The translations under genes and the position numbers were made by a program. A DNA stretch of 64,000 bases from Aplysia californica (taxonomy: Eukaryota), in assembly GCF_000002075.1 (NCBI RefSeq), contig NW_004797330.1:254911-318910 (forward strand), written 5' to 3'. Shown one piece after another: positions 1-64,000 of this stretch. The notes under the pieces were generated by a model. It saw nothing but the letters and a program-made list of their open reading frames with translations. It searched no databases and was not told the DNA's origin. The stretch's first letter is position 1. Each line of letters begins with the position of its first letter.

Positions 1-35
1 CAAGCATATGTCATATCATCTCTACAAAAACAAAC

Positions 36-169
36 CTTTTTCAAAGGTTCCTTTCGAATATGGTTGGTGCCATTGAACTGTCTTTCCAAGTCATATGTCA
101 AGGCCAAAACTTTCAAATCTACAGCTGACAAAGAACCGTAGTCTCCTGTCTTTTTGGAAAAGGAAGTCA
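36..169 (-). CDS. NOB1: NOB1 coding exon 3
   Basis: ctcag acceptor, (V)TSFSKKTGDYGSLSAVDLKVLALTYDLERQFNGTNHIRKEPLKK, donor GTTTGT. Confidence 0.93.
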
Positions 170-3100
170 CTGAGGAAGAAATGATAAGCATAAGATTTTC
201 AACTGCAGCTGTATGGCAGTATTATTTAATATTCATTTGTAACCAGTTTTAAAGAGATATCACTCCAATACTATAATAATATGAGCACAAGGTCTAAATG
301 TCTACCATTATTCTCATTACAATGCAACTGTCTTAATCAAAACAACACTCCAGTTGGATATTCATGACATAAACACCAGAAAGTGACCCCTCTGACCCGT
401 CTATAATGTTTCTTTGCTTCACAACAAATTCAAAGAAAGAGCCACGATAATCTTTCTTATTACTGACAACTGCTAGTAAATCAGAACAAAATAGTCCTGA
501 ATCATCTTCTAACTAGATCTAAATCTAGGTTTAGAGTAAATCAATAGTAAACACGATCGTCTGATTACTTAGCTTGCTTAGAAGTTCCATAGCACCAGGT
601 AGATAGATCTAGTATAAAAAATTGTGAAAGACCTTAAATCTTAGGCTGAGAGGGTAGATCTAGACATGGATCGATTCATCAAGAAAACCCCCTAAAGGGG
701 ACATTCAAATCTTAGGCTTGGAAGGGGGGGGGGGGGGGGGGGTGTCTTGAACCAATGTAATGTTACACTTTTGTGAGCCGAAAAAATAACAAGGAAAATA
801 ATTTAAGACAAAATAAAAAAAATAAATAACACAAAAAAAGAAAATTAGCTATGCCGTGGCGATACAGTAGGTCTAGGCCTTTGAGCGGCATGCACGCATT
901 ATATGCCATCTCGCACTTTATTAAACAATGGCGGTAGATATCTACATGTAGGCCCTACTATGTAGTCTAATTTTAATCACACTACACTGGTGTGGCTAAA
1001 GTGATAAAATGACACCATTAGTTTTTCCGGAAAAGTTCCGCTTGTACCGCATTTAATTATTATGTGTGTATGCATGTTTTTCATGAATACTATGTAATGC
1101 ACATAGAACAATGATTGTAACACGGATTTGAGCAATATAAATGTCATATTATTATTATTACAGGTCGAATAATGTAATTTTACGGGATTGAGCGGGGGTT
1201 AAGTCCCAAAAAAGTATGATTATATTTGAACGGCCCCAAACCACGCTGGTGACACCTGCTCAATGTCAGGGTACACACTGTTTTTGTATGGTACACCAAG
1301 CAACCTCCAGGAAGTTTTATTTATTTTGTAGACATTCACATACTTTTAATTTTTATCTAACAAAACTCATGTTGGCTACTTTGATTGCCAAGGGCATATC
1401 AACGATATATTGCAATATTTTCATGAATTTTTTTTTTAGCTATACACGTCTTGCAACTTATGCTATTTTCAAATGCAAATTTCTCAGAGGACAGATAGCG
1501 CCAGTGTTTAATACATACTCTTTACTAATATGTATAAAACTAAAAATAGCAAACACTGAGCAACCTACAAACACATGCCCCAAATAAAAAATAAAAAACT
1601 CAGAATAACAGTTCAAACACAGAATAAAGTTTGGAACTTTAATGAATGGGATGAGGAAGATGTCATACTTTTTCAAATGATAAAAATATAAGCTTGATGA
1701 GAGCCGCTTTATAGTATCTGTCGTCATGGATCTCCAACTGGCTGATGAGTCACTCTAAATGACACATAAAACTCTGTAAAAAGTGGTGCTGTTGTTGCTA
1801 TTAGCTCAAATTCGGTTACAGTATCGACAACGCAAACAATCGCTGAATACAGTATAAATACAGACCAAAAAGCACAGCTTCTGAAGATGGTTCTTTGAAG
1901 GTCAGCTCAACTGGCAAAGTCTTGAGCCTCTGTCTTGTTGCTTTATCACAGCTTTCAGCTATCACTTCTGGCACAGTGTACACTTTCTCTCCGATGTCCT
2001 GCACAAAGAGAAAGGAAAACATTACAGCAGCAAAAAAATTTTTTTTAAAGGGTTGCAATAAGAGATTTGATGGTGCTCTTTTGTCTCGTTCAGAGTTTTT
2101 AACCTCTTCGTTACCTTAGGATGTACCTGGAAAGTCACGCAAATGCATAACTTTTGGCTTTGTGTCGTACCAAATACGTCACGGAAGTTGGCAAGATTTC
2201 CAATTCCAGGAAGCATACAAGACATTACATGTACTTCACGCTAGTCATCTGGTTCCATTTCTACTGTATGGAGTTTTAGCCACAAGTACAGTGTGGATTT
2301 TGTGCTCAGGAATTTAAAAACATGCATGCATTGATACCACATTTGCTTGTGTTACTTTACTGCTAACCTTAGAAGGGACTGATTTATAAACACAGGTATA
2401 GTCTTGCGAACGGCCGCATGCTCTCGCAAAAGGTAAACACCAAAATGACTTTAAAAAGACAGAAATGTTCTTTTACTTTACAACTTTGATTTGCAAGTTT
2501 TTCAAGATTATAGAGTAAGTAAGATGGAGAATATGGGGAATGAGGAAAGTGACACTATTGAAGACCTAGGGTCCGAAATATGTAAGGAGAGGGCTAGATC
2601 TAGACCGTGAGTCCAATAACAGAGACATGAATGATGAGACTGTTATCCTGGCAAATGAGCAAAACTGAAAATCAGTACCGACAGTAGGAATGCACACACC
2701 CTGGCAATGAAAAGGCTAAATGAAGCTACATCATGAAAAAGGGGTCGGACTAGGACTTAAATATCAAGATGCAACACTTAAGCTTTAAAATGTAAATAAG
2801 GAGGGGACACTTGAAGGATGAACAGAAAGCAGAAGATTTTGACTAAGAATTACCTGATTTATTTCATGATTGCATATATAGACCTGTCGTTAAAAAGAAA
2901 AAGATTGCCCTATTCAAATTATCATCTTATTACATAGAGAGGCTACAGCCAATAAAGAAAAAGCTGTCTTCATGAATTCTGCTAGGAAAAAAAATCTGTT
3001 ACAATCAGCATTCTACAAAAAATGACTAATGCATTGACGGGGACAATTTTACAAAATGGTATGAAAACAGAATTTACAGCCAGGCATGTATATAAACATA

Positions 3101-6100
3101 AATTCACAACAGCTCGAACAGTTTGCCATTTCCAGACAGTAATATTCTCTTTGTATTGGTAGCACATTATTCTCGACTTGAATGGTTTGAATGGACAGAT
3201 GTGTCAAACAGCTTATCTCAAAGAGCCCAATCAAATTTTCACCCTGAAAACTCTCAATATCAAACCAGCTGCGCACATAATGGAAAACATACACACCCAT
3301 CATTATTGAGAGGATCAGGTTACATGAGCGCCCCCCCCCCCCCCCAACCTTCTCACGAGCTGGCCACTTTTCCCGACCCCTGGACATGGCCAGACACATC
3401 ATGACACGTCTTGCACATGTCTCCAACATTGTTGGTGTAAAGTAATTAATAATGCTTCTAATTGGGGGTTGAATCCTGAGTTTTCATTCAGTCCGAGTTT
3501 GTTGTGTATCTGAGTTTGACTATACTTTAAGCTTCGTTGTTCAAGAAAACTATCTGACCTACTCTCCACCTTCATTTGCCCTCCTTATAATCCTTCATAA
3601 GATGGTGAAATGAAAATGGAACTTTTACCCTTGAGTTTAGGTCAACATGACAATGAAGTCACATAGTACCACAAATTGGACAAACTTCTGACAGCTACAA
3701 GTTAGGCCGGCATTATTTTACTCCTGGACCCCTCTCATACTCAGTATTTCTAAAGCACTTTTCTTGTTCATTTTTATCTGCTTTACATGAATTTTGTCTT
3801 TATATCTACCGCAAATTATTAGCAACTTAGCCCCCAAAACAGTGCATCTTCAGGCGGGTCTAAAAATTTAAAAAATATTGTTTAGGCCTATGATGATTCA
3901 AACTGGATCAGTGGAATATTAGATTCAGCATATTGAAGCCTTTTTCTGGACTACTACATTGTACCGTGTGTATGAATGTGCAGTAAAATTGATTACTGAT
4001 AGGTGCATTCCACTCCATAATTTGCTCTGAGTGAGTGATTGTGTCTTTTACATAAGCTAAATCTCAAACGTCACAAAATACAACAACGGAAAAACAAAAA
4101 CACATCCCAGTTCAGCTCAAGACACTACAGTTCACTGTCAGAGTTGTCTGAAATCTCATCAAAACTTGAGTCAGACACTGCTCAGCTTGACCATTATGTC
4201 CATTTTGTCATGGCTAGTGCAAACACACTCACATCAATAATAACCAAAGCTCAGCAGTGGATAAAAAAGAAGACTGCAGACGTGAGAGAAAGTGCAAGTG
4301 TGATGATTACAAAACAAACAAACATGAAAGATCAGTTGGATAAGCTGGTGCTGTGCTTGGTAGAAAGATTTTCTGGCACATCAGAAGATAAAGTTTTGAG
4401 GAGTGCAAGGATATTTGACTGGACAAGTGTGCCTGGAACTGACAAAATGGATGAGCTGAAAGAATATGGTGAGACACAGAAGGACGACTTGATAGCTTAT
4501 TATGAGACTGCTTCAACACCAAGGATGCTCAACACTGAAAATAAAAAAAGAGTGGCTCATGTTTCTCTCCGAAAGTCAGGGCTTACTAGGCCTACCTCTG
4601 AATGAGAACAAGACAATTTCAATCTTGAAAAAAGTATGACATTTCCTAGTCCGTCTCATTTGGCTCATATAATCTCTGTTTTGCCATCATCCACAGCCGA
4701 GGTAGAAAGGCAGTTTTCTTTGATGAGGCGCATCCTTGGTGACTGGAGGCATTCGCTTTCCAGAGATATGCTTGAAGAGATCATGCTTATATGTCCCAAT
4801 GGTCCTGGGATCAAAGAATTAAATCCAGAACCCTGCATAGCAAAGTGGCAAGGGATGTGTCTCACAAATAGATGTCCTGATAAAACAGCATTATCCTCTG
4901 AAATCATCTTCTCTAGTGATACTTTTTAAAATCACTTCAAGTTTTTTCCCATAAGGGACAAACAGTAAGCCAGTCTTTTTCCATATTGTGTCTGCCAACA
5001 TATTTTCAATATTCTGATCTAGTCATAAAATCATATGACATGCTGACTGTTTCTAAGGTCTTTTTTTATATAACATACTTTAAGACATATTTTCAAAAAT
5101 TGTTTTCACGTATCATAGTCATAACCATACTGTTTAACAACAGTTTTTAGTTCATTTTTTTTTCCATACAAGTTCATAAGTTGTTTTCACTCCTCGCTTT
5201 TTTTTAATACAAGGTCAAAATGTGTTTTCATTTAACATGATTTGTTTTTATTTTATCACTACACCGCCTGAAACCACCCTGTTTGAATCTCACTTATGAT
5301 TAATGATAACGTCTTACCCAATTGGTCAAATCATTTACTGTTTTCTATTGTGCCCTATTTCCAACAGTAGTACATTATTCATTTTAATCCAATCAATAAG
5401 GGGTAGTCATAAAGGCATTTACGTCAGATGCGACCGTGATCGAAACCTGAGTTAAAACTGTGATTTTTAGTGCTTTTGTTTTGATGAGATTTTACTGTGA
5501 TTTACTTAGTTTTCATTCATGATTTTACAAAAGTTCCAATAACTTTATACTTTTGTAGACAGTAAGAATAAATTGTATTGTTATAAACGTTGAGATGCAC
5601 GATTCAGCATTAGCAACTCTAATCAACAAAATGATCACCTATAATTTTTGCCTTGGTGCCCTAGCAAATTGCCTCGGTGCCCTCTGATTTTTAGGCCACA
5701 TCGAGGCAATTTTTTCCCTCCCTCCAGAACATCTAATTCAAGTCCTGAGATATCAACACAACAATAAAAATAAAAAAGAGAAGATGGAGATATCTGGGAC
5801 ATGTTATGAGAATGCCGAAGACGAGATAGCCCTATCAGTATCAGACATGGCTATGGAAATCAACTGAAAAGAAAAAGCGGGGAAGACCAACTGGAAGTTA
5901 TAGAAGCACAATAAGGAGGCAATCACCCAGGGCTTCTAAAGATGTCTGAAATTGGAGAAAGTGGCTGCGGATAGACAAGCTTGGCTTCGACTGCTCTCAG
6001 CCTTGTCATGTGCCAGATGGTATAGGGAGAGAGTAAGAACATCATTAGCCTCAGAGAGGATAGCAGCTGAGAGGTGTGAAGTTTTGACCACTTGCCTTGT

Positions 6101-7202
6101 GACAGCTTGCCACATGCAACTAAACGTAGAACGACGCAAACTCTTCTTAGATAAGGCGGCCATCTTGTATGACGTCAGACCAGGATACCCCATCAATCAC
6201 ATGACTACATTTATAAGTAGCCGCATGGCACCAAAGATCATGTAGAGAATCTTTGATGGCATGACGCTTTGGTGCGATGTTTTTCCAGGAATACCGACAA
6301 TGTGATATTGATATCACATTATGATGATGCGGCTGCTTTGATGATGCTGCTGCTAATCTCTTCTGCGCATTTTTAAAATCGCACCTGGGGGGGGGGGGGG
6401 GGGTAATCTTCCGGCATCTTTACCCTGGCAACAATAATTTAAAGACACTCACACACACATATATAAACAATAGCATGATAAGTCGCGAGCAGGGCCGATG
6501 GGATTGCAATTATGCAAATGAGCTCTCGTGCGCATCTCTAGCCCTCCATTGTACTTTGCCGGACCAGGAGTAGTCCTAGGCCAAGCCAGCAGAGTTGCGA
6601 GCAAATAAGAATAGTGGACCACGTGATTAGATTGACCAATTAGCCTCAAGGTGTCAGGGTCATGGGTCAAAGGGCACAGTGGCACGGTCGTGATGACTGA
6701 AAAACCCGGTAAGAGACGTCAGTCGATTGCTGGCAGTTGAAGAGTGAGGATGTAGAAAACTGAGTAGGAGAGTGAGTAGGGGAGCTCGGAAACGAAGAAC
6801 AGCGGGCCACTAGGCACTAGGGGCGCCACAGCGAAAGTAGTTCCGACCGGTGGTCCGGTAAAGTACAATCTTACCGAATCTAATCTAGATTCTAGATCTA
6901 GATCTAGACCTTTTCTACAACTAGATCTAATCTAGATCTTCTAGTAGAATCTAAATCCTCTGACTTTGACGCCTCAACCTAACAACAGGACAGGACAGGC
7001 ACAGGCAGTCACACTCAGTCAGTCACAGGAGGCAGAAGTCAAGACATAGATTAGATTAGTTTTGACGTCGAAGTAAGACAGATAGAGTAAAGATTACCAC
7101 CGGTCTTCACGTATACTAAACATTCAGAATACGTACTCGTAAAGGAGCATTACGTATGAAAGCCCCAGCATCAGCGACAACGTGCTGAATCTTCGATGCC
7201 AT
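36..7202 (-). CDS. NOB1: RNA-binding protein NOB1 (18S rRNA PIN endonuclease), coding exons 1-3; gene continues left of the window
   Basis: Exons 7202-7137, 1998-1866 and 169-36 join via GT-AG in phase: MASKIQHVVADAGAFIRNAPLR/DIGEKVYTVPEVIAESCDKATRQRLKTLPVELTFKEPSSEAVLF/VTSFSKKTGDYGSLSAVDLKVLALTYDLE..., the NOB1 PIN domain (HVVADAGAF, KKTGDYxSLSxxD). Confidence 0.95.
697..1237. mobile_element. MITE, probably PIF/Harbinger type, in NOB1 intron 2
   Basis: TIRs GGGGACATTCAAAT (697) and ATTTGAACGGCCCC (ends 1237), 12/14 match, flanked by AAA on both sides. Confidence 0.55.
1866..1998 (-). CDS. NOB1: NOB1 coding exon 2
   Basis: tgcag acceptor, DIGEKVYTVPEV...FKEPSSEAVLF, donor GTCTGT, 133 nt. 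Confidence 0.92.
4039..5747 (+). mobile_element. Decayed hAT transposon (transposase C-terminal part and right end) in NOB1 intron 1
   Basis: ORF 4636-4929 LAHIISVLPSSTAEVERQFSLMRRILGDWRHSLS is the hAT C-terminal dimerisation motif; the upstream ORF 4039-4605 is separated from it by a stop; subterminal repeats tgcct(t/c)ggtgccct at about 5650-5685 and a CCTG end at 5747. Confidence 0.8.
5780..5995 (+). mobile_element. RTE-clade LINE 3' fragment
   Basis: Translates as RWRYLGHVMRMP ... KRGRP ... ADRQAW, typical RTE C-terminus, frameshifted. Confidence 0.6.
7137..7202 (-). CDS. NOB1: NOB1 coding exon 1
   Basis: ATG at 7202-7200, MASKIQHVVADAGAFIRNAPLR, donor GTACGT. Confidence 0.93.
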
Positions 7203-7224
7203 CTTGAAGATGAACGATGGATGG

Positions 7225-8517
7225 TAAGCATGGGCGAAGTCAAGTCGAGATTCGGAATTCGGCGAATTCGTGGGGTCTGAGTCGGAGATCGAACATTGGG
7301 CAGGAGGACGAGTCCGAACACGAATTCCCGAACTAGGGCAGCCAAGGGGAAAATAGATCACGAGGAGCGAAAACATATTTAATTTGTTAAAAACTGTGAA
7401 TAATTTTACGCAAAACTGCACCCAAGAAACATTTTTGAACGCTCAAAAGTTAGATTTGAATGAATAAAAATGCATAAGTTTGAAAAGTATCATAAAACAC
7501 GATGTCTTATTTCTATTTTCCCCTCGCTGTGTTCAGAAGGAAGCAGCGAGTTCGAATTGGACCGTCCCACGATTCCATCGACTCAATGAAAGTCACATGA
7601 GCTTTTAGAACGCGCTGATTCGCTAGCAGTTACAAATCCCTTCTGCTGGTGGTTATGCCCTAAGAGGCCAAGGTCAAATTTACGCACTACGGTGACGGAC
7701 GAGCATTGCGTCTCTGATTGCACCAATCACAATTGCAAGCCATCTTCACGTCAAATTCAAATCCCGTGATTATCCCAGCCTCCTTCTTTCTTTGGCTTTC
7801 ACTACGATCACACACATTTCACTACTTTTCTCCTCTTCATTGTACTATCTACATGTATTTTCTTACGACCTGTCTGGCACTTACATTTACATTGTCACAT
7901 TTCTCGTCTCTTTTGCATTACTCCATGTTTGTTTTCAACCTTGTATGTTTCATCTTGTCATAATAAATGTTGATTATGATATAAATCTAGATCTAGATCT
8001 ATTACTGTTATTTTTTATAGACTTCTGTCTTGCTGACTGTTGCTTTGATTTGCATGGTCTGACTTTAGAGTTCGAGACTGCGGGATTTTATGCTTTGATT
8101 TTTATTATGACCTGTTTGCATCCATTATCCTCGCACATGAATGCGGCTGTACTGTCAACGAGGGGCAAATAACTTTCAAAACAAACTGGTGCCCTCCCCT
8201 GATGTCAATGAAAACATTGCCTGCCTCAATCCCGACCTCTGTGACCTCTTCCCTGCTCCTTCCCCCTCCCCCCTCCCCGCCCCCTTTGTCTACACTGGTC
8301 CGTGGAGTCGGGATTCTCTACAGCGTGTTCGACTCGACGGATGTAGGGAGAACGACTTGACTTGACACGAATCCCACCGAATTGACCTTGCCTCTCCTCA
8401 AATTTGATTGGCTGCTATCTTGACCTGAATTCGAATTCGGAGTCGAAGTCGACGAATTCGCGCCCAAAAATGTTCGGAGTCGAAAGTTCGGAAGTTCTCG
8501 GAGTCGGCCCACCCTTA
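7225..8517. mobile_element. Non-autonomous hAT-type element inserted in the NOB1 5' leader
   Basis: Perfect 8-bp TSD ATGGATGG at 7217-7224 and 8518-8525; imperfect TIRs TAAGCATGGGC and TAAGGGTGGGC (reverse complement); subterminal TTCGGA/GAATTCG clusters at both ends. Confidence 0.85.
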
Positions 8518-8525
8518 ATGGATGG

Positions 8526-8560
8526 TGAAATGAAAGCGGAAGTAATGAGAGAATCTTATC
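8526..8560 (-). promoter_or_regulatory. Probable original NOB1 core promoter / 5'UTR
   Basis: ETS-like GCGGAAGT at about 8536-8543; removing the insertion gives ...ACTTCCGCTTTCATTTCACCATCCATCGTTCATCTTCAAG-ATG on the minus strand. Confidence 0.5.
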
Positions 8561-10125
8561 TGTAGAAATCCAATGTTATTGGTAACAAAGGAACTCTTTA
8601 CGATCAATGTTTAAAAAGATATGCAAAATTATTGTTGAAATAGTACTCGCACAGTTGTTCAAATATACTTACTGTAACCGCTATAGGTTACCTGATTTTT
8701 ACAAGGCCTAATAAATCTAGAAGCCCAATTAATTAGTAGGCCTACGATTTTTTTTTTAAAATTCGCAATTTCTTAATCTATGGTATTAGTTGTGTGCTCG
8801 TGATAATTAATTTTGTCAAATACTCAAACCCTAAATGTTGAGAAAAGCAAGAAAAGATACGTAACGTACATATAGGGGCTACGGTACAAAGACTATGTAT
8901 TCTGCACCCGGAGTTTTTATGTTTTAGGGCTGCAAATAAAGAAACGCTTGAAAAAAAAATAGATGTACTCATCGATAGAGCTAAGTAGTAAGAGTATTCG
9001 TAGATGTAATTAATGAGGGACAATTGCGCAGCCCAACCTATGGACAAGAGCAAGCAACCGGCGGTCTAGCATTTTTTCTCTCTGTCAACACTTGAGAACA
9101 TACTGCAGACTTTAATTCACATTCCATGAAATCGGAAATGGAAATTACTTATAATTACCCAACAAGTGGTATCTAAATCGGGACAACTGGACGTAGAGAA
9201 AAATTTTATAGAAAAGTCCAACAAACTCGAATCGAACTATAATAACTAGATCTATGTTAACGAACTATTCAACGTCAAAACCCTTGACTTTCGAATCTAA
9301 TGCTGTTCGAATATTATATTATATTACGCGCGGTGACCGTAGTGGACTCGCCGTCATCCTTTAGAATAAACATTAACCCACTTTAAAAGAAGCAAAGAAA
9401 CAAAATAAAAAATCCTCTGAACAAATTAAAAAAAAAATCAAACAAACAATATATACCAACCAAGACAAAATTATCAGTAAATTAGTTAATAATTTGAACG
9501 TCCTTCTCATGTCTCAAAAAATGCAAGGTCTCTGCGTCTATAAAAAGATCAAACTTTTTCTATTTTTTCTACCATTCTCATTTTTAAGACCCATACAGAA
9601 TATTTGTGTGAGCCTACGTGTGTGACTGTGTGATCNNNNNNNNNNNNNNNNNNNNNNNNNNNNNNNNNNNNNNNNNNNNNNNNNNNNNNNNNNNNNNNNN
9701 NNNNNNNNNNNNNNNNNNNNNNNNNNNNNNNNNNNNNNNNNNNNNNNNNNNNNNNNNNNNNNNNNNNNNNNNNNNNNNNNNNNNNNNNNNNNAAATGTCC
9801 TCTGCCGCGCTGCTTCGAATGCTGTCAATAATTTGTCAATGTTTCAAACATAGACTCTATATTACCCTTGGCTTCTTTGTTATGCTTTAGGCAAGATATT
9901 GCCACAGGTCCACGCACCCTTTAAACAATTTTATCCCCCACCCTGTGGTAAACAACCATTAGAAAAAGGGAAAAAATATTCGTAAACATTAGCCTGCATT
10001 GTTGCAGCATTTCATCGCCAAATTCGTGCCATTGGGAAATTACTATTGGAACGATGATTGTGAATGGATTCTGAATGCATTGATGCTTTGGCAGTTCATG
10101 TATTCATCACACGGAACCCGACAAA

Positions 10126-10128
10126 ATG
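10126..10128 (+). CDS. VPS35: VPS35 probable exon 1 (ATG only)
   Basis: ACAAAATG|GTGGGT: good invertebrate start context and donor; exon 2 starts in phase 0 at Pro2. Confidence 0.55.
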
Positions 10129-13100
10129 GTGGGTGTTTCCCCTGGTCTTGTGATCCTTGGATTAATGTGATTGAAAATAGACTGGCAGTTAAAATTATTT
10201 TGCACAAATTTAAAATGTTTTGCTGTTATGGACCGAAATCAGTGTTATATAGAGTCTAGTTGTTTGATTTGGAACGTTTCAGATCAGAGTACAGCAATTT
10301 TACCAAGTGAATCATGTTGTGGTGTTGTCGGTGTTTCTCCCCCACCCCTGTCCTGGCCCTGGGGCCTGTGGGCTTGATTTACACACAGACTAGGCTATAC
10401 ACTGTTGTAGTATAGTAACCTAGAAGATGTTGAAGTGTACTGTAGTTGTAGTACTAAGAAGTGTAGTGATGGAGTGTAGATCTAGATCTAGATCTAGATC
10501 ATGTAGTAAGTCGAAGTGACTATTCATTCGGACTCAAGTCCGAATAGAGAAAAATTATATTCGGCATTCGGACTCTGAATTGAGTCCAGCATGACGTCCG
10601 TTCCGACTTCCGATCCGTGTGTGAAGGTGGTGGGGCTGGCCTAGGGAAGTATGATGGAGAAAGAAAAAGTTTTTAGTAAGAGAAAGAGAGAGGAAAAGTA
10701 AGAGGGGAGGGGGGGGGGGGGGCGTCTTATAATAAGGACTGATTATGAATTTTATGTTTTGATCCCTTTGTAGTCGTGAAACACAGTGTAATAGCCTACA
10801 AATAGTTTAAAGTCCGAATAGCAACGGGAGACTATTTGGACTCGAGTATAGACCTTCTTACGGTACAACCGGCGCACGCGCACTGGAAATTGAGTCAGAA
10901 TAGCCTCCAGCGGCTGTTCGGAATTGAGTCAGAATAGCCTCCAGCGGCTGTTCGGAATCGAGTCCGAATAGCCTCTTCGTATTCTCACCCGGATGTGAAT
11001 AACCACTTCCAATTCCAAAATGTTATAAACACCCTGGAAACCTTGTAACCAATCAGTAGATCAGCAAGTGTGAAATTTTATCAAGCGAAACACATCGATA
11101 CGGATACGTCAAGCCACTGACCCAACATGTCGTCCATGCAGTATTTCCAAAGATTCTCTCCTCTATACCATCTTTGGTATCTCCATGGCCTTCAAAAAAT
11201 AGTCTGTGGGTATCCCATAGATGACATCACATTACTAAAATTAGCCGCCAATCAGGCAGGTGGGTCGTTCTACGTTTAGCTGCATATATATGTGTGTTGA
11301 GCAGTATACACTAGATCCTTCCTTTAGTTGTAGACTTTTAATAGTAGGTTCAACACCCCTTGCCTTGCAAAAATAAAGGTTAATAAGCTGTGCAGGTGTG
11401 AGGCTGTATGGGTAGCTCATTCATATACATATAGTAGTTTTATAGCCTGATGCTCTCAATTCTCAACTCTAGATAATGATGGGCATGTTTAGTTTTCCAC
11501 TGTGTGCGAAAGATGATTTCTGATTTGATTTCGAGACAGTTAATCGTAAAGTTATATTGGGACTAATCCAGTTTTGGCCCCAAAGATTAATATACTACCC
11601 CACTATCTGACAAGGAAGTTGCTATTTTAACCCCAGGTGAGATAAAAATACGATCGACCTCTCATCCCAGATGAGACTTGCCAGTGTTGGCTATTCTCAC
11701 CCGGTGCGAAACAAGACCTGTTTTTCTTAATTTCTGAATGCTGTCTATCGGTGTGAGTGAATGATCAAATTGACAAAAACAGTGAAAAAAAATGATGCTA
11801 TAGAGCACAAAAGTTAGATGCTACGGCTATTTCACTTTTATTGAATGGAGCCGAACTACGCCGGTCGCCATTTTGTATGCCCGGAAGTTCTCGCTACTCC
11901 TTCTCTTCCTTTCTCTCTCTCTTTCCCTTTCTCTTTCTCCCCCCCCCCCCCCATGCATCTTTCTCACTGTCCGCAGACAAAATTGCATGATTTCAAAACG
12001 AGCGCTGGTATGTTTGTTTAAACTGGTATCATAGTGAACGCACACTGGGTGAGAATAGTCAGAAGGTCTCATCCCGGGTGAGAGGCCTACAACTACAACT
12101 GCGCTATTCTCACCCCCGGCTGAGAATAAAGGTGGCCAATCCTGCCTCTACCCCCAGCCCTAACCCATAAATATAAAGTTGCTTTTTATTTTTCCTACTC
12201 GATTATTACTATTGGGGCCAAAACTGGAGATTGCCTCAAATTTGATCAGGCTTGTGGAGACAGTTTTTAAATTTTATTTTTGGTAAGTGTTTACGGCGCT
12301 CGCAACTGCATGAGGTCATATGAGCGCGCGGGACACATTTAACTTTTTCAGTTGGTAGGGAATTTTGAATTTTGCATAGGTGGCAGCCGAAACCTACTCT
12401 TATAGATTTTAGACCTCCTGAAGTGACTATCTTTAACGTGCGCAACTTGCACACAAGACCTCCAAGATTTTTCGCCAGAGAACGCTAGGTGTAGATCTTT
12501 CCTACCAGAAGAAATCAGGGGTGTGGCTGAAAGACAAGAGTAAGAAGGAGTCAAGGAGTAGCAGTAGAAAGGCTAGAAAGAGTCAGGAGCCCAGAGGAGG
12601 TCGTAGAGGGGGTGGGGGCAGGAAGAGGAGACAAAAGCAGATAACAGAACATTGCTAGAGAGCGGGAAAGGAGGTGAAAGGAGACATTTTTGGAGAAGAA
12701 ATTTTTTTTTTTCAGTCGCTACCCGGATTCGAACCCGGGACCTTTGAATGAGAGTCCAACACCTTTACCTGGTGTTTTTATTTTTGAATGAGCTGACTGT
12801 CAATGTAAGTTGAGGACCTGGATCACATGTAAAAATGGTGGAGAGTTATTTAACATAATGAGAGGTAGCCATGTGATTGACAGTAGGGTAAGTAGTAAAA
12901 ATTTCTCAAAGTTGGCCATGTTATTTTCGTAGCAGTTTAAGTGTTTTTAGTGATGATGTTCATTTGAATCATAGATGCATGCAGAAATCTACACGGTTTA
13001 GAAACTGTGTTTGTCTCTCACTATTTGTGCTAACATTTTATTGCAATTCTGACCCACAAGACTAAAGTTGGTATCATAGTACTCCTTTGTTTTTCATTAA

Positions 13101-16100
13101 TTTTTACTGTTTTTCCTCCCGTACACCAGCCGAGCACACCTCAGTTGTCACCGCAGGAGGAGCAGGAGAAGTTGCTGGAGGAGGCTCTTGGTGTAGTGAA
13201 GACACAGGCATTTCAGATGAAAAGATGTCTGGTGAGTGAATTTACTTCAGACAGATCGTGGCTTGGAATTTGGAGCCCGGTCTATACTTTGCATTTATTA
13301 GATATATTGTGGACTGGTTTCTTCTATTTGTTGCACGAGGAAAATCCTGTGGAAGAATTGGGCTCGATTTAGTCCGCATATTTTTCCTTAAAATCTTTTC
13401 ATGGGAAACTTAGCCTATCTATAATAGACTTACAAAGATAATGATGATCTGATATTTTAATGTGTGGTTCAGTGAGGGTACTTAATTTCTGTTGACATTT
13501 ATTATTTTCAGGACAAAGGTCGGTTGATGGATGGTCTAAAGCATGCTTCCACAATGTTGGGAGAGCTAAGAACATCTCTGCTGTCTCCTAAGAGCTACTA
13601 TGAATGCTGTATCCTTTATTTGAAATAGAATGGATAACATTTATATTCCATTTTTTGTTTATCTCCATGGAGNNNNNNNNNNNNNNNNNNNNNNNNNNNN
13701 NNNNNNNNNNNNNNNNNNNNNNNNNNNNNNNNNNNNNNNNNNNNNNNNNNNNNNNNNNNNNNNNNNNNNNNNNNNNNNNNNNNNNNNNNNNNNNNNNNNN
13801 NNNTTGTTGAATACTGCAAATGTGTTGAAAAATGATAGTCCTGTCAAAACATGTGCATTGGTTTTTGATTTTGCTACATCAAAACTGACTTCCACTTTGG
13901 ACATAAATCATGTCTGTCATTGGGCAAGAACTATAAAAATGAACTGACTGTGAATAACGTAGAAAGCATAATATTATGCTGTTGTTGCCTGAGTAAACTT
14001 AGGATTCTAGAGGTTGCTTAAATAAGCATCCTACATCTTGTTCTTTGGACCCTGTGACTCTTGTTTCTTTTATTACTTTGTCTATGACTTTAATTTTGTT
14101 TTGGATTTTGTTCCTCTTGATTTGCAAACGGATGTTAACATCATGTAGTGTGCTGTGTGCTGTGTGCTGTATTTTTTTAACCAACACCAGACATGGCCAT
14201 CTCAGATGAGCTGCGTCACCTGGAGATGTACCTTGTTGATGAGTTTCAGAAAGGACGCAAGGTCGCTGATCTTTATGAGCTTGTGCAGTATGCTGGCAAT
14301 ATTGTGCCTCGCCTGTGAGTGTGTTATATTTTTTTGCAGCTTAAAATTGATACAGAAGTAGTAAATGGGCAGTTAATGTTTTTTGGTCAGGGCATTAATG
14401 TCAAGCAGCTTTGCGGGCCAAGGGCTTCTGTGAGGCTTTTAAGATGTATGTTATCTGTTGTGTATGGGGAGTGTTGATTCTTTGCATATAAATGAACAGA
14501 AATGTTCTAATTTTCCATACTTAAGATGGTTGTGGTTACCACTCAAGAGTTGCTTGATCAGCAGGAAGGCTCTTACATGTGTCTACCTTTGATTACAAAC
14601 ATGTGGATACTTACTAAGGTATCGTATCCAAACAAAAAGTATCCCTGTGCCACAAGTTTGTCTGTTGAATGCATATGTCTGCTAAAGATATATTGTGACC
14701 ACATCATTCCCCTACCATATGTCTGGTTCAAAGATATGTACCAACCAAAGCTGTTAAAGTACTTTTAAAAAGGTACTTTAGTACAAATTTAAGTACAATG
14801 TAAAAAAGTTTACTTAAGTACATTTTAAGTACTTTCCTGTAAAATGTACTTGAGTACAAGTACTTTTTAAAAGAGTACTTATGATTACATTTTGAGTACT
14901 TTCTGCTAATATGCTAAATCACTTCAGTGCAAATATGCAAAACATCATATTGAATAACAGATCCAGTATATTTGACAAATTAGACCATTTATTACTAAAA
15001 ATGTATACAGTTTACAAAGCATTTGAATATATACACTGAACATATGTGTAAATGGTACATAACATTGAAAAAACCCCAACACCCTCTGCATCTATTTTTA
15101 AAAACACGAAAAATATGTCACACTTCAGGAAAGCTTAAGAAATATAGAATCTATTGGCTAGGTCTGAAAGACCGTCTAATTCCCTTTCTATTGGTATGTA
15201 ATATGTCTATCAGAAACAGATAGATTATTGCAGGAGGCTCGAGAGCAAAAAGTCAAGATATGAAATTTCCAGATTCTAGGGCAATAACTAGGAATTGAGG
15301 GATGTACTAGAATGGCTTTCATTTCTTTATTTTCCTACAGAATGGTGTATCTTTGACACATAATATGCAGAACTGAATGCACTTTTCCATGAAATAATTG
15401 TAAACTCTAAATTCTCACTTTTTTCCCCATTCTTTGTGACTGTAGGAAAAGGGTGATTTCTGTTTTTATTTCTATTTTTAGAAACAAGAAAAAAAGGTCT
15501 CACTTCAAGACAGCTTGACAAAAATAAAATCTATTGGCTACGTCTGAAAGACCGTCCAATTCCCTTCCCATTGATATATTATAATATGTCTATCTGGAGT
15601 AGATAGATTATTGCATGAGGCTTGAGGGTATGGAGGACCCCTGAAACATAAATAAAAAGCCAAAATAGGCAAAACTGCTGGGAGCAATGCAAAAGTTACT
15701 TTTTTTAAAAAGTTAAAAAGAAATTTAGGTAGCCTAAAAAATTGTTAGATCTACATTGAGAACTCAGTTTCAGTTGATTATAGTGGTAAGTGAAGACATT
15801 GTGGTCTGCTGTAATTGCAAGCAAATTCGCAAAACATCATTGTACTTGTACTATAGTGCAGTCAAAAATTCGTGGCTCAACTTATTGTCAAATATCTCCT
15901 CAACTATCGAACATAGCTTCTCCTATTTTTGCCCAATGACTTGTATTAATTTGTCTTAACAGATCTACATTTTTGTAAACACCTGCTAGCTGTATTCTAG
16001 AAAATTCCTTAATAAATACATGTAGTAATAAAAAATCCAAGTGGGTGGTTGCTACAGATTTTTAAATGTTTACATCTGAGGCAATATTACTTTTAATAAC

Positions 16101-19100
16101 AAGTCTGTCATGTTTTTCTAATCGGGACATTATGCTTATTGAACACATGTTTTGAGAACCATTAGTGCAAAAAATGTGTTCTCTATAAAATTAATTTCTT
16201 GTAACACGTTTTTCCACAAAAAATTGTCATTGATGAGCTGTGACATAGGCCATATGCGTAATCAAAATGTGTGAGAAGCGGTAAGTGCTGGGAACAATCC
16301 CATTTTACGTGTGACAGATATTTGAAGTATTTTATATAAATTTATGAAGAAAAGTTTTTAAATCGAGCCTCAATTGTTCTGGAAAAATTTGATCAAGTTA
16401 AGACAAATTGATAAAAACTGCTGTCCAAAGTATGGATGACATTGATGAACCTGTTAAAGAGATATTTGAGAATAAGTTGCTTCACGAATTTTTTGACCGC
16501 ACTGTAGGGAATGCACCCTTTTGGTAAGGCTAGGCCTAGGGACTGGGGAAAAGAAAGAAAACACGACAACACTAGGCCAGATTTTGGTCACACTATGTGG
16601 CCCGCTGCGCCCACAGCAAACCAGAATAGTTTCATGGAGTCTAGTGAGTGTAGTGTAACCAAAGATTCTCTTCTACCAGTAGAGAGTCTTTGGTGTAACA
16701 AGCCAATGGCAACGTATTACTAAAGACCAAAGGGGCGTGCGTTTAATTTGCTTCAGGGCCACAAAAACAAGGGCTGTTTCTCTAAATAAGCTGAACTCTG
16801 CAAAAAATAACGAAGTCGAAAATCAATGCGAAATTCTTTCTGTTTGCCGGCACTTACCCTTTCATTAAGCCTCAAAAGTACTCAAAATGTCCTTAAAAAA
16901 TACTCAAAAGTACTTTTATAGAAAGTATCGAAGTAGAGTAAAGTACTGGTTCTCAAAAATGTACCAGAGTACAGTAAAAGTACCGAAAATTGTAACGTAA
17001 GTACCAGTACCGGAGTTACAACAAGCCCTGGTACCAGCATTGTTTAACATAATATGGTATGTTAAGTTTTTGAAATGGCTCTGTGAACCCGTGGCATATT
17101 CCTTAATGTGAACGATGGAGCATGGCCAATGAAATCTCAAATCTGCACTGAATTGACCACTTTGAGAATCTTTTTCTGACACTGTTAATATACTTTAGTG
17201 TCAGTTGTTGTGATGGACATGTGGTCACAACATAGTTTGTAGAGTTAAGTTAGAGAGCATTTTGGAAAAATACAGATGTTGCGGAGGATTACAAACATTC
17301 AATTTGTGGGACTGAAATCTATGCAATTTGCATTACAGAAGTCTGCAACTTTTACAGATGAAAATGAAAAAAAAAAAATGCTGGGCATGCCAAGGAGGTG
17401 CTTCCCCTGAAATGTGATACATCTAAGACTAGATTGTGTGTAGATGTCTACAATAGCTCGTCATTTTGTTCATTTTAAAACAGGTATCTACTGATTACAG
17501 TTGGCACAGTATACATAAAATCCAATGAATTGTCACGGAAAGACATTCTGAAGGACTTGGTCGAAATGTGCAGAGGTGTGCAGCATCCGTTGCGTGGGCT
17601 CTTTTTGCGCAACTATCTCCTGCAGTGTACTAAGAATGTTCTGCCCGACTCCCATGAAGATCAAAGGTATGTTGCAAAGTCAGAAATGAGGGTTTTTCTG
17701 TAGATAAACCTTCTCGCAGCGGGCTTTGAAATTACTCGTTGTCTTATTTTGTTCTTATTCTTGAAAGAAACCAAAAGTTTAGAAGATCATCATCCTAGAA
17801 TGTTCAATGTCACCCTATTAAGTTTTTTTTTTTTTAAACCAATGATTGACAGTGCAAGTGCAAAATTAGAAAAATATTATATATAGATATATATCTACAA
17901 ATTTTGCTTGTGTTCAAAGGAACAGGATATTCTAAATTTTTTATTTTATAGTTACTTTTTGTTTTAACTTGATATCCTTTCATGTTGATATTAATGCGTT
18001 TTGCTTTAGACTGTCTAACATCAAATCAGCAATTGTTATTCAACTCCTACTTGACTTTAAAGCAGAGGCAGCGAGAGAAGCAAGAAAATAAAAACAGTCA
18101 AATCTTGACATTGGCCCAACAAACCACAAGTGCTCTGTTTAAGATTATTCTCAAACAGAATAGCCCTTTAAGTGAAGCCATAAGAAGGCATTAACCGACT
18201 AACAGCCTGTTTAAGAAGATAAGCACACTACTTTAAGAATAAGAAATACGTTGCTATCTGTGGTGAATTGTGGCGTCTGTGGTCATTACAAATTGCTTGT
18301 GATTCTTTCCTTTATTTTACTCTCTTTACCATGCTCATTTCATGATGGACGAACTATTAGGATTATTATTATTATTGCTCGACTGTAAGGCATTGCAGCA
18401 AAAAGATATTTGTACGTGCATTTTATGATCAGAAAGAATAAAACTGGAAGAATTATTTATAGAATAAGGTTCCGTTCAAACTGCTGGCAATATGTACTGG
18501 ACATCTTTGAAAGAAATTAAGTATCATCTTTTATTATTGAACTATATAATTTAGTGAATAAGTTATTCAGAAACAAATTAGGGGCAGTGTTGGCAATGAA
18601 GTATGAACTGTATTCAAAGAACTTGCAACATGTTTCAATGTACAAAATATTTATAACTCATGCTTTTAGCCGGTGGAAGTGGAGGATCTACTGGTATGAA
18701 CAACTTCTCGTTATGCATTTTTGAAGTTTTGTATAAACATTTTACTAGTATAAAACATTGTTAAATAACATAATTACCGGTATTTCGCCCCCTTTCTTTT
18801 TTGGGGTTGAGATAAATGATATTTGTGGATTGTAACTGTAACATTTTATTTTTCTCACTAATTTTTAATGAAATAACAGTTACTCTAAGCTCTTTTTTTC
18901 ACGATTTGTTTCTGTATATTAATCAGGATAACAGCTATAATGAGGGAAACAAACATAATGTAATAGGCATTTGCTGTTATGTCAAAAATGGAATTATGGC
19001 ATAATTATGAGATGAAATTGGGCTGCTTTGATCATATTTCCACCACTTGACAGTGCAGAGTTTGAATAAAGGTAGGGAATGGGATGTGATATATCACAGG

Positions 19101-22100
19101 AGAGGCGAAGAGATTTTGCTTGGACAGAGGCTGTATTTGGATAATGAAACAAAAGCTCAACTTTTCACTTGAGAATTATCTGGAAAACTGGATATGTTCT
19201 GAGATTTAAGTTTGTGCTTAAATCCGCTGAGGTCTCTCATTAGGTTGTTTGTGGATACTTTAATAATGCTTATTTCTCATTTCTTTTTCAGTATAGCTTT
19301 CCTTTTTGTGTACTTCCCACGTGATGTACTAGTGTCAGTAGCACATTGAAATTTCCCACTTCACTCATTGCAGATCACCCACTCAATAATCGTAAAATAG
19401 TGAATTGGCGCTCATTTGACCTTATGCAATTGCGAGCGCCGTAAAACCCTCTACTATAAATTATTTTTTTTTAAACAGTGAATTACTTTCAAGCTCTCCT
19501 GAAAAATGAAGCTAGAAGGGTGAATTTCCCAAAGCATAAGAAATATCTAGCTTTCGGTTTATCAAGTTTTGTGATGAAGACTCAAAATTGATCAAAATTA
19601 AAAGAAATTTTGAAGTTCTGATACAATTTATGCACCGTTATAATATTTATACTTGAAATATTTGATCAATGTAATGGTATGATGTTACATTGTATTGTCA
19701 CAGAAAAAACCTAGCTGACACTGATTCGACTTGACAATTTATTTCTCTTTTGTTTTCAGTGTGGAGGGTATGGGTGAGTCTGGCACCGTGATGGACTCTG
19801 TGGATTTCATACAGCTGAACTTTGCGGAGATGAATAAATTGTGGGTGCGCATGCAGCACCAGGGCCACTCCCGCGATAAGGAACGACGGGAGAATGAGCG
19901 TAGAGAGCTGCGTATTCTGGTGGGAACAAATTTGGTGCGCCTCAGTCAGCTGGAGTGCATTGATGTGGAGAGATTTAAACAGGTGGGATAGTTTCTGTTT
20001 TGAGCAAAATAGGGGACTAGTTGAAATGATTCAGCTTCAGGGGGACTTACCTTGCGGCCTGGACCCAATATTTTCATTGTTTTCAGGCAATTATGCTGTG
20101 TCTTACATCCAGGTCTAGATATAGACCATAATACACAATGCATTGAGTGCTCAGCCAGACAAGTGTTGAATGAGCATCATGGTGTAAATTATGTGCTTCT
20201 AGTAACTCTGACTTTGAACTGGATTTAAAAGCCAATTTGCCACTGGTGAGCTTTCACAGAGAAAATATGAGGAAGAAACCAATCGTGAGCTGGTACATGG
20301 TGTTTGCAATTAAGAATTTTTAAACAACAGGATGCAGCTCTCAACCCCCAAACTGTATATCTGTCTCGCCCACTCAATATCAGTCGTAAGATGCAGTGTG
20401 CTATTATCAGCTACGAGGCTCAAAAGGCAAAAACGTGACTTTCCTGGAAATTTTTGTTTTTTGGATCGATTGAAAGTTTGATGTCTTCTACTTCATTTAA
20501 GATAAAAATAAACGACTATAATTGACTATAAATGTCAAACCTCTATCTCAATTCTAAGACCCCCATTGCTATGGAACCATGTTGCTTAACTTTGGAGACC
20601 ATTTTCTCCTTTTCGTGTTTCCTCACCTCGCACAATTAAACATTCTGTATTTTCGTCAAATATGGTCATATTTACATAATTTTTGTTTTAAATTGAAGGG
20701 AAAAGGTGATAGTTTTTGAAAATAATGTCAACTCAGTTTTGAAATTTCCTTCGTATGACTGATATTGACCGGCAGGGACACATATGTCGTGGGCCACTGC
20801 CGTATATAGACTGTGGCTCCAGCAGCTCTTAGTGTGGTAATGCTGAGTGAGCTCAGTGTGAGTTAGGTGACAGTCTTGCTTCTACTGAAGTCTGATAATA
20901 GATTGTTAAAAAATCTGGTGTGAGTTTGTTAGATAGTGATTTAACATCTTGTTACCTGCTTTACTACAGTGGTTAGCTTTCTTTCAACAGCAGTATCCTT
21001 GTTATAGAGACAGTTTTCTTTGCTTACTTTTTTTATACAGTTCTGTCTAGTTTGTCTGTAATTTCTGCTGTGAAATATTCTATCTTCTATCCATAAAAAA
21101 TAAAATTGGAATCTACTTTCTTCTTCCCAGAACGTGTTGCCAGGCGTGTTGGAGCAGGTGGTGAACTGTAAGGATGCCATCGCCCAGGAGTACCTCATGG
21201 AATGTATTATTCAGGTCAGCCAGTGCATATATGTTTTAAATTAGAAGACCAGCATTTTGATTTGAACTGCTTGTAACTCTTCATGTACGAAATTGTAGAA
21301 AATTTTTTTTGACTCTGCAGATTTTCCTTTTGCTGTATATGTTGAAAACTGCTCTCTGTTATCCAGCAGGATTACTTCTTTATTAAGATGAATTTTGTGC
21401 CCATAAACTTATTGATTGTTCAGGCTCTTCTGTTTCTGTCATCTCAAGCCCCATAGCTGCCACTATTCTGCTAAATTTGTGAAACTTCGCTTCATCTAGC
21501 TTTTCGCGCTACTTTCCTCCTTTCTCCGCTCGATACTTTTTTCTTTACACGCGAAAAACACCGAACCGGGAGAGAGATGAAAAAGTAGCTTGCGCAGGTC
21601 TGCCCGTAGCTTTCTACTTCCATTCTTCTGTGCTTGCCTGGCACTAGTTTCACATTGTTTATTGTGGAGCTACAGTGTCGATCGAGCATCGGGACGATGG
21701 CGCGCCGAGTTGTACTTGAAAATGGCGGAAATTCAAGAGAAATTGATGCAGAATGCTAAAATAAAAGGAGCTGGAATGAGAAAGAAGCAGATGGTGTGCG
21801 ACTTGAAAAGTTTATTAGAAAATTGAACAAGCCACCTGCTGCTCTTTGCGGTAGGCACGATAAAGAAATTGCTCAGTACAGTGGCAAAGGTGTTGCCTCC
21901 TTGATCCAATACTGCTCTACAATCTACATGGATGTACAAGTTTAAAGTGAAAGAAATTTTTTTATGAGACACCAGCTAGCAACAAACACTGGATTTCTAG
22001 TCACCAAACTTTGTCAAATGCTTGTTAGTCAACTTAATGTCTTGGATGGTTTTTTTCAAATACATTTTAATTCAGTAGCCTATGGTTAACAAATATGAGT

Positions 22101-25100
22101 TTTCCCTTCCCAAAACATAGGCTCGATGTTCCAATACATTGCCTCTGGATCTCACTGGTGTTACTCCGGCCTTCAGAGAGTGCGCGTATGCCTTCGCAGG
22201 AATTTCCTCCTTTTTTAAAATTCCTGAGTGGCAGCTATGAGCCCCCACCCCCTGTTTAATTTCTTCTATTTCTGCCACCTCAACACCCCCCCCCCCCCCA
22301 CTTTCCTCCCAACTCACTCATACACCAGAGCATGCATGCATACTTAATTTAATTCATCTCAGGACAATATTTGTGAAGATTAAACTGAATAACAGGTCTC
22401 TTGAATGTCATCTTCTTGAAAATTGATGTTGATTTGTCTGTTCCTCTGTAATAACTAAACAACTATGAAGAGATTGCAGAATTTCCCAGTATCTTGAACA
22501 AATTATGTGATAATATTGCCCAAAGTAGAGTGGGTTTTTTCAGTATAGTCTTGCTCCTTCTTCAGGTTTTCCCGGACGAGTTTCATTTGCAGTCACTAAA
22601 CTCCTTTCTACGTGCCTGTGCTGAGCTCCACCCCAATGTGAATGTGAAGAACATTATCATTGCCCTGATAGACAGGTGGGGAGTCTAAGACACTTGTTGA
22701 TTGACATGGTTTCATGTGTGTGTGTGGACTTAAGTTTGTTGGGATTTTTTTACATGTTTTAGTGCGTACGTTTCTGTGCAACATTGTTTTAGTATCTTGA
22801 TGTTTAGGTGTAGGTGTGTTTCCCTGTTTTGTAAGGGTCACTTAGTTGGGAGTGAAGGAGGTGGAGAAGTTAACATAAATAAACATGTGAGCAAGAAATG
22901 ATAACTCACAGCTTCGTGATATCTAAGCAGTGTTATTGGTGTTTATGAGAGGAAGGTGGGGTTTAATAATCTGAAGGGAATTTTTTTTTCTTTCTTTTGT
23001 TTGAAGTAATGGCTGAATACATTCTCATTTCACTTTTGAATGGTGTCCTCAGGCTGGCTTCTTTTGCTCAGAGTGAGGAGGGCAGTGGAATTCCTCCAGA
23101 AATTCAGCTGTTTGATATTTTTTCACAGCAGATTTCTCAGGTCATCCAGGTAGGTAAATCAAATAAACTGCATTTTCAATACTCCCCCCCCCCACCCCAA
23201 AAATTTTTTTTAAAAAAATGAACAACAAAGAAACCAAACCTTACAGTATCTATTATGTATCAGAAAGGGATGGCATCAGACGTCCTCTTCTGTGTCTCCA
23301 AGACAATTAATAGACAGTAAGATATCACGACACTCCCATTTTGTTTTTTGAGTGAGAGGCTGTGTCCATTCAACACATTGGGTGATGGGTTGTTTATCAT
23401 CTGCTCTTCCTCCTTCTTTTCACTGTTGGTAATGTCTCAGTCTGCCTCTGTGATGATAATCTTTGGTGAATCAGGGGAAATCATGCGGAAAATTTTCAAC
23501 GTTTTCTTTTTTCACTTGCTCTCTTCCTCTGTCTGAGATGGGCCCTTATGCTCTTTCCCTTTCCTTTGAGTTTGGTTTTTATCTCGAACTCATTCATAAA
23601 AATCTATCTGAAATAAACATGTTTTCCTTAAAAACACTAGATGCAGATTTATATCTTGGCTTATATTTGAAAAAAACCCACACGACTAATTGTTCCTTAA
23701 AGCCCCAAACTCTACTGTTTTGTACTAGCCCTGATATGTGATTGCATTCTCCATACCTGATTGCTGGAAGTGTTGAAAGCTAAAGTAAAACCTGTCCTCA
23801 AGATGCACCTGACAAAGTTGAAGCTCGTGTGCTTCAAATTGGAACTCGATCGCTGATATTTCTTGCCTGTAGCTGTTTAAATAAGTATTACACTGACAGC
23901 TAGTCACTTCTTTAATTTTACACTGTGAGAACATTTAAGGAATGTTTTAGTGGGAAACAGCTTTCCATTTCTGTTTAAACTTGGAATGAGAGCACAGTTT
24001 GGGTTCTTTTTTGAGGAGTGTATTTGCAAATTTGCAATTATGGAAACTCACAGCGTAACATGATATTTAATAGAACTGTGTTCGAGGAAGGGTTTAGAGG
24101 GGGCAGGGGTGCAAAAAAAATTACTACTGGCTGCCAGACCACTCAGGTAATTTTCTTGAGTATCTCAGTCTTTCTGCTCAGCTTGAGTTGTTCCTGACCG
24201 GCAGAGTGGAAGTCTGCCTCTTAAAAGATCTAAATCGTGTTGACAGGGGCATAAAAACTCATGCATACATACATAAAACATTCGCTTGTATACTACTGGA
24301 TAATGCTGGAGCTACTGTTGAAGCTTTCACTGTTTGTCTTTATTGTAGCAAGTACTTGGAGTCATTGGAATTAATTTGTAGAAGATGTTCAATCTTAGTG
24401 AAAATCTCATCAAATTGTGTTGTTTGTTTCAACATCATATGAATAAATTTTCCAAGAAGTGTCTCCTTGGATAGGCGTTTCAATTTCTTTTCATCTATTC
24501 TTTTACATCTGTCTTTCACATAACTCTGTTGTGTTGAACAAAAGCTTGAAAGTACACTGAACAAAGATGATGTTACTTCTACGGGGTTTTTTTGTGGTCA
24601 GTCTCAAGCTAGGACTGCGACTGGTCAATTATTATCACAGCTAAACTCTTTCAGTTTCAGAGGGGGAAGGCCGGTAAAATGTCAGTGATAAATCAGTGAA
24701 AATTTGAAGGAAAAAAATCTGAAATAAAAAATGTGTGCTGCAAGTGTTCATACTGAAAAATTTCACCTCGAATGACTCATTATTGACCTTAAGGTGAATT
24801 CTACTGTTAAATTAATACCTTGACCACACTATTTGATGGTAGGCTAGAACAGGGAGCAAGGCCACCCCCAAGAGAAGCAAAGTGACCCCCACCCCCAGCA
24901 CAGCTTCCCCTGCACGTCTGAGTGTACATGGGGTGAGAGCATGCACAGGAGAATGTATTGTTTTCTCCACCTTTGTGTTAACTTTTTTGTTACCCCTTGG
25001 TTTATTTCTTAAAATTCAAGCGGCTTAGTGTGAGCTTGCAGTTTCAGATTGCTCAATAAGCGGTATTGAAGAAGAATGTTTAAGTTTGCTAATTGATAAG

Positions 25101-28100
25101 AGACTTGCCTAAAATACGATACCACTGTTACCAGTTTCCTGCTCCCCATTTTCATTTACAAAATTTTATATTTATATGTATACAGCTGTCAGGCTCTTTC
25201 AACTGTAGTGTATACAATATGCACTATGCTAGGGAGAGAGATTCGTTTTTAAGAACAGTACATTCAGACCTTTATACATTTCGTTTCGCTATTGGTTTTA
25301 AAGAGATGGGGAAAAATTGTGTGAATGGTAAAAGATAGCTCTAAAAAATGGTTGGGATTATATTATAAAGTGCAACCACTTGCAGTACTGTGGTCTGAAT
25401 TGGGCCTTCAGGGTTTAATTTTTTAAAACCATTTAAGAAGTGCAGTAATTCTCTGCCCATGTTTAACATAAGCTGAAGTGCACTGAAGCAAGGATCAGCA
25501 CATGCCAGAGAAGAAACAAGAGCTGTGGGCTCACAATGAATTGTGGCTTTTTTTTATATTACCCATCAGTCTTTGTTGTTGTTGTTTTCGTTGTACCTGT
25601 CTCTGCAACCATCATAGTATTATTATTATTATTTTATAACATTTGCACTACATTTTGTTTTGGTCACTTTCATGGCATATTTCACTCATAATCAAAAGTT
25701 GGTGAATCAAAAATTGTTTAAAGAGTGAATAATTTAGAAACTAAACAAATTCAGGGAGGTGACAAATATTAATTTTTAAAGCAGCATTTCCATTTAATGT
25801 AGAATCTTGTTGCCATTTTGATCAGAATTATTAATAGAAATCCAAGAGTCAAGAAGGAAACTAAAAAAATCTAACACAGTTGAGTAATTATGAAGAAAGA
25901 AATTGGAATTCACAGCCATACAGAGTGGCAGTGTGTGAGGTAAATGGCTCTCACTTATAAAAGATATCATTATAGAAATAAAAATGTGTAATCAGATTCT
26001 GATTGCGTTTCTTACTTTGTAATTTTGTCATGGAAATGAGGCATTACTATTCCCCTTAGGTTTGGACTAGTTATTTATCTTTTGATGTTATCTAAGTTAC
26101 TATGTATAGAGTAATGGTTTTCTTTTTCGTGTGTTTATCTTTATGTAGAGTACTAGTTTCTAGGCATTTTTATTTAGAAAAAATTCTCAGAAAATGTATG
26201 TGCCATGCACTCTCATTAGGTTTTTCTCATGTATGAAGATAAGGAAAGGAATGTAGACATGTTATAAGTAAAAGATGCACTCCAAGCAAGAGGTCTTTTA
26301 GGTTAGCCCCTTGAGGGAAAGATTAAAGATATTTTACTGATGAGTAGCTTTTTATGGAAGGGAGAAGCTCATGACAGTATTTGGAGAAGTCGTGGTCTAG
26401 TTTTGATGGCAAAGAGTACTATTTATATCTTCGGTCCCCCCAGTGTCAGATGCTGAACTTGGCGAGGAAGAAGGACATTTCACCTTGTTTTATTTTATGG
26501 TGGTTTTGCTAATTGATTTCCAAGGTAACTTCACCCATTTGGATTTCAGCCTTAAAAGTAAACTTAACTGAACAGTTCATAACTCCCGTAGCTTAGAAGT
26601 GATGATCACTATTTTTTGTGTGTGTGTGTAGGGGGGGGGGGGGGGGGTGTTTAGAAAAGCTTTAAAATTGAAACAACGGAACTGCTAAAAATTATCAGTT
26701 CAAAAGTAATTATCATACATATTTTGCTCATTTGAAAAACCTGGGACAGTGTAAACCATTTTATAAAGGCTTTTTTTTCTTCTATTGAATGCCCTTTTTT
26801 CTGCAACTTTTTATTCACAGAATTTCAGTGTGTACACTACCAAAAACTATGTCTGTTCACTCTGTTGCTAGGCATCTTTATGCTAAATAGCAACGTATTG
26901 TGTGCCTTGGAGTTCTGCTTACCAAACTAAGCACTTTGAAAAATTAGCAGTTAGCAAAAAAAGAGTTGAAAAAAACCCCACAACAACCCTGGTTAAAATT
27001 ATGGTTCCCATAATAGACATGCTGGAAACAGTTACTACTGGAATTAGCAAACTGATATATTTGAGAGGAAGGTGTCTAAAACCTCCCAGTATATATTTTG
27101 ATCCTACAACGAACGTTACGCGAAATTCTGTTGTTTTTTTTTAGCACTGGTGCAAGCACTCACACTCGCTTATCCATGTTCACACACAAACAGGCACACA
27201 TACTCACACACACACCGCTCTCCGCTGGTGTCTTTAGTTTAGTGATAAAGTGCTTCACTCTCACATGCAGCAGACCTGAGCTTGCTTCCTGTATTGGGAT
27301 AATTTTTATCAAGTATATCTTTCTGCAGGGATGTTGTATCCTTCTCAGCCCAGGCTGGCCCTGACAAGCAGGGTTGAAGCAGCCCACCTCCTAAATCATC
27401 TAAATAGTGTTGATGGGGGTGTAAAAGCTCTACAGTTACATTTATTACACACCCTCCCCCACCATACACATACACTCTCACACGTTGACACAAATCACAA
27501 CCATAGGTGTGTATTTAATGGGGCCGCGACTATTTAAACGCAATCACTGAGTGTACTGGATGTGAAGCGGACAGGCAATTCGATCTTGGCCTTCCTCGGT
27601 TTCTATGATCTGGCCAAAATTTTTGACAAAGTAAGAAAAGTATTGGTGAGAACAACAGTTGCAAAATCTGAAATACTACACGACAAAGGCAAACAGGGAA
27701 AAGGCAATCTGAGCTCAAAGCCGTAAAAAAAATTGAAAATCAAAGTTCAGAACAGCAGAGGATTATAACTGTCAATAGGTAGTCTAAACCCGCTTTATTT
27801 GACGAGAAACTCAAAATCACTGATCAACTGAAAGTCCAGTTAGAAATTAAGAAAAGAAAAGTTTGAACCCTTCCAAATGGAACAAATTTCAGTCATTCAA
27901 AGTAATAGGGGTCTAAAGGAAAAGCTTTTCCAGTAGCATATTTTACATGATGTTCAAATAAAATCAGGACAAAACAATATGTGTTCTGATAGTGTGAGTA
28001 AAGCAGCAAGTTTGAGTCCGAATAGCCACGAAAGGCTATTCAGACTTGAGTCCGAATAGCCACTTTGATTTAAATAGACCAAATAGAATTATGCACTATT

Positions 28101-31100
28101 GTTTATTGATACGCAACAAAACGTTGAGATACTAAAGCGACACTGTATCGACACTATGTTTGCTGTAACTGAATTCATCCTTTCTTGTTTGCATTCAATG
28201 AACTGTTATGTTTTAATAGAACTGCCAAACACAGTTAGGTATTGTGAACTGTTGACCCTCTGAGTCGTTGCTCATTAAGCATACTGGATCTATGCACCTA
28301 GGTTTCTCTGGGACAACTGAGATTTACAGAACTACACGCCTAGCTGTTTGCTTGGATCAGTAATGTTGCAGCATAATTTATACTTGTGTGGTTTTATGTA
28401 CACAGGTGCTTCATGAAAGAGGTGAAGAAAGAAATACTTCCTTAAAATTTTGTGTAGTAGATAATGCATATGATGAGGGCTTTTTGTTTTTGGTTTTATT
28501 CGGGGGAGGAGGGGGAGTGGATGGGAAGGGGTTATAGAAATTTAATACACATTGAAATGTCAAGAATATATTTTTCATTGGTATCAGTCAGGTAAGTGGA
28601 GGAAGGGAAGGAAAGAGAAATCAAAGTGCAAAAGTTTTTTTAAAAGGGCATAATAGTTCAATGTTGTGGTGTCTCACGAAATGAAAGGCTTAAAAAGAAT
28701 GGGCTAGAGGGGAGTATATTCATTGGTTCTAACTGCAGTCTGCAGTGACAGGGTGCTTTACAAGCTAATACATTTTGTGATACAATGCTAAACTAGTCTT
28801 AAGTATTTCTTCTCAAACACTTTGTGCACTTCTATCTCCCACTCTTAAGCCTTCTTTCTTTGTACCACCAAAGCTTTCTGAAAAGAAATGCAGAAAGATG
28901 GGGTCAGCAGATTAGTGTTAGTTTTTTTCCACTTTCAATTTAGATGTCATTTCAATTTCCCCTGTAGTCTTGGTTTAATGATCCTGTGATCTGCTCGAGT
29001 CTATAGTTGTTTGCTATGTAGTTTTGTTTAGATTTTGATATGTGACCAGTTGTTCTGGTATGTACCTTCCCCTTTCAGTATCTTTTATTTTATTGTATCG
29101 GGCAGGGTTGAAGGGTGAAAGGAAGAGGGGAGAAGCTGATAAAAAAAGGGGGTATCTTCATTAGATCAGACAGGAGGAAGATCGTGTACAGAGGCACTTT
29201 TTGAGAGAATATGTTATTTTTCCACAAGTGAAGTAAAGATATTGAAAATTGTTTATTTTGTTAACCCTATCCGTACACCCTGGGGTCATTTTGTACCCCC
29301 AGGGTTGTATTCTTCACATTTTAGAATACATCTAGTATACAAAGGTCTCTATGAAACTTTCAGTATTTGAAAAAATCATTTTGACAAACTGCTTTGCAAA
29401 GCGTACGGATTGGATTGACGAGTAAATTTCCTCTATGGAAATGGGGGCATAGAGTTCCCCGCGTCGTATGGATACGATAGTAAAACGCCTCGTACGGATT
29501 GGGTTACGTAAGGAAAAAACATTGCTGAAAGTACTTTACAGTACAGATGGGCCATATTGACTGGTCTTGATCAAAACAAGCGTGTGTAGATTCTGAAATT
29601 TCAAATTAGAATGTTTTAATGATATATTTTTACATGATGCCATATGATGTTTGGGAAAGTAGTAGGCCTTTTTGAGGTAAGATAAAATGAGTGGTTGTGA
29701 AATATTTCAGATTTGTAAAAAGCTGTTTGTGAAAATAGTGTTTGTAGTGGGCTGTCTAAGTGTAAACTTGTCCCATCACTAGTACACTCCATAGATGTCA
29801 GAGTGTCATCCTTGGTATAAAATTGTCTTGATGTGACTTACAAATGTATCCAGTAGTGATCTGCATATTGCTGCAATTAGTATGAACTTTTTTTTATATT
29901 GCAGTCAGTATGCTTTCAAAGTAATCAGAACGTTTAAGCACCTGCAAGTAAAGACTCACCATATATATCTAGTATATTATGACAGTTGCTCTGGAACTTT
30001 GTAGTTGAACATGTTATCTAATGTCTTTGGGTGAAATAGTTTGCACAGTTCATTACAAAGCAGTAACAACTATCTCTTCATTGCTCCTGTCATAATTGTC
30101 TTGGTATTTATTTTAAAAAATAATGCTGCTAAATATTAGTTTTGTGATAATAAGAGATTAAGTGCTTACAGTCGAACCTGCTTTCACGCAAACCTGTCTT
30201 AACGGAATCTCCCCGCTCCTACCTTGATATATTCCTCTTTAATTACCTGTATAAAATTGAAACCTGTCCAACGGGGAAACCGAAAGAAAAATCCGCTCCC
30301 TTCTGAGGGTTTTACTCGACTAAGACGGAAAATGCTTTGCCCACTCAGCCCTGATTTGAAACAAAACTTGCAAGTTCGGTTCCGCCAGCTCTAAACTTAA
30401 CGCCATGCCATCGGGAGAGGAAGGGAAGTAGGGGTGCGATTTGGTGGTAGATGTTACCCCATCTCTATGTATGTGAGCCCTAAGCGATGATGATTTTCAG
30501 GGTTCAGGGTGGTGTGGGTGTGAAATCTTACAAGTGCTAGTGGAAGTGCTCGGGTAGCGCGCCACTATCGAAACTTTCCTGGGTAGCCAGAGGTGTGAAA
30601 TTAATTTGACCAGCGCCAGCCGCCCTGATCCTACGGCCAGCCAAGAAAAGAGTTCATCGAATCGTAGTTACATGGCAGTGAGGGGTGGCATTGGTTGACT
30701 GTGTTTGTTACACCGATGGATGGGGCTAAGGGTGGAAGCAAAGGAGATGTTCGAACGTTTCTGTTTGTAATAGTTACATGTAATAGATCAACCAGTGGTC
30801 CTATGAAACGCAAGCACTGGTGCTAATTGGATAAGTGTGTCTGACCCATGTCATTATCAGAGAGGATAAATCTAGCTGTTGAGAGGTGTGAAGTTTTGAT
30901 CACTGCTTGCCGACAGGACAAATGACCCTTGATCCCACCTGCTGGGCTTTTGAAATCCCCTTCAAGGAGCAGTGTTAAAAAGTTGTAATAACAGATTTCA
31001 ATTTCAAATTTATTTACTGTGTCCCTTCCTGAGTTTGAAATTACAGGTTTGTTTGACCTCATCCGGTTGATGAAAATGTTATCTTCACTTGCGATGGTAG

Positions 31101-34100
31101 TTTACTGAAGATTTTTGGGATGGATATATATATTATGGAAACTTTTATGGGTACTTGTACACGCTTGGGCATGTATTTTCTGAACCTTACTTTTCCGTCA
31201 TTTTTATTCCCACCTTATCTACAAAGGGGATTATCTGGTAGCCTGAGTAGGTGCAATACTTTTACAACACTTTAGGTTTTCTTATCTATCGTCTTCTTCT
31301 TTTTTCTGTACAATATTGTGTTTTAATGTTTGTGAGTGCTTTTGATTTTAACAAAACTTGTGAGGTTCTTTACTACTGTGAGTTTATTGATGATGTGACT
31401 GCCACATTCTGAAAATTGCCTGTCTTGACATCCTTTAGCATAATTTCCAACTGAGAGATTGTAGTATCTGTAGGCCACAATGTATTGAATGAGCTCATAG
31501 CATGTCTTTCAGCGTCAACAAGTGGCTTTGAGCTTAGACCTGTTAAGCATGTTTTTAAGACTAAATTTGCACACGGATTGCACTCTTCATCTTCCCTCTC
31601 AGAACCGGCCTGACATGCCCCCTGAAGACATCGTGTCACTGCAAGTAGCGCTCATCAACCTGGCTCTCAAGTGCTACCCGGACAAAGTGGATTATGTGGA
31701 CAAAGTTCTGGAGACCACAGAGGACATCTTTAACCGACTCAATCTGGACCAGTGAGAACATTTTTTATTTAAATATATTTTTTCTTTGATATCGCTTGAT
31801 CCGATTTGGAAATGCAAACTTGATTCACATATTTTAATGTCCTGAAGTTGTTACTTTTTCTGCTTTCAGTTCGTTCATCATATTGAAAGAATAGTTTTCT
31901 TTAAAAAAAACATTTACACGTTTTTTTTATAGCACCTTTGTGCTAGTAGGATATAGGCTTTTTTTCCTTCTAAAAATCATGCTTTTATTTAGGCAACCTT
32001 TTCAACCTACTCAACCTGGATAACAGAGAACAAATAGTTTAGTGGAATTTTTTTTCAGACGCCTTGCCACACTTCTTTTCTACCATACTATTATTCTTAT
32101 GTTTGTCCAATAGACTAGATTTCCAAGTTCAATGCTCTTGACATTTTACTTTTTATATTCACCTTTGAGCTTTTCCTGACATGTCAATCTGAGAATCAGG
32201 TGGGTCATGACTTTGACTTATAATCTCAGTGGGTGGTTGGCAGGTGCCCTGGTGTGGTTTGCTCCTCCCTTCCTTTGAAACATCCATCGCCCATATCTAT
32301 ACTCTTTTTCTTTCTGTGTTACTCTCTAGTAACACTATACTAATCTTCGGCTTTTATGTGACCTATTTGTGTTGCAAGTGCTGTAAAACTTACTAAAACT
32401 AGACTTATCTCATGACTCTTTCACTGAGCGGTATTTTGTTTCTTTTTTTCCTTCCTCCTCTCACCCGTGCTCTGTGATGTGTGTGTGTGTGTGTCAAGTG
32501 TGGAGCACGGCAGCCCTGTGTCAAAGGAGCTGATGCGTCTGATGAAGATTCCTGTGGACACGTACAACAACATCCTCACTGTGCTGCAGTTGCAGCATTA
32601 TGGCCCTTTGTTTGAGTATTTTGACTACAAAGGCCGGCAGCTCATGAGTTGCCACATCATAAACAATGCATTGGAGAGTGAGACTCCGATCCCAGCTCAA
32701 GAAAATGTAAGTGAATTGCTGTGGTTAAGAGTTGAGAAGGATTTATGGAAAAGGTGCTCAGTTATATTAGGATAGAATCTGAGAGATGTACAAGGTCTCA
32801 AACTCTGGAAAGGGAGACCCTAATCCCAGTTTAAAAATATAAATGGACTGCAGTAGGTTAGGGGCTGAGAAGGAGAGAAAGCGTTTTCTAGTATTAGTAT
32901 TATCCTTGAGTTTATGAGAGATATAACTAGGCCTCAAATGTGTGTGCGCCTAAAGAAAGGTACCAAAAGTCTGATTTTAACCATTTTGAGGTAAGGGTTG
33001 TACCTTATAGAACATTCAATTCTGAACATAGTGGTTTTCTAATTTTTGAGATATCTCAAGTAGTTTTTTTAGATAGTACACATTTTACGAGGTAGGGTAT
33101 AAAGATCTAATTTGAGAAAATTAGCTTTTAAGTTTAGAACACATACAAACTTGAAAAAAACGATGATTCAGTTATTTCTAATGTATTTATTCATAGAAAA
33201 TTCATTTCCAATACAGCATTCAGATGACATCAATATCATAATTTTAGAAATCAATTTTAAAACTTAAAGGGGAAGAGAAAAAGTGCTTCAAGAATAGATT
33301 TTACCACCTTTTAAAAGCAGTTTTCATTATCTTTTTAAAATATACCCTACCCTCAAAATAATTCAAAATAAAATATTTAGAAGTCAAATCAATGAAAACT
33401 CTTTTAACACATTGTTAAGAAATGGTGGAACTATCATTTTTTTAAATGGAAACACATTTTGGTCCAAAAAGTTATTTTTTGTCTTTTTCAGCCTGTAGCT
33501 CAAATTGGTCTGTGGCGACTTTTGGTATCTTCCTTTAGGCACACACACAAACACTGAATGCACTTGTATGGATAGCAACCCAGGCAGGTGGTGTTACAGA
33601 AAAAGAACTGACAGATTGGGGAAAAAATTATTATTAAAAAAAAAAATTGGGGGGGGGGGGAGTGCTTTGTAATGGGTGTACTTTGGCTGAGACACAGTTG
33701 TATAGTTTGTTGATCTGGGAGGCAGTAACACTGGCAATATTGACGGAAAAGGGTTTAAAACAAGGTGATGAAGTCCATGAGAAGAGGGAAGTTTGGACAC
33801 GTCATGGTAACCTCAGAGTGGTAACCCTTTCATGAATTAATAAGTCATATCTTTAAAAAATATCAAATTTTTAAATTTCAGTTTTTCCATTTAAAATACT
33901 TGAACAAGTGTTTGTCAAATGTAATGAAATCCCTTCTCCATTTTCATGATCAAATAAAGGATGCACCCGATGTGACGGTAAAGACGGAACAAAGTATGGT
34001 GTGGTGATGCTATTGAAAGAAATTTCGTCGAAAACCACCATTTTTCAAAATTCAAGTGACTTCATAGCTTGCATGTCAAACCTACCTATTTTTCCAGGTA

Positions 34101-37100
34101 ACATGTGTGCACTCTCTCTGAAGAAGATTTCATGATAAAGGTCAGTTTGAGCTCCCCAGTTGGATCTTACCCGACTTTCAATGCACAATCGGGGTCTCCA
34201 CTCTCTGTGGAGCGACATTTGGATAGCCGTGATGTCATGTGGGAAAAGGAAAGGTGCTGATAACTTGTCTTAAGAATGGGGTGGGGATGGGGGTCAGAAT
34301 TTGCATTTACGAATTTCACATTCTGAGGTTGAAAATGTTCTCTGCTTCACAGGTGGAATCGATCCTGAACATCGTGAACTGCCTGGTACAAGATCAGAAT
34401 GACCAGCCTGATGAGCCTGAAGACCCAGAGGACTTTGCCGAGGAGCAAGGTCTCATGGGACGCTTTATCCATCTTCTCTTCTCCGATGATCCCAACCAGC
34501 AATTTTTGGTACTTTGTTTTTCTGTTCTGGATAGGGTTGTTTCCTTATACATTTTTTTACCTTATGCAGTTGCGAGCGCTGTAAAACCTCTTCTAAAACT
34601 AAAAAAAATACATTTTTGGTGGTTCTAGATTGGGCTGTTTCCTCATACAAGAACCCAAAAACCCATATATGGGGGGGGTTTGAGGCTTTCAAAAACAATT
34701 GTCTCACTGTTCGTGGAGTGCTTTCTTTTCATAGTCTCACTTTTGGGGAACATTAAGATAGGATAAGATATGATGATAAGATAAGATGAACTTTCCTTGT
34801 CCAGATCCTGGCACATTGGTTTGGTGTTTCACCACACACGCACTCTCTGACATACAGTAATGAAGTTTAAGCTGAATACATTGTATCAGTAACCTGATGG
34901 TATAGGTCTTAGAAAGACAGTACAAGATGATTAAGATGGTAGGAGTTAAATGGATATTGGTAAAAAAATGACCTTCTGTAGCTTTCTTTGTTTAAAATCT
35001 GAAGCGTAGGTCATTACTTCTTGTTGATATTTTCCTTTGAGGGGACAGGAGATGTTGTTGTCTGAAAAGATGGAATTCATTTTTCAAGTGCTAGCGATAT
35101 TGTATAATTCATTGGAATAAGAGAATGTTGATGGTGAAATTTTGCATGCTTCCCTTATTAATGGATTCAGTTTTACTTTAACTTGATGTGCCATGTTTCT
35201 GGTCCATGTTATCATACAAAAATTGGTCATACTTTCTTTGCTTGAATGACTGAAAATGGACAGCAATGATCTAGTGTGAACATGCCAGTTCAGTTTGTTG
35301 TCTATGGAAACACCCAGATACTTGTAATCTGTCTTTCGCTTGACATTTTTATTTTCCGTTTGAAATGGTTGCAAGGACAATTTCATTTTTTAAAGACGAC
35401 AATAAGATTGTTGGGTTTATTATTTCTGCATTTATTTAAAAGCAGCTTATGAGCTTCAAACTTGTTATATAGCCCTCTATTATTCCACAAATAAATATGT
35501 ATTAAAAAGTACCTTTTTTTTATCTCCATACACTTTGGAAATGTACGCACATTATGATTTGCCATTGAATGCTCGATCCCCACTTATGTTCCCTCTTATT
35601 TGTTGAGGTAATGTTCAGTATTGGAATGTTTATGAAATGAACTGATCTAAATTTCAAGAGTCCCTGGTGTAAATTATAAGACTTCTACTTGGATGTGAAG
35701 TATAGGTTTAACCTTTGAAGTGAAGGTTTCATGCAGCTTTTTGATTGTTTCAGATCCTGAACACAGCAAGAAAACATTTTGGTGCAGGTGGAGACAAGAG
35801 GATCAAATATACACTACCACCTATTGTGTTTGCTGCATTCCGTTTGGCATTCCGTTACAAGCAGCTGGAACAAGAGGTAGGTAATCGTTTCGTTTGCCTA
35901 CAATAATTCCTTTTACTGTTTTTACCCGGCACTGAGTTCTATCTGATTTTTCATCCAGACTGGCGTACATATGAGACATTCTAGATTCTTGGATTTGATC
36001 TAAAAGCAAGTTGGGCATTTTCAAATTGAACGACATTATCATAGTCATATTTATTCCCTGGAGTATTTACAAAATCGTTTTTTCTTGGATCTTATGAAGT
36101 TTCATGTCTCCACTATCATTATTAACAGAGAAAATAACATTTTACATGCAGTAGCAATAGCACAGATGTAAACAATAGGAGATGACATCAATCTTTACAC
36201 TGTGCAGGGATATGCCTAATTTTGCAAGCTTTGTCACTTTTCTGCATCATGTAGTCTAGATTATAGTCATACTTCCATTTAAATAATGATGTAAAAGCGT
36301 GTCACTTTCATCTGACCGCTGTTAAATCAAGATAAAATGAAATTGCTCTAATTAATTCTCTTAGGTCTCTGTATACGGGTCAAAAAGTGGATGACCAACA
36401 GATTCTAAACTCCAATTCATAAAGGTCACTGCCAACTAAGGCTCCGACATATTTTCCTTCACGTGAACCTAAAGCTGGTAAAAAAATAATAGGGGATTTA
36501 CAGCATACACCTACATCTCTAGAAGTTGACACTTTTTCCTCAACATCACACTTTAATGTTCACCTAAGAATCATGATTCAAGAGACGGGGTGAGTAATAA
36601 TTGAGACTAACGTGGAGCACGCGGAGACGTCTAGACAGCCCGGGGATGAAATCAACAAGTTTGCACGGAAATATGGGGGCATGGTGGTGTAGCTGTTTCA
36701 AAATGAGCAATTTGTTGGCATGGTTACTGTAAATCACTGATTTTAGTGATTCCGTGTATGCATCCAAAGAACAGTTTTTGTTATTGGGCTAAAAGAGAAA
36801 AACTTTTTTATTACTGGAACAAGATTTTTTGAAAAAATATTTTTGTTTGGTTGCTGCCCTGCAGAAGTTCCATGCAAAGTCAAGGGCATAGGTAAATTAA
36901 TAAATGAGCAAGCATTTTTTTCACCCAGACGGACAAAAGTGAACAAGCTATAACTAATGTTTGAGTGTATTTGAGAAATTGTGATGTAACTCACTTCTCT
37001 TGGATTACTATTTTACTGTATGTCTCCAGGATGAACATTGGGAGAAGAAGTGTCAAAAGATCTTCCAGTTCTGCCATCAGACGATTGGGGCCCTCATCAA

Positions 37101-40100
37101 GGCTGAACAAGCAGAGATTCCGCTTCGCCTCTTCCTGCAGGGGGCGCTTGTAGCTGGTCAGATTGGCTTTGAGAACTCTGAAACAGTAGCATATGAGTTC
37201 TTGACCCAGGTAATACTTACTGTAGGCCTGAAACAGTTCAATTTTGTTGAAAGATGTTTATGTTATGTCGTATGAACATTTATGTTTTTAAACGTAGACA
37301 TTTATTATTCTGTTTCGCTCTTTATATTTCAGTCTACTTTACTTTCTTTGGTCTACATGAGTTAATGGTCAGTGTGGATAAGTGTATGGTCAGCTCTTTC
37401 TACTTCTTTTTACTTGTTATTATTGTTAAAACTTCTCCCACTCAAAGAATTGGCAGTTATTATCCTCGCTCATTGCAGCTCATTCCTGTTTTGTTTCAAA
37501 TTCTGTGTAGAAGTGCAACTATTGTTCTTGCTGAGGACTTTATGGTTGTTACTGTTTGTTGAATCGTTTGTGTTTGCTTTTTTGACTTAATGTATTAGTA
37601 TGTTAGAGTAGGAATATTCTCAGTTCGGATAAAAACCGTAATCTAGGAAGGGTATGAATCAAGTCTTAGCTGTCAGTGTTGCTTCCTAGCATTCTGCGTA
37701 ATATAAAGGGGATGGTAGTGTTTTATCAAAACTACTTGTAAACAGTAAATCGTATTTGTTTTTATTTTGAGTAAATAATGTGCTATTTTTCTCATGCTCA
37801 TCATACAATTGTCAAGTTGGTTTGTTAGTTGTAAATTGTTCAGTATGTATCTTCAGTGTGGTGATGATTACAGGGCATCATTGGTTGTTGCTACCCATTT
37901 GCCATCTTTAAGGTGTCTGTGTTTGTTTGTATTGTTTTTTCCCCCACCATCAAAAGACTGTCATTTTGTTTATGTACCTCTCTTTGACTTGACCACACAA
38001 ACTCTTTCTGCAGGCATTTTCCATTTATGAGGAGGAGATCAGCGACAGCAAAGCTCAGCTCTCTGCCATCACACTGGTCATTGGCACCTTGGAACAGATG
38101 AGCTGCTTTGGTGAAGAGAACCAGGAGCCTCTACTTACGCAGTGCGCTCTCGCTGCCTCAAAGTTACTAAAAAAACCAGATCAGTGTCGTGGTGTCTCAG
38201 TCAGTGCCCATCTCTTTTGGTCAGGAAAATCACAGGCGAAGGGAGGAGAGGTATGTGTTTTTGTGAATGTTTCCTTACAGTTATATATTTAATTAAGTTC
38301 TACATAAATGCTGTGCCTCACCATTTATCTCTCCAGGAAGATGTGAAAAAGTTGATAAATTACCGAGGCAGAATGTAGTCCTCTGTCCCTCAAGCGAAAG
38401 GTTCAGTTTAACTCTCTGTGACTCGATTGGTTCACTTATTTGTTCCTACTATCTGCGAGGTGCTCAAGCATTATCAGTCCTATATTTTTGTCACTACAGA
38501 TTGTTCAAGTTCCCTTTTTAAACTCTATAAACCAAATAGATAAAAGTAAATGTTGTCTGTTTGTTGGAGTGTGTGGCTTTCCAATCAGTATTCACCCAAA
38601 CTTTGCTTATTAAAAAAGTTTACCCAAGGAGGAACAGCCTTCCCGGTGGAGCTGAAGAACGGACCCACAACCTTTCAGTTGCGAGTGTGATGTTGTAATC
38701 ACTAGGCTAAGTAGACTTTTACTACGGAAACGATAACTTAAAAAAAAAGTGAAATACTTTCATACCCCGTTGGAGAAGACCAAAAACAAATCTTCTGTTT
38801 TATTTCTTTCTTTCTGTTCCTGTAGCTCAATGATGCCAAGCGTGTGTCAGACTGCCTGAAGAAAGGAGTGAAGATTGCCAACCAATGCATGGACAGCTCA
38901 GCACAAGTGCAGCTCTTTGTAGAAGTCCTGAACCATTACATCTATTTCTATGAAAAAGGCTGTGAACAGGTAAGTTGTTCTCATTGGAGGAAGTTGCTGC
39001 TTGATGGACAGTTCTTTTGAGAATATGCAACAATAGAAGGAAGGAACTGTGTGTAATCTACCATGAAACACCCAGCCTTTGAATACTATTAGATATCACA
39101 GACTGAAATTTCAAAGTCCTCTGATGTCATAGTTAACTGCACCACCATATAGAATTTATTATTCTGAGGATTTTGATAACAAATTTATACATATTGCTTC
39201 ATTCTTAATAAAGTTATGAACATCTGATCTGAAGTTGCAGAAAAACGCTGTATTTTTTAAATTGCGAAATGTCTGCACTTTGAGATGTCATAACATTCTT
39301 AAATTTGAATGGATATTCACAAAAACTTGTAAACACACACCCATGCACATAGAAAACAAGCCCAATTTTTTTCAGGGATGTCATATAACCAGAAGGTTGA
39401 AATTTATTGACGCAAACATGGCTTTTTGACCAAAATGGCAAGAAATACAAGGGGAGGTTGGAAATCATCACTCACGACCACCGGCTTCTCGTCTGCGAGC
39501 CGGGCCGCGCCGACGCGAAGGAGAAAGAATTTATACGAAACTGGCCTGATGGTGGCCCTGCTTGCGAGCTGATGGGGAGCGTCCAGTATTTATTTTTGTA
39601 TAATGGCTGTGTTATTCATGAAGAGGAATGAATGGGCTTTCTGCCGATATATTTCCATAGTCGGTCGGATCACTGGTTCCATAAGAAAACAGCATCAAAA
39701 GTTTTCACACACAAATCTCTTCTATTAATTCTTTAAGGACACTCTTTAGAAATATATTACCGCAAAGAGTGTTTTCTCATCTTAAAATATTGACGAATCA
39801 GATTGCAGTATTTAATACCGTACGCTCCCCATTTCAGTTCAACCGAGGTCACCCCAAAAATGGATGCACGAAACGCGCGGTCGCTGCAGTGAAAACCTCG
39901 ATAGTGTTGTCTTTTATCCCTCAAGATTTTGCTTTCAAAAGAATCGTTGATTCAAATAGATAATCCAACTAAAAAGAGGAAAACTCCTCTTTTTTGTGAT
40001 ATATCAAGTGTCTGTGTGTCTGCATGATCACACGCTGTTTTAGGAGGGTAAAAATATGGGTTTTGGTCTCCGTGATCGAGCGCCAGTTTTCGGTGCCTAA

Positions 40101-41017
40101 TACTATAAGGAACAATACCTTTTTAATGGGATCTAGAATTTAAGCTAGTTGTCCATTTGTATTTCAAATCCCTTGAGAATCTTGTTCGTTTCACTTGGAT
40201 TTATCAAACAGATCACAGTTATTAACACTTATGGGATAAATTCTGGTAGGCCTATTTCTAGTGGTCTTATAAAAGGTAGAGTTGACAGCTATTTTGCCCT
40301 CGAAATGTTCATGTTAAGTGAATATTTGTGGAGAAAAATCTAACACTCATATGGCTTCTCCTTCAACAGGAAAGTGTTATACTACCCTTCAGCAGGGCCT
40401 AGTCAAGCAAAATACCAGCATGTAAATAAGTTATATGTATATATATATACTTTTGAGAGTGGAGAAGTGTTCAAATGGTTTGGTCTTGAGGAAAGTGTAG
40501 TTCTGTATATGCAGGCAGAAAAGTGCTATTTGTTTGTTTTCATCGTAGACCTTTCACGTTTCAGTAACAGGTTCAACCCCTCAAATGGTGGAATAAAACA
40601 TACGAACAAATGTTTATACTTGGATGGACGTATGACATGTGTGATATTTACTTTGGTGTATTGTAGGGCTGGGCAGGCACAGGTACCAAGTGCTGGAACT
40701 CCTGATACTGTTGTAGGCAGTCTCAATATCGGCACCAGGCCTCCAGTACCGGTACGAGATGAGAAGGTGCCAACACCAAATGTTTAGCGCTGTGGGTCAG
40801 GTGCTAGAAAGTAATGTTTCTGTTCTTCTTGCCTCCTCAGATTTCAGTGCAAGTCCTTAACCAACTCATCTCAAAGATCCGTGAACTTTTACCAAACCTG
40901 GAATCTAACGAGGAGACTGAGCAGATCAACAAACACTTTAAGAACACTTTAGAACATCTCCAACACAAGCTGGACAACCAGGAGACAGCCGGACAGTATG
41001 AGGGTCTTGTATTGTAG
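10126..41017 (+). CDS. VPS35: Vacuolar protein sorting-associated protein 35 (retromer subunit), 17 coding exons, 798 aa
   Basis: Exons 10126-10128 (ATG, inferred), 13130-13231, 13512-13608, 14191-14314, 17484-17666, 19760-19982, 21131-21214, 22566-22675, 23053-23149, 31603-31751, 32499-32706, 34353-34508, 35754-35876, 37030-37209, 38014-38250, 38826-38969, 40841-41017 sum to 2397 nt in one frame. Signature motifs [38 protein letters not shown]. Confidence 0.97.
10887..10975. repeat. 34-bp tandem repeat (about 2.6 copies) with internal hairpin
   Basis: Unit GAATTGAGTCAGAATAGCCTCCAGCGGCTGTTCG; related motifs at 10520-10590, 10810-10850 and 28010-28062. Confidence 0.8.
11567..12228. mobile_element. 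MITE with 17-bp TIR in VPS35 intron 1
   Basis: TCCAGTTTTGGCCCCAA (11567) and TTGGGGCCAAAACTGGA (12212-12228), perfect; internal palindromic CTATTCTCACCCGG motifs. Confidence 0.7.
12290..12330 (-). repeat. Dispersed repeat motif GACCT(T/C)ATGCA(G/A)TTGCGAGCGCCGTAAA
   Basis: Same motif on the + strand at about 19408-19447 and 34560-34590. Confidence 0.7.
12715..12772 (-). mobile_element. tRNA-derived SINE head, 5'-truncated
   Basis: Minus strand GGTAAAGGTGTTGGACTCTCATTCAAAGGTCCCGGGTTCGAATCCGGGT with B box GGTTCGAATCC; no acceptor stem, so not a tRNA gene. Confidence 0.6.
13130..13231 (+). CDS. VPS35: VPS35 exon 2
   Basis: [34 protein letters not shown], ag/gtgag. Confidence 0.95.
13512..13608 (+). 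CDS. VPS35: VPS35 exon 3
   Basis: [32 protein letters not shown], followed by a U12 donor. Confidence 0.95.
13609..14190 (+). other. U12-type (minor spliceosome) GT-AG intron 3 of VPS35
   Basis: 5' site GTATCCTTT; branch-like TTTTTAAC about 10 nt before the AG; no polypyrimidine tract between branch and AG. Confidence 0.9.
14191..14314 (+). CDS. VPS35: VPS35 exon 4
   Basis: [40 protein letters not shown]. Confidence 0.95.
14746..17030. mobile_element. Non-autonomous hAT-type element in VPS35 intron 4
   Basis: TSD GTACCAAC (14738-14745) and GTACCAGC (17031-17038), 7/8; dense AGTAC(T) subterminal repeats at both ends; internal direct repeat of about 100 bp (near 15148 and 15528). Confidence 0.75.
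15854..16504. mobile_element. Tc1/mariner-type MITE nested in the hAT element
   Basis: Long imperfect TIRs TAGTGCAGTCAAAAATTCGTG... and ...CACGAATTTTTTGACCGCACTG, TA flanks; the same TIR start recurs at the window end (about 63985). Confidence 0.75.
17484..17666 (+). CDS. VPS35: VPS35 exon 5
   Basis: [12 protein letters not shown]...[21 protein letters not shown]. Confidence 0.95.
19760..19982 (+). CDS. VPS35: VPS35 exon 6
   Basis: [46 protein letters not shown]. Confidence 0.95.
20361..20781. mobile_element. MITE in VPS35 intron 6
   Basis: Inverted repeat core TCAATATCAGTCGTA (20374) and TATGACTGATATTGA (20754). Confidence 0.6.
21131..21214 (+). CDS. VPS35: VPS35 exon 7
   Basis: [28 protein letters not shown]. 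Confidence 0.95.
22566..22675 (+). CDS. VPS35: VPS35 exon 8
   Basis: [37 protein letters not shown]. Confidence 0.95.
23053..23149 (+). CDS. VPS35: VPS35 exon 9
   Basis: [32 protein letters not shown]. Confidence 0.95.
29265..29503. mobile_element. piggyBac-type MITE in VPS35 intron 9
   Basis: TTAA|CCCTATCCGTAC ... GTACGGATTGGG|TTAC. Confidence 0.7.
31603..31751 (+). CDS. VPS35: VPS35 exon 10
   Basis: [36 protein letters not shown]. Confidence 0.95.
32499..32706 (+). CDS. VPS35: VPS35 exon 11
   Basis: [31 protein letters not shown]...; AAG acceptor after (TG)n. Confidence 0.92.
32940..33548. mobile_element. MITE in VPS35 intron 11
   Basis: TIRs of about 32 bp, GTGTGTGCGCCTAAAGAAAGGTACCAAAAGTC and GACTTTTGGTATCTTCCTTTAGGCACACACAC. 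Confidence 0.7.
34353..34508 (+). CDS. VPS35: VPS35 exon 12
   Basis: [42 protein letters not shown]. Confidence 0.95.
34760..35386 (-). mobile_element. CR1/L2-group LINE 3' fragment
   Basis: [17 protein letters not shown] (post-RT motif) in ORF 35084-35386; simple-repeat tail near 34760-34790. Confidence 0.6.
35754..35876 (+). CDS. VPS35: VPS35 exon 13
   Basis: [41 protein letters not shown]. Confidence 0.95.
37030..37209 (+). CDS. VPS35: VPS35 exon 14
   Basis: [19 protein letters not shown]...[10 protein letters not shown]. Confidence 0.95.
38014..38250 (+). CDS. VPS35: VPS35 exon 15
   Basis: [16 protein letters not shown]...[14 protein letters not shown]...HLFWSG. Confidence 0.95.
38826..38969 (+). 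CDS. VPS35: VPS35 exon 16
   Basis: [48 protein letters not shown]. Confidence 0.95.
40841..41017 (+). CDS. VPS35: VPS35 exon 17 (terminal coding part)
   Basis: [40 protein letters not shown]...YEGLVL*. Confidence 0.95.
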
Positions 41018-41744
41018 AGATATATGTGATGCTCCCACTCCCCTTTTCCGTTCATTCGCTCATCATCCTCTTGATGTCATGATCTTTCATCGTTGTATTT
41101 TTTTTTTCATTTTCTATACATTGGACATTTTAGGAAAACAATTAATAGAGCTTTCAAATTTTAATTGAATTTGCCAGTATTTATGCATTTGTCATGTAGA
41201 TTTATGTTTGTATCTACATTTGTCTGTGAAATGTTTTAGTGATCACTGTGAGAAGTTGTATCATGTCATTCCAACGTGATGTGCTGCCTTCAAGTCCATT
41301 GTCACTTTCAAGGCGTGGTTAGGCCTTGTTTGTATGATTTATTTAGAGAGTATATGTCACTTCCTTTTATGTGGTTAATTATATCTTTTTCTCTAGGAAG
41401 TTGCTTTTTCTTATAGCACAGTTGTAAAGTCTGTACATCTACAGGTTGTGCTTTCATGCCACTTACATAAGAGAAGGGATAGCAATGAATTAGAGAAAGC
41501 TGCTGTTTCAGGCAAAATCAGTTATACTGAACATTAAGATGTATAATTTGCTGGTTATTCTGAATACATATTACCACCATAGCTAAATTATTTTAATTTG
41601 TTTTCAATAATGTAGTACATGTCTGTCTCTGTACACAGGGATTTTTTTGTTGTTGGAACAAATCAGTGAAGGCTTAAATGCTTTTTTTTTCTGATTTCCC
41701 TTTGCTAGAATATGGAGTTACAATGATATAGTCATTTATAGGAA

Positions 41745-41784
<40 letters not shown>

Positions 41785-43607
41785 GAAAAAAAAAACATGG
41801 TGCAAAACTAGGAATAAAACACAGAGCTGTGGTAATGTTGTTGTCAACTGTCCATCAATGTTTGCAAGATCATCACCTTAGAATTCATTTTCTCAAAACA
41901 AAGGAAACATTGTTCAAAATTTTGTTTTTTCCCTTTTAAGAGTGTCCTGTTTCTTAGATTTGATTGTAATTACTAATTAGTGAGTGTATGCACTGTAATG
42001 ATGGTTCTTTGTTTTATCTTGAAATGCATGCACTTTTCTAAAAAACTGATGACCCTGCCTTTCTGGAGTTTGATACTTGGCTAAATGACAGTATGGTTGT
42101 ATGTTGTTCCTTTATCTTTATCTAGGAGCACAATCAGTAGGTATGAATTTACTTTTTAAAAGTGGATAACTCTTGAGGCAAAGTGGGACAATGGCACCGT
42201 CTTGTATCTTCAGTGTGTAGGGTTCAAGACACTGAACCCTCTGTTGGAAAATGGCCTATAGAATAAATGGAGGTGATTTGCTCAGAGAAAAGTAGGAGTG
42301 AAAAATGAGAAAATTGCAATGGCAGTTTTTTGTTGTGCTTACAGCAAAAAATAACTCACATAACTGTGTTTTATTTACCTCTTCCTTGTTCTATCATCAC
42401 TGCCGATTTCATGCCCATGCAGATTACAGAAAATGTCTAACAAATTGAGATTGGGTGTGTGTGTGTGTGTGTACTACATATCTACATCAGATTGTTAAAA
42501 ATTGTCTAGATCCCTACTTTTTGCTTTCAGGTTTTGGGATCTGATCGGTCCTGCGTTCATTTTGACTTAATAATAATGAGTTCAGTGAGTTGTCACAAAT
42601 TCTTACTGTTCCCATTATTTCTTTGCTTTTGATGACAGGATTTTAACCAGGAATAAAATTTTTGAATCATGTGCTTTCTGCATGGTCAAGGTGAAAGATG
42701 TCCCATAATGAAAAGGTAACCAAGCTGGCATGTGTTCGGTAGCGTGAAATTTTTTGCTATAGCTCATATATATGAGTGTTAGTTTTTGTATTTGCTTGTC
42801 TGATTATAAAACTATGTCTCTGCACTTTTGCCTGTGTATTAAAATATTCTTGCAGATTTTTTAAAGCCTGGGTACAAAATTTCAGTCATTGAAACTGACT
42901 CAGTAATTTGCTTCTGGCAAATTTTGATTTGTTACAGTGTTGCAAGGATTGCCAGCCCTCTGTGAAGCTTTGAATTATTTGCTAGACAAGATACAACATT
43001 AACAAAAAAGCTCGAGAATATTTTGCATCTCCTTCTGTTCATTTTGAGTATTTTTTCTGACTGCTGACTATGTTTTTATGAAAATGATTCAATCTTATGT
43101 CATCTTATAATACTTAAAGTTTTGTATTGTTAACCTTGTTCCAAGTCCAAGGTACTGATAAATTTAGGGCATTGTCACCAGGGAACCTTTAGCTATCAAT
43201 ATATATATCCTTCCTAAATTAGGACAGTGTAGAACAGCAATATGGTTGGTCAACTTATGACGTAGTAATTTTGATTTTTTCCTTGCATTATTTGTGAGAT
43301 ATTTTTGTATACAAATCATTTTATTATGAGAGGACTTGTCTGTTTATTAACAGATAGTGGATGTGTGAGTAATTTACTGTTTTTTATTTGAAGTCCCACA
43401 CAGCTATGACACCTTGAAGTGGTACTCGTAAGATATTACATTCTCACAATAGTTATATCTTCCCAATCATCAAAATCTGTGCAATTTCTTTGTCCATGCA
43501 GTTTTGTGTTGTCTATGAAAATGTGGAAAGTTTCAGACTTGCTGCACACAATCAGACTCAGACTGAATGTTCACGTTGTATTGTAAATATGAAGGATATG
43601 AACATTT

Positions 43608-43613
43608 AATAAA
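43608..43613 (+). terminator. Probable distal VPS35 polyadenylation signal
   Basis: AATAAA closing an AT-rich, CpG-poor 2.6-kb stretch after the stop; other AATAAA at 41813, 42262, 42652. Confidence 0.4.
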
Positions 43614-45167
43614 AGAAGAGTCTGTGACAGTTAATGTTGTTAAGCCAGAGCATACTCTCGTAATTGCTGGTCAGGTAAATAGCAACAAACTGTTGACTCT
43701 GTGGAACTTGAGCTTTGAAAGGTTTCTGAGTTACTTCTTGTTTGTAATTTATCAATGCAATGACCAGTTTTTGTTTCTTTGTACCCCTAAGAGGTTATTT
43801 ATAACACTAGAGGTCCCACCACTGATGTCACACATGTCACACATGGGGGTCTTCTTACCCTTGTCGGCTTGGTCGACGTGCCCATTTTCATGAACAATCT
43901 GAGTCCCCATGAGCTGTAGTATATCACAACACCACCCTGCCCCCACATTTCAGTTCAAACTTGTAGATTTCTAATAAGACTACCGAGACGCCTCCACATG
44001 AGGTTGAAAAGTACTCGCCCGTCAGTTGAACTGCGAATGTCGTGCCCTTGAAGTTCAGCATCCCAGAGTGCACACGCAGCCCCAATTCGTTTACGTGAGG
44101 GACGTCACTGCCACAAACTCTAGTTCTAAATATAACCTCTTTGACTGTACCCACAGACATCTTAATACTGACTTTCAAGTTTATATCAGTTGGTAGTACA
44201 GTTGTAATATACAGGGTGATTAAAAAAGAATGAACCAATTTCGTTGCGCAATATCTTAATAAGGAAAAGCAATAGAAAACTCCATACGAGTCGTAAGTAT
44301 TGTACTCCAATCAGCTTTTGTTTCCTGTCTTACATGTGTCCACACTCCAATGTGGCCACCACCAGCAGCACAGACAACATCAATGAAGCAATACAATAAG
44401 TCAATTTATAAGAGAATTGATCTCAGACCAGTTTGAGCATATCATTGGCGTTTTTTCTTCACAGAAGATGCAAATTCGATCCGCGAAAGGAAAAGATTTT
44501 ATCGAGTATCTGTCTTTTTTGCTGGGATGTTGTATCCTTCTTACTCTTAGTCAAGGTCGGCCACGATGGGTACAGTCAAAGCAGCCAGCTTTGATAAAAA
44601 TTGTGTTAATATAATAAAGACGCAATGTACCTAGTTACTTATTTTCACCCTTCAAAGCATAAATAACCACATCGCTCAAGGTATTCAGACCCCCACCCAA
44701 TAAATACGACTGTCTTGCCAAGCTATTGGTTTTTTTATAGAAAACGTATAGTTACTGATTTCATGTTTTCAGGATTTTATAACAAAAACTGAACTGAGAA
44801 CATATAAGGTTCCCCAATACCACTGAATTTACTTATATATATATATGCTTGGAGTTGGAGTGATAGAAACTAATATTCTTCATGTAATTCGAGTAAAGGA
44901 AAGAACCTTCTCCTCTGTTCTTTTAACTTAATAAATTGAACTGGGCCATAACAAAATCATGTCTATTCTTCTGGTCAGCATGTACTTGGCCCTCTGACAT
45001 AGGTAGATGAAAGGTGCCTCAGCTATAAATAATAGTAATAGTAATAGCCTACTTCTTTATTCTCCTGCTAGTCAATTCTTCAGCAGCACAAAATTGCCAT
45101 TGCCATAAAAAACTATACAGTAGAACACGGCTATAGCGGGACTTTTGGTTTCAGAAGAAAAATCCCG

Positions 45168-45210
45168 CTGTAGGCTGTAGGCTGTAGGCTGTAGGCTGTA
45201 GGCTGTAGGC
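45168..45210. repeat. (CTGTAGG)6 heptamer repeat
   Basis: Read directly. Confidence 0.9.
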
Positions 45211-45745
45211 CACTTCCCGCTACAGGAAAGCAAAGGGGAAATTATCGAAAAATTTATATAATTTCCTTGTCTTTGTAGAACTGGTGATGCCGAAGCGTGC
45301 ATATGCCAAAGAGCACCAACGATCGCAATTCAATTAATCAGGAATCACACACAAGCTCTCCTCTTCTTTAACTTTTTGGTCTAGTCTAAGGCTACGGCCT
45401 ATGCGCTCTCATACTCATACTGAGCGTCTAAGCTACGGCACATCATTTTTGGAGTGGCTCACGTAGCGCGTCTACAGCCCCCCAAACCCCTTAACCCCCA
45501 GCTAAAGCTTGCTCCATCTCTCCCGCTGCATCCCAGTTTGGCCTTTCCTTGTCCCACTAAACCTGAGCACAGGTAACGGAGTTTACACAGGAAAAAAAAC
45601 CCAGGGGTTCTGGTGTAGTGGGTGCCACTATAATCATGTTCTACTGTATATATGTAAATATATTGATGAGCTTCTCTTTAATTTTCATAACACCAATACA
45701 CTAAAACATTCCACCCATCTTATGATGACCCCATGACCTAAAAAT

Positions 45746-45908
45746 AGAAAGAGAGGCAGAGGCAGACAGAGGGAAAAGATACTGGACAAGATGACAACAT
45801 GGCTAGGAGCAGCAACAACAACAAACACCATTGCTGAAACGCAAGACAGAGTGAAGTGGAGGTCCATAATCGCCTACGCCAGGCGGCAAGGCACCGGATG
45901 ATGATAAT
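45746..45908 (+). mobile_element. RTE-clade LINE 3' end
   Basis: RKRGRGRQREKILDKMTTWLG ... QDRVKWRSIIAYARRQGT followed by a TGATGA tail. Confidence 0.7.
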
Positions 45909-46825
45909 TAGACCACATTAAAAAATATCTTTTCCTCACATGGGCAAAGCCTGAGTCAAAAGGAACGCATCAGCATGCACGTGAGATTGGTTTGATAACT
46001 TTTTAAAGTCTTGCATCCAAAAGAGGAGTAAAGCGGGCTTCCAGACCCAAAAAAAATTATGAAAGAGAAACATTCAGAAAGAATTCCTTTCAATTGCCTC
46101 TCCACTCCCCCAACAAGTCACAATAGCGACAAAATGAAATAATAAGGCTCAACAGCAGCTCTGGGTCGTTTAAGTGGTAACACAAATTTATTCAAGTCAC
46201 TGAATACCACAGTCTCAATAAATTAACACCTCGTATTTGGTGAAATCATGGTGAGATGAACATTACAAGAGCTGGTGAGATATGGCCATCATTCTTCGAA
46301 ATGCACCTTAACACCTTTGAAAAACCAATCCCAACCAATTCTTTTCATCCTTCAAGTGTGTCACCTAAGAGCAATTTGAACAGTCCAAGTGCAATTTGAA
46401 CAGCCCTACACTACTTAAGTAAAAGTCTACAGAACAAGATAAGAAAACACTGAGCTGCGCTGCATGTGGGACAATATATGCTAGTTACTTAGCAATAGGG
46501 AGTCCCTACGTTGAGGCCAAAGAATATGATATGTTAAAAAAAAACAACAGTTACCTGAATTTAAAAATTGACACAGAAAAACAAAAATTTGATCACTCTG
46601 TCATACCCATACCAAATTCAAAGCACCTTCTGCCATGGATCATGGCGGTGGACTCAGACAAGGGAACTCTGGACGTACACATTAACTTACACATCTTATT
46701 CAAAACCCAAACACGGCAAGACAAGTGGACCAACAAAAACAAACACTTAAGGAACGTGTGCATATCACCATTGACTCATCATGCAAAACAGAGCTGTAAA
46801 AGAAAAAAGCGGCTTTATTGTCTGT

Positions 46826-46962
46826 CTAGTTTTTCCATTCCAACTTGTCGTAGTCCCATTTGGCTGAGACGCCCTGGATGGCTCCCTGGCCTTGGTCAAG
46901 CATCCTCTGTAGAGATGCCTCCTGCCACTCACGAGTGATCGTGCTGGGAGGAGGTGGGTACA
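46826..46962 (-). CDS. COX4: COX4 coding exon 4
   Basis: YPPPPSTITREWQEASLQRMLDQGQGAIQGVSAKWDYDKLEWKN*. Confidence 0.95.

Positions 46963-64000: not shown

What the first reader, a model, noticed from the sequence alone, without database searches (positions are those of the whole stretch)
7217..8525. 1.3-kb hAT-type element inserted between the NOB1 start codon and its promoter
Seen: a perfect 8-bp duplication (ATGGATGG) flanks a 1293-bp element with imperfect TIRs, and the left copy lies 14 nt upstream of the NOB1 ATG. Deleting the element rebuilds a compact leader with an ETS-like site about 30 nt from the ATG. Known: 8-bp TSDs are typical of hAT elements and NOB1 is essential for 18S rRNA maturation. 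Inference: the gene tolerates this by using a promoter in the element (CCAAT and YY1-like GCCATCTT at about 7715-7747), by splicing it out, or this allele or copy is impaired.
Basis: partly seen in the sequence, partly recalled or inferred. Interest (0 to 1): 0.75.

Follow-up and report, generated by a model that had tools for sequence, protein, structure and literature searches.

The report
Transposon beside sea hare NOB1 start
A 1.3-kb non-coding DNA transposon sits 22 bases upstream of the start codon of the ribosome-maturation gene NOB1 in a sea hare genome; this is an ordinary kind of insertion in an unusually tight spot, and how the gene copes with it is untested.

Summary
Observation confirmed. 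The window is Aplysia californica: NOB1 exon 2 is 100% identical to its NCBI protein. NOB1 lies on the minus strand, head to head with VPS35. ATGGATGG flanks 7225-8517 (1293 bp) exactly and the termini match 9/11. TTCG/CGAA subterminal motifs reach the window maximum at both ends, which 0 of 18,251 random end pairs matched.

Caveats: the duplication is (ATGG)2, so a 4-bp TSD fits equally well. There is no transposase relic and no second copy in the window. Genome-wide copies and the empty allele could not be searched.

NOB1 coding sequence is not decaying. Its ATG sits in the TISU/YY1 core AAGATGGC, which in humans marks very short leaders. The insertion is therefore probably at the transcription start, and starts close to the gene most likely persist. 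The proposed promoter at 7715-7747 is unlikely (10 upstream ATGs). A segregating weak allele or Ds1-like splicing remain open. NCBI's model starts translation inside the element (+58 aa), but such extensions are common in NOB1 annotations.

A second hAT-type element lies upstream of COX4's first coding exon, and hATs are known to favour start sites. Verdict: new member of a known kind, interest 0.3.

The parts
7217..7224 (.). Left target-site duplication copy, ATGGATGG = (ATGG)2; 8 bp, or 4 bp if only the inner unit was duplicated
8518..8525 (.). Right target-site duplication copy
7225..8517 (.). 1293-bp non-autonomous DNA transposon, hAT-type ends, no coding relic
7225..7235 (+). Gene-side imperfect TIR (9/11); carries an out-of-frame ATG in weak context at 7231 on the NOB1 strand
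8507..8517 (-). Promoter-side imperfect TIR; carries a possible donor AGG|gtgggc at 8512 on the NOB1 strand
7236..7344 (.). Gene-side subterminal region with TTCG/CGAA repeats, CpG-rich (o/e 1.42 over 7225-7374); possible acceptors at 7332 and 7276
8398..8506 (.). Promoter-side subterminal region with TTCG/CGAA repeats (CpG o/e 1.47 over 8381-8517)
7203..7376 (-). Stop-free 58-codon frame from ATG 7376 inside the element, in frame with NOB1; used as the N-terminus in the NCBI protein model P0003
7716..7746 (.). CCAAT (7723-7727) and GCCATCTT/AAGATGGC (7739-7746) inside the element; no evidence of function
7137..7202 (-). NOB1 exon 1 coding part (MASKIQ...PLR); ATG within the TISU/YY1 core AAGATGGC at 7205-7198
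1866..1998 (-). NOB1 exon 2 (PIN domain)
36..169 (-). NOB1 exon 3 (PIN domain); the gene continues beyond the window start
8526..8582 (-). Displaced native upstream sequence: ETS-like ACTTCCG 8543-8537, CCAAT boxes at 8570 (+) and 8578-8582 (-); promoter role inferred
55076..55680 (.). Internal control: a second hAT-type element (589 bp, 55084-55672; unambiguous 8-bp TSD CAACCTAC; TIR 10/11 starting TAGGGCTGG) upstream of the first coding exon of COX4

Best explanation
What it is (about 0.9 for a DNA transposon, about 0.8 for hAT-type): a non-autonomous cut-and-paste element, moved in trans by a transposase encoded elsewhere, that landed in the open chromatin at the NOB1 transcription start.

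How the gene most likely copes (committed, 0.45). Step 1, shown: the NOB1 ATG lies in the core AAGATGGC and stays on the gene side of the insertion with 22 nt of host sequence. Step 2, known in human, inferred for Aplysia: this core (TISU/YY1) sits +5 to +30 from the start site, with a median leader of 12 nt. The ancestral start was therefore at or within a few bases of the insertion point, and the element separates it from the upstream ETS and CCAAT sites rather than sitting deep in a 5'UTR. Step 3, inferred: initiation persists near the ATG, in the 22 host nt or in the CpG-rich gene-side 150 nt of the element, which replaces the displaced upstream DNA. Step 4, shown by sequence: starts downstream of 7231 give a leader with no upstream ATG; starts up to 7295 add one weak out-of-frame ATG; starts just above 7376 meet an in-frame ATG. 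NOB1 is therefore probably made without splicing the element, perhaps at an altered level.
For: Element anatomy.
TISU core and its +5 to +30 position with a 12-nt median leader: PMC2518114, section 5 read and passages. A YY1/Kozak motif about 10 bp after the start site in a sponge: PMC4773876, passage.
Start context looks conserved: of 8 other NOB1 annotations extended upstream, 7 have K or N just before the conserved Met and 6 read K/N-M-A, i.e. AAN-ATG-GC (inferred from protein).
Native Met confirmed: Plakobranchus NOB1 also starts MASKIQ, and 111 of 120 NOB1 proteins have the first catalytic Asp at position 10-15.
Gene not decaying: full PIN and Zn-ribbon domains. In a 22-row tree Aplysia's path from the heterobranch ancestor is 0.41 against 0.43-0.61 for seven relatives. 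Only one A. californica NOB1 appears among the best 120 listed of 417 hits. NOB1 and VPS35 carry consecutive locus tags in Bradybaena, so this is probably the ancestral locus.
Read-through from the old promoter would carry 25 upstream ATGs and an AATAAA at 8106.
hAT preference for start sites and open chromatin: PMC3499496 passages; PMC9881132 section 25. A second such element lies in this window.
Against: There are no transcript, CAGE, read or population data, so every step on expression is inference. TISU is characterised in mammals, and 6 of the 7 AAGATGGC cores in this window are not at known starts. The NCBI model runs the reading frame 152 nt into the element; if RNA-seq drove that, leaders are longer than a TISU-type start predicts. 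Intact coding sequence says nothing about a recent insertion. No second copy was found (window only). The TSD fits the Ac-family nTnnnnAn preference at one of two positions and does not fit the Buster nnnTAnnn preference (PMC-library preprint 10.1101/2022.09.16.508221).
Confidence: 0.45

Rival explanations
1. Recent, still segregating insertion: the assembled haplotype carries a weak or null NOB1 allele that survives because the other chromosome has the empty site. The NCBI 58-aa extension would then be an artefact: reads from empty alleles stop at the TSD and the model extends to the next in-frame ATG.
For: The TSD is perfect. The element displaces ETS and CCAAT sites by 1.3 kb. A maize hAT in a first exon makes a hypomorphic allele through a uORF (PMC9881132, abstract and section 19). 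Upstream-extended NOB1 models occur in 8 other entries of 120.
Against: TIRs differ at 2 of 11 positions and no close copy lies in the window, which does not suggest a very recent burst, though imperfect TIRs are common in hATs. No genotype data either way.
Confidence: 0.25
2. Ds1-like splicing: transcription still starts at the native ETS promoter. A donor 5 nt inside the promoter-side TIR (8512) joins an acceptor in the gene-side end (7276 or 7332), removing up to 1236 of 1293 nt and leaving one or two upstream ATGs that ribosomes scan past.
For: Donor AGG|gtgggc scores 5.5 on a matrix from 18 donors in this window; 6 of the 18 native donors score lower in leave-one-out, and 2 VPS35 introns use gtggg donors. 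Acceptors 7332 (6.9) and 7276 (5.7) are within the native range. Ds1 offers donors within 35 nt of one end and acceptors within 24 nt of the other (PMC5432752, passages).
Against: Sites this good occur by chance at 3.3 donors and 3.1 acceptors per kb of VPS35 intron. Four internal donors score higher than 8512. The host AG just before the ATG scores -2.9, so clean removal is unlikely. The NCBI model reads contiguously through 7376-7203. The matrix is small.
Confidence: 0.15
3. One reading: a promoter inside the element at about 7715-7747 drives NOB1.
For: An AAGATGGC core on the NOB1 strand is present (about 0.03 expected per 1293 nt from base composition). The region keeps its CpGs (o/e 1.03).
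Against: The motif is 4-5 times over-represented window-wide (7 against 1.6 expected), mostly away from starts. CCAAT lies 12 nt downstream of it on the NOB1 strand. The leader would be about 540 nt with 10 upstream ATGs, 7 of them before the in-frame one.
Confidence: 0.07
4. Not a hAT. Either another DNA-transposon superfamily with a 4-bp TSD (ATGG) that inserted into an existing (ATGG)n run, or a MULE-type element, or, least likely, chance repeats around unique upstream DNA. This concerns identity and is independent of the expression models.
For: TSD holds at k=4 as well as k=8. MULEs also make 8-10 bp TSDs and have subterminal repeats (PMC5225508, passages). There is no transposase to classify. 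TSD plus TIR alone is near chance.
Against: The short TIR fits hAT (10-25 bp, PMC8961557), not the >100-bp TIRs typical of MULEs; the terminal 120 nt align only loosely (score 43-45). Ginger (4-bp TSD) begins TGTNR and is excluded. The termini resemble those of the second element, which has an unambiguous 8-bp TSD. The subterminal test argues against chance.
Confidence: 0.15

Closest known systems
Non-autonomous hAT elements (maize Ds/Ds1; hobo, Hermes and Tol2 type ends)
   Same: 8-bp TSD, short imperfect TIR, short subterminal repeats within about 100-200 bp of each end, no coding capacity (tested).
   Different: No autonomous partner identified. TSD is 4/8 ambiguous. At 1.3 kb it is longer than a typical MITE (size range recalled).
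Maize BTA hAT insertion in ZmSWEET4c (PMC9881132; abstract and sections 19 and 25 read)
   Same: Non-autonomous hAT with perfect 8-bp TSD and imperfect TIR at the 5' end of a gene; supplies new ATGs and uORFs; family prefers open chromatin.
   Different: BTA is 156 bp, lies in coding sequence, and is shown to be active and to cut translation. Here the element is 1293 bp, upstream of the ATG, and no effect is measured.
Ds1 splicing and exonization (PMC5432752; passages read)
   Same: Possible donor near one end and acceptors near the other on the host gene's strand.
   Different: Ds1 sites are supported by RT-PCR; here they are predictions at background strength.
TISU/YY1 short-leader promoters (PMC2518114; abstract, section 5 and passages read)
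   Same: NOB1's ATG lies in the invariant core AAGATGGC, and RNA-processing genes are enriched in this class.
   Different: Characterised in human cells; no start-site data for Aplysia.

Membership tests
hAT superfamily, non-autonomous | 8-bp target-site duplication | tested here: inconclusive
   Exact 8-bp repeat, but (ATGG)2 also fits 4 bp
hAT superfamily, non-autonomous | Short TIR of 10-25 bp | tested here: met
   9/11 imperfect; criterion from PMC8961557
hAT superfamily, non-autonomous | Short subterminal repeats near both ends | tested here: met
   TTCG/CGAA 9 and 9 per terminal 120 nt; 0 of 18,251 random end pairs reach this; criterion
hAT superfamily, non-autonomous | Terminal (C/T)A(A/G)NG pattern (recalled, from no call) | tested here: inconclusive
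   Right end TAAGG fits; left end TAAGC misses the fifth base
hAT superfamily, non-autonomous | Ends shared with an autonomous hAT; dispersed copies with different TSDs; empty orthologous site | not testable with these tools
   Only the 64-kb window was available as DNA of this organism; no copy in it; no convincing TIR-plus-TSD pair found around the intronic hAT relic
hAT superfamily, autonomous | Transposase ORF, 2.5-5 kb length | tested here: not met
   1293 bp; 0 Pfam matches in 37 of 37 stop-free frames of at least 25 aa
MULE | TIR typically over 100 bp | tested here: not met
   12 of the first 30 nt match; only a loose gapped alignment over 120 nt; criterion from PMC5225508, where 2 of 14 families have shorter TIRs
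Ginger (4-bp TSD) | TGTNR termini | tested here: not met
   Termini begin TAAG; criterion from PMC2836005
Academ or Sola (3-4 bp TSD; recalled) | Superfamily terminal patterns and TSD preference | not tested
   Defining papers not held
TISU promoter class | Core AAGATGGC at the start codon | tested here: met
   7205-7198 minus; criterion
TISU promoter class | Motif at +5 to +30 from the mapped start site; YY1 binding | not testable with these tools
   No start-site or binding data

The most novel reading that the evidence does not exclude
The element is fixed in A. californica and has been taken over by an essential gene. Its gene-side end is now the NOB1 promoter and first exon, and an ATG inside it (7376, A at -3) adds a 58-residue, transposon-derived N-terminus that runs through the TIR and TSD into the 18S rRNA nuclease, as the NCBI model says. 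Or its TIR carries a built-in donor, so that a whole family of such elements can sit in leaders of housekeeping genes as self-made introns.
Probability: 0.12. Interest if true: 0.6.

Novelty: new member of a known kind. Interest (0 to 1): 0.3.

Why it matters
It is a compact, testable case of how an essential, apparently single-copy gene with a very short leader tolerates a 1.3-kb transposon at its start. The options (start-site persistence, splicing, weak allele) predict different 5' ends.

It also flags a likely annotation error: the public A. californica NOB1 protein begins with 58 residues of transposon sequence that matched no other NOB1 examined.

The general phenomenon is known: hATs favour start sites and can alter translation. 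A specialist would find this a good example rather than a surprise.

Tried and rejected
NOB1 decay: ESCD in place of human EIRD looked like damage. It is shared by 7 of the 11 other heterobranch and caenogastropod rows (Plakobranchus, Bradybaena, Physella, Elysia, Littorina, Pomacea, Batillaria), so this was rejected.

VPS35 start formed by the TSD: VPS35 needs a first exon ending ATG|GT, and the left TSD plus the element end reads ATG|GTAAGC at 7221 (score 6.4). Rejected as less likely than ATG|GTGGGT at 10126 (7.6), because the empty site would score 0.8 and overlap NOB1 exon 1.

Other copies through proteins: the 80-aa frame 7203-7442 against 1.84 billion representatives gave 1 hit, P0129, a repeat protein scoring at most 4.4 bits per repeat, which is an artefact of summed repeats. 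No hit among the best 120 of 417 covered the extension except P0003 itself.

Intronic hAT relic (4039-4929) as the partner: no matching ends found. Related TTCGGA/GAGTCCGAA motifs in the VPS35 5' region: no boundaries found. Rfam: 0 matches at gathering scores over the window.

One search had one NOB1 acceptor off by a base; scores were recomputed and those are the ones quoted for the element. The plus-strand ATG|GT donor scores come, whose donor set was unaffected.

Literature: 'Aplysia' + 'NOB1' gave 4 papers and 'Aplysia californica' + hAT + transposon + target site duplication gave 5 (4 listed). By title and abstract start, none describes this locus. This library lacks most subscription journals and repeat databases, so prior description is not excluded. 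Supplements were not examined.

Left unchecked: members of the P0003 protein cluster, the metagenome and viral contig collections (closed), and any Aplysia genome, read or transcript data. The prokaryotic genome, phage and plasmid collections and the sigma-70 scan were not used because they do not apply. No structure was predicted.

Full report
Setting. NOB1 exon 2 (1998-1867, minus) is 100% identical to the NCBI protein RNA-binding protein NOB1 of Aplysia californica (P0003). It matches human NOB1 in the PDB and Pfam PIN_6. Exons 1-3 are in the window (7202-7137, 1998-1866, 169-36) with GT-AG introns. VPS35 lies head to head on the plus strand: 16 coding segments map residues 2-798 of the A. 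californica protein P0011. COX4 lies on the minus strand near 50-54 kb. NOB1 and VPS35 have consecutive locus tags in Bradybaena, so this is probably the ancestral locus.

Observation. ATGGATGG at 7217-7224 and 8518-8525 encloses 1293 bp, and the left copy is 14 nt from the ATG. The termini match 9 of 11. This alone is weak: 11 of 8,689 8-mer pairs in the window pass the same filter, and 29 of 60 shuffles give at least one hit, 4 of 60 with a YAR start. The subterminal motifs decide it. TTCG/CGAA occurs 9 times in each terminal 120 nt, the maximum among 3,070 bins (mean 0.51), and 8 times in the inner 1053 nt. In a motif-agnostic version, 0 of 18,251 random end pairs reach the element's value. 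Only 2 of 8,211 repeat-flanked segments combine a 9/11 terminal match with an end-to-end alignment score of at least 40. One caveat is new: the duplication is (ATGG)2 and holds for 4 as well as 8 bp.

Identity. An 8-bp TSD, a 10-25 bp TIR and short subterminal repeats are hAT features (PMC8961557, passages; bioRxiv 10.1101/2022.09.16.508221, passages). The element has no Pfam match in 37 of 37 frames and no Rfam match, so it is non-autonomous. No second copy lies in the window, and no other DNA of this organism was available, so dispersed copies, a partner transposase and the empty site are untested. MULE-type long TIRs and Ginger termini are not met. Academ and Sola could not be checked. I call it hAT-type at about 0.8 and a DNA transposon at about 0.9.

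Context. A relaxed scan for hAT-like ends returned 5 pairs, of which 2 have perfect 8-bp duplications: this element and a 589-bp element at 55084-55672 with 10/11 TIRs. The second lies upstream of COX4's first coding exon, probably in a 5'UTR intron (inferred). NOB1 intron 1 holds a broken hAT transposase (Dimer_Tnp_hAT, E 4.5e-7). Related TTCGGA/GAGTCCGAA motifs cluster at 10500-11000. hATs integrate preferentially near start sites and in open chromatin (PMC3499496, passages; PMC9881132, section 25). Landing near a housekeeping promoter is expected; only the tightness of this site is notable.

Is the gene impaired? Not over the long term. The NCBI model has full PIN and zinc-ribbon domains. 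The odd-looking ESCD motif is a gastropod trait. In a tree of 22 named rows chosen from the 120 proteins (unnamed and partial rows and most vertebrates left out; Aplysia without its 58-aa extension), Aplysia's path from the heterobranch ancestor is 0.41 against 0.43-0.61 for seven relatives. That Nob1 is required for final 18S maturation in yeast I saw only in an abstract listing (PMC3326319). A recent weak allele would leave no trace in these tests.

How it may be expressed. Unspliced read-through from the old promoter would carry 25 upstream ATGs and an AATAAA at 8106, so it is unlikely to make protein. Splicing from a donor in the far TIR (8512) to acceptors at 7332 or 7276 has precedent in Ds1 (PMC5432752, passages). 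It would leave 57 nt of element and one weak ATG if 7276 is used. The sites, however, are at background strength, about 3 per kb.

The NOB1 ATG itself lies in AAGATGGC, the invariant core of TISU. In human genes this core lies +5 to +30 from the start site, binds YY1 and gives a median leader of 12 nt (PMC2518114). A similar motif lies about 10 bp after starts in a sponge (PMC4773876). In 7 of 8 other upstream-extended NOB1 annotations the residue before the conserved Met is K or N, which suggests this context is old in NOB1. The insertion point is 14-22 nt from the ATG, so it is at the start site. The YY1-like element stays with the gene and the adjoining element end is CpG-rich (o/e 1.42 against 0.57 for the window). 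Local initiation may therefore persist while the ETS and CCAAT sites are pushed 1.3 kb away. All of this is inference; I put it at 0.45, against 0.25 for a segregating weak allele, 0.15 for splicing and 0.07 for the internal promoter.

The annotated extension. P0003 starts at ATG 7376 inside the element and reads 58 codons through the subterminal repeats, TIR and TSD into MASKIQ. It could mean transcripts include the element's end. But 8 other entries among 120 have unrelated upstream extensions, 111 start within 10-15 residues of the first catalytic Asp, and the extension has no credible relative. It is more likely a modelling artefact than a new domain. It remains the boldest reading the evidence allows (0.12).

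Novelty and score. I found no paper on this locus in two searches (listings only), but the library is partial and holds no repeat database. hAT insertions at gene starts that add uORFs are documented (PMC9881132). The feature is real and well bounded, and its effect is easy to test, but it is a new member of a known kind. Interest 0.3.

Noticed in passing
window 55076-55680: Second hAT-type non-autonomous element (589 bp, TSD CAACCTAC, TIR 10/11) upstream of the first coding exon of COX4, probably in its 5'UTR intron.
   Followed up: partly
window 4039-4929 (+): Broken hAT transposase (two ORFs, the second matching Dimer_Tnp_hAT) inside NOB1 intron 1, antisense to NOB1; its ends were not found.
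   Followed up: partly
window 10500-12130: Repeat-rich stretch in the VPS35 5' region with TTCGGA/GAGTCCGAA motifs like the element's ends, a 34-bp tandem repeat at 10888-10975, CTATTCTCACCC-type repeats, and GCCATTTT and CGGAAGT motifs near 11870; probably nested transposon remains, boundaries not found.
   Followed up: partly
window 10126-10134 (+): Best candidate for the VPS35 start, a first exon ending in ATG followed by a GT donor; a 157-nt N gap at 9636-9792 could hide another.
   Followed up: partly
window 1946-1954 (-), NOB1 exon 2: ESCD replaces the EIRD/EIKD seen in human, bivalve and abalone NOB1, in 8 of 12 heterobranch and caenogastropod rows, with ESID in 3 pulmonates: a lineage-specific change beside a conserved acidic residue of the PIN domain.
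   Followed up: partly
window 6878-6939, 7986-8001, 10477-10500, 54583: (TAGATC)n runs recur near the 5' ends of NOB1, VPS35 and COX4 and once inside the element; other short runs lie at 655, 2595 and about 47460.
   Followed up: no
window 57000-61300 (+): Frameshifted non-LTR retrotransposon with endonuclease (Exo_endo_phos_2) and a weak reverse-transcriptase match.
   Followed up: no
window 14730-16970 and 48957-54155: Further inverted-repeat structures: AAAAGTAC-rich repeats in a VPS35 intron, and a pair of inverted segments with the window's highest end-alignment score (87).
   Followed up: no
window 62896-63056: 18-bp tandem repeat, 9.4 copies.
   Followed up: no
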